Assembly: GCA_964016885.1 (NCBI GenBank)
Contig: OZ024742.1
Location: 86,614,001-86,678,000, forward strand
Source: Eledone cirrhosa
Taxonomy: Eukaryota
Reading direction: 5' to 3'
DNA: 64,000 bases
In this document: piece by piece, positions 1 to 64,000 of the stretch
Position numbering within the stretch: the stretch's first letter is position 1
Layout of the letters: every line of letters begins with the position of its first letter
The notes under the pieces: generated by a model
Seen by the model: the letters and a program-made list of their open reading frames with translations, nothing else
Told to the model about the DNA's origin: nothing
The model's database searches: none
Position numbers and translations under genes: made by a program

Positions 1-1429
1 AAAACAAATATCATCATGCAATAATATTTGTGTTTTCATCAGATAAAATAGGAAGACATGATATGAAGGTTAAAAAATACTTGTGAATAGTGCAATTTTA
101 AATCAACATATGAAAAGTAGTTTTAGATTGATGTGTGATATTGGGAAAACAAATGTTTGAGGGGGGGGGGGATGAACAAGAGGAGGAGAGGAAAGTAAAA
201 AGTGGAGGGGGAGGAGTATAATGAGGAAGGATGAGATAGGAGGAGAGATGGGTGATAGAGAGAGAGATATAGCTTTTATAACTGAGAAAAATATATTGTT
301 TTACATAGAGAGGTTGAAAAACCATTGGAAGATAATGAATAAATTAAAAGAATTTGAAAATTAACGAAGAGAAAAATAATGTAAAGTTAAGGTTTGTATA
401 TTGAAGGGTTTAATAATATGTGCGATGAAAAGAAAATGTTAATATGTATTAAGAATAATATTTAAGGGTTTAATAATATGTGCGATGGAAAGAAAATGTT
501 GATATGTATTATTAAAAAAACACAAGTAATGTAAGTAAGGATATATTGTGGTACCTTTTCTCACTGTGCCTAACATTGAAACAATTATTACACAATACAA
601 TATATTCTTACTTTATATCACCTTGAAAAAATCCTTCGTAAACATTAACATTTTTTTTGACGTTAGATTATTCATCCTCAATTCATTATTTGTTCTCCCT
701 TTCATCTAACTTACTCATGCTCATCTCACAATATATCCTTACTTACATTACTTGTGTTTTTTTAATAATACATATCAACATTTTCTTTCCATCACACATA
801 TTATTAAACACTTAAATATTATTCTTAATACATATTAACATTTTCTTTTTATCGCACATATTATTAAACCCTTCAATATACAGACCTTAACTTTACATTA
901 TTTTTCTCTTCGCTAATTTTCAAATTCTTTTAATTTATACATTATCTTCCAACGGTTTTTCAACCTCTCTATGTAAAACAATATATTTTTCTCAGTTATA
1001 AAAGCTATATCTCTCTCTCTATCACCCATCTCTCCTCCTATCTCCTCTTTCCTCATTATACTCCCCCCTCCACTTTTTACTCTCATCTCCTCCTCTTTTT
1101 CATCCTTTCCAACCTCCCCCCCCCCCTCAAAAAATGTTTTCCCAATATCACACATCAACCTAAAACTACTTTTCATATGTTGATTTAAAACTGCACTATT
1201 CACAAGTGTTTTTTAACCTTCATATCATGTCTTCCTATTTTATCTGATGAAAACACAAATATTATTGCATGATGATATTTGTTTTTGAAATGCGCATAAT
1301 AAAATACATGGAACTCTTTTAACCATCTTTTGATCTTATATATTATGTATACTCCAGTCCTACAAACTGTAGAGTGCTTCTTATCCGATATCTGCATTGC
1401 TTTATCGTACTACAATAAAACTCACCTCC

Positions 1430-1432
<3 letters not shown>
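1..1432 (+). mobile_element. Penelope-like element remnant: inverted pseudo-LTR (1-550) plus forward pLTR/3' region (551-1432)
   Basis: 1-550 is the reverse complement of about 727-1287. The forward arm carries a hammerhead at 1236-1306. 1176-1432 recurs inverted at about 47132-47387. The element ends in (TA)n. Confidence 0.7.
1236..1306 (+). ncRNA. Type I hammerhead ribozyme (family A)
   Basis: TATTTTAT-CTGATGA-[AAACACAAATATTA...TGATATTTGTTTTT]-GAAA-TGCGCA-TA-ATAAAATA. Perfect 8-bp stem I, intact core, palindromic stem III (ATGCGCAT), AUA cleavage triplet. Confidence 0.88.
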
Positions 1433-1476
<44 letters not shown>

Positions 1477-1554
1477 TGATACACATATATATACATACAC
1501 ATATATATACATATATATATATATATATAGATAGATATAGATAGATAGATATAT

Positions 1555-1735
1555 TTAGTTATGTAATAAACAACATAAGATAATTATTTCATTTACCAAT
1601 TTTTTTCATTTACCAAATTATTTCAGCAACCAAAATTCCTTTCATTCATCAGAATGAAAAACTCCTGGTCTCTTTATTGACAGTGGATTTGAAAAACAAA
1701 AATATAACAGATATCAAAGTGAGGCTGGACGATAA
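1555..1735 (-). repeat. PLE pLTR-derived dispersed repeat (family B) with degenerate hammerhead at 1604-1659
   Basis: Homologous to about 24367-24570 and 29345-29546. Minus strand reads TTTCATT-CTGATGA...GAAA...GTA-AATGAAA. Confidence 0.65.
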
Positions 1736-1851
1736 AAAAGGGGTGGGGAATAATAAATAAGAATATATAACAACACACACGTACACACACACACACGTAC
1801 ACAGGCACACACACTCACATATACACACATATATACATATGTATATGTATG

Positions 1852-2022
1852 TGTCGTGCGTTCTAATATTGCAAAACTAAAGCTCCAATTCCAAGCTGTT
1901 ATTCAATATCTAGAATATAAAAACAGTAATTAGTCTTGAAGAAATATAACAATAATATTTGTAAGAAAAGAAAGATATGCAATAAAACAAAGTTATATTG
2001 AGGGTAGATGAACTTCATAATA
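1852..2022 (-). repeat. 3' LTR
   Basis: Direct repeat of 5744-5914. Preceded on the minus strand by a short purine-rich tract (CGGCGAAGAA). Confidence 0.95.
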
Positions 2023-2035
2023 TTCTTCGCCGAAT

Positions 2036-5000
2036 TTATTGTTCTTCAATATAGCGCTTGGGGGTTACGCGTATACGATTGCTTCGTCTCACGGGGTCAA
2101 CAGGAACTTGCGGTAGGATGCTAGTGCTATTTGCCACGGGATTTAAATCAATCACGGTTTCATCTAAGAGTAGATCGTTACTGTGGTCGATGTAAAGTGG
2201 TCTCGGCATATCAGCAGGACTGCTAATCGAACTGTTTTCTTGGATGGATTGATTGTCATTATTTTGACAATTAATTGGGCCAGGGGAGAGGTCTGCTGTT
2301 GAAACTTACTAGAACTTCCACTTTGATATCTGACAACCGCGAAATTAGCATTCACCATCTGTTCGATAATAACTTTATTCACTAAAGGGTTGTTCTTTGT
2401 ACGAATAAAGTTTCTAATATAGGCGTCGTTTCCAACTCTAAGCCAATCTGGTAGGGAAAATCCTAAGGAACCCTTTCGATCGAATCTAAATATGCGGTTA
2501 TGGGGTGTCTCATTAGTCGCTGTACAGAGAAGTGATCGTTGCGAGGCAAGAACTTCTGGTATGATATCTTCCCACTTAGTTTCTTTAAGATTGCGCGAGT
2601 TAATTATGCATTGAATTCCTTTCCAGTGGACTCCGCTGTAGCGCTCGTTTTGGCCATTTCCTTGTGGATGGTACGTCGAAGTGCGCGTGTGGGGTATACC
2701 ATTGGACAAGCAGAAATGATCGAATTCTTTGGAGAGAAACTGAGTTCCTCTATCGGAGTGTATGAATGAGGGAGCTCCGAATATTGAGAAGATTTGTTTG
2801 AGACAGTAAATGACAGTGTTTGAGGTGATGTCACGCATACCGAAAGCAAAAGGGAATCTGCTGAATTCGTCTACTACAGTCAATAAGTACATGTTTTCTG
2901 CTTTTGAAGATTTTGGTTTTGGTCCAACGATATCGATTGACAGACGTTCGAACGGCCTTGTTGACTTAATGAGTTTAGCAGGTGGAGGCTTGAAGAATGT
3001 TGGCTTGCACTCCAAACATGATACGCAGTTTTTGGCGACGTCGCGGATTTCGTCTACGGAAAAGGGCAGGTTATGGCGTCGGATATAATCGTAAAATCTA
3101 GTTACTCCTGGGTGTGCTAGTTGGTCGTGGAGTACTTTTAAATCACAGGGTGGCGATATAGCTGCAGCGATTCTTGAAAGACAATCGGCTTGGGTGTTGA
3201 GGTAGCCGGATTTGTAGTCAATGTCAAATTGATGCTCTGATAGTTCTAAACGCCAGCGATATATTTTATCATTTTTGATTCGTGATTTAGTACTCGAGAA
3301 AATGAAGGCTACTGATTTTTGGTCAGTCCGTATAATCGTATGAAAACACTTCACGTATTGCGACCACCTCTGTACAGCTTCAATAATAGCCATAGCTTCT
3401 CGCTCCACAGTTGATTGTCTTTTCTCGGACGGTGTAAGTGTTCTCGACAGGAAGGCCACGGGCCGTTCGTTTTCAGAAAGTATAGCTCCGATTGCATCGC
3501 CAGACGCATCTGTTTCTGTTACCAATGCGTGGCCAGTTTTAAGAGGAATGCTAAGAGCGGCATTAGAGATATCTGCTTTCATGGCTTGTATTACATCTGT
3601 AGCTACTTTATTCAGCGGGAACAAGTCACCTTGTAATAGTGGTTGGATTTTCTTCGAGTAATCGGCAATCCACCTAGCATTATAGGCTAGGAATCCAAGG
3701 AATCGTTTCAGTTGTTGTTTGTTTGTTGGGATTGGGTAGTCTAGTAGGGTTTTGATGCGTTCCTTATCGGGTTTCTTTACTCCTTTCTGAATGTTATAAC
3801 CTAGAATAGATATACTCGTTTGGCAGATTTTACACTTATCCGAGTTAAGAGTTAGGTTTTCTGTCTTCACGGCGTTTAAGAATGCTTCCACATTTCTATC
3901 ATGTTCAGCTTTGGTATTTCCCGTGACTATTACGTTGTCAATATAGGCATAAGTTTTGAGTAAGTTATATTTATCTATAACTTGATCCATAATTCTCTGA
4001 AAAACAGGTAGAGCGTTAGTCACGCCGAAGGGTTAGCGGCAGAATTGGTAGAGTTTGTGATTAGCCTGAAATGCCGTTAGAGGTTTGTCGATTTTTCTTA
4101 AAGGTACTTGGTGATACGCTGATTTGAGGTCGAATTCTGAAAAATATTTATCCTGTGCCACTTTGTTAACAACATCCTCAATGTCGGGGGATGGATAGGC
4201 ATCCAATTGTGTATACTTATTAATTGTCTGTGAGTAGTCTACCACGAGTCGAGGTTTCTTTCCGTGCACTATGAAGCACTGAGCTCGCCAAGGTGAAATT
4301 GATTCATCAATGATACCGGCTTCTAGGAGGCGAATTATTTCGGACTTAATAAAATTGTCGTCTCTCTTGTTAATGAAACGTCCCTTAGTGGCAATCGGCT
4401 TGATATTTGTCTCGGCTAAATCGTGGAAGACAAGAGGCGGATTAACTTCTATTGTCGGAAAGGTACAGCATAGTTGATTTGAAAATTTCACGGGAGGCCG
4501 GGCACCGCCAAGGTGGAGAATAATAGAGCTATGCTGGGTGAGGACATCCATTTCGATAATGACGTCTGCGACAATACTTTTTGCAGTGACTAGGTTCACA
4601 GAGTATTCCTCGCTGTAGATACATATTGGTATGGATGTAGTACCAGTCGTCATTAATATTTTATTGTCAGCTAGTGTGATTGCCCGTTTTTCTTGTTTTA
4701 CGCTCAAGTTTAATTCAGTTGCTATGCTATGACGTATAAACGAATCTGTGGAACCAGGATCGATTAAGGCCTTTAGTGTGGTTTCTTTTATAGTTATCGG
4801 GCAGAGAATAAATTTAGACTGTTTGCCGGTATTTAATGAACATATAAGTGAGGCTGCTTGCTTACTGCTTTGGTAGACTGATTGCCAGTGGCCGATCTTC
4901 CCACAAGAATAGTATATGTCTTTTCTAGCTGGGCATTTATTTCTAGGATTCCTAGAAAGTCCACAAAAAAAGCATTTAAATTGACTTTGGGAATTAGCAT

Positions 5001-5631
5001 TTTTCAAGTATTTCAGAAGAGGTTGTTTTGATTTTGTAGCTGCTACGGTAGGTTCTTGAGAGGATGTAGTTGACAGTGTTGATGAATTCAGAGAGACGTC
5101 TAGGTTGAATGATTTAGTAAAATCACTGAATAGTTCTATTGCATTTGCCATTGCTATGCAGTCTTTTAGGTTTGCTTGAGTATCGTCCAGCTCTAGGAGA
5201 CGTGCTCATATAGCGTCTGATTGGACTCCTGCTACTAGTGAATCCAGGATCAACATATCTCTGTGGTCTTTAGCTGTGATGGATTTACAGTTACATTTTT
5301 CCACTAAAAGGTTGAGTCTTTTAATAAACTATCGGATGGTTTCTTCTTGCTTTTGGCGGCATGTTAGGAGTTGATGTCTGGCATAGAGTAGACGACTTGG
5401 GGCAAAGAATTGAGTATCCAGGGTGATTAGTGCTTCGTTGAAGTTTTCTGCAGATTCGAGTAAACTAAATAGGTCGGCCCCAGCTTGTGAACGAAGGTAG
5501 GTCAATTTATGGTTGTCCTCTACTATGCCGTTTATGAGTAGGGAATCCAAAAAACACTTCCGCCACCATCGCCAGTGCTCGGATGTGGGGTCATTTGGGA
5601 ATGTTGGATGTGTAATTTTTAATTGAGCCAT
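2036..5631 (-). pseudogene. gag-pol polyprotein, interrupted by stops/frameshift
   Basis: ATG at 5631. Gag with Mag-type twin Cys/His knuckle relic (CFFCG...CPARKD..SCGKIGH), protease ALIDPGS, RT (FDLKSAYHQ, YIDN), RNase H (TDAS, EAMAI, TDQKS), integrase HHCC and D,D,E (IDIVGP, SDRGTQF, ERY). The C-terminus RRSNRIRVTPKRY ends at 2036. Stops near 5329, 5209 and 4033; frameshift near 2300. Confidence 0.93.
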
Positions 5632-5729
5632 TGGTATTGAGAATGTAGCAAGCTTTGAAGGTAGAGTAAGGGTGGAAACGAATACCACAAAACGTCTAGT
5701 CTCGGAACGAAACAGTTGTAACAAATATC

Positions 5730-5742
5730 ATATTGAATAAAA
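5730..5742 (-). promoter_or_regulatory. Atypical primer-binding site complementary to the element's own LTR
   Basis: TTTTATTCAATAT lies 1 nt downstream of the 5' LTR, with no TGG. It is the exact reverse complement of LTR 5789-5801. Confidence 0.65.
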
Positions 5743-5743
5743 T

Positions 5744-5914
5744 TGTTGTGCGTTCTAATATTGCAAAACTAAAGCTCCAATTCCATGCTTTTATTCAATA
5801 TCTAGAATATAAAAACAGTAATTAGTCTTGAAGAAATATAACAATAATATTTGTAAGAAAAGAAAGATATGCAATAAAACAAAGTTATATTGAGGGTAGA
5901 CGAACTTCATAACA
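5744..5914 (-). repeat. 5' LTR
   Basis: TGTTGTGCG...TCATAACA, followed by TSD GTATG. Confidence 0.95.
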
Positions 5915-5940
5915 GTATGTATACACACACACACACACAC

Positions 5941-6045
<105 letters not shown>

Positions 6046-6180
6046 AATGGAATAGAATGAAACGAAATTTCATTTCTCACTCTTCGTACGGTACTTACTT
6101 AAATGTAAGTATGTATGTATGTATACTTACATACATATATGTATACAGACGTACAGTAGTATGTATATATATACATACAT

Positions 6181-6240
<60 letters not shown>

Positions 6241-6366
6241 GTATCGGTTTGCCGAACATTTATTATAATGCTCGGTTTGTTCGTTTGTAAACAAACAAAC
6301 AGCCCCTATTACGCCGTACAGTGTTCAGGCAACCACGTCACTTTTTTGTTCAACATTGACACAGGA

Positions 6367-6409
6367 ACGATGTACTAGTTTCAAGCTTATTAGCCATCGT
6401 CAGCATCGT
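6367..6409 (-). ncRNA. Minimal type I hammerhead ribozyme (family C)
   Basis: ACGATG-CTGACGA-TGGCTAATAAGCTT-GAAA-CTAG-TA-CATCGT. Perfect 6-bp stem I, palindromic CTAG loop, GUA site. Confidence 0.88.
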
Positions 6410-6810
6410 ATACCTTCCTGCCAGATAGTTGAACGTCTGAAAGTATATACTTTCCTTATGCATATTAACGGCTGGGCAGCCTAATATGCATATCGAGTGA
6501 GTTTAGTCGGCCGGGCACACCGAAAACGATGAATGGAATAGAATGAATCGAAATTTCATTTCTCACTCTTAGTACGGCACTTGCTTAAATGTAAGTATTT
6601 ATGTATGTATACGTATATACATATATGTATACAGACGAACAGTAGTATGTATACATACATGCACACATATATATATATGTGCACGTATCGGTTTACTGAA
6701 CATTTATTATAATGCTCGGTTTGTTTGTTTGTAAACAAACAAACAGCCCGAATTACGCCGTACAGTGTTTAGGCAACCACGTCATCTTTTTGTTCAACAC
6801 TGACACAGGA

Positions 6811-6853
6811 ACGATGTAATAGTTTCAAGCTAATTAACTATTGTCAGTATCGT
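6811..6853 (-). ncRNA. Hammerhead family C, mutated copy
   Basis: Same frame as 6367-6409 but with core CTGACAA and loop CTAT. Confidence 0.6.
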
Positions 6854-7029
6854 ATACCTTCCTGCCAGATGGTTGAACGTCTGAAAGTATATACTTTCCT
6901 TATGCATATTAAAGGCTGAGCAGCCTAATTTGCATATCGATTGATATATATATATTTATTCATATGTGTTCATATGTATGCATACAAATGTATATATATG
7001 TATATATATTGTTTGTATATATTTTTTTT

Positions 7030-7690
7030 AAAAAAGCCTTCGTGAGCCACTTTTTTTTTTTCAAGTAAAAAGAAATTCAAACACACACACACACACAAGC
7101 ACACAAATAGACATACATATCTTTACTTTCTTTATTCAATAGAAAATCTGAATTCTGACACCCCAGCGAACTAACCATATTCACTGAACCAGAACAATTC
7201 TCCCATCCCATTTCTCTTGACCATTATCTTTTACTTATCATAAAATTCTCAAAAAAGTCTACAGAACGGATTTTCAAATAAGGGCGCGAAAATTTAATGA
7301 AAACTTGTTCACGTGATAGCCATAATTTAATTTATAACCAATCAAATTATGTTTATTTAAAAAAAGCATTCAAACACTCATATATGAAAAAAATAACCTG
7401 TGACCCCCCCCCCCCCCCCCCCCACCCCCACCCCACACACACACACACACCCACCCTTGTTTGTTTAAAGAACATTGTAACGCGAACTGGCGCGAAATGT
7501 ATAAATTACCAACCAATCAAATTACTTCTCGAAAAACCATATAAAACAAGTAACCACAGACCCTGCATCTGAACTCTACTTTTGAAAAGCAGAAGAACTG
7601 CCAAACCGGTAAAGGAACCAAATAAATATATATATATTTTTTTTAATAAGACTGCAGTTGCATTTTCGATTTCATCTTTTTTTCTTTATG
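7030..7690 (+). repeat. Rearranged solo pLTR fragment of the Neptune-type PLE at 16003-22190
   Basis: Blocks homologous to 21390-22190. Contains a family D hammerhead relic (7579-7614, GAAA changed to CAAA) and GGCGCGAAA/CCAAT motifs. Confidence 0.8.
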
Positions 7691-7716
7691 TATATATATA
7701 TATTTTTTTCCGTTTA

Positions 7717-7791
<75 letters not shown>

Positions 7792-7794
7792 ATA

Positions 7795-7981
7795 TATAAC
7801 TGAATGAAAAGGAAAAAGGAACACAGACATATATATATATTAATTTATTCTTAAATTGAGTCTCGCAAACCCTATTGTCTGTAGTTAGTATTGTTTTCAC
7901 CTCACCGATTTTGGTCCATTACGATTTGAACATATATATATATAAATGTCTGTGTTATTTTTCCTTTTTGTTCAGTTATAT
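7795..7981. repeat. Short fold-back with about 40-bp imperfect inverted ends
   Basis: TATATAACTGAATGAAAAGGAAAAAGGAACACAGACAT versus ATGTCTGTGTTATTTTTCCTTTTTGTTCAGTTATATA. Confidence 0.6.
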
Positions 7982-8139
7982 ACTGCTCGGAAACATCTTT
8001 TTTCCTATGGCCAATTTAGTGTAATGAGACTATTTTGAGTTTCAATCTCAATACATGCTTATGATATATATATATATATATATATAACTTTGAATAACTT
8101 TGAAATGTTCCGGCCAGTATTGGCCCAGGCCATGTCTAA

Positions 8140-11130
8140 CTTAATATCACCACCTGGCGAAGTCTTTCAATTCAGGATTTGGGCACCATGGCCCATACGA
8201 GAAGAGAATTACTGTTTGCGGAGATATATCCGGGTGTGGGTGGTTTGTCCGGGATTACTTGGAGGAATTTGTCCAAAGACTTCTTGAATTTGTGTGGTCA
8301 GTTTCTGTTTTGACGTGTCCTGGTGTGTTGTTGAAGAGAGCAGGGCCAATTGAGGTGAAATAATTGTGCCGTATTGTTGTTATGAGTTGTGATTTAGATT
8401 TTTGTTTGGGACGGATAGCACGGGGCCCAAGCCTTGGGTGTATTTTGAAGGTGAAGCCAACATCATTTGGGCAGTGCCGATGAAACATTTTCCACATCAT
8501 GCAGATAATATAACGCTCACGGCGACGTTGGAGTGAGTAAAGTTTCAGCTTTTCTAGTCGACCCCATTAGTCAAGGTCTGACATGCCATCTATCTTTTCC
8601 GTGATTGCCCTTTGGAGAGGCTTCAAGTTTGATGATACTTTGTTTCGTGTGGGGAGACCACAGTGGACAACAGTATTCAAGGTGTGGTCGGGCAAAAGTG
8701 GAGAAGAGAAGGATAATGGGGTGGGAATCTCTCGACTGAAAGGTTCTGAGGATCCAGGAACACATTCTGCGAGCCATGTCAACTTTGCTGCATATATGCG
8801 TGGCCCAGCTTATGTTGCTGTCCACGGTTACTCCCAAGTCTCTGATGTTGTTAGATGCCACGAGAGTATCACCGGAAGGAAGGGAGTACGGGAGTTTCAG
8901 AGCATCCTCTTTTCAAAAGTGGATCAGTTCGAATTTGTCTTCGTTCAGTAACATGTTGTTCTTTTCCGCCCATTGAGTAACAAACAGTAGGTCTGACTGA
9001 AGGCCTATCCAGTCATCCACGCCATTGATGACGTTTTGGAGCTTGCAATCATCATCGAAAATTCTAATGTTGCTGTGTTTGATGATGTCAGTGATGTCAT
9101 TAATATAGGTGATGAAGAGAAGTGGGCCCAACACAGTGCCTTGTGGGACCCCACTAATGACTTTGGCTGGGCTGGATTTGACTCCTTCGACTACAACATG
9201 TTGGGTTCTGTTTGACAGGAAGCTCTTGATCCACTGCAGCAGCTTTCCAGTGACACCAATATCGGACAGCTTTCTCAGTAGAATGTTGTGATCAACCCTG
9301 TCAAATGCCTTGCTGAAATCAAGGTAGATAACATCAGTGTTGGAACCCTCTCCCAAGGCTCTCAAAATGTCATCAAAGTGATGTAGTAGCTGCGTCAGGC
9401 AATCCCTTCGATTACGGAATCCATGCTGTTTGGAGTTCAGCATATTGTTACTCTCAAGGAAGTGAGTCATTCGCGATCTCACCACTCTCTCAAATACCTT
9501 AATGATATGAGAGGTGAGTGAGATTGGACGGTAATTAACGGCAAGGGATTTGTTTCCATTTTTGAAAACTGGGACAACAGACTGGGATAGAAGGTTTTCT
9601 GGCACATATCCAGCATCCAGTGAGTTCCGCCACAGATTGGCAAGAGGAGATGAAAGTTGGTGTTGACACATCTTCAAGACACAGGCAGGGAACCTATCGG
9701 GACCTACCGCTGAATTATGCTTGATTTCCTGTATTGCCGCTAAGACATCAGGGGCGCCAAACGTTATGTCCGATAAGGTGTAATGGAGAGTAACATCGCC
9801 GATACAGCCCAGATCGCCATATCAGGATTGCTGAAAACAGAACAGTATTGTTTCTGCAGTATCTCACCCATGGTTTTAGCATTGTCTTGAAGAGTGCCAT
9901 TTTCATCAATTAGAGGGCCAACAGTAGAGCCAGTGATTTTGTGTTTTTTTGCAAATGAAAAGAACACTTTGGGATTGAGTTTGATCTTCTCAATGGCCAA
10001 GGCCTCTTCAGTTCTTCTCTGATTGTTGATGATAGACATCATATTCTTTTGGATGTTATGTTTTTGAATCTCTAGTGATGAAATGCCAGTCAAGTCGATG
10101 TGTTGCTGCTGACAGTATTTCAGCTTGTTGATTTTTTTGTTAGTTCTCCTAATTTTCCTGATGAGCGTTTTTCTATTTCTAGGGATTCTGCTCTTAGATT
10201 TGTTTATAGTTCTTAATGGGGTGTGTTTTGCACATGTGTTTGTAACAGTGTCCACAAATGTCTGCCAGGACATTTGGATGTTAGTGGATGTGTGAGTGTG
10301 CGTGAAGGACCAGTCGACATGTGCAAGATCATGACTGATAGCTTCCCAGTTTGCATTGTGGAAATCCATAGCGTCAAACGGATGGACAGGAGAGATGACA
10401 TTGGGTTTGTATATTGGACGGTCGAATCTCAGATCTCAGAGAACCATGTCATGATCAGAGAGTAGAGTTTTCTCCACTGCAATATTGTGGATAGTGTCAG
10501 TGTGATTAAGTCTAGGACGTTTTTGTGGATAGTGTCAGTGTGATTAAGTCTAGGACGTTTTTGTGGCACCTCGTTGGTTCGAGCACCAGTTGGGACAGGA
10601 AGAAATCATCCATGAAGTCAAGAAGCGATTCCACTGCTTCCCTGTCAGAGGTTGAGGCAGAAGAACCTGGTGGCAGGCTGTTTGTGGACCAGTCAACTCC
10701 GGGGAGGTTGAAATCCCCCATCATTAAGATGTTGAGGCATTCCTTGAAGCATGGTAGAGGCGTTTGGGGTGGCCTATAGAGCCCAACTACTATTAGGTTG
10801 TTGTTTTGACTGAATACAGTGACTGCTTCGCAGTATCCATTAGTAAATATGTTCATAGCCTCTGTTGAGAAAGAATTATGGACGTAAATGGCAGTCCGAC
10901 CCTTTCTTCTGCCAGCGCGATAAGCACGGATGGCTTTGAAAGTTTTCACTTTCACCTCGGCTTCCAAGTGTAGGTTGCTGAGATGGGTTTCAGTGAGGAC
11001 GAATAAAGGGATGTGGTTTGGATGGACATCTCAACCCAGTCCTCCAGGAATTTGATCTTCTATTTTTGAGTATTGTTGGAAGGGCTGATGCCTTGGGCGT
11101 TAAGCAAAAATGTCGAGGCGAGAGTGGATG
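8140..11130 (-). pseudogene. LINE ORF2: APE endonuclease + reverse transcriptase
   Basis: LNAQG, LTETH, YRPP, MGDFNLP, LDL and SDH endonuclease motifs. RT motifs NYRPISLTS, QHGFR, YLDFSKAFD, SGVPQGTVLGPLLF, IFDDD, RDLGV, RPHLEYC. Several frameshifts. Confidence 0.93.
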
Positions 11131-11139
11131 GTTTTAATT

Positions 11140-11809
11140 ATTTTGGTGTGTTGTTAATTTGTTTGTTTGTTAATGGCAGCAATGGGAGTTTGTGCAGTGG
11201 GGTGATAGTCGATGGTGGTGCTGGGTGATAGCTCGAAAGTTTTTTTCCAGTTCTTTTGCCAGATTCATTATAGCTAAAAAAGAGGAAGAAATTTCCTGTT
11301 TAGGAGACTGTTGGTGACTGTGGTAGTGGTTATTTTTATGTAGGTTATGGTTTTTGTTTTTGCTTTTATTTTTATTTTAATTTTATTTTGTCCGACGGGT
11401 CCCCGGGAGATGGGTAAAGGGACAATCCGGTGTAAACACAATCTGTCTCGCAGGGAAAAGCGGCAAATTTGTGGATTCCTTATTTGAGTTATTGGTGGTT
11501 GTGTTGGTGTTAAATTAGAGTATGTATTATGGTGGTGGCTGTTTGTGGGGATATACCGTTTTGTCCTAGGTAAATGGGTGAATTTGCAGCCACTATCACT
11601 ACATATTCTATAGCGTAGAGAGTAGCGGCAAATGATGGGGTTTCGGGTGGGAATGTATGTGTGTGTGTGTGTTGTGAGAGGTGTAGATGATAGTTTGAGT
11701 AGGTTTTGACGACCTGTGTGGGCTGTGGGAGGGAGAGTTCTTGTATTGGTATTAGAGGGTAAATTTCTTGAGATAGCAGTAGGCAAAGATGTAGTAGTAG
11801 TAGTAGTAA

Positions 11810-11872
<63 letters not shown>

Positions 11873-12418
11873 ACAGAGGAGATGTTGGCAGTGGTGATGA
11901 TTGGACTGCTGGGGCAGGGAAAGGAAGAGGCGTTTCCTGGTGTGAGACAGTGGCTACTGGGAGGTCAATAGTTTCATTTAGTAGATCGGCCATTGTTGTT
12001 GAATCAAGGAGTGGTTCACACTGTTGTTGTTGTTGTCGTTGTTGTTGTTGCTGTTGTTGTTGCCGTTGCTGCTGTTTCTGTTGCTGCTGTTGTTGTTGTA
12101 GCTGTTGTTGTTGTTGCCGTCACCGCTGCTGTTGCTGTTGTTACTGCTGTTGCTGCTGCTGGACAGCATCCGACGAAAAACACTCCGTAGTTTATCCAAA
12201 TGTTTATTGATTAATTTAAAAGCAACTTCGATTTGCTTTAATTTATTTTGAATCTGTTGTTCAGATCGGGTTTTCAAAAGGTGAACTGTACGTTTAGCAA
12301 TTTCGTTCAAACATGATGCATCTATGTCTTCTGTTTGAGTAAAGCAATGCCATGTGTTTATTAGAATGTCGATTTCATTATCAGACCAGTTCTGTTTGGA
12401 TTTTTGCTGGTTAGCCAT
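11140..12418 (-). pseudogene. LINE ORF1 with Myb/SANT-like N-terminus, polyQ, polyT and two CCCH zinc fingers
   Basis: MANQQKSKQNWSDNEIDILINTW...RSEQQIQNKLK. The CAG/CAA tract is in frame with MADLLNET. Fingers are CRYSLRYRICSDSGCKFTH and a frameshifted CRFSLRDRLCLH/DCPFTH. Confidence 0.7.
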
Positions 12419-12519
12419 TCTAGTTTTGAGTGTGTGTGTTTTAGTTAAGTATTTCAATATATATATATATATTTTTTTTTTATCTTCCCCACGGAGTCAA
12501 CAAAAGAAAGAACCATCGT

Positions 12520-12815
12520 TGCTCATTTGTTCAACACTGACAAAGGAACGCTGTACTAGTTTCAAGCTTATTAGCTATCGTCTGCAAAGGATTAAATCGG
12601 GATGTTTGTTTACAAACACACCGAGATTTATAATAAATGTTCGGTGAATCCATACGTACGTATATATATATATATATATATGTGTGCATGTATGTATATA
12701 TATACATACTACTGTACGTCTGTATACATATATGTATGTACGTATACATACTTATATTTAAGTAACAGCCGTACTAAGAGTGAGAAATGACATTTTGTTT
12801 AATTTTTTTCCGTTT
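12520..12815. repeat. Family C pLTR fragments with an inversion junction; hammerhead relic 12548-12587 (-)
   Basis: 12520-12587 matches 6345-6405. 12600-12815 is the reverse complement of 6045-6297. Confidence 0.75.
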
Positions 12816-13069
12816 ATACCTATACCATTTTAACTTTTAAAACAGGAAGATTCTCGACATGGATGACATGAAGAAATGGAAATCGAGACTAGGGTTTACT
12901 ACCCTGTAAAACAAAGGCTATCAGCTATACATGGAAGATAAAATCTACATATGAATAATATACTTATACATTCAAACACACACACGTATTTATATATACT
13001 TACACATTCAAACACACATATATATTCATATATGATCTACCTATTTGTTAAATCGTACAATGTTAAATG

Positions 13070-13221
<152 letters not shown>

Positions 13222-13499
13222 TGTGTGTTTGTGTGTTATGGTATGGTCGCGTAACTCATGATAGACTCTTATGTGCGCCGTATAAATATATACACTTAAT
13301 AATTAATAATTCGTATACGAAGATTTAGAATGTTTTCATCAGGCAACACATTGTGCATACTTGCAAAATATGGTTCATTACTTACATTTTCAGGCAGAAG
13401 TGTATGCAAATATTGTTTCATTCGAATTTGCAATATATCTCTTGAAAAAAATAAAGAAAATTGATTAATTATAGTATATTGTCAAAACTTCTATGAAGT

Positions 13500-14600
13500 T
13501 TTCTTTGCAAATATTGATGCATGTTCATATGACTATTTCTTAGATGTATTTTATTATTATATAAATTCATATACGCACACAGCTAAGGGATGGCAAACCT
13601 TTATATGTAGAAACCCCACTGGGACTTTTATGTGAATGGTTATATACATATTTTAGAAGATAAAGGATGAAGCTCTTGCATCAATGGGGTTTCTTCACTG
13701 AAGCCTTGTGGTATGCACCTCTGCTGTTTTCTTCTTACCACATTTATCTGAGTTTTCATTTTATGATGATAAAGCGGACACTGGAATATGTATGGATTAT
13801 GTTGAGTGAGATAAAAGTGAACAGTGAAATAATCTGTGAAAAGTAACAGGAATATACGTATAAAATTAATATAACCATGGTAATACATTTGATATCAATA
13901 TTAGTATGTTGGATCAATATTAGACAGGAGGAGTGTACAGAAAGTGATATGGTAATTGTATGTAAATGAATCTGCCACATGTGAGTCTATGATAAATATC
14001 AAAACATTGTGTAAAAGTACGAAAACTGTAAACAATGTTAAGGTCATGTCTGAATTTCGAAACAATCGCTGCATAAAACTATCGTCCACCAGACCCACAC
14101 ATATATTCTACCAATTGTGCCATTGATGAACTCGGGTATACCTTCTGATTTATATACTTAAAGATATTATAAGCCTGTAATTCACTCAAACCACATCATA
14201 TTTTAAACATGCTCACCAATGTTATGTTAAATTAATCTCTATTAACAAATCATGCACAACTTTTAAAATGCACAACTCCTAATATATCACTCAAAAGGTG
14301 TTTAGCATACTATTATATTAATAGAATGCTCTGAACTTTCAGTTGCAACAACATGTTTATATTATCCACTTCTTTCCTTCCACTTAGTTTGAGATGGCCA
14401 AATAGATTGACCATAGGTCAATTTGTTCAATATGATTATATGACTCAATATATTGCAATAAGCAGATTTAAAATAAATTGGGTTTAATAGGCAGACGAAA
14501 ATTCACGTATTTCTCAAATTATTTTCTAGGTAAATTGCTTTCATACCGGATTTGTAACCCACCGTTCTGTCAATTCCATACTTACATTGTTGTTGAAAAG
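13500..14600 (-). pseudogene. Possible very old non-LTR (R4-like) RT relic
   Basis: Only faint motif echoes in the expected order (NFRLP ~ NYRPI, LFRNSD ~ IFQGD, IHLHT ~ HLLYMD). Confidence 0.25.
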
Positions 14601-14657
14601 TCGGGGTTAACCACAAAAAATAAGGTACTCAATACATTAGTAGAGTGAAATCAGCAG

Positions 14658-14721
<64 letters not shown>

Positions 14722-14862
14722 ATACTTTTGGAGGGTCATGTTGCCAATAAGAAACACACGCACCAGGTGCTTTCACTCCAATTTATTATAAATGATGTAA
14801 ATTTAAAAATTTATAAATTCTGGGTTGGTTGGTTGGTTCTACAACCGGACGCTTCATATATT

Positions 14863-14905
14863 GTCAAAGCTCTTTCGTCACACATTATGTCACCTCTTCA
14901 GTGAC
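14863..14905 (-). ncRNA. Degenerate minimal hammerhead (family E) within a pLTR-like remnant (about 14720-15430)
   Basis: GTCA-CTGAAGA-GGTGACATAATGTGTGAC-GAAA-GAGC-TT-TGAC. Stem I and core intact; stem II imperfect. Confidence 0.6.
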
Positions 14906-15439
14906 TGGATATTATTTTCTTTGTTTTGTGCCGCTCCTTTGTTCTGTCCTACGCCATCTTATTGTTGACAACTTATTAACCTGTAATTGTAAGATAGCAT
15001 GTGCGGAATACGCTTTACTAAATATTTTTAGCAGCTGTGTTTGACCCCTGAAAAGTTCGCTTTATATTTTGTCACTACCCACTTCTACAATTTATTATTT
15101 AGTAATTTTCCTTTCTCAACTTATTAACCTTTTCTATAGCTTTGGCCGTACAAGTAACACCTACAGGACCATACTGTTTTTGTTTTTTTTATTCAATTTC
15201 CACTATCTAATTTTATATATTTTTTTATATTTCTTTCTATTATTTTCTATTGTCTCCTACTCTCATTCGAAATACCTATTCTATAACTTCCTTGCTCCAT
15301 TTTCTCCAGAACAATTTTACGACTTTTCATACACTATCCTTAGAATCTGCTGTATACATGTCACTTTGAACGCTTGAACGGCTCCACTCACTCCCTCATT
15401 GTTCTACAGGCAAGTTCAGCCACCCCTACCTCCCACCTA

Positions 15440-15976
15440 ATGCCATGATAGACTTATTTGTGTTTACAACAAATTTTGACGAAACCTCTTGACAACTACA
15501 ATCTTCCCATATAAGGAAGTGTCCCTTGTCAAGTTCGGCTATTTATTCACCAGGCTAAACATTCTAATTTACTCCTGAAATAGCCGTCGAAACGGCTTGA
15601 GCTCTGCCGTCAGGGTCATACTTGTTCTTATTACCCACTCTACTACCCTAATTACTGAGTACTCCGGTGCGTTATGGTCCATCTGGTTCCATACCACAAT
15701 TCCTTCTATGCCATGATAGACTTATTTGTGTTTTCAACAACATTTGACGAATCGTCTTGACAACTACACTCTTCCCATATAAGGAAGTGACCCTTGACAA
15801 GTTCGGCTATTTATTCACCGGGCTAAAAATTCTAATTTACTCCTGAAATAGCCGTCGAAACGGCTTGAGGTCTGACGTCGGTGTCATACTTTTTCCTACT
15901 ACCCACTCTACTACCCTAAGTATTGAGTACTCTGGTGCGTTATGGTCCGTCTGGTTCCTTACCACAATTCCTTCGT
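15440..15976 (+). repeat. Tandem dimer of a 268-bp non-coding unit, probably a PLE pLTR
   Basis: Units start at 15440 and 15708. The same family occurs at 29712-30060. Conserved hairpin AGCCGT-CGAA-ACGGCT. Confidence 0.85.
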
Positions 15977-17597
15977 TATATATATATATTTATATATTTA
16001 TATATTAGAAAGTGAGGTTTTTTTTACAAAATGAAAAAAGTATGAGGAAAAAAGATGAAATCTAAAATGCAACTGGAGTCTTATTTAAAAATATATATAT
16101 ATATTTATTTCGTTCCTTTACCGGTTTTGCAGTTCTTCTGCTTTTCAAAAGTAGAGTTGAGATGGAGGGAGGGTCTGTTGTTTTTCGCACATCTGGTTGG
16201 TCTTTGAATGTTACTTGAATTATATGGAAAACAGTGGCTCGAAACGCCAGGTTTTTAGAGGAGTAATTTGATTGGTTGGTGAATAAGTATAATAGATTTC
16301 GCGCCTGTTGGCGTTACAAAGTTCTTCAAACAAAAGTTGTTTTTTCATATATGAGTGAACATTTGGTTGGTTGATGCAGTGACGTGAATAAGCACATCAG
16401 CTTTCGTACCAGTGTGTTTGAATTTCTTTTTACTTAAGAAAAGTGGCTCATGAAGGCTTTCTTTTTATAAATGTAACTTGATTGGTTATAAATGAAATTA
16501 TGACTGTCACGTGAACAAGTTCATTAAATTTCCCGCCCGTATTTGGGACTTTATTTTGTAGTCTTTTAGAGAATTTTTTGACAAACAAAAGATAATGGTC
16601 AAGAGAAATGGGATGCGAGAATTGTTCTGGTTCAGTGAATATGACAGTTTGGTTGAGGTGTCAGAATTCAGTCTTTCTATTGAAATAAAGAAAGTAGAGA
16701 TATGTATAATTTTTTTTGTGCTCGTGTGTGTGTATGTGTGTGTGGGTGTGTGTGGGTGTGTGTGTGTAGGAAGATGATTCTATTCGTAGAAATGGGGGAG
16801 GGAGTTGTGTGTGTGTGTATAGGTGTAATGTGTGTGTGTGTGTATATATGTGTGGGAGTATGTTAAGATGGAGAGAATATATATATTTTGTGTGTGTGTA
16901 TGTATGTAGGAAAGTGATTCCATTAGTAGAAATGGGGGAGCGAGTGTGTCTTGGGGGTGGGTTATGTGTGTGAGTATGGGTGTTGTGTGTGTGTGGGAGT
17001 ATGGTTAGCTTGTTAAGGTGAAGAGAATATATATATTTTGTGTGTGTAGGAAAATGATTCCGTTAGTAGGAATAGGGGAGGTAGTTATGTGTGTGTGGGG
17101 GTGTGTGGTTAGCATGTTATGGTTTTGACATAATGTATATTAAACTATATTTAATGCTGGTCTATATTTTTGAATGAACATGTTTTCCTTATTTTTTCGT
17201 ATGTGTTCTGTTGTATTGTCAGCGCAAACGTATGTTAAGGTTTATTTAGTTCTGGTTTTCTGGCGCGAAATTTATTATACCTATTCTCCAACCAATCAAA
17301 TTACTTCTCAAACAACCTGGCGTTTCGAGCCACTTTTTTCCATATAAAACACGAAACATTCAAACACCAACCAGATGTGAGAAAAACCACAGACCCTCCA
17401 TCTTAACTCTATGTCTGAAAGCATAAGAACTGCGAAACCGGTAAAGGAACGAAATAAATATATATTTAAAAAAAAATAAGACTCCAGTTGCATTTTCGAT
17501 GTCATCTTTTTTCATCATACTTTCACTCATGTAGGACACCTCGGTTATTTTTCATTTTGTAAAAAGATCTTACTTTCTAATACATACACACCACTTG

Positions 17598-20500
17598 ATG
17601 ACCGAAAATGCCACCAAAGTTTCAACAAAACAACAACTCACTGAAGCAGGACATCTTAAATGAACTCAAAGAGTTTTCCTCTAAACTTTCAATGTTTACC
17701 AACAAAGTGGACAAAAATACATATCTATAAAAAGGATCCCACGAAGAAACAGAAAATACAGAAACAGTAAAACAGCAATGCTCTAAATGCTGGAACAACC
17801 ATTAGAACCCAATATACGAGATGTCCACACAGTGAAAAACACCCTAATCAATATATGGCCTCAAACGCTCACAGCCCGCAAATTCGCGCTTTGGAATCTC
17901 CTAAAAAATAATGTCACCTTTAGGCTATGGCCAGCCACACAAACCTGTAACAGATCTTGAACAAGCAATGCCTGTGCTTTGAAGGTCTTTTTAAGTGGGG
18001 AAAGGCCTTACATATATATACCATATATGAAAAGTGGCTAAACTCTACCCCAATCATTCTCCCAAAAAAACTCCAAATAAAACCCATCACGAATGAAACA
18101 GAAAACCAGCAAATTCTTAGTGAAAAGATGGCGTTCGAAACATTTAAAATAGAAATAGAACTGTTGCGGTTAAGAGCCAACTCCAACGAAGAAATATTCC
18201 AGTCACTCGACCAACATATGGAAACAGAAATCTCAAGGCAATCTGAAGGCCTACTCTATGAAAAAACCTTAAAACTTTGGAAAGAAAATTGTGAGGATGA
18301 AGAACTAACATCCCTCCAGCGATGGGAAAAAAACGCCATCTGGTTCAACAACTACGAAATCGATTTCCAAGATGAACAACATACAGGTAACCCATTTTTA
18401 AAACAAACTAAAACTCACACACCACACGCACAACAAATAACAAAAAAAGTAACAAAACGTCCAATATACCACCAGTAAAACTTTGACGATAATCCCAGAA
18501 CGCATAGAGAAAACTATAACCCTACTAACAAAAACCGAAGATCCTCCAACACAAGACAGGACCCGATCTGCAGATCACAACACACACAAAACCTATTCTA
18601 AAAACGTAGACCCCAACCCACACAGAACATGTTCCACAATCGTAGATCCCAACTCACCGAAAGGAACACAATCTATAACCCGGACTATCAACAAACCGAA
18701 CCTCAATACGTCCGAAACTTCTATACAAGACCACACAGCAACATTAGATATAATAATACCCTTGAAAAAATATTCCAGAAAAATCATTTTTTAGACCAAG
18801 GCTACATGATCCAAGACACCCGGTGGCACAAACCGATTTTGAAAAACCGAAAATAATAAACCTTTCAAATACAAACCTCTCAGCCCAACAAGTTAAAATT
18901 CTCTCCAAAGGACTGAAATTCACACCAGCACCACAATAGCTCAATGAGATAAATGACGATAGCACACATTTCTGTAGAAAATTACGTCTCACAGACGAAT
19001 TATTTTGATAAGGCGAATAACGACCAATCAATTGTACGGAATAAAAGCAGTTACAACACAACAAAAGGTAGAAACATAGTTCTGGACAAATTTTGTGACC
19101 ACATAGCTATTTTCCCATACCATGAACCCAAACCCAACACGTGTCAAAGGGAATGGGAGATTATCCACGAACTAAAAAGCAATACGGACATTATAATTAA
19201 GGAAGCGGACAAGGGAAGTACAGTCGTAATTATGGATGCTGAAAAATATAAAAATTCTATGTTCTCTTAGAAAATACTAATTACTATGAAAGAGTAAAAA
19301 ACTACCAGCAATCAAAAACGATGACCAGATTAAACACACTGATTTGTCGATACCAGGAAGGCTTAACTAAAGAGGAACGCGATTATTTAACACATTTTGT
19401 TTACAAAACCAGCAACCTTTCCGGACTTCCGAAGATCCACAAGTATAAAATAATTAACGATGCCTGTAAACAATCCACCTCAACCTGCGTGAACACACAA
19501 TGCCCCACATACATTAAATTAAGACCAATTGTAGCGGGCCCACAGTGTGAAACACAGAGACCAAGCAACTTTTTAGACATACTACAAAAACCAATTCTCA
19601 AACACATAGAAAGCCTTGTAAGATACGTCCTGGACCTCTTAAACAACCTCCCCAAACATGTCAACAACGACACTATTATTGTGTCTTTCGATGTAGTGAA
19701 TCTCTACAGAACTATCCCACACCAATACGGACAAGAAGCAATACGATTCTGGGTATAGGAATATCCCAATGAGATACCTGGCTGAATAGAAAAAAGGTTC
19801 ATCACCGTGGGATTAAAATTTATCTAACAGAACAACTTTTTTGATTTCGATAGCAGTACATACAGGCAAATATCGGGTCTGCGATGGGTACAAAAGCCGC
19901 TCCAACTTATGCGAACTTAATCATGGCATACTTAGAAGTCCGGATATATGAACAGTCCAAATCAAAATACGGATTGAACTTCCATAAATGTTTATCAGAG
20001 AATTGGAAACGCTGCTTGGATGATTGTCTCATTCTTCGGTCCCACACACTCGACCAACTGAATGATTTCAACATTTTAATTAACGGCATCAATAACCACA
20101 TCCAATTCACAATGGAATACAGCCAAGATCAACTCCCATTTCTGGACATCTGAATCTTAAAAAAAAGACACAAATATTGAAACTGACATACACTACAAAC
20201 CAACAGATTCCAAACAATACCTGCTATTCAGCTCCAACCATCCTAAGCACACGAATACGAACATTCATTTAACCTCGCAAGAAGAATATGCACAATTGTC
20301 TCCAATTATGAAATGGGAAATAAAAGACTTCAAGAATTAAGGAAATTCTACTAGAAAAAAAGTACCCACCATTACTAATAAATAATTGAAGCGAAAGGCC
20401 TAAAGCAATAGGCATTGATTTATTACGAAAACACAAACAAATTCAAGGTACGTCCAATATTCTCAACACACAACCCAACAAATGCGGAAGCTTACAACAC

Positions 20501-21053
20501 TATTCACAAGAATATTCCACTATTGAAACAAGACCCAAGAATAAAAAAAGCCCTTGAAACACACAAAATAATCAAAAGCAAAAGAAAAACCGGAATCACT
20601 AAAAGCATTACTCACCAATGCCAAATTACCTACCACAAACCCACAACCAACTATAAAAAAATGTGGTCGCTTTAACTGTGGAACCTGCACTCACCTCATT
20701 GAAGGCAATACTATACATTTCGATCAGGACAAAATGTTGCTGTAAAAGATCACCTCACTTGCTCATAAAAAAATCTGTTTTATGCCATTAAATGTAAAGG
20801 GTGCAATGAAGATTATATAGTACAAACTAAATTCACACTCAGAAACAGAATGACAGTCCATCGCCAACAATTACGAGATCCAACCACGAGACAGATACCA
20901 CTAAGTGCACATTTAGACATATGCGCAAGTAATAAGACACCCAAATTCCAAGTTTCCCATTTTACCTTTCCGCTGCAATACAACAGAACAAATACGAATA
21001 AATAAGGAAAATATGTTTATTCAAAAATATAGACCAGCTTTAAATATAGTTTA
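17598..21053 (+). pseudogene. PLE RT + C-terminal GIY-YIG endonuclease, many stops/frameshifts
   Basis: LSKGLKFTP, IIKEADKGS, GLPKIHK, RPIVAG, SFDVVNLY, MGTKAAPTYAN, CLDD, LPFLDI, YKPTD; Cys linker KCGRFNCGTC; C..C...YI.QT...LRNRM..H. Confidence 0.92.
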
Positions 21054-21574
21054 ATATACATTATGTCAACACCATAACATGTTTACCATCCAAAAAGACA
21101 CATACATACACACACACATAACACCTTCTAATTTAGAAAATAAAAACCAGAACTAAATAAACCTTAACATACGTTAATACTCTAACACCTTAACATGCTA
21201 AACCCAATACACCTCATTCCTACTAACGGAATCATTTTCCTACACACACAGACAAAATATATATTCTCTTCATCTTAACATACTAACCATACTCCCACAC
21301 ACTCATACACACAAAACTCCCTCTCCCATTTCTACTAATAGAATCATCTTCCTACACACACACCCACACACACATACACACGCACACATACAAGCACACA
21401 AATAAATATACATATCTCTACTTTCTTTATTTCAATAGAAAATCTGAATTCTGACACCCCAGCCCACCAGCAATATTCACTGAACCAGAACAATTCTCCC
21501 CACCCCATTTCTCTTGACCATTATCTTGTGTTTGTCATAACATTCTCTAAAAGGCTAAAAAATTAATTCCCAAA

Positions 21575-21970
21575 TACGGGCGGGAAATTTAATGAACTTG
21601 TTCACGTGACAGTCATAATTTCATTTATAACCAATCAAAATACATTTATAAAAAAAAGCCTTCGTGGGCCACTTTTTTTAAATTAAAAAGAAATTCAAAC
21701 AAACTGGCGCGAAAGCTGATGTGCGTATTCACGTGACGGTATCAAACCAAAGGGCACGAAAGCTGATGTGCTTATTCACGTGATGCATCAAAACAAACTG
21801 GCGCGAAAGATGATGTGCTTATTCACGTGACTGCATCAACCAACCAAACTTCACTCATATTTGAAAAAAACAATCTGAGCATCCCCCCCCCCCCACCCCG
21901 CCCCATTTTTTGAAGAACTTTGTAACGCGAACAGGCGCGAAATTTATTATACTTATTCACCAACCAATCA
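21575..21970 (+). promoter_or_regulatory. Putative pLTR promoter: clustered E2F-like, E-box and CCAAT motifs
   Basis: GGCG(C/G)GAAA at 21579, 21706, 21800 and 21934. TCACGTGA four times. CCAAT at 21631 and 21964. A three-fold repeat of about 47 bp spans 21701-21840. Confidence 0.45.
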
Positions 21971-22082
21971 AATTACTTCTCTAAAAACCTGGCGTTTCGA
22001 GCCAATTTTTCCATATAAAACAAGTAACGGTCAAAGATCAAACAGATTTGCGAAAAACCACAGACCCTCCATCTCAACTCTA

Positions 22083-22118
22083 CTTTTGAAAAGCAGAAGA
22101 ACTGCGAAACCGGTAAAG
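22083..22118 (+). ncRNA. Minimal hammerhead variant with U3-A8 core (family D)
   Basis: CTT-TTGAAAA-GCAG-AAGAA-CTGC-GAAA-CCGG-TA-AAG. Mutated copies at 7579-7614 (+), 16116-16151 (-) and 17412-17446 (+). Confidence 0.78.
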
Positions 22119-22186
22119 GAACCAAATAAATATATATATATTTTTTTAAATAAGACTCCAGTTGCATTTTCGATATCATCTTTTTT

Positions 22187-22268
<82 letters not shown>

Positions 22269-22312
22269 GAAGAATAAAATGGTCAACAGTACAAACAAGG
22301 AGATGTAGGTAC

Positions 22313-22419
22313 AGTCTAACAATTGTTTCCATGATATAGTTGTCTATAAATTGCTACACACTGGAGACAGCATAATTCAATTTAAAATACATATAACCTC
22401 AATCATTTCATCAGAAACT
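22313..22419 (-). ncRNA. Hammerhead with long stem II (family F)
   Basis: AGTTT-CTGATGA-[about 78 nt]-GAAA-CAATTG-TT-AGACT. Palindromic ACAATTGT, GUU site. Confidence 0.72.
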
Positions 22420-23829
22420 GATAAGAAATACAAAATACATGTGTAACTGTAAACTTGAAAACTCAAATTACTACATCAATAATAGTATTAATGATAATTA
22501 AATAAAGGAAGGGGCACAGACGGAAATGAGAGAGAAAGAAAGAAAACGACGAAAGAAGGAACGAATATATAATTACATTTATAAGCGGCAAAGTTATGAA
22601 ATCAAACTATCACATCAAAATAAATATAATATTAATAATAAAGTTATAGATAGAAAGAAAGAAGCTGGGGATATAGCACAGGCAAAGAAGAAGGATGAGT
22701 AAGGAAGATGAGAAAGAAATAGAGGAAGATTAAGAGGGTGGAGGAAGCAGAGAGGGATAAAAATTAATGATTGAATACGATATATTAAAGAAAGGGAAAA
22801 TAAAATAAACAGATGGACGAATATACATTACTAGGTAAAATAGCTAGTTTGTGATGTATTACATGATAGGATAAAATGATCGAGATAAAATATGTTTAAG
22901 TGTAAAATGCAAAGACAAATGGTGAAAGATGTAAATATATAAGATAATACATTATGTAAATACAAATAAAATAAAAATGATGTAAATAAAAATGTAAATA
23001 CAAATGTTCTGAGGTTATTCTTTCGTAATTATAAAGTTCGTGATAATTTGATACCGTAATAGGTGATAAAGGTATAAAGGGGAATAAGGAGTAGAAAATT
23101 GAGTTAAGTTGGTCTAAAGTTCAGGAATGTCGTTGCCGATTTATGCCGGCAAAATATATTTCGTTCAATTCTGCTGTTAAGAAGGGTTTTACTAAAATTA
23201 AGAATTTGGAAGAGCTCCATATTACAGAGTCTACAATGGGACATACCAGTTTGATAGGCCTTAGCAGGTGAAAGTATTTTCCAACTGATCTCGTATTCAA
23301 TGCCTGCATCCCTGAGTTGCCATATATTGTTGGCAAGAGTTGTTGTATGTGATTGTTCTTAGTAATCATAGAATGTATGTGCACGTACCACCGTTTTTTT
23401 AAAGACAGCAGCTGTGGAACCAATGTAATACCATGCCAAGCTACCTGAGTTGATAGTACACACTTATACTACATTTTTTCCAGACATCTGTTTAATAGAG
23501 GAAACTTGTCAGGTAAGTGGCTGTTGCATAGAAATGCTTTCCTATGCGCCGGTTCTACTATATGATTTCGAAGATTGTTATATAAGGGTTGCGAATTAGG
23601 TTTGTTGGTGTATTGTGATGATGTGTTCTAGCGTGTATTCGGTTGCAATGATGAAATATGTTTATGTTCCGTATTTGGTGATATGGAACTTACACACGGG
23701 CTACTTGGATTATGAATTCTTATGTAGTTAATTTTGTAAATGTGCGATTCTATGTTGTTGGCAGTGGATTATGATAGTTTTATAGTTTTTCTAAGTTTAT
23801 CGTTACGCATGTATTTTGTATTTCTTAAT

Positions 23830-23936
23830 AATTTCTGATGAAAGGATTGAAGTTATATGTATTTTAAATTGAATTATGCTGTCTCCAGTGTTTAACAATG
23901 TATAGATAACTCTATAATGGAAACAATTGTTAGACT
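23830..23936 (+). ncRNA. Hammerhead family F, inverted-pLTR copy
   Basis: CTGATGA at 23835-23841; GAAACAATTGTT-AGACT at 23920-23936. Confidence 0.68.
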
Positions 23937-24149
23937 CTGAATAAATCTCCTTGTCTGTACTGTTGACCATGTTATTCTTCACTTTTTATTACTCCAAGAT
24001 ATATTTACATAGAAATACAAGTGAACTCATAAACTCGTCACCCAGGTAAACCTCTTGATGAGTGACATTGCACCGTTCGCCTAAACTGTCCATGATGAAT
24101 AGTTTTCACAGACACCTATCGGATTACCTTAAACGATTTATTGTTATCC

Positions 24150-24257
<108 letters not shown>

Positions 24258-24264
24258 TGTGTGT

Positions 24265-24303
<39 letters not shown>

Positions 24304-24398
24304 AATGAAGTAATTCCGTCGGGAAGATCCAGGAAAAAGAGTGCTCTATGTAGGTTACAGAGATTAATAGTTATGTAATAAACAACATAAGATAATTA

Positions 24399-24459
24399 TT
24401 TTTTTTACCAGTGGTTTCTTGAAACCGAACGAAATTTACTTTCAGTCATCAGAATGAAA
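24399..24459 (-). ncRNA. Hammerhead family B copy
   Basis: TTTCATT-CTGATGA-CTGAAAG...GTTTCAA-GAAA-CCACTGG-TA. The 3' strand of stem I has decayed to polyA. Confidence 0.62.
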
Positions 24460-24949
24460 AAATCCTGGTGTATGTATTGACTGGATTTTAAAAACAAAAA
24501 TATCATCTATATGAAAGTGAGGCTGGGAAAGGAAGAAGGAAAGGAAACAGAATAAATATGAAAGTAGATAAACACACACACAAACACATCCACACACATA
24601 CGCACACACATGCTGATGAACCGAGACTAGACCATTTCTTTCAACAAATTGTTGGTGAAACATATCTTTGGATTTGTATGTGTGTTATATAGTTATAGAG
24701 GTATTTATTTACGCTTTAATTTATATTTTTAATTATCGTGTCTATAGTCTGCCTTTCATAGGTTATAGATTCCATACACTGGTGCTTTTCTCCCTGTATT
24801 ATTGATGACGCACTATATATCTCTTCTCCTTGGAGCACATTATTTACAGGGAATAGCGAGGACTTATGCCTCCGTTAATTTATCGTGATATGTATATATA
24901 TATATATATATATAAATATAAAGAATATAAGGGTACATAAAGTGAGTTC

Positions 24950-27395
24950 AGAGAGTAATAAAAATCGTAGTGGATGTAAGGCGTATAGGGCCAAGAAGAA
25001 TTTCAAGGTAGTTGAGTCATCGTAGAAATGTCAATTCAGTTACAGATAAGATGTGATTTCAGGTGAGGACAACATCTGAAGATCTCGGTTTGGAATTCAA
25101 GCATTTTGACGTGACTTTCAATATTTGTAGAATTCTAAATTTTTCCGTGGTACGCAAAGAACAATTCTTTTTTGCCCCTTTGATATACCCTCGAATCGTC
25201 TAAATTAGACCAATCGATAGAATACGGGATGTTTTTATCTTTGAATTCCAACACCTTATTTGCGAGAGCCGTTGTTGTTCTTTTATCAGAGTGTTTAAAA
25301 GAAGTGACATGTGCATAAAATCTGGTTTTGAACCTGTCCTGAGTCATGCCAACATTTCGTTAACTCCTGGTTGCCTTTAAAGGTGTTACTTAGGCCTCAT
25401 ATACAAAGGATTTGGCATTATATTTGCCCTGTAATGGGCATTTATCCGGCTTCCTGCAACTGCATCCTGGATTTATTCTCGTACGATTAGAATTAGTGAT
25501 ATTAGACCTCATTGATGGGCAGCAAGAGTAACGGATTTTAACTACATTTCTATTAAATATCTTATAATATTTATGATTAGGAGGAAAATGTTTGTCTAAG
25601 AGGTTAAGGAATTTCCTTCCTCCATAAGTTTTGACAGTTAGAGAGAAGGGGGTGTAAACCAAATAATTTTCCTTTTCCTATTATTGTGGTTAGTTTTAGG
25701 GGGAGGAGTAGGTAGATATTTAATGTGTTCTGTAAATCCGCTGTTATTAAGGGCTTTATTAAAATATTAAGGGCTTTGTTAAAAATGTCTAGAGACGAAG
25801 ATAAGGTAGAAATCCTACGGCTAATGTTGGGAATGAGATTTTTAAAAACTATAGGGGGATGGCAAGACTCTTTGTGTATATATCGAAGATTTTCGTTAGG
25901 TTCATGATAAGCTTTAAAAGAGGCGGTAAGTAGATCAAGATTAATATCAAGAAAGTTAGCATTGGTAAGGTTCGTATCTATAGTAATTTTAAGGTTAAGA
26001 TTAGCAAAAGTATTGATTAAACCTTTACGGAATTTATCAAGGTTATGGCCATTGGTGGTATGAGAAACTGCCAAACCGTCGTCACGGTATAAACCGATAT
26101 TATGGGAAGGAAGTTTCCCTTTAAGGGTGTGGAGAAGGAATAATCCTACTAAGTCAAACACATCCGCACTGTCATATGAACCCATTGCAAAATCAAAATA
26201 GTTTTTAACCCAAATATTTTCATTAGTAAAGAGTAGAGTTTTCCTAGCATGAAAGATAATGTCTCCCTCTAATTTAGAAATATTAATGAAGGGTCTTGCA
26301 AATGCTAAGGCTTTAGTTAATAAGGAAACAGTAATAGAGGGGTAAAAATCAACAATATCAAATTGGGTAAATCTACACTTATTTTTACCTTGTATATTAT
26401 TAAACCAAGAAATAACAGAGGATGTATTTAACCATTGTGATAAGTCAGTCTTAGTTCTCATTTGGAGAATTATTTTTCTTAAGATTTTTTTACTTGCAAG
26501 GCCAACTTCAGATTTAGCCGGGTTAATCAGTCTACAGCTAGGTCGATTAGTAAAATGTAATGTATGGTCTTTAAGGGTAATATATGCTTTACGTTCAACT
26601 AGGCTTTCAATCCGGTTGACTATTTTTAAAGAACTAGCTAGTTCTTTAGCTTCTCTATTAATAGTATTGTAGGTGTTATTATTAGTTAATTGATATTTGT
26701 TGGTGTTACTATTAGTTAAAAGTTGATTATACAAAATACTATTAACTTCAAAGAGATTTTTAGTTTTATCGGAAAGAACAAACGTGTTTGTAGAATTTTT
26801 AAAATTAGGAATATCGTTAGACAGTTTAGTTTGAAAATTATTATTGTACTTACGAAATTTGATATCACTAATTAAATTAAGAAGGTGTAATTCGAAGTTG
26901 GCCATGTCTTTAATTATAGGTGGGTATTTACGGGATTTTATGTCTAAATAATCAGTTGTATCAGCGCTGAATACTCCATCGTAAACCATTGCCTTCCATC
27001 TCATTCTTTTAACGACTTGTTCGATTTTTTCTATACGCAGTTTGGTATAAGTTGTGTTGGACGGAGTATGTATATTTTTGATTGAATAATCCAATTCATA
27101 AAGATCCATGCTGTATGTTGGTTAAATTCTTGAAAACTGTAGAGTGCTCAAATAATCGGGCTGGAATGTGGCAATCATATATGTAATATAGGATATGCTT
27201 CAACCAATCCCGGTTGAAAACTTGAAAGCCACTTCAACTTGCCTGAACTCCAAGACCGAGATCTTAAGATGTTGTCCTCACCTGAAATCACATCTGATCT
27301 GTAACTGGATTGACATTTCTACGATAACTCAACCACCTTAAACTTCTTCTCTGCCCTCTACGCCTTACATCCACTACGATTTGTATTACTCACTG
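24950..27395 (-). mobile_element. Near full-length PLE (DKT/CxCx5C type, possibly Hydra clade) with inverted terminal pLTR
   Basis: About 24950-25125 and 27215-27395 are diverged inverted repeats enclosing the RT-EN coding region. Confidence 0.9.
25060..27109 (-). pseudogene. PLE RT + GIY-YIG endonuclease (RT open for 501 codons, then frameshifts)
   Basis: YSIKNIHTP, KRMRWKA, SDKT, RLINPAKS, FDIVDFYPSI, MGSYDSA, GLYRDDGL, NFLDI; CSCRKPDKCPL; MTQDRFKTRFYAH. Confidence 0.92.
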
Positions 27396-27422
27396 ATTAC
27401 ATGTGTATGTATGGATATGTAT

Positions 27423-27481
<59 letters not shown>

Positions 27482-27494
27482 TATATATATAAAA

Positions 27495-29110
27495 GATTAT
27501 TAGGTATTGACATATGTTTCTGTATCAGACGGAATACCTATGTATCGCTGCTTGCGTAATCATATAATGTTAGCAAGTATTCGATAGCAAATGTATAATC
27601 AGTTGTCACTTCTTCAGAGATATTGGATAAATTGGAAAAAATCAGAAAAATTGAAGTATTTATATTAGTTGTAAGTAAGGAAGAAGAGAGGGCATAGTAT
27701 ATGACAGATGGCAATTCAATTAACTGGTAAACAAGTATATAGAAGGTTTCTAATGAGAATACAATGAGTATATGGTTTATTTTATCTAAATTAGAATTTT
27801 TGGGAGTGCCTATTTTAATCTATACTTGACCAGTTGAACAATGGACAGGGCTGGTCGTTTAGTGTAGTAGTATTAATAGATATAAAGTGTCAATTAAGGA
27901 AGAGTGAGATTTTAACTGACACTGTATAACAACACTGCTGGTAGCGTGCTGGTATATTCATTAGGGAATTGAATTAAGAAATCTCATTTTATCTATAGCA
28001 GTTTATATTAAATGGTAAAGAATAGAAGAATTGACATAATTAAGACTAATAGAGAATGTTAATATGTATTTTGATAATCAAACGGAGATGGAGACTGGCG
28101 TTCAATCCTGGTAGCGTTTGTAATATGAAAATGTAGATTTCAAGCGATGGTTACAGTATAACGATCGCTCTATTCTGTTATTTAATAAAATACTTTTGGA
28201 GTTCATAATACAAAATAATTCCATAATACACAATTCACAAAATTCCTGTCCTTGGATATGAAGGGGCAGACACTATTATATCCCATTTTAGGTTAAATTG
28301 TTGGTTATTTTCGCGCAGCTGCCAAGCCTTGTCTGCGAGTGTTGTTACATAACGCTGGTGTTCATGTTTTATCGAGTAACGATGTCTATAAAGGCGAGAT
28401 TTGAAGGAGGTAGCTGTAGACCCCACATAGTACCACTTCTGGCTACCCGATTCGATAGTACATTTGTATATGATGTTGCGTTCAAGACACTGATTGTTCA
28501 ACGGACACATTCCTGGTTGGACACAGTTACAGTTATAAGTTTGCGTTGTTGTATTGGCATGGATGGGTTGATGAGGTTGCTTAGGCAGGACTGGATGTTG
28601 TTTGTTGTTTTGTGAGGTTATAGCCGATGTTTTAAGTGTATTGTTATGTGTTGGAAGGCGTTTATACAACCGTTTTGCGTTAAGCTCTTTTATATGTTGT
28701 TCAATATTAGGGGCGGTTGAATATGAAAGTAGAATAGTGTTACGGTTAAAGATTGTATTATACTTATGTGATGTTGGATATTGTTTTTAAACTAATCGAA
28801 AGAATTGTGAGGGTAAATTGGTTTTAATAGAGTTGTTATAGACCGGGTTGTACCATATATACTCTTTACATCGCCTTCTGTTTGGTGGTGTGCGTCTATT
28901 AGTGTGTCTATTGCGGTAGTGTATGTATGGTGTTGATTCTATGCTAGTTCTACCTCAATGAGATTTATTTTGGGTGTTTTGGGGATCGTCAACTATATAC
29001 TCTATATTAACTAGGTGTCCAGCCTTCCTAAGTGCATCATCATAATATTCGCCATGTTCTTTGAAGATTTGCTGGTTGGACGACAGGCGGGAGATTCTAA
29101 GGGAAATATT
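27495..29110 (-). mobile_element. 5'-truncated PLE: RT thumb, linker, GIY-YIG and 3' UTR
   Basis: [15 protein letters not shown]...YDDALRKAG (29015-29108), WYNPVY, CNCVQPGMCPL, IIYKC...YVGST...FKSRLYRH. Partial hammerhead GAAACATATGTC at 27509-27520 (-) with CTGAAGA at 27611-27617. Confidence 0.88.
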
Positions 29111-29192
29111 TCACACACGCATATATATATATATATATATATTTGTGTGTGTGTGTATGTGTATGTATGTGTGTATGTATGGATATGTGTGC

Positions 29193-29268
<76 letters not shown>

Positions 29269-29455
29269 ATGTGTGTGTACGTGTGTATGTGTGTGTGTAT
29301 GTATGTGCGTGTGTGTGTGTGTATGTGTGTGTGTGCATGTGTGTTTACCAACTTTTATATTTATTCTGTTTCCTTTCCTTTCTTTTCCAGCCTCACTTTC
29401 ATATATATTATATTTTTGTTTTTAAAATCCACTGTCAATAAATACACCAGGACTT

Positions 29456-29516
29456 TTTGATTCTGATGACTGAAAGCAAATTTCGTTCGCTTTCAAGAAA
29501 CCACTGGTAAATGAAA
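29456..29516 (+). ncRNA. Hammerhead (family B, best copy)
   Basis: TTTGATT-CTGATGA-CTGAAAGC-11 nt-GCTTTCAA-GAAA-CCACTGG-TA-AATGAAA. Stem III ACC/GGT, GUA site. Confidence 0.78.
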
Positions 29517-29580
29517 TAATTATCTTATGTTGTTTATTACATAACTATATACATATATATATGTGTGTACATATATATGT

Positions 29581-30060
<480 letters not shown>

Positions 30061-30250
30061 TATCTCAAAATTACGTTTGCAAAGCATAAGAAATCTGCAA
30101 CAGGTAAAAACTTAAAACTAGAATTAGTAATAATACTTATTACTAATTTATACTTATTCCTAATTAAACTATTTTTCACAGGGAAAAATGTGTCAGCATT
30201 TTCTTTTCCTTTTTAATAATATATCACAACTCGTGTGTCACATCTCTATT

Positions 30251-30281
<31 letters not shown>

Positions 30282-30288
30282 ATTATAC

Positions 30289-30355
<67 letters not shown>

Positions 30356-30449
30356 ATAAGTTGAGAGAGACGAAGATAGAAAGATTTCAGTATTATACGA
30401 GTATTAAAGTAGTTATTCCATTATTCAGCAGATTATACGATACTTGGAA

Positions 30450-31450
30450 TAGTAGAGTGTAGATGTATGAGAGTATTTGGTATTTGCACTGGAAATTCAA
30501 AAAGTTCAGCAGTCGGTGCGTGATTCTCTTCTAATTATATACATATAATTGTCGTTGCAGGAAAGAGAGAGAATCACATTGAGATGTTTTTTGATACATG
30601 GCTTCATATTTCAACTACATTTTCCATCATGTCCTGTTCAGATTCTTTTGCTGATTCATTCCTTATTTAGTTCATTTTATCAACATATTTGCCAGATTAT
30701 CCTCGTTCTTCTTATATTTTCTTCTCAAACCAATACTTGTATTCGCACCAGTATTTTTAAAATTTTCTCTTATTAATATCCATTCAGATCCAGCTCTGGT
30801 TTGCGCGATGATGTTCACTTTGCTGTTGACCCCAAAATATCATAATACCAGTTATTTCGGATAAAATATTGGTAATCCTCGGGATCATGTACGTGAATAT
30901 TGACTCTTTTTCCTGATACTTTACTTTATGTAACTTAGCAAGGTATATAAATTTCAATTCAATGCCTTCCAGATCAATGCAGATTAATTCCTAAAAATTC
31001 AAAACAAGATTCATCATAATTTTTCTTGCATTCATTCTATTCAAATTAGAAGATAGTACCGTTGCTATTGATGTTACATTATCAAATGTTAATGCTTATC
31101 TTGAACAATGTTGTATGTTCGCCTAATTACATTCGTAAATCCTAAATATTATAGCACCCATGATTTTGCCAGTTCTTTAAATTTTCATAATTTCAATCAG
31201 TGTCCACTCAATTATTTTACAGTTAATTGGCAGAAATTGACACCAGGACAAAGAAAAAAATTGGAATCCCAATACCCGTGTTATTGATCGCCATTTATAT
31301 TGGAAAGGAGTGAGATAAAACATGACTAAGTAGAGGGAGGCACCTTGAAATATTCCGCAATTTACAGTTTGACCCAAAGGTTCTGTTACATTTCTTGGAG
31401 TACGTTTTCTATCGATTTAAAAGGTTGCCTGTCTTCTTTCAAGTTTCAAG
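30450..31450 (-). pseudogene. Old R4/Dong-like RT fragment
   Basis: VNCGIFQGASLYLVMF resembles the GIFQGDSLSPLxF motif. A downstream DPEDYQY echoes YKYLG. Confidence 0.4.
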
Positions 31451-31599
31451 TTCTTAATTCATCTTTAAGCTATCAGATGTAATTTTGTCCAAGATTAGAA
31501 TGGAACTCCAACGTACTGCGGGCATGTTGCCATCATACATTTAAAATATTCCCAATTAGCCGAAAACGAATCTTTATCTATCGAATCATCAATTGATTA

Positions 31600-32450
31600 A
31601 GGTACACAGGACCAGTTCAAGACGAGAGACAACGGGAGGTTCCTTGTAAGTCAGGACGTCCAGGCTCAATAAAATCATCAGTTCCAGAGTTCACAGAGAT
31701 CCAAGTTGCTCTATGAGAAATATCGTAGTTGAGCTGGGAGATGCAAGAGTATCTTGCTTCATTGAAACGCCGAAAGGTTCACAACCTCTCAACTGCTTAA
31801 ATAGGGAAAAGACTCGCAAGAAATCGTGCTTTGCTGGAGCAGCTCGATACACATGGGTTGGACAATGTGCTCTTCACTGTTGGAGAAGCTCAACGCAGCC
31901 AAAATGGCAGACTCCTTGCGGAAGACGCATAGACAGCTCCAGAGAATTCCAAAAATAACTACGGCACTCAAAAAACCTTATATGTGACGGTTTCGCCTGG
32001 AGTGTCGTCGATGGAGAAACTTTCTCTTGCATCTGTTCCTGTAGGAGTCAAAGTCAAGAGTGCAAGCGATGAAGTACCCATACCTGAGCGTGTGGTGAAA
32101 CATTTGAGCCAATAATTATTCAATGGTGATCCCTTTCTCTTCCAGCAGGATGGAGCACCTGCCCACACTGGCAACAGGACTCAGAAGTAGCTTCAAGATA
32201 AGTTCCCAGATTTCTTGTCCAAGGTAGAATTGCCTACCTCAAGGCCAGACTTACACCCAATGGACTTTATCATTTAATCCATCTTGGAGACCATTGCGTG
32301 TGCTCGATATTATCGTTCAGTAGCGGTATTAAAGAGGCCTCGGCAGCGTGAATGGGGTAGAAGACCACTAGAAGTCTTGGGTGTTGTTGTTAAAGCAGTG
32401 TCAGGTAGACTTAAGGCAGTAATAAGGAAAATATGTTGATTTATTGAATA
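31600..32450 (+). pseudogene. Tc1/mariner-superfamily transposase relic (probably DDxD, maT-like)
   Basis: FQQDGAPAHTGNRTQK*LQDKFPDFLSKVELPTSRPDLHPMDFII*SILE at about 32140-32290. No clear TIRs. Confidence 0.8.
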
Positions 32451-32609
32451 CTCTTTAGCAGTAATATTGCAAAACATGTTAAGAAGTAGTGTGCAAGGTT
32501 TCAAGTAAATTGTTTCAGATTTGGCTGAAACAAAATATGTTTAAAGCCTTATAGGTATTCTCTAGCTGACTCGTGCGCCACAGCTGGCCTGGTTCTCTAC
32601 AAAGGCACA

Positions 32610-32815
32610 TAACGGACGGCAAACGGGATTGATAGTCCCAATTTTCAAAAGCGGAGAAAAGAGAGAGTGTTTCAATTACAGAATAATCTCCTTGTTAAAC
32701 CACCCCGGTAAAGTCTATACTAAGTTTTTGGCAAAGTGAGGCAAGTGTATTGTAGAGTCCAATCTAGCTGATGATCTATGCGTTTTCGACCCGAACTCAG
32801 CATACGCACCACAGC
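32610..32815 (+). pseudogene. RTE-type LINE RT fragment
   Basis: QTGLIVPIFKSGEKRECFNYRIISLLNHPGKVYTKFL. Confidence 0.8.
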
Positions 32816-33635
32816 CTACCAATTAGTCAAAATGCGGCAAAGCTTCGAGAAATCCAGGTAGTATTACCCAGAGGTATATTTTCGTTTCATTTTATTCTTT
32901 TTTTTAATACCACAACTGAAAGGTTATGGCATCTTGGTTATCCATGCATGTATTCTGTACTTACTTCTATATGATAACATATCCGATTCAAATCTGAATA
33001 AATCAAATTTAGATCTTTGAACTCTTACAATTTTTCATACATGTGGCATATTCTGTTTCAAGAAATACATTTCGATCAGAATTTTCAATCACTTTTACGT
33101 CATTTCGTATTTTTTCTAGGTTATACAACATATTACTTTTATATATTGAACACACATATTTGCACTATATTGGAAATGGGAGTTGGATTAGAACATACAC
33201 GAAAAATATAAAAATGAGTTATATATAATAGGTGGATTTGATTGCTTCAAATTCCGTTAGAAGTATTGGCGTGAAATGGCATATTATTACACGGCTAGAA
33301 AAACATACACGAATCAAAAGAAATAATAAATAACAATGAAAGAACAGAAAATATGTAACCGGTGTTGATCAAAGGTAACCGATTCTGTAATGTATATTCC
33401 TTTCTCTACAACCTCTACTTTGTGATATTGCAGTAAGTTAGAAAATCGAAGAATTATTGATGATTGCGTGGAGAAAATGATTTCATAGGCGCAAGTAAAA
33501 TATATACAGAAATTTAAATCTGTACGTAAATATACATACATAAATTATATATATATTTATTTTCTTTTGAATATATATATATATAAATATATATATATTT
33601 ATATATATATATGTGTATGTATGTGTGTGTATGAT

Positions 33636-33669
<34 letters not shown>

Positions 33670-34164
33670 CGTGTGCACGCTCGAAGTTTTTTGGTCCTTG
33701 TCTATGAAACTCTGTGTTTGGATATGAATGAGCTTGATTCAACTCCTGAATGTAGACGGTCAGATATTCTCAGAAATCCCTTGACTCAATGGAGAGAGCA
33801 CTTTTGAAAATTTCCTTTTTAAATTGCATTTCTGTCCCAAGGAAAGTATGTTTTTTCTCGTGTACTTTATCTGAATTTGAAGAAATGCAGACCAATATTC
33901 AAACGTGATTAATTCGATGAAGTTTTTTTAATTCATTGTGATGTTTTCTTCATCGTGTTATTGCCTGTCAAAATACGGATTTCGACAATTTGTAGTAGAC
34001 AACTTCAATATTTTGTTCGTCTCAACGTGTTTTGCCTGACTTTAATATGTTCATTTAACGCAACTACTATATTACAGTTATTTTCTGCACCTGATATTCC
34101 TACATCTTATGAATGTATTTCCTTGGCATTTATTATGTTTGCTTATAAATAAATAATTAAATAA

Positions 34165-34236
<72 letters not shown>

Positions 34237-34416
34237 TATATTTTTCTACGGCTTCGATATAAATACCCCCTCCGCCTCCGTGGTATTTTCTTCGGGGTTA
34301 TAAGAGGCTTAGCTCTGTTTCTCGACCGTTATATCGCGTGACTATCTCCCCCTCCGCCTTATGGGATTCTTTCTCACGTCGTGTAGACGCGTTCTTGAGA
34401 CTAGTAAAATGAGGTA

Positions 34417-34506
34417 TCCTCTTGATAAGTCGGCAGACCTCGCAAGGACTCTATATCTTTATGATGTATTGTTTTTGTTTATGCCACGAAACTACGTAGT
34501 CGAGGA
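34417..34506 (+). ncRNA. Hammerhead variant with U3-A8 core and 10-nt palindromic stem III (family H)
   Basis: TCCTC-TTGATAA-GTCGGCAGAC...GTTTATGCCAC-GAAA-CTACGTAG-TC-GAGGA, GUC site. Lies in an approximately 345-bp island between (TA)n tracts. Confidence 0.85.
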
Positions 34507-34621
34507 ATCTAGGAGCAGTTTAGGTATGATACATTTTATTACTAATTATATCTAAATGTTTCTTCCCTCTTCATAATGTATATATATATATAGATATAGA
34601 TATATATACATATATATATAC

Positions 34622-34667
<46 letters not shown>

Positions 34668-35580
34668 GTGTGTGTCTGAGTGTATGTATGTGTGTTTGTG
34701 TGCGTGTGCGTTTATGTGCATGTGTGCGTGCGTATGTGTGTGTGTGTATGTGTGGGTGTATGCGTGTGAGTGTGCGTGTGTGTATGTGTATGTGTGTGTG
34801 TGTGAGTAGACAATTACATTTCAGATAACATACGATGATATTTTATGTATATTTTCATGTATATGCATTTATTTGTGCAACGTCGGTTTGCAGATTTTAT
34901 TTCTGCTCCGAATTCTGCATATTTCTGCTCCGAATTCTGCATCTTTGCTCTGGTACATTTGCAGAAATGCGAGCCTTTGTAGAATGATATTCTGATTTGA
35001 TATATTCGATACTTTTTCATAAATTACATGGTGTCGCATTCTTGATCGTTTTATTGCCTATCCTGTTAATATTATCGGTGGAGATGCAGCCTAATTATGG
35101 TAGTTATTCTTTTAAGTTTGATGTTTAACCTTACGTACAAAGGAATTCGTCGTTACATATCATTACGTATTAGGTACGGTGAATTAATCTGAATTTATTT
35201 TTTGGCATAAGCAATTGATTATTTCTAAGTCCACAAGAAGTTCTAACAGTGATTGAAAGAAGCTGTATCCATGATTTAGCCCTTCTAAATTTCATGAGTT
35301 TAATATGGATTGTGGCGATCAGCACGTTCTCTTACCTATAATTGCATTTTGCTATTGTTTTCCTGAGGACAATTAACCTTTGGGAGACATGTTTATGATG
35401 CATAGACATTAAAATGTAAATTTAACCATATAGTTTACGCATGAATGTCATCCTATCTGGTAAGCAAGCAATTTTGAATTGTGGTGTGCTATTCGTGAGA
35501 AAGAATAGTTCGAATTATTAAATGAAAGTAGAGTGTGAAATATTTTCAATATTTCAGCTTGTAGATATAGTACATGCTAC

Positions 35581-35615
35581 AGACGCGGTGTGAGACCGCG
35601 TCTCTTGGTGTCTAG
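35581..35615 (+). mobile_element. Candidate Helitron 3' terminus
   Basis: Perfect 9-bp GC-rich hairpin AGACGCGGT-GTGAG-ACCGCGTCT, an 8-nt spacer, then CTAG followed by T. Confidence 0.5.
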
Positions 35616-37150
35616 TGTATAGCAGCTCGATGTTGCAATGACAAAAATGAGGAATGAATATATGCATGATGTTAATGTACTAAAGGAATAAAAAATTCAT
35701 TCTTCCGAAGCATTTGTACCTCCGCTTCAAAGTCATCATCTACGAACGTGCTAATCTCAACAACTTTACTCGGATACGGGATATATGAGAATGGATATGG
35801 CTCATTCGCAGATTGATGGACATAGGAGCAAATAGAGATTCTATATTGTCAAGACGTAAACTTCGTTTATCGGTGGTATTGCCTATATGAACTATCATAG
35901 TGATATTTGTGCGAGATGAAACGTTTTGTTTCCATCAGCTACAATGACTTCGGTTATTTTCCTCTCTGATAATATTTTAATTCATGAAAATCGATATTCA
36001 TTTACTATTGAATTTATTAGTTTACTTTTGCTACTTTCGGCATGACGTAAATATATTTATGTTTTTAACGCAAAACATAATTCACACTGATTAAATACAT
36101 TAATATTATATGTTGCAATTAATGTGATAAATGATTTTGCACAAAATATTTTCACCTAAATATTAACTCCAATTAAAGTTAATATATATCATCGTAAGCT
36201 TCACTTGTAGTGACAACTACACAATAGCTCGGATTGTTGTTGGCAATCTTGACAAAATACAAATGCCGATTTGTTAATGAATAATTTGTATGATTATATT
36301 TTTAGGTGTGCATACAGTAAACAAATAAAATATTTTATTACTTCTTGGTAAATCAGCGGAACATAAATATACAAACTTTTCTGGGAGTGTATTATATTTG
36401 CGGAGTTCAGTTTAAATTTAAATCATATGATGTGGTATGTTGTTTCTCAAAGAAAAGGTGGTAGCGTATGAGAAGCGTTATAAGAAACATTGAATCGTGA
36501 TGTGAAATTTTAAGAGAAAATACTTGCTGTTCTAAACAGACACGTAAAGGATAGAAATGTGTGGATTCTTAAATCATAAGATATATATATATATATTGTG
36601 TTTATATTCTCCATTTAATGGTTCGTGCAATAAGGATTGAGTAACATTTGAACGAGCTATATCCTATGTTTTACCTATATGTTGGCTTGAAACTTAAAAT
36701 TTTAAGTTAACATGAAGGCTCATTTTTCTTCGAATACGTTCCTGTCACTGCTCTTGTTTTTTCAAGTATCTTCTGCCATAGATGCAGAAATGTTGAAACA
36801 GAAATAAAACTTACATAATATATTTGGATTATCAATTTATGCTTATGTTTCATTGCCTGCACAACATTTACATAAATCTGTATCTCTTCATGAAATACAG
36901 CTATTTCGACTCTATTTCTTTGTTTATACGATATGCATGCGTAGTATCGTTTCATCTTTCAAAATACAATGAGGGATTAATTAATGTTGAACGACTAAGA
37001 ACACATTTTGTATTGTACGTTTTTGTATTTGGTTGCAAGATTCATTGTGGGTAATAATTTGTTAAATCATATATAACGTAGGATGGACGGGACATAATGC
37101 CAATATAAAAATCACTCATTAGTCGAATGAAACATTTTAAATATACATAA

Positions 37151-37342
37151 AATAATTGTTTCTACTTTTGGCACTATGCCAGCAATTACCCAGTGTATTA
37201 CAGGTACTTTATTTTATCGACGACGCAAGGATGAAAGGCAAAGTTAACCTCGGCAGGATTTGAACTCAGAATGGCAAGGGCCGTAACTCTATGCGTCAAA
37301 GCATGGCGTCCAACCCTCTGCCGAAACTGCCAATCCACCGCC
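37151..37342 (-). mobile_element. tRNA-derived SINE (cephalopod type)
   Basis: A box TGGCAGTTTCGG, B box GAGTTCAAATCC, core TCGATAAAATAAAGTACC, 3' AAAAGTAGAAACAATTATT. Five related copies in the window. Confidence 0.88.
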
Positions 37343-38729
37343 CTGGATATACATAAAATAATTCGAAATGAATGGCACATAGGGAAACATCCATAGATAA
37401 CGACATTGACAATGTCGAAAGGACCCTGATATTTTATTAATTAAATCACTGTCCAATGGACTTCTAGATTAATGACATAACTAACCAAACTCAAGTAAAA
37501 TTCAATTAATGTGCCTATTTAAATTGACATCAGGGTTATGTAAATATAATACAATGTTTCCAATATTCTAAATGGGATATGTCGACGTTGCCCAATGTTT
37601 ATACGTAAGAAGGTACTCTAAGGATTATTAACAGAAATAAACGCATCTTGCAATGCTGGCTTAATGACACTTGCTTTTCTAGTATGATGTTTATGTGTCC
37701 GAACAATAATTGCATATCAAATTCTATGTAATTTTTTTAATGGGGAAATGTTATAAGTTTCAAATAAATTGAGTGAATTTATATTCAGAAATTGTGATTT
37801 TGAGCGTAATTTGCAATCGCTAATCTTCTCAGAAGCTAAAATCCTGATTCGTTGGATATAATTTTACGTATATCATTTGCTATTAATTCAAATTATATAG
37901 TTTCCTAGAATTATTAAAAGAAAAAAAATATATTCATCTGACTTAAGTGAAAATACAAATGAGTGAAATACCTTAAGAATACAATTTCTTATTTCAAATA
38001 AATCCTGCAAAATGAAGGTTTGCTAAAGATTAATCTATTTAATTAAATTTCTAATTGACAAAGCGTTTTAGGTGAATATCTTTCTGTGATAATTCTTCGC
38101 TACAAGTATTTTTACCGCAGTATGCATTGAAAGAATTAAGTTCCTACCTTCCTATTTTCATTGAATGTTATTATTGATGGATTGCATGAATAAGAATCAG
38201 TGTTGTACAACTTATATTAATTCCTGAATATAATAAATGAAACATTCTAATGAGTAATATTTTCACAAGATGTTTATTGAATATTTATAACAATTGTTAA
38301 ATCACGTTAGTATTGAGATTTAGACATATTCGTTTATATATTTTCTCTATTGGTTAACCTCTAATGAGTCTAATTAGCAATAGATAAATAATTGCTAAAT
38401 CAATATACGGTCGTACAACAAATCATATTTTCAATTCCAAAATATATTTCGATTAATATTTTAGTCATCATTTCTCAATTAGTTTCGTAATATAGTTGTT
38501 TGTTATTAAAAGCAAGGAATCATTTAAAGATATACCTCGAATTGACTTGTTCGAAGCCAGTCGTCCGCGGGATCAAGTCAATACACTGTCATGCACTAAT
38601 CACATATGAGTATTGACGTACATATACGTCAATACTCTTTTTTTTTCCATTTCTTTCAGGGTTCTAAACCACAATATCAGATTAACATTTTTATATTTTA
38701 AAATACAGCGAAAGCTTATATTTCTAATT

Positions 38730-38918
<189 letters not shown>

Positions 38919-38989
38919 CTATATATATATAATATTAAAAAAATAATGAATAAAACAATGAAACAGTTCCTTATATTAAACAAAAAAAG

Positions 38990-39142
38990 TTCATTATTTA
39001 ACGATCGTTTCTAGGACATATATGTGTTAGAATTGGCATGCATATTCAACAGATCTATGTACAAAATTATACAAAATTATACAAACTATCAAATAGAGTA
39101 TAGATACCAACACACACATATGCCGTCTTCAGAAATAATGAA
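38990..39142 (-). ncRNA. Hammerhead with very long stem II (family I)
   Basis: TTCATTATTT-CTGAAGA-[about 114 nt]-GAAA-CGATCG-TT-AAATAATGAA. Confidence 0.85.
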
Positions 39143-40114
39143 ATATATTTATTGATAATAACAACAATTCAAAATTACAGGTCTGTTTGGGAATAGAGTT
39201 CAAATAGACCAATGAAATACACAAAAATATATCAAGAAAATACAGTTAGGTGTGTGTATATATGTAAGTAACTTCGTTCACAGATATGCATAAAAATGTA
39301 TGTTCACATGCATACGCATGTTGAAAAGATGTATGTAAATACAAAAATTCAGGGCTAATGTCTCTGTATGTCTATAATCTACAGACAAAATACACATACG
39401 TATACATACATATATACACTCATATATACACACATATACATACATTCATACACGCACACACGCATATACACATAAACATACACATACCCACGAACATAGA
39501 CAGACACACACATACACACACACACACACACATACGTATATATTATTATTATAACTATATGGATATTGAGGCGCACACATAAACACTGCCACATATACTT
39601 ACATCTAGATGCAGAACTAAAAATAGGTAAAGGGAGTCAGTAATTACAGAGGGTGTCAGACACAGCCTATTTATAAAAATGTATCTATAAATTTAGAAAT
39701 AAAAAGAAATATATTAAAAGAAATAAACAAGTAAAATATATACTCATACATAAAATACACACCGATATACACATATATATATATATATATATATACATAT
39801 ATATAGAGACATATATATATACATATATAAACATACACATACACATACATACACACATATATATATAGATATACTCACAACACACATATATATACACATA
39901 TATGTACACACACATACACACATACATACACATACATATATATATACACATACATATATATACATATATATATACACATACACGCACATATATATACACA
40001 CACACATACATATACGTATATATACATACACATACATATATCCATGTATATATATACACATACAACCACACGCTCACACACAACTCAGACATACATAAAT
40101 ATAGAGATATACAT

Positions 40115-40153
<39 letters not shown>

Positions 40154-40265
40154 AAAATAATAAATAAATACACACAGTCAGACAATTATGCACATATATA
40201 CACATACATACACACATCTCTACAAATATATATACACATACACATACATACACACATATATATAT

Positions 40266-40344
<79 letters not shown>

Positions 40345-41469
40345 CATACACACTTATTTACATGCGCACATATGTATTTTTATACTCACATACAAACACC
40401 CAAACATACATACATACTTACATACGCATACATACATTCACGCTTACAAATACGAATAATTATATGGGGGGGGGAAGGAGATTAAAATTATTAGTGGGAA
40501 ATAGTAAATATAGGTTTCAAGGAACATAGAATATTAATCTGCATTTAGATCATAATATGTGTTTACATAGTAGTTTCAGTATTAGGAAATGTAAGAAAGA
40601 AGGCAAAATTATGCATTTTAATATAAGTAGACTATTAATTATAGGTTAACTGAATTAAAAATAATTAATATATTGATTTCTAAGGTGTATACTACTTAGG
40701 TTTATAATATTTAAAGCGGAATTTTGAAGTTAAACAGTAGTAGAGTATTAATTATAGCATAACTAAATTAAAAATATTAACATTATGGTATCAATTTTAG
40801 GAAATGAATTTAGTAATAGGGAAAACCAAATCAAGTATTTCATTGGTAGTAGAATATAAATTATAGGTTAACTAAACTAAACATTATATATTAATTTCTA
40901 TAGTATATGTTAATTAGGTTTATAATAATTAAAGCAGATTTTGTATTTTATCTATAGTAGAATATAATTATAGGTTAACACAAATTAAAATTAATATATA
41001 TATTTATTTGTAAAGAATATATTAATTAGGTATATATTTAAAAGTTTTTCTCAGTTTATGATTACATGATATTCTGCAATCCATCTGTATTAGAATTTTA
41101 ATTTTAAGCTAACTAAATTAAAATTATAGGTTAACTAACTTAAAATTAATTTATAAATTAATTTCTAAATTGTACATTAATTAGGTTTATAATATTAAAA
41201 AGTATTTCTCTGTTATTGATTACACGATATTTTGTTATATTTCATCTGTAAAGGAATTTTAATAAAAGGTTAAATAAACTAAAATTAATCTATAAATTAA
41301 TTTCCAAAGTATATATTAATTATGTTAATAATATTTAAAAGTTTTTCACAATTTATGATTACACAACATTTTTTAATCTCATCTGTAGTAGAATTTTAAT
41401 TAAATTAAAATTATAGGTTAACTACATTTAAATTAAATTATATATTAATTTCTAAAATATATATTATTA

Positions 41470-43620
41470 ATTAGGTTTTTAATATTTAAATGTTTTTCTC
41501 AGTTTATGATTACACGATATAATTAATTCCTGTCGCTTATTTAATAGTATATCCTTAGATTTCATTATTTCAAATAGTTCTTGGGAACACAATCTACATT
41601 CATTTCTATTATTTTGATAAGGGGTGGCTCTTTTGAGCACACTCCAGGTCATATCATATTCTATATTCTTATTTCTATAACTATTAATTTTTTCTGCTAG
41701 AGATGTTGTATTAGCCAGTGCGGCATTTTTAAAACTATGTTTGTGGGTATTAAACCTTACCTTAACATTGTTAGAAGTAGCTCCTATATATGAGCAAATA
41801 GAATCTTTAGTTTTAATTCTACATTTATAAACTATGTTGTTAACAAGACAATTTCCTTTTAATGGGCAGTTTGCTTTGTTTCTACAGTTACAACCCTTCG
41901 TTAATTCTGTATTTGAGGAGATATTATGGTCAGTTTGATGTATTGGTGGTATACTTATGGTTTTTTTACATTTATATGCATTATTGGCACTTATATTTTA
42001 ATTTAAGTTTTTGGTTGTTGAGTATGAGAATTTAACTGTTGATCTATTTAAGATTTGATGGTATTTGTGGTTTGGCGGGAAGTTTTTCTCTAGGATATAA
42101 ACATTTTTTTTAGTAATATTATCCTTAATTTGTAAATTAAATGGAGCATTATACCAAGTAACTCGTCTATTAGGTTTCTATGTTGTTTATTATTTTTATA
42201 GGTTGCATCGTGATGTTTACTAGGAGGATTAACGTTAATGACCTCACCACGCACATTTTTAGTTAGATTCATTGATTTAGGTGTTTTATCTTGTTTATTA
42301 GGAGTTTTATTATTAACATTTATTAGAGTTGTATGATGAGTAGTTTTTTGAGAGTTACTATACTTTATATTAGAGGAGTTAGAGAAAATTGGTTTTATGT
42401 TGGTATTTTGGGGTATAGTGTGAGTGGCATTTAGGTGTGTACTTTTCATTTGGTGTTTGTTGGTAATATTAGGTTGTATTTTTATAGTGTTTTTAGTAGA
42501 AGGTATATATTCCAATCTATTTTTGTGGCCACTTCTATCTAGAGCTTCGTTATAGAAGGTCGCATTTTTATCAAATACATCTTGGTTAGACGAAAGGTTA
42601 GAAATTCTAAGTGATATATTATATGCCAGGTTTTAAGGATAGATTTAGGGTGATTAGATTGTGAGTGTATGTAGTGTAAGTTTTGGTTGGGTTTATGGTA
42701 AGGTTGGTAGATACCCGTAGCTAAGTCTAAAGTTATATCTAGGAAATTAACTACTTTACTTGTGTTTTCAAAAGTAATATGAAGACTATAATAGTCTTTA
42801 AGGAAAGTTCTAATAAGCTTTTCGTTTTTTTCTATTTCTGAGAGGCTAAGGTTGTTGGAAAGAAGAAGACAGTCATCACGATATAAACCACCTTTAAGGT
42901 GGGGGAAAGGAAGCATTTATGTTAAAAAGAAGAAAGAGGCCCACAAGATCAGTAATTTGGGCAGAATCGCTTGAACCCATAGTAATATCAAATAGATTAC
43001 TATATGTGTTTCTGGTCCAGTATTCATTCTGAAATTCAATAAGTGTTAGTCTAGCAAGTGTAATAATATTAATGTCATCCAAAGTTAAGTTAGATCTATT
43101 TTTAGCAAATATCAAAGCTTTGTTCAGGAGTATAGGTGATATAGAAGAATAGTAATTATCTATATCAAATTGTAGAAATGAAGCAGAAGATTTACATCTA
43201 ATATTTTTAAACCAGTTAATTACCTGGGAAGTGTTTTCCCAGAGTGGTAAATTAACATGTTTTCTTATTTGTGGGATGACTCTAACCAACATTTTTTTGC
43301 TAATTATTCCAATATCAAATTTGGAGGGACATATAAGTCTTATAGAAGGATTTGAGTTAAAGTTTGATTTATGATCCTTCAGGTTGAAGTGTGGTCTTTT
43401 CAATGCCAAAGGTTCAGTTCTATCTTCAATATTTAGTTTATTTACTATGTTGTGTGTTTTGTTGTTGATGTTGGTGAGTGACGCAATATTAGATTTTCTA
43501 TAATTTTTCCTGAGTTCTTTATATATGAACTCATTATAATTTTCAATATCCATGTGATACAAGTTTCCAGTTTTGTCCGAGTGGACATGGATTTTTTTAG
43601 ACATTTTAGGTCCAATAGGG
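41470..43620 (-). pseudogene. PLE RT-linker-GIY-YIG, frameshifted
   Basis: SDKTGNLY, RLICPSK, QFDIDNYY, MGSSDSA, GLYRDD, VNFLDI, YIHSQSNHP. The endonuclease copy mirrors 43628-44419 but has stops. Confidence 0.9.
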
Positions 43621-43627
43621 TAGAAAT

Positions 43628-44419
43628 GTGCGTGGTGAGCTCATTAACATTAATCCCCCTAGTAAACATCACGATGCAACCTATACAAATAATAAACAAC
43701 ATAGAAACCGTAATAGACTAGTTACTTGGTATAATGCTCCATTTAATTTACAAATTAAGGATAATATTGCTAAACACTTTTTTTATATCCTAGAGAAAAA
43801 CTTCCCGCCAAACCACAAATACCATCAAATCTTAAATAGATCAACAGTTAAATTCTCATACTCAACAACCAAAAACATAAAACAAAATATAAGTGCCTAT
43901 AATGCATATAAATGTAAAAAAACCATAAGTATACCACCAATACATCAAACTAACCATAATATCTCCTCAAATACAGAATTAACGAAAGGTTGTAACTGTA
44001 GAAACAAAGCAAACTGCCCATTAAAAGGAAATTGTCTTGTTAACAACATAGTTTATAAATGTAAAGTTAAAACTAAAGATTCTATTTGCTCATATATAGG
44101 AGCTACTTCTAACAATTTTAAGGTAAGGTTTAATACCCACAAACATAGTTTTAAAAATGCCGCACTGGCTAATACAACATCTCTAGCAGAAAAAATTAAT
44201 AGTTATAGAAATAAGAATATAGAATATGATATGACCAGGAGTGTGCTCAAAAGAGCCACCCATTATCAAAATAATAGAAATGAATGTAGATTGTGTTCCC
44301 AAGAACTATTTGAAATAATGAAATCTAAGGATATACTATTAAATAAGCGACAGGAATTAATTATATCGTGTAATCATAAACTGAGAAAAACATTTAAATA
44401 TTATAAACCTAATAATTAA
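43628..44419 (+). CDS. Uninterrupted PLE GIY-YIG endonuclease-only reading frame in the inverted arm
   Basis: 263 codons: WYNAPF, CNCRNKANCPLKGNC, IVYKC...YIGAT..FKVRFNTHKHSF, CRLCSQE, LNKRQE. Starts at GTG at the inversion junction; expression unproven. Confidence 0.6.
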   Translation: MRGELININPPSKHHDATYTNNKQHRNRNRLVTWYNAPFNLQIKDNIAKHFFYILEKNFPPNHKYHQILNRSTVKFSYSTTKNIKQNISAYNAYKCKKTISIPPIHQTNHNISSNTELTKGCNCRNKANCPLKGNCLVNNIVYKCKVKTKDSICSYIGATSNNFKVRFNTHKHSFKNAALANTTSLAEKINSYRNKNIEYDMTRSVLKRATHYQNNRNECRLCSQELFEIMKSKDILLNKRQELIISCNHKLRKTFKYYKPNN

Positions 44420-45270
44420 TATATATTTTAGAAATTAATATATAATTTAATTTAAATGTAGTTAACCTATAATTTTAATTTAATTAAAATTCTACTACAG
44501 ATGAGATTAAAAAATATTGTGTAATCATAAATTGTGAAAAACTTTTAAATATTATTAACAATAATTAATATATACTTTGGAAATTAATTTATAGATTAAT
44601 TTTGGTTTATTTAACCTTTTATTAAAATTCCTTTACAGATGAAATATAACAAAATATCGTGTAATCAATAACAGAGAAATACTTTTTAATATTATAAACC
44701 TAATTAATGTACAATTTAGAAATTAATTTATAAATTAATTTTAATTTAGTTAACCTATAATTTTAATTTAGTTAGCTTAAAATTAAAATTCTAATACAGA
44801 TGGATTGCAGAATATCATGTAATCATAAACTGAGAAAAACTTTTAAATATATACCTAATTAATATATTCTTTACAAATAAATATATATATTAATTTTAAT
44901 TTTTGTTAACCTATAATTATATTCTACTATAGATAAAATACAAAATCTGCTTTAATTATTATAAACCTAATTAACATATACTATAGAAATTAATATATAA
45001 TTTTTAGTTTAGTTAACCTATAATTTATATTCTACTACCAATGAAATACTTGATTTGGTTTTCCCTATTACTAAATTCATTTCCTAAAATTGATACCATA
45101 ATGTTAATATTTTTAATTTAGTTATGCTATAATTAATACTATACTACTGTTTAACTTCAAAATGCCGCTTTAAATATTATAAACCTAAGTAGTATACACC
45201 TTAGAAATCAATATATTAACTATTTTTAATTCAGTTAACCTATAATTAATAGTCTACTTATATTAAAATG
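44360..45270 (+). repeat. Degenerate AT-rich tandem repeats (about 120-155 bp) in the PLE 3' UTR, mirrored at about 40620-41525
   Basis: ATATCGTGTAATCATAAACTGAGAAAAAC recurs near 44363, 44514, 44654 and 44812. GTTAACCTATAATT recurs about 5 times. Confidence 0.75.
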
Positions 45271-45692
45271 CATAATTTTGCCTTCTTTCTTACATTTCCT
45301 AATACTGAAACTACTATGTAAACACATATTATAATCTAAATGCAGATTAATATTCTATGTTCCTTGAAACCTATATTTACTATTTCCCACTAATAATTTT
45401 AATCTCCTCCCCCCCCCTATAATTATTCGTATTTGTAAGCGTGGATGTATGTATGTGTATGTAAGTATGTATGTATGTTTGGGTGTTTGTATGTGAGTAT
45501 AAAAATACATATGTGCGCATGTAAATAAGTGTGTATGATTGTATATATATATATATAAATATGTATATATGTATATATGTGTATATATATATATGTGTGT
45601 ATGTATGTGTATGTGTATATATATTTGTAGAGATGTGTGTATGTATGTGTATATATGTGCATAATTGCCTGACTGTGTGTATTTATTTATTT

Positions 45693-45723
<31 letters not shown>

Positions 45724-46091
45724 ATGTGTATGTGTATATATGTTTATATGTATGTATATATCTATATATATATATGTGTGTATGTATATCTCTATATTTA
45801 TGTATGTCTGAGTTGTGCGTGAGCGTGTGGTTGTATGTGTATATATATACATGGATATGTGTATGTGTATGTATATATACGTATATTTTTATGTGTGTGT
45901 GTGTATATATATGTGTGTATATATATATATGTATATATATGTATATGTATATATATATATGTATGTGTATGTATGTGTGTATGTGTGTATACATATATGC
46001 GTAAATATATGTGTGTTGTGAGTATATCTATATATATATGTGTGTATGTATGTGTATGTGTATGTTTATATATGTATATATATATGTCTCT

Positions 46092-46125
<34 letters not shown>

Positions 46126-46755
46126 ATATGTATATCGGTGTGTATTTTATGTATGAGTATATATTTTACTTGTTTATTTCTTTTAATATATTTCTTTTTA
46201 TTTCTAAATTTATAGATACATTTTTATAAATAGGCTGTGTCTGACACCCTCTGTAATTACTGACTCCCTTTACCTATTTTTAGTTCTGCATCTAGATGTA
46301 AGTATATGTGGCAGTGTTTATGTGTGCCCCTCAATATCCATATAGTTATAATAATAATATATACGTATGTGTGTGTGTGTGTGTGTATGTGTGTGTCTGT
46401 GTATGTTCGTGGGTATCTTTATGTTTATGTGTATATGCGTGTGTGTGTATGAATGTATGTATATGTGTGTATATATGAGTGTATATATGTATGTATACGT
46501 ATGTGTATTTTGTCTGTAGATTATAGACATACAGAGACATTAGCCCTGAATTTTTGTATTTACATACATTTTTTCGACATGCGTATGCATGTGAACATAC
46601 ATTTTTATGCATATCTGTGAACGAAGTTACTTACATATATACACACACCTAACTGTATTTTCTTGATATATTTTTGTGTATTTCATTGGTCTATTTGAAC
46701 TCTGTTCCCAAACAGACCTGTAATTTTGAATTGTTGTTATTATCAATAAATATAT

Positions 46756-46908
46756 TTCATTATTTCTGAAGACGGCATATGTATGTGTTGGTATGTATAC
46801 TCTATTTGATAGTTTGTATAATTTTGTATAATTTTGTACATAGATCTTTTGAATATACATGCCAATTCTAACACATATATGTCCTAGAAACGATCGTTAA
46901 ATAATGAA
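46756..46908 (+). ncRNA. Hammerhead with very long stem II (family I)
   Basis: Perfect 10-bp stem I (46756-46765 / 46899-46908), CTGAAGA, stem II base GGCATATGTATGTGTTGG / CTAACACATATATGTCC, GAAA, palindrome ACGATCGT, GUU site. Confidence 0.87.
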
Positions 46909-47131
46909 CTTTTTTTGTTTAATATAAGGAACTGTTTCATTGTTTTATTCATTATTTTTTTAATATTTTATCTTGACTCTGTATTCCGTTTATCTTTCAC
47001 CGAAAGTGATTTTTGAATGCATCTCTTCTTTCCATGATATCCGGATTACATTGAGTTCTTCATACGCATTGGACACTACCGTAAACTTTTGGTAGATTTA
47101 TCTACATATATATATATATATATATATACAT

Positions 47132-47472
47132 GTAGGATGTGAGTTTTATTGTAGTACAATAAAGCAATGCAGATATCGGATAAGAAGCACTCTACAGTTT
47201 GTAGGACTGGAGTATACATAATATATAAGATCAAAAGATGGTTAAATGAGTTCCATGTATTTTATTATGCGCATTTCGAAAACAAATATCATCATGCAAT
47301 AACATTTGTGTTTTCATCAGATAAAATAGGAAGACATGATATGAAGGTTAAAAACACTTGTGGATAGTGCAGTTTTAAATCAACATATATGTTATTGCAT
47401 GATGATATTTGTTTTTGAAATGCGCATAATAAAATACATGGAACTCATTTAACCATCTTTTGATCTTATATA
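47132..47472 (-). repeat. Family A pLTR copy with local inversion; hammerhead at 47258-47328 (-)
   Basis: 47132-47387 is the reverse complement of about 1176-1432. 47391-47472 re-inverts 47222-47303. Confidence 0.85.
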
Positions 47473-47529
47473 TATATATATATATAATGTGTGTGTATGT
47501 GTGTTTGTGTATATATATATATATATATA

Positions 47530-47923
47530 TATAAATGTAAGTATGTATGTATACGTACATACATATATGTATACAGATGTACAGTAGCATGCATATATAT
47601 ATCTATCTATATATATATATATATACATACAGGTACACATATATATATGTACGTATCAGGTTAGCGGACGTTTATTATAACGCCCGCTTTCTCCGTTCAA
47701 CTATCGAACGTTCAACTATCTGGTAAAAGGGTATACGGTGTTGATGATAGCTAAGAAGCTTGAAACTAGTACATCGTTCCTGTGTCAGTGTTGAACAAAA
47801 AGGTGACGTGGTTGCCTTAACACCGTATGGCATAAATCAGGCTGTCCGCTTGTTTACAAACGGACAAAGCGGGCGTTATAATAAACGTCCGCTAAACTGA
47901 TACGTACATATATATATGTGTAC

Positions 47924-48020
<97 letters not shown>

Positions 48021-48125
48021 TGCTACTGTACGTCTGTATACATATATGTATATACGTATACATACATACTTACATTTAAGTAAGTGCCGTATTAAGAGTG
48101 AGAAATGAAATTTCGTTTCATTATA
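47530..48125 (+). repeat. Family C inverted pLTR pair; hammerhead at 47735-47777 (+)
   Basis: ACGGTG-TTGATGA-TAGCTAAGAAGCTT-GAAA-CTAG-TA-CATCGT. 47530-47690 is inverted relative to about 47865-48080. Confidence 0.8.
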
Positions 48126-48807
48126 TTACATTATGTTGGTATGTGCCTATTTTACACATTCACTAGGAATATATAAGGCTATAATAATAATAATAATAAT
48201 AATAATTATTATTATTGGTCTGATCGTACGTATTTTCGCTCGCTCCCGTAAGTCTCTTTATTTCCATGTCATAAATCATTTATTGTAAATTGTTGTTGTC
48301 GTGTAAGGGATATAAGCCCTTGGACTTTTCCCTATGAAGGGTAAAGTCTAATATTTGATCCTTTTTGCCCAATATTTGAACTTTTTCTATTAAAAAATTA
48401 TCGAGAAAAAAGGTGGCTGAACCACGCCCTCCACCGATATATCTGCTGTCGGGAGTGAACGGCGTAAAAGTTGAGAGGAGGTTTACGGCGAACACAGAAA
48501 TTTATACAATAAACACTATCACAAACAACACGACAGCAATGACAACAACACTGAGAACACTAATTTAAAGAAAAATAACCACAACAACCACGACAGTAAC
48601 AGCGACAACCAAAATACAGACAACAGAAAAAATGTACAAATGCAACAACGATATTAACAAAACTAACAAGAAAATAAATAGTGACAAGATCAACAGCAAC
48701 AATACAATATGCACAGAGAAGAACAATAACAACGGCACCAAAACACATCCAACTGCAACGGTGATAACAGCAACAACACCAAATAGAACGTCTGTAGCAG
48801 TAATAAC

Positions 48808-49570
48808 ATTATTATTATTATTATTGTTCTTTGAGTCTCAGTCATTGATGTTATTTAACTGGAATGGTTGTTGAAATGAATATGAAGACGCTACCTCAGA
48901 CATACAGGACGTATCGGAGGGTTTTTGCTGTTCCAAGCAAGCAGACCTTTTGAAGTGTTCCAACATTCGGGGCTGGACTAATCTTCTTTAACCATCCTTG
49001 GAAAGTTTTTGACATAGTACTAAGTGCGCCTATGACTATAGGGACGACTCTTACTTCATGGCAGTTCCAAATCCTTTTTACCTACTACTTTAAATCATGG
49101 TATCGATTAATTTTCTCCCTCTCCTTTTCTTGCAATCGCGTGTCAAATGGGCATTTTTTCCTTGTCAAAATCCACCAGGTCAGGCCTAGTGTGTTCTAAT
49201 TTCTTGTCTGTCTGTATCCTAACATCCCATGGAACCTTCAGCTGATCGTTTTCTATCATCGCCTCTGGCTTATGCTCATGCCATTTCTCAGAATGTGGTA
49301 AATTGTTTACTTTGCATAGATGCGAGTGGATCACCCCGCCCATCACATCATGTTTCCAACCTTTATAGTGAGTCTGGGCTAGGTGTTTACACTCCGATAC
49401 AATGTGAGCCACGGTCTCCTCTCTCTCCCCACAGATCCTACACGGTGAGTTCTCCTCCTCTTTGTCAATATGGTGTTTCAACCACTTCGTTCTGAGGGCT
49501 TGCTCTTGCGCAGCCATTAGCATTCATTGTTTAATGTCTCCTCTTTTTAACCAGTTCCATGTCTTAGTGG
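48808..49570 (-). mobile_element. R4/Dong-clade LINE 3' fragment (CCHC + restriction-like endonuclease) with (TAA)n tail
   Basis: AAQEQALRT, CRICGEREETVAHIVSEC, WDVRIQTD..LEHTRPDLV, VPIVIGALST, LQKVCLLGTA. Confidence 0.92.
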
Positions 49571-49580
49571 ATTGGCCTAG

Positions 49581-49750
49581 GGCGGTGGATTGGCAGTATC
49601 AGTAGAGGGGCGGACGCCATGCTTTGTCGCAAAGAGTTACGGCCCTTTCCATTCTAATACTTTGCCTTTCACCATTACGGGGTCGATAAAATAAAGTACC
49701 AGTAATACATATGCTGGCCTTGTGCCAAAAGTAGAAACAATTATTATTAT
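49581..49750 (+). mobile_element. tRNA-derived SINE (B box region deleted)
   Basis: GGCGGTGGATTGGCAGTATCAG...GTCGATAAAATAAAGTACCAG...GTGCCAAAAGTAGAAACAATTATT. Confidence 0.85.
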
Positions 49751-49754
49751 TACT

Positions 49755-51600
49755 ATTACAGTTGCATTTATCTTCCATTATGTTCATACGAGTTATCACC
49801 AAGTCACAACCAGTGACCCCAAGAGACATCAATGTCCTCCATGTTCAAGAAAGAACATACACACATGTAAATTAGCTGTTTAGACTTGTGATGTACTTAT
49901 ATTGACAGAATCTTTCTTTGTATATGGGCAGTTCACATTAGTACTATCTTTTGTATTTCTCCTATACGCGGGTTTCCTGGGATTTGCGATATATAATCAT
50001 TAGACCCCTTAGGTATCATTCCTAGAGGGCCTACAACCACTGGTATTGTTTTAGTTCTCAATTTCCACATTTTTCCAATTTCATCCCCAGGTCCTTATAC
50101 TTGTTCAATTTTTCAAAAGTGTTCATAGATACATTTTTGTCTATTGGAACGGACATATCAATTAGCAGACATACCTTCTTTTTAAAGTCCTTCAGTATTA
50201 CATCAGGTCTATTTGCATCTATTTTATACTGTATTTTCTCTTCAATTTTCAAAGTTTAGTTTGTTTCACATGTTCACCTACCTTGTAATTTGTTAAAATG
50301 TCTATGTCAGATCGGAGAAGGTTTATTTGGCGATTGATGTTCTCTTGTCAAGTAGATATCTTGTGGAAATTCCTTTGTTTTTTCATTTTCACTCCACATA
50401 AGTGAGTATTGACTTTAGCCGATGCATAATAGAGATGATTTAGATCAGTAATGTTTAGTTTGTTTTTGATGATAATTGTTTCTACTTTTGGCACAAGGCC
50501 CGAAATTATCCCAGTGTATTACTGGTACTTTATTTTATCGACCCCGTAGGGATGAAAGGCAAAGTTAACCTCGGCGGGATTTGAACTCAGACCATAAAGG
50601 GCCGTAACTCTTTGCTGCAAAGCACGGCGTCTGACCCTCTACCGATACTGATGATAATGTTTTTGAGAATTATGTTAGTTTTTTGTATTATCTTTTTGTT
50701 CTGTTTGGAGTTCTGGATTTTAGGGAAAGTGTCTCGTTCCCCCATCTTAGATTCTTTCATTTTCACCCATTCGATCATAATTCCATCTTTCAAGTTGGCA
50801 AGTTCATTCTCATTCATTTCTTTATCATTTATGATCTCATTGTTTTCATTTTGAGTTTCATCTTGAGCTTGCACTCCCTCCACTTGTTCGATCCTTTCTT
50901 TAATTTGGTCTGCTGTCAGTGATTCCGCCCCAATCCTGGGATTCGAAGTGTTACAATTTACCTCGTTTTCCCTGACACATGTTTCATTTTCCCTTCGCTG
51001 ACTTTGTGCTAATAGCTTGATCTGATCAATTTCTATATCAGTTAGTAACTTTTTTTTAACAATATTTCTTCGTATATTGGCCAGTTTGTTACTGACAATA
51101 TAGCCTCTGTTTTCCGGATGTTTCTTATTCCAGTTGATACATGTCTGTTCTGTATTCGATCTATTTGATGGGTAGTACATGCCAGTATAGAAGCCTCAAG
51201 GATTTCTTTATTGTCTTCCCTTGACCATTTTTCTCTCTTTTTCTTTGGATTTCTTAGTGGTGAGAATGGAGGGCCAACGGTAGGAGTATTTCAGTTGTGG
51301 GAGGTCTCCAGCTCCGAAGTGATAGGGAAGGTTTGAACCATTAGCTGATTTTTCGACCCCAGTCTGGTTCCTCTCTGAGGGACGCGGCCCTTTTTGACCC
51401 GGGTGACGGCCGATCTGGTATGAGATTTTATCAATTGACATTTACTTTATTTTGTCGCGTTTTATCCTTAACCCCCAAGGGATAATCATTTCGTGTTACC
51501 AATTCTAAGACGAGTGTCAACCAAGACTAGAGGGGTCGTCCTCCCCTAGAGACACGGCTATTCCTCACCGGCCGCCATCCCGGTATTTCTTGGTCACAGT
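49755..51600 (-). mobile_element. Internally deleted R4/Dong-type LINE (5' UTR and N-terminus fused to RLE and 3' UTR; RT missing)
   Basis: N-terminal SNKLANIRRNIVKKKLLTDIEIDQIK and INRQINLLRSDI join near 50235 to ANRPDVILKD...LLIDMSVP...KLNKYKDL. The 3' UTR is shared with 63850-64000. Confidence 0.8.
50477..50648 (-). mobile_element. 5'-truncated SINE inserted in the R4/Dong element, 10-bp TSD
   Basis: TSD TGATGATAAT at 50467-50476 and 50649-50658. B box GAGTTCAAATCC. Confidence 0.9.
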
Positions 51601-52549
51601 TTTTTTTGTTGTTTTTTAAATTGTAATTGTCATGAGTGGTTCTTTAATGTCAGCATTGCGTGGCTTAAGAATGAAATTATTATTAATAATATAATATACT
51701 TTTTGTTGAATTTGCCTGTTGTTGTTGTTGGCTATGTTGGTGGTAGTGCTGGGGCTTTTTTCTATTGTTGGTGGGGAAGTGGGGAGCCAGCAGTGCCATA
51801 GTCGTTGACATTTGACCGGGTCACTAAGTCAATCTATTTATATCATTTGCTAGCCTCTGCCTTGTCTACTGATACCGCCACCTTCCCCTTTCTTAAGGTA
51901 ACAGAAGGTAGTGGGGAATAATTGTGGTAGCAATGAAGGAGTGGTGGCGGCGGTGATGGGATAGTTGTAGCAATGATGGATTGCTGGCGGCGGTGACTAT
52001 AGTGATGGCGTTGTCATTACTGAATTCTGTTGAATAGACTGTAGTGGGATGCGTTTGTTTGATATGTATATCTATGCAGTTTGTCGCGTATGTTAATATA
52101 TCTGTTGACATATTCCTTAATATTTTAATTAAACATTTTGAGCAAACTTGAGATATAATAATAGTAATTATTATTATTATGCTGGGATTGGTGGTGGTGG
52201 TGGTGGTGGTGAGATTGCCGTTATCTGGCTGTTGCATTTAGTGTACGCAGATGGGTGATGGGATAGGTGGTGTATCTAGGTTGTTGTGGTGGTCAAATTG
52301 ATGTTATTTGGCTGTTCTATATAGTGTAGACAGAGGGGATTTCTTCCATTTATAACCATTTTTTTAAAATATAAAATTTATAATGCAAAATTGAATATTT
52401 GAACGATATAACAGGATATTATGATTTCTCATTTCCTGAGAGTTAAGGCTGGTCCTTAATGTCCCATTTATATTAAGAATTGTTATATCACAATTGTTTT
52501 AAATGTTAAAAATCAAAAAAATTATTATTATTATTATTATTATTATTGT

Positions 52550-52995
52550 TGCCAATATCTGTAGCGTGCTAGACACCATGCTTTGCGGTATATAATTACG
52601 TCTCTTTCAAATCCCGCCGAGGAGAGGTTTGTCTTCCATCATTACGGTGTCGATAAAAGGATAAAATAATGTACCAGTTACTCACTGGAGTCGGTTTACT
52701 CGACTTTCCCATCCCCACAAATTTCTTAACATTGCGCCTAAATAAGAAAACATTATTATATTTATTATTATCGCTTGCATTATTGGTAGGGTGTAGGAAA
52801 ACATGTTTTCAGTCATAAAATGATAGCCCTTAATATTCTAAATTGTAGTCCCTCCGATGTCAGATTTGCCTTACATCGTTACTGGGTCGATAAAATAAAG
52901 CACCAGTCACGTACTGGTTCAATTTAATCGATTTTGCGTCCCACTAAAATTGTTGGCTTTGTTCCTAAACATGAAATTATTACCATTATTATTAA
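52550..52995 (+). mobile_element. Two older tandem SINE copies (about 52550-52760 and 52780-52995)
   Basis: TTCAAATCCCGCCGAGG, GTCGATAAAA..GTACCAGT and (ATT)n tails. Confidence 0.7.
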
Positions 52996-53289
52996 TATAT
53001 TTGTTTTATCACATGAGAAAACGTGTAATTCTGAGCTCCACCAACTTTTTTTAAACCATAATTTGATGAATTATGTTTATTTCAAGCGGAAAATAAAGCA
53101 CTCCCCTTTGCCCTGAAGACAGGAATGCACATAATATTTGAAATTAAACTTCCCCGCAGAAGTGATGGCGGAGACGGGGAGGAGAATGCTAAAATATAGT
53201 TGCATTACTCTGCGATCTCAGAAAGCCGTGAAAGCATCCCAAAGAGAGGTAGAGGCTGCACTGAAGTGTTTCATTAATAATAATTTGGA

Positions 53290-53600
53290 AGCGTATCGAT
53301 GCTTTTAAAAACTGAAGTGCTTGTTATCGAACATACGTTGCTCCCCTGGATTCGGTCCAAATAATGATATACCTGTCGTATATGGGGAGGAGGAGAGTTT
53401 AGATCATTGTTCCCAGGATTGCCCCGGGATTGACCAATGGTGCATCCTGGGATGTGTGACGGCAGTGGCACTGACACTATTCTCGACATGTAATCTGCAG
53501 AGTGTGAGCGGTGGTCCGGGACTGGTATGGAGATTATTCTCCGGTCAGACTCAAAGGCATCAAAAATATCAAGGACTACGTCAAGATGCTGGTAATTTTT
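53290..53600 (+). pseudogene. Degenerate L1/Tx1 ORF2 C-terminal fragment
   Basis: GEEESLDHCSQDCPGI resembles the CCHC knuckle (EESxxHxxxxCP). Confidence 0.45.
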
Positions 53601-53779
53601 TTCTGGTCCTAGTTTTGTCCAAACCGTCTGTTGTATAGGAACTAGGACGAGCTATCGGGTTGGATGGCCACTTTGAAGCAGTAATGTGCTTAGAGGAACG
53701 AAGGTGACTAGCGCCTACATCACATTTGTCATCCACAATCTGACCGTTGCGCATTGACCCCATTCACGACCCCCAAATT

Positions 53780-56330
53780 GGAGCGCCTGTTCTTCTACGT
53801 GTTGTAGAAGTGAGAGTTTCTATTAGTCAGGCGATCCATAAGGTGCCAACAACATTTATACGGTGGGCTGGATATGTCGGGATTAATGATGCCAAACATG
53901 CGCTGTGTCTACATCTCCAGATATTCCTAAAGAGTGAAAATGTGTTCCTGGCATTTGTGAAATACGTCCTTCTGCAATACGAAGTGCCTGACAACTGTAA
54001 CGTTGTCAGGTGCTCACAGCAATCTAACCATTGGTTAATGCAGTCAGTAGAAATTCTACTGTAGAGTCCTATAGAGAATAGTGGTGAGCAACATCTACGA
54101 CGCTCTTGGAGAGATTCTAGGCCTCATAAATGAGTAAATAGCTCTTATGTCCTTGAGAAATTAGGAGTCTGCGACCATGGGCAACTTCAAGAAATCCCTA
54201 TCTTGACAGTGTTACGGGGGAGTTTGAGACAATGTCTACATGCACGGAAGTCTACATACACTGTTCGAGATGCTGGCAGATTGACGAAATAGTTCAGGAT
54301 ACAGTCTCCCAATTTCCGAATATTGCTGGCTTTTGGATTTTTATCGAATAGCTCATGTCGCGTGTGAGACAAATGTGTAAAATCGGTCACTTCCATCGTG
54401 AATATCATCCTGCCGCCTTCTTTTGGTTAATATGAGCTGGCTGATAGCTGTGGTGGAAGAGGCTGTGTGATTGATTGGACTCAAAGGACTGTAGACAGAA
54501 ACATTCCTCTTCGTTTAAGTAAACATCGACACTTCATGTAAGAGAGATACTGCCTCCTCTCCCAGTATGTTCATTAAAATATAGGTTGATATAACGAGTA
54601 TGTGCTCCTCTGAACATGCGTCTGTAGGCTGAAGAGTTTAGACAGATTTATTATTTCGGTCATCATCATCCTCATCGTCGTCATTATCACTTTCACTGCT
54701 TCTTGTTTGTATGATAAATAAGATATCTTCTTAAATCCAACTAACTGTTATCTATCTGTACGCGGATGTTTGCAAATTCAATCGTAAGCCCTAGGTTGTG
54801 TTTGCCAATAATGCTCTGACATTAATAATTTGGATATCTCGCCGATTTATGTAAATAAGAATTTATGCAAGTAAGAATTTTGATATATACAGCAAAATAA
54901 ATTTAGCATTATATTCTCATAATTGAGAGATATCATTGGCTTAAAAACCTCTCTGAACCTCTCACATCTTTCCAACTGTTAATGGGTATATTATATATTG
55001 CCCAAACATGTCAATGTGGAATTTATAACGACAAGAATATTCTCAGTCTTATTTCCTTAGTGTTTAACATAATTTACAGGCATGCATAAAATATATTATT
55101 TGCAGTGAATCCGCAAACTTTGCGTTGAAATTGTGATCTCTAGATGGAAACTGAACAGTAACTGTTGAATGCCAATAATCTCCCATGCGAAACATGCAAT
55201 AGCACTATTGATGAGCTAGTTAAGTTTGAATTGGCAGTATGTGAGGTACATTGAAGAGGAAAATTACGACTAAATTCATGAAACTTAGCAAAAGACTAGT
55301 GGAAAAATTACAAAAAGAAACTGAGCAAGTCATCCTGTGTAAAGAAGAGCGACAACTCTATCATTATCATTTCCATGTGCATTATGATTTCAATCGTTGA
55401 ATGGATACAAATGTAGAATTAATCCCATGCGGAACGGTAAAATACTTCTGATATGGTGGCTGCTATATCAAACTTAATTGAGGTAAAAATCTGCATTGGA
55501 GCAATCAAGGAGGTTTATTCGCTTACATTGTTGTATTTATTGCCACGTACATATAATAGTTCACTACTCTCCTGAGAGCTCAGGCATGCAGGGTGTTCCC
55601 TACATGCCTAATTGTAGTCTCCCATGCTCCGATATGTGACGTTTGCGATGTACATTTCAGTATTTTTCGTAGCCCATCTGTATGACTGTGTATCCGGGGC
55701 CATGGTCAATTGCACAAATGCACTCATCTAGCTACTCTCATTCTCCATGACCATGCATTGCACCAGCGTTCACTCCATCTAAAACCTAATGTTAACACTC
55801 AGGCGTCAGCCTGGTTTCCTCCCAAAATTCTGCCAACAATACCACAATCTAGGATGTGGTTTAAATATACTAGGATGGCATGACATGAACAAATGTAGCC
55901 TTCACTGATTTAATCTCAACTATCTTCCTCTCTCATCACATTTTTTTCGAGGACCGATCAATTAGTGTGAGTTTACTATCTAGTTCATGTGTACCGCTCC
56001 TCTGTACTCTGTTTTCTAAAAGGATATTTGATAGCATCACTGTTTTTCAATGTCTATGTTTTGCAGATTATACAGTGTCAGCTGTCACACTAAGGTATTC
56101 AGAAGATTATTCTTAACGCTCTCATGGCGACGGTTGATATTCCACAAATGTTTAGGCTGCATAAATGCAAATCTTTTTAAACTTGCCGCGCCTTTATCAG
56201 CAGATCTTTTAAATGGTGATATCACGATGAGGGCGATGTTTATTTACAAATATCATGAACACGTTGGCCATATAATACAATTCTAGATCCATAACTATGT
56301 CATTTAAAGAGCCATGTATCTGAAAATGTT
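53780..56330. pseudogene. Scattered, highly decayed RTE-like LINE relics
   Basis: IRWAGYV (+, about 53860); EEQAGF-like and ACREH-like echoes (-, 55580-55830). Confidence 0.3.
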
Positions 56331-57937
56331 GGTCAGTAATATGTGAGTATTTGTGTTCAAAATGAACGAACGTGCTCGATAGTTATCAAACCATTAGACA
56401 CTGAGGCACACCACATGTCTTAAATGGAAAGGCACTGTTCAATTCTGACTAGTGAGACTGACGAAATCGACTGTCATTACTTGACAGCCATCCTGGCCAT
56501 TGGACTTTTAATTCCTGTGGTAGAAGCCTGATCACTAAACTGGATAAAGTTATATTTATTGTACTCTACCTAAACTGCCACTTATTTGTAGCATTACCCA
56601 TGACACAAATGGCCCCTCATCGTTGCGAAGAAGCCACCGAATATGCTGGAAGATTACCAGGGATACCGGAAACATATATTACCGTGATAATTCGTTGAAT
56701 TTTGTATCGTGTTTGACATATCAATGTGTGCTTTCAATTTTTCAAATATAATATATCTCAGCTAGTGAGACCGATTGAATCAGGAATACGTTTCCACAAA
56801 ACATGATTTGTTTTGTGCCTTAATGAAAGAACTAATGCAAATGATTGTCAATGTTAATCGAAAATCCTAATATTTTTGATTTAGGTAAATCTGCTCACGA
56901 ATTTTCTAGTTTGTATCCGACCTTGTTGAAGGAAATAATTGTCAATGAAATAATGAGCAGTTGGTATTAACTGTTTCCATTTACAGATAGGATTTATATG
57001 GGTGTCTACATTATAGATACATATGAATATAACATAAGGGAAGCACATTCTATAATTCTTTTAATATTCCAATCAAAGAAATGATAGGCATTTCTCCTCG
57101 TGTTTAAAACACCATTTCGGATTCTCTACTTAAGTATTAACTGCATAAAATCAATATTGATCTCAAGAAGAATCTGAAAAAAAAAAGAAAAACTCAACTA
57201 GTCTTTCATGCCTACGAATTTCCTACTTAGAAAATCATCAAAGAAAAAGATGGTATTTGGTGTGGGCATTTGTAAAACGAGTTAGAACCCAAGATACAAA
57301 GCAATTCATCATTTCACTCAGAAGTAACCATCTCTGCACATGCACATAAGCATACACATTGACACACGCTCGTACACACACATATATATATATGAAAGCG
57401 GCTTCCATTTCATATTTGATTTAATAAATAACTACTTCTTTTCCTGTTATCTTTATTCCTATGTGCATTGTTATGCATATTTCTCCCCTGTATGATCTCG
57501 TGTATTGAAAAAAGCTTTAACGATTTCTATGGCTATTTGTGTAGATGCATATGTCATTTCGAAAGTTTGGTTTTATTTTACCACATTTATTGATCTTATG
57601 ATCTACATGTTACACCTAGATAGCATGTTGAAATAGATAATTCTTCGCTAGTCGTTTTCAATATAGCGTATATTTCAAGCGACTATTCTGAATCTCTCAA
57701 TAATTCAAACTAACTCATTCACACTCTCAGGTATATATTCATCCCTTTTCGACGTTATATTATAAGGTTTTGATATAAAAAAAATATCTACTGACTCGTT
57801 TCCCTATCTAACTTTTGACACACCACTACATGCACTCTTACGGATAGATTTAGCTATGTATAACCACATGCACACATAGTCTCGCGGATAAAATTGTACA
57901 CTTGTAAACAGAAACCGCTTATATGTAGATAATAAAG

Positions 57938-57978
<41 letters not shown>

Positions 57979-58473
57979 CTTATCATCTCTCTCTCTCACT
58001 CTGTATATATATATATATATATATAAATATATATATAAATCTTATTATCTCTTTCTCTCACTCTGTATATATATATATATACATATATAAAACATGTGCA
58101 TGCATATATGTATAGAGCTATCCCGAAGATAAATTTAAAAATTGTACTTGATTAAAAATTGTACTTGATCCATCTTATAGAGCTACATATGCAATTAAGG
58201 CTAATCATCAGTATTGCAGAGGCGAAAAACCTATATACGTTCGCCTGTATTGAGTTCTAGCAGAAGGCAACGAGGATCACTGTTCTGATGAGATACAGAA
58301 GCATAGAGAGTTATCCTTCGCGACTGTTTCCAGAATCCGCTAGATGGCACTGGCCTTCAGCCTTCCAATTTAAAGCTTGGTTTCCTAAATGTTTATTTAT
58401 ACATACCGTATCACTTAAAATAAACGAAATTGAAATACATATATACATACAAATATGCCGAAGCGAAAAATTA

Positions 58474-58546
<73 letters not shown>

Positions 58547-58689
58547 TATGTATTAAAAATGACGCTTTGTTATATCTCCCTGACGTTTATTGAGTAGTGA
58601 CGCGCGTTTGACTATTGATCAGCTCAAGTTTCGGTCTGCATCAATCTAGCCCGATTCTGGTGAACATACAGTAGCTGGAAGTTATATTC

Positions 58690-58787
<98 letters not shown>

Positions 58788-59395
58788 CATTCATCAAATG
58801 TTTGGTTCGTAATATCCTCTATAATTTTTATGTAAGTTTTTCATGGGCGATTTCGCCTGTTCTTGCCATTCCGGGTGGTAGAATGCAAATCGTAACACTG
58901 CTTTTTGTTACTTTGAACGAATGACCTAAAGTTCTTTTGTTTAATGATTATGGATCAGTGGTTTACACTGGATGTTTTGTAGAATAACATCATTGTACAC
59001 GTAATCCATTTGAATTAGGCATGTAGAAGGTAGGACCAAGAAAATTCAGCCTGTTTGATAACCGTTTGATTATGTTCTACGACTGCTACATAAAACAATG
59101 AGGACAGTGGCGGGGTCAAAGATTTGTAGTTTTAAATCTGCTCTAAAGTTGTAAATGTGTGTCAATTCTATATATGGCTTGAATTTGTCAGTATTTGTCA
59201 AATTCTAATTAGCACTGTTCTTTTAGATCCTCATATTTTAAGACATCAATGGCTTCAATGGTTTGTTCAATAGTCATTCGAATAATTACTCATGTTGGTG
59301 TTAAGGAATAGAACTTGGTCTCTGGTAGAATTTTTTTTTCGCACAACATGTTGAGCCTTCATTTCTATTTTATGAATGTGTGGGATAACGCCGTC

Positions 59396-59520
59396 TACAG
59401 TGGTGTCCAACGGATAAAGGTTTACTGCAAAATCTAAGCCCAGGTGTGTCAATTTTTCTGCAAACCGTAATCTGGGTTTTCCAATTCATAATTCAGTACA
59501 ATTATAAGCATAGGGGGATC

Positions 59521-59589
<69 letters not shown>

Positions 59590-59803
59590 AGTGTGTATGT
59601 ATGTGTGTGAGAGAGCGAGTGTGTGTGTGTGCCTGCGTATGTGTGTATTTATATATATACACATATATTATATGTATATCTGTGTGTGTGTGTGTGTGTG
59701 TGTGCATGCATATGTGTATATGTATATATTATTAATACAGTTTCAAACCTTAAAATATATGTTCGACATTATGTTACGGTGTACATTTATGGCCACCACT
59801 GTA
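59396..59803. mobile_element. Tc1/mariner-type MITE with internal microsatellite
   Basis: TACAGTGGTGTCCA at 59396 and TGGCCACCACTGTA ending at 59803: a 13/14 inverted match that includes the TA target duplication. Confidence 0.65.
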
Positions 59804-60568
59804 TAGTAGACGAGCTTTTTCAACATCAACATAGTCCGTTTATTCATTCATTCCCACAACGAAGAACTAAATAGAAAAGACTAAAAATATATTCTAAAGC
59901 GCAAGATATGGGAATTGAATGTAACATACGAGGATAGGCTAAAAAGATCATTTGCTGAAATGGAAAGACTAACGCTAGAGCTGTGAAATCTGTCATTCAT
60001 TAATTTTAGCTTTTCTCTTTAATAACTAGATTGTTTTTCCAGGTTCTCTGTAGAAGAGTCATTCCGTTACTCCATGAGAGTTCCGTTGTGAGCCTATGAA
60101 ATTATCAGCGTTTGAACTTTTCAGCTTACCCTGGTACAATCCAATGGGCAGAATATGAGAGACACATCTTCATTAACAAACAGGTACAGCCTTAAAAATT
60201 ACTCTTTGCCTAATTAAAGAAATGTTTCTTTAAAACAATGAACAGCGATAACATAAACTTAATTGTATCTGTGACAAATACCTAGTTTGTCCATCTTCAA
60301 TATGTGTTGACCCACTCACTTTCACAATTTGTTTTCATTCTTGTCATGTGTTTGCTTGTAGACTATTGAGTTGTATTTTTCAAGTTTATTTCGTATCTTA
60401 TCTCATCACGCTAATATAAAATCCATCTGACAAAAAAATTACATCAAACAGATTTATATACCAATTACTACCGAAGGCGAAGAAGCTTACCGTAGGTCAA
60501 AATATATTTATAAAAATAATAATACTAATGCATATATTTATTTATATTTATTATTTCATATGTGTCTT

Positions 60569-60601
<33 letters not shown>

Positions 60602-60602
<1 letters not shown>

Positions 60603-61330
60603 AGGCTGCTCGTCTTAGGAGGACAAGCCTCCGCTACTTGCGGCTACGTATTCTCTAGGTAAAACTTAAGAAAAAGTGCGGAGTCGGAATATAATAGGCG
60701 GTTTTGAGTTGTAATAAACTCCTTTCGGGCAGTGCCAGGGCCTACTCTCGCAGCAGTGGTTGGAGACTTCAAAGCCGGGCTTTCCATAATCGGCCGTCAT
60801 GGCGTTGGCAAAAATAATGAGAATGGCCGGAGACGTTTAAGACTCTGTTACCTTCATAAGCTGGCAGTAACAAACAGGTTCTTCGAAAAAAAGACAAGAC
60901 ACAGAGTCTCCTGTGTTCACTTCACATCCTGCCTCTGGCACCAGCTGGACATAATCATTTCAAGAAGCAGCATCTCAACAGTGTGCTCAACAGAAGAATG
61001 TTTCGAAGCGCAGATTGTGATATTGATCACATCCACGTCCGCTACAATATTCGACTTATCCTGCGAAGAATGCATCATTCTAAATCCAAATGCTTCCCCG
61101 TATCAATGCTTACCTATCGCCATATTCGGCCAAATTCAGGAGATTTCGGGATCTTCAATGCACCACTGAAAAATGGCTGCACATAAGATTCGATCGCCGA
61201 CGCCAAGTGGAAACATGTGCGTGATGCTGTAAATCAATCGATGAGCTAGGAAATAAGGAGCAGTTTGAGGCCAGCTGGCAGGAAATCTAAATAGCGGTGG
61301 AAACCAAATGAATTCGTCACTGCTTGACCA
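60602..61330 (+). mobile_element. RTE-clade LINE 5' portion (5' UTR + APE endonuclease fragment)
   Basis: VVGDFKA, GRHGVGKNNENG, LAVTNRFF, WHQLDIII, RSADCDIDH. Confidence 0.85.
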
Positions 61331-62619
61331 GCGTGTCTCTCATAGCCCCGTCATTGTCATGTGATAACGGGAGAGCTCAATGTGATGTGATAGTGGGACA
61401 GTAGATTGGCTGCTCCAGGGTGAAGGAGTGACAGGACGTTCCAGGTGGCCACATATATCTTGAAGCATTAGTTAATCTATTGTTGGCGGGCCATGCAGTG
61501 GTGCGTTAGCTTCACGAAATGGGAGGAAAGCGATACAAACTGGTATTTTGCCATCGCTTCAGTATAACTCCGGTAGTTCGAATTGTGATGGAAAGCCTGC
61601 AGCACCCCAATGAATTTTGAAATTAATTTAAAGGAAATCAACATTGCGGCTGAATCATTGTAGGCGAAGGTCAACCTCATCTATCATGAAACCACAGTGG
61701 CATTTGAATACCCTATGTGAACTGGAAACCGCTTTGAGGTTGGGAAATGGGTTGGAATTAAGAAATACGGTGCTCGTCAGGCTGATAGACAAATAGCTTA
61801 GCATTTATTGCAGTCTTCACTTTCCATTTGAATTGGAGAGTTTAAAAACACGGAAATGGAGAGAAAGCAGCCCCAAGTAGTGTATACATTTTTTTACAAT
61901 GTTTGTCGTATAAATACTTCCAATAATATTTGTGTGTATCAGCACAATATGTAGCGTGTGGAAGAGACCATGCCTAAATCATATTCTATAACACCAGCTG
62001 AATATAAACAAAAAAATCACAATAACAACAAGAAATTTAAATTTAAATATAAACGCGATGAAACTAAATATTTTACACTATGTAATTAAAGCCAATAGTT
62101 GTTACACCAAACACATAGCAAACCAATTTACAATTACAATTATCGTACTCTTAAGATGTCAAATGTAATTTTATATATTTTAAATTCTTGACGTTCACAT
62201 GTGAAAATAACGAAGAGAATAAAGAATTAATGAGAATGCAAATGAGTTATTTACTATATAGGTAATTACGTGTCTTCCTCGAAAACAACATGCACAAATC
62301 AATGAAGTAAGCACAGGAGTGAATTATTAATACAGCGAAACTTCAATAGAAATTGGTGGCTAAACAAAAATGGCATGCATACATTCACAGATAGGCATAC
62401 GCACACTTTAAACCTGTAACGTCGTAGGAGTTCCACCACAGTGATACACACACAGAGGCGGAAACACACAGTCACACACAGAAGTGATAATCACCACAAA
62501 AGGACGAAATGGTGCACAATAGAACAAAGAGGAAACAGAGATGAGAAGAATGATCATTGTGTAATTCACAGGATGCGTGAGGAAGGATGTTTGATGATTA
62601 ACTTGATAGTTACATTTAA

Positions 62620-63795
62620 ACAACTGGGATGCAGGAGAACCATGGTTTTCTAGGGTGGGAGGTTGTTGGGCAGGTTCCGTTGGTGGCGGTTCATCTGCTG
62701 TCAGCACCCGATACGTAGAGGGGTGGGCATGCCGTGGCAAATGATGAGGAAACATGCGCCGAGGCTTCAGGATCTTCGGATATTCTCCTTAAAAGTTGAA
62801 CAGGGGAGGACACCGTTGTGATACGGGCTTTTTTGCAGCTCGTCTCTTTGACTGAGCAGCAGTCCTGGGTCAAGAAGCGACTGAGTCTGGGCACCTGGCA
62901 TATGGAATGTTTCCAGGCGCTCACTGCTCATTACCAGGCGGGCAATGCGGTCAGTGTGATCCTACTCTAGTACTATAGTGGAGGAATAGTGGGCATTGCA
63001 ACGATGCACTCGGAGGGGCTCTAGGCGCTGTCTAATTCGAAATGACCAGTCTGTTTCAGAGGTCTTTCGAGACGGGGACTATGGATAATTTCCAAAAATC
63101 ACTCGCTTGGCAGGACTACAGAGGAGCACTTCTGATTCGGGATGAACAGGTAGGGAAGTGCTGTAAGACAGACCTGTCTCAGATGCGCGCAGTGTGACGA
63201 AACCGTTCTGCCCGCAGTCGTTATGTGTCCGTGCATTGCTGACATGAGGAGTTATGTCGAACAACTGTTCCCGCAGGTAGAACAAGCAGAACGGATCCGG
63301 CTTTCGACCGAGTCTATACAGAAGATCACCCCCTCCTCTTCGGCCGTGAAAGGAGGTAATTTTCGACTGTTTGGTGGGGGTAGCGAAATAGCCTATGTGG
63401 TGGACTAGGGTGAAAGAACTGATGTCATACATGTTTCTCTTCGGCCATTCCCTCATTGACTTTTTCAAGTTTCATTTGGAAATGAAAATGAGGAAAAGGA
63501 GATAATGTATTTGCTAACAAGTGGGTGAATGTGGTGAGTAAGACTCTGAGCATGCGTCTGATGGCTGGCTAATTTGAAGGGGAGATAGCTACCCTTTTGC
63601 AGGATTCCTGGAAGCGTCCGGGGATTCATGTTTGGGCAGTTATCCCCTCTATAGGGGAATTATGTTTGTCATTTTCTTGTGTTTTTGTTATAGCCTTTAT
63701 ATATGTTTTACTCTATTTCATTGTAAACCACCACTGGCTCTCTCTTTATTTATTGTCCCCTGCATGTATGCCCTTGAGGCCTATAAACAAATAGT
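62620..63795 (+). mobile_element. L1/Tx1 LINE 3' fragment (ORF2 C-terminus + 3' UTR)
   Basis: ICCQHP, GMPWQMMRKHA, MDNFQKSLAWQDYRGAL, CLRCAQCDETVLPAVVMCP (decayed CCHC), WWTR, FFKFHL, then a T-rich 3' UTR. Confidence 0.8.
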
Positions 63796-63799
63796 TATT

Positions 63800-64000
63800 A
63801 TTATTAATATTATTATTATTATAGTTGATTTTATCTTGCTTTATGTTAATACGAGTTATCACCAAGTCACAACCAGTGACCTTAAGAGACAACAAGGTCC
63901 GCCATGTTCAAAGAAAGAACATACATACACACACATGCATCTTTAGGTGCTTAGACTTGTGACGTACTTATATTGACAGAATCTTCCTTAGTATATGGGC
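63800..64000 (-). mobile_element. R4/Dong 3' end with (TAA)n tail, running off the window
   Basis: 63850-64000 is homologous to 49788-49929. Confidence 0.8.

Follow-up and report, generated by a model that had tools for sequence, protein, structure and literature searches.

A candidate self-primed Ty3/gypsy lineage outside the Tf1/sushi chromoviruses, seen from an element of Eledone cirrhosa

The element and its surroundings

We focus here on a Ty3/gypsy LTR retrotransposon that lies on the minus strand of the window, by which we mean the whole stretch of 64,000 nucleotides that was analysed. The element runs from 5914 to 1852, is 4.06 kb long and has about 30 copies. The LTRs, the TSD, the polypurine tract (PPT) and the domain order PR-RT-RH-IN that define Ty3/gypsy membership are all present in the window element. 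We consider the LTR ends to be right because exact 5-bp duplications are found in 17 of the 22 copies with two LTRs. The features, in the direction of the element, are as follows:

5915 to 5919, minus strand: upstream copy of the TSD, CATAC; the identical 5-mer is found at 1851-1847
5744 to 5914, minus strand: 5' LTR, 171 nt, TG...CA; ends backed by the 5-bp duplications
5834 to 5840, minus strand: TATA-like TATATTT, of doubtful role; no fixed place in relatives (LTR contexts compared by eye)
5801 to 5803, minus strand: putative transcription start and primer 5' end (AG, then the paired stretch), from the C and then T that follow the site of primer binding (PBS) in 8/8 and 7/8 junction copies
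5789 to 5801, minus strand: predicted self-primer of 13 nt that pairs with the PBS; from the self match and the pairing across families
5790 to 5795, minus strand: AATAAA poly(A)-signal hexamer within the predicted primer; AATAAA or ATTAAA at the same place in 10 of 18 families
5744 to 5788, minus strand: predicted R/U5 loop, 45 nt, from the primer to the LTR end (RNAfold, 12 families; spacing of 20-65 nt in 18 families)
5743, minus strand: one-base spacer (A) between LTR and PBS; offset 1 in 13/13 LTR-anchored ingroup families
5730 to 5742, minus strand: PBS, TTTTATTCAATAT, without TGG; from the self match, its last base being the break point of damaged copies
2036 to 5631, minus strand: single gag-pol frame, with double CCHC Gag, PR, RT with YIDN, RNase H, and IN without chromodomain
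2023 to 2031, minus strand: polypurine tract, GGCGAAGAA, identical in other copies
1852 to 2022, minus strand: 3' LTR, 171 nt, identical to the 5' LTR at 166 of 171 positions (5 differences)
1847 to 1851, minus strand: downstream copy of the TSD, CATAC, matching 5915 to 5919

The gag-pol frame of the window copy is broken by stops and frameshifts, its IN C-terminus reads RRSNRIRVTPKRYIEEQ, and the RT (frame 2164-4032, minus strand) carries the catalytic motif YIDN instead of YxDD. A search of the host genome (3.0 Gb) gave 42 scored matches to the family, of which 22 cover the LTR and the leader nearly whole, and four solo LTRs of the family (L179, L180, L182, L185) were also found.

Other repeats share the window. 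At 1-1285 there is a large near-perfect palindrome (arms 209-550/727-1068, 97%, and 1-170/1116-1285, 95%) with 60-nt internal repeats, which is probably a fold-back element. A broken non-LTR retrotransposon at 8255-11030 (minus strand), with endonuclease and RT pieces, is presumably CR1/L2-like by its motifs. RT pieces and a further piece lie at 25604-27121 (minus), 42894-43640 (minus) and 43619-44419 (plus), the last two back to back, and we take them from their motifs to be Penelope-like RT and GIY-YIG-like.

Placement of the lineage

The 120 nearest homologous proteins include nematode, insect and crustacean records and are mostly 1,100-1,300 amino acids long. The first-pass annotation had described the element as lacking a chromodomain and having a Mag-like Gag. 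The former is borne out: neither PF00385 (chromodomain) nor PF24626 was found in the window frames, in five ingroup polyproteins or in these 120 homologues, while most of the 120 neighbours of CfT-1 carry both. A double zinc-knuckle (CCHC) Gag is found in 114 of the 120 homologues, and the YxDN form of the RT motif in 43, many with long open frames. A literature search gave no paper matching this motif, and we rejected it as a clade marker since only 43/120 homologues have it.

The placement was examined in an unrooted RT-RNase H tree of 20 rows, namely seven ingroup elements, eight chromoviruses, two Mag-type, two CsRn1-like and one env-bearing element. Four reference elements came from a mixed alignment, and the Mag-type and CsRn1-like labels are ones that we assume from the features of these rows. 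This tree omits the long-branch L250 and 24 other rows, and Tf1, sushi, Mag and Cigr-1 themselves are absent from it; a quick tree of 45 rows agrees with it. A long branch (100/100) separates the seven ingroup rows from all the others, including the eight chromoviruses (100/99) and the Mag-type pair (100/99). Grouping the ingroup with the five fungal-type chromoviruses, including CfT-1, is rejected (AU p 0.003), and grouping it with all eight is borderline (AU p 0.049), so that the tree puts the lineage outside the fungal-type chromoviruses, as the first-pass annotation had it for Tf1/sushi, with the wider chromovirus grouping at the limit.

The Mag lineage is characterized by two CCHC knuckles in Gag and the absence of a chromodomain, and both features are present here. 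In the unrooted tree the Mag-type pair adjoins the ingroup (94/92, two references only), but nesting with either Mag-type reference alone is rejected (AU p 0.0002), and the TGG-initial tRNA PBS, a Mag-type trait, is absent from the element. The Mag-like description holds for the zinc knuckles and for a position beside these two references, but not for nesting with either.

The Cigr-1 elements have a single ORF of about 1,200 amino acids and short LTRs. The lineage is likely the Cigr-1 clade, a circumstantial assignment. Cigr-1 is the likely name because the host genome yielded three Gypsy groups comparable to CsRN1, Mag AB and Cigr-1, which parallel the main Gypsy groups of Octopus bimaculoides, namely CsRN1, Mag AB and low-copy Cigr-1 (PMC6238403, supplement 3). 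The Cigr-1 clade (Ciona intestinalis; molluscs, annelids) is filed under 'Mag' in the reference list of that paper (PMC6238403, supplements 1 and 3), and in the main text of the two clade papers the words 'PBS' and 'primer' are absent. The name 'Smaug' was also considered for the clade and dropped, with no supporting paper found; a search for clade names returned generic names only, and a search of IMG/VR returned no relative of the clade.

Pairing at the primer-binding site and the broken copies

After the final CA of the 5' LTR, the element has one A (5743) and then TTTTATTCAATAT (5742-5730), which is the exact reverse complement of ATATTGAATAAAA (5801-5789) inside its own LTR. The 3' LTR keeps 11 contiguous matches. 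Both had been pointed out in the first-pass annotation and were reproduced from the sequence, and its rough chance estimate of about 1e-4 agrees with dinucleotide shuffles of the LTR, in which a match of at least 13 nt starting at most 3 nt from the LTR end arose in 2 of 20,000. It had also reported that a TGG primer site is missing after the 5' LTR, and the first TGG of the leader is indeed met only at +57. Its TATA-like TATATTT is present, starting at 5840, 39 nt upstream of 5801, but has no fixed place in relatives as judged by eye. It had not remarked on the AATAAA (5795-5790) that lies within the LTR 13-mer. The PBS-LTR duplex is found in both the MFE fold and the centroid fold, and the folding stability of the whole 104-nt region is no better than that of shuffles (z 0.22). 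In the host genome, the perfect 13-nt pairing is kept in 18 of the 22 full 5' ends, the remainder having one change or a deletion.

The pairing is also found in related families. We screened 80 metagenome loci and 40 host-genome loci for LTR pairs, which gave 13 ingroup families whose LTR ends are set by LTR-LTR alignment. Ten have exact self matches of 12-17 nt at offset 1, and the remaining three (L111, L114, L136) pair with 1-2 mismatches. Six host-genome loci of the TGG type have self matches of 4-6 nt, the same as shuffles, and CfT-1 gave 9 nt in the same test. The leader of L170, from a Mag-type family, reads GAGTTTAT before TGG; TTTAT thus follows the LTR there too, without a long self match. 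A stem search over the metagenome loci with upstream DNA found at least 10 bp in 22 of 38; of the 16 blanks, 3 are accounted for by mismatched pairing or insertion and the other 13 gave no stem.

Covariation between the two arms was then scored over 18 families, a hand-picked set for which the pair count is partly circular because 6 of the 18 were located via the stem search itself. At PBS positions +2 to +13, 208 of 216 pairs hold, the best of 20,000 permutations being 175, and only 1 of 306 cross pairs between families is perfect; there are 17 different PBS 12-mers, and each fits the LTR of its own family and hardly ever that of another. The first three pairs are A-T in every family and the type of pair varies at the following nine, with compensatory changes between sister families (L066/L061, G-C to T-A; L065/L069, C-G to T-A). 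The arms thus covary, in line with what a conserved pairing had been expected to do in the first-pass annotation. The spacing from primer to LTR end is 20-65 nt across the 18 families. MFE folds of 12 families predict a central duplex plus R/U5 hairpins, with a hairpin directly after the LTR arm in most relatives (weak in the window element), while leader-to-U5 helices are not evident except in L111.

The host genome holds a second family of the clade (L140/L146, in G000), with about 43% RT-RH identity, a 194-nt LTR and 11 PBS bases in common. Its Gag ATG comes directly after the PBS, as in L070 and L080. One relative, on the metagenome contig L071, sits between two long open frames (1-3273 and 7186-11529, minus strand; 1,091 and 1,448 amino acids), perhaps a single large gene that it interrupts.

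The second body of evidence comes from damaged copies. In searches with exact patterns, the PBS is followed by the normal G in 18 copies and by a different base in 6, which is C in every case. When mismatched copies are added, there are nine junctions at which the element ends at position 185, the last base of the PBS, and these amount to eight independent events (L037, L038, L039, L040, L041, L042, L043 and L186), L039 being a tandem duplicate. The other internal breaks in the 39 loci number 13 and fall at 13 different places; 12 rows were left out of this count as 3'- or solo-LTR alignments spilling into the flank. The bases after the PBS in the eight events are CTA, CTT, CTT, CTA, CTAG, CCC, CTT and CTG, so that the first is C in 8/8 (p 7e-7) and the second T in 7/8 (p 0.002), while the third and fourth are at chance level (3/7 and 1/3). 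From the LTR bases upstream of 5801 one would expect C, T, A, G, and from the leader G, A. This CT is not a leader variant, because L037 and L038 contain a second PBS that precedes the normal leader G.

Past the break the DNA is foreign, for about 17-550 nt in those copies that return to the element, as most do; exact 5-bp duplications are kept in four of the eight junction copies, and the L037 junction is also found in a contig of the public run X2. For the L037 insert, no donor was found in the assembly except for a 59-nt repeat, and comparison of the inserts with their own flanks gave no donor among the matches listed. The second family of the clade has six copies whose break lies at +0 to +2 from the PBS end, with the LTR-templated next base in only one of the six: the break position repeats there, the extra letters do not. 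In a tRNA-primed (TGG) control family, a break after the PBS was seen in 0 of 18 copies, and 18/18 pattern matches continue into the normal leader (one family, a small sample).

The end of plus-strand strong-stop DNA is copied from the primer, and for this reason the junctions likely record a primer whose 5' end would sit 1-2 nt upstream of the paired stretch. On the bases read at the breaks, a start at 5803-5802 would fit the junctions as well as one at 5801. The C after the PBS could also be due to a copied cap or to untemplated addition, instead of being templated by G5802. A copied single-stranded PBS is reported to be retained at the 3' end of Tf1 cDNA (PMC11042837).

Some junction copies show further rearrangements. 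The post-PBS inserts of L043 (oriented 797-879) and L198 (1735-1960) look alike by eye over about 80 nt, a hint of a shared donor, and the L198 insert is a head-to-head palindrome between two PBS ends. L042, L186, L177 and L198 contain inverted internal segments too, which suggests repeated template switching after a PBS-end break. In L041 (G000:C4:263178747), the LTR, PBS and CTAG run straight into host DNA with no further element in 8.5 kb, and this insertion resembles the PBS-directed, integrase-independent insertions described for Tf1. Left-hand breaks were also considered as markers of where cleavage occurs, and rejected: the one in L177 is a 5-bp duplication around a later insertion, and those in L178 and L188, though close to the predicted cut, are isolated and show microhomology.

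Competing readings, proposed mechanism and known systems

From these comparisons, we find it quite probable that this young Ty3/gypsy element uses the first 13-15 bases of its own RNA to prime reverse transcription, in the manner of Tf1. Self-priming outside Tf1/sushi, as the first-pass annotation had proposed, is supported by conservation within the family, compensatory change across families, the primer-end junctions and the tree.

The duplex might instead serve mainly to hide the poly(A) signal of the 5' LTR from premature termination, priming being achieved by other means and the junctions arising from DNA fold-back on the inverted repeat. In keeping with this, AATAAA or ATTAAA closes the LTR arm in 10 of 18 families, most of the remainder having a weaker A-rich hexamer there, and a masking duplex would covary too. 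A nascent strand can also be extended by folding back on an imperfect inverted repeat, which would likewise add C, T, A, G after the PBS. However, masking leaves the element without a primer site, no TGG occurring until +57, and the PBS arm always begins exactly 1 nt past the LTR end. L065 and L063 have a better hexamer further downstream that the duplex does not include. As for fold-back, the extension ends after 1-2 nt, the next steps being at chance level; an RNA 5' end would account for this better than a DNA template, which would run on. We regard this explanation as unlikely.

A second possibility, improbable in our judgement, is that an LTR-derived primer works in trans: a short capped RNA of this LTR or a different one, produced by premature cleavage just past AATAAA or transcribed from a solo LTR, would anneal to the PBS without the cis cut of Tf1. 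The poly(A) signal lies 7-14 nt past the putative start, so that short RNAs could arise, the solo LTRs exist, and both the covariation and the junction bases would fit equally well. Yet poly(A)-directed cleavage leaves 10-30 bases past the signal, which would stay unpaired at the 3' end and need trimming, and the spacing of 20-65 nt together with the hairpin directly after the primer suits a cis fold.

That a host tRNA fragment or another small RNA is the primer, the LTR match being incidental, is very hard to reconcile with 17 different PBS 12-mers that each fit their own LTR and almost never another's, or with a leader that has no TGG at the primer site and gives 4 Rfam matches, all far under the gathering score. 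Half-tRNA primers do exist in copia lineages (PMC6317226), and the host tRNA set was searched in part: 16 Rfam matches and 23 genes, mostly tRNA-Thr and tRNA-like repeats, among which the best PBS match is 6 nt and the TGG controls are likewise unmatched. Finally, chance complementarity, for which the 34% GC of the window and the ordinary folding energy might speak, is refuted by the permutation test across families (0 of 20,000 above 175) and is hardly credible for the window element, with 2 of 20,000 shuffles.

The self-priming that we favour would proceed as follows. Pol II would start at 5803-5801, and the 5' end of the RNA would fold onto the PBS over the 45-nt loop. The RNase H of the element, whose domain is present, would cut after 5789, just before a hairpin, and leave a free 3' OH from which the RT would copy the one-base spacer, U5 and the remaining R. 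The primer would remain attached to the minus strand, and the plus strand would be copied up to the primer 5' end, adding C or CT past the PBS. When the second-strand transfer fails, this plus-strand end would join foreign DNA and give rise to the junction copies. The AATAAA of the 5' LTR would also be covered by the PBS-LTR duplex, likely as a side benefit.

A broader proposal, which we put forward tentatively and would not yet favour, is that an animal-wide Gypsy lineage, likely Cigr-1, evolved self-priming independently of Tf1/sushi. Its primer would consist of the first 13-17 nt with their cap and would have the poly(A) signal at its end, a single duplex thereby both priming and masking premature termination, and copying up to the unpaired 5' end would make the second-strand transfer error-prone, with about a quarter of the family insertions carrying foreign DNA at the PBS. 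If this is true, PBS-end junctions would allow one to read the primer and the start site from genome sequence alone, as a genomic record of the primer 5' end, and they may also mark a route for the capture of host DNA by the element. If a second Gypsy lineage, widespread in animals, is self-primed, this would mean that escape from the host tRNA, and from the silencing of the PBS by tRNA fragments, has occurred repeatedly. It would also tie priming to the poly(A) signal and provide a 170-nt system for tests of primer release.

To our knowledge, self-primed reverse transcription has been proven only in fission-yeast Tf1-type elements, and it is treated as the mark of one chromovirus group. In Tf1/Tf2 (S. 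pombe), Tj1, CfT-1 and the Tf1/sushi chromoviruses, as here, there is no tRNA PBS and the PBS next to the 5' LTR pairs with an upstream stretch of the LTR; the PBS is copied into the 3' end of the plus strand, as it would be here too (PMC10085805, PMC4600332 and PMC11042837). The element would work like Tf1 and shares with it this pairing to its own LTR, but on the domains and the RT-RH clade it does not belong to Tf1/sushi. Unlike them, the lineage has neither a chromodomain nor an SH3_Tf2-1 domain (0 of the 120 nearest homologues), forms a separate RT-RH lineage in invertebrate hosts, and has a single ORF in 4 kb with a double CCHC motif. Its pairing is of 12-17 nt, ends on the poly(A) hexamer and leaves a one-base spacer, and the three-duplex pretzel is not evident in the predicted folds. 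The pretzel RNA and the definition of Tf1/sushi are given in PMC10085805; related literature includes PMC3601003, PMC5341516, PMC6934838, PMC5006619, PMC5445492, PMC13524379 and PMC8556966.

Compared with the Mag lineage (A/B/C), the double zinc-knuckle Gag, the missing chromodomain and the adjacent position in the unrooted tree (94/92) are likenesses, whereas the long branch of its own (100/100), the shorter RH-IN linker and YxDN in 43 of 120 homologues set the lineage apart. The Mag-type family of the host genome also differs from the element, having TGG in its leader and no self match.

A search of the literature outside subscription journals, GyDB and Repbase gave nothing on self-priming in a non-chromovirus animal Gypsy clade. 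Precedents outside Tf1/sushi do exist and rest on the same type of evidence: self-priming has been predicted for Tcn1 (gypsy) and for TAR/Houba/Osr-1 (copia) from LTR complementarity of at least 10 bp, 0-5 bp after the LTR (PMC6317226). The novelty claimed in the first-pass annotation stands for the lineage, which differs from Tf1/sushi, but self-priming outside Tf1/sushi had already been predicted, as in copia TAR/Houba/Osr-1. Tcn1 is a chromovirus and TAR a copia element, both from plants, unlike the animal lineage studied here. The new points are the lineage, the overlap of the pairing with the poly(A) signal and the footprints at the junctions, while the mechanism itself is known in kind from Tf1 and, as a prediction, from Tcn1 and copia TAR.
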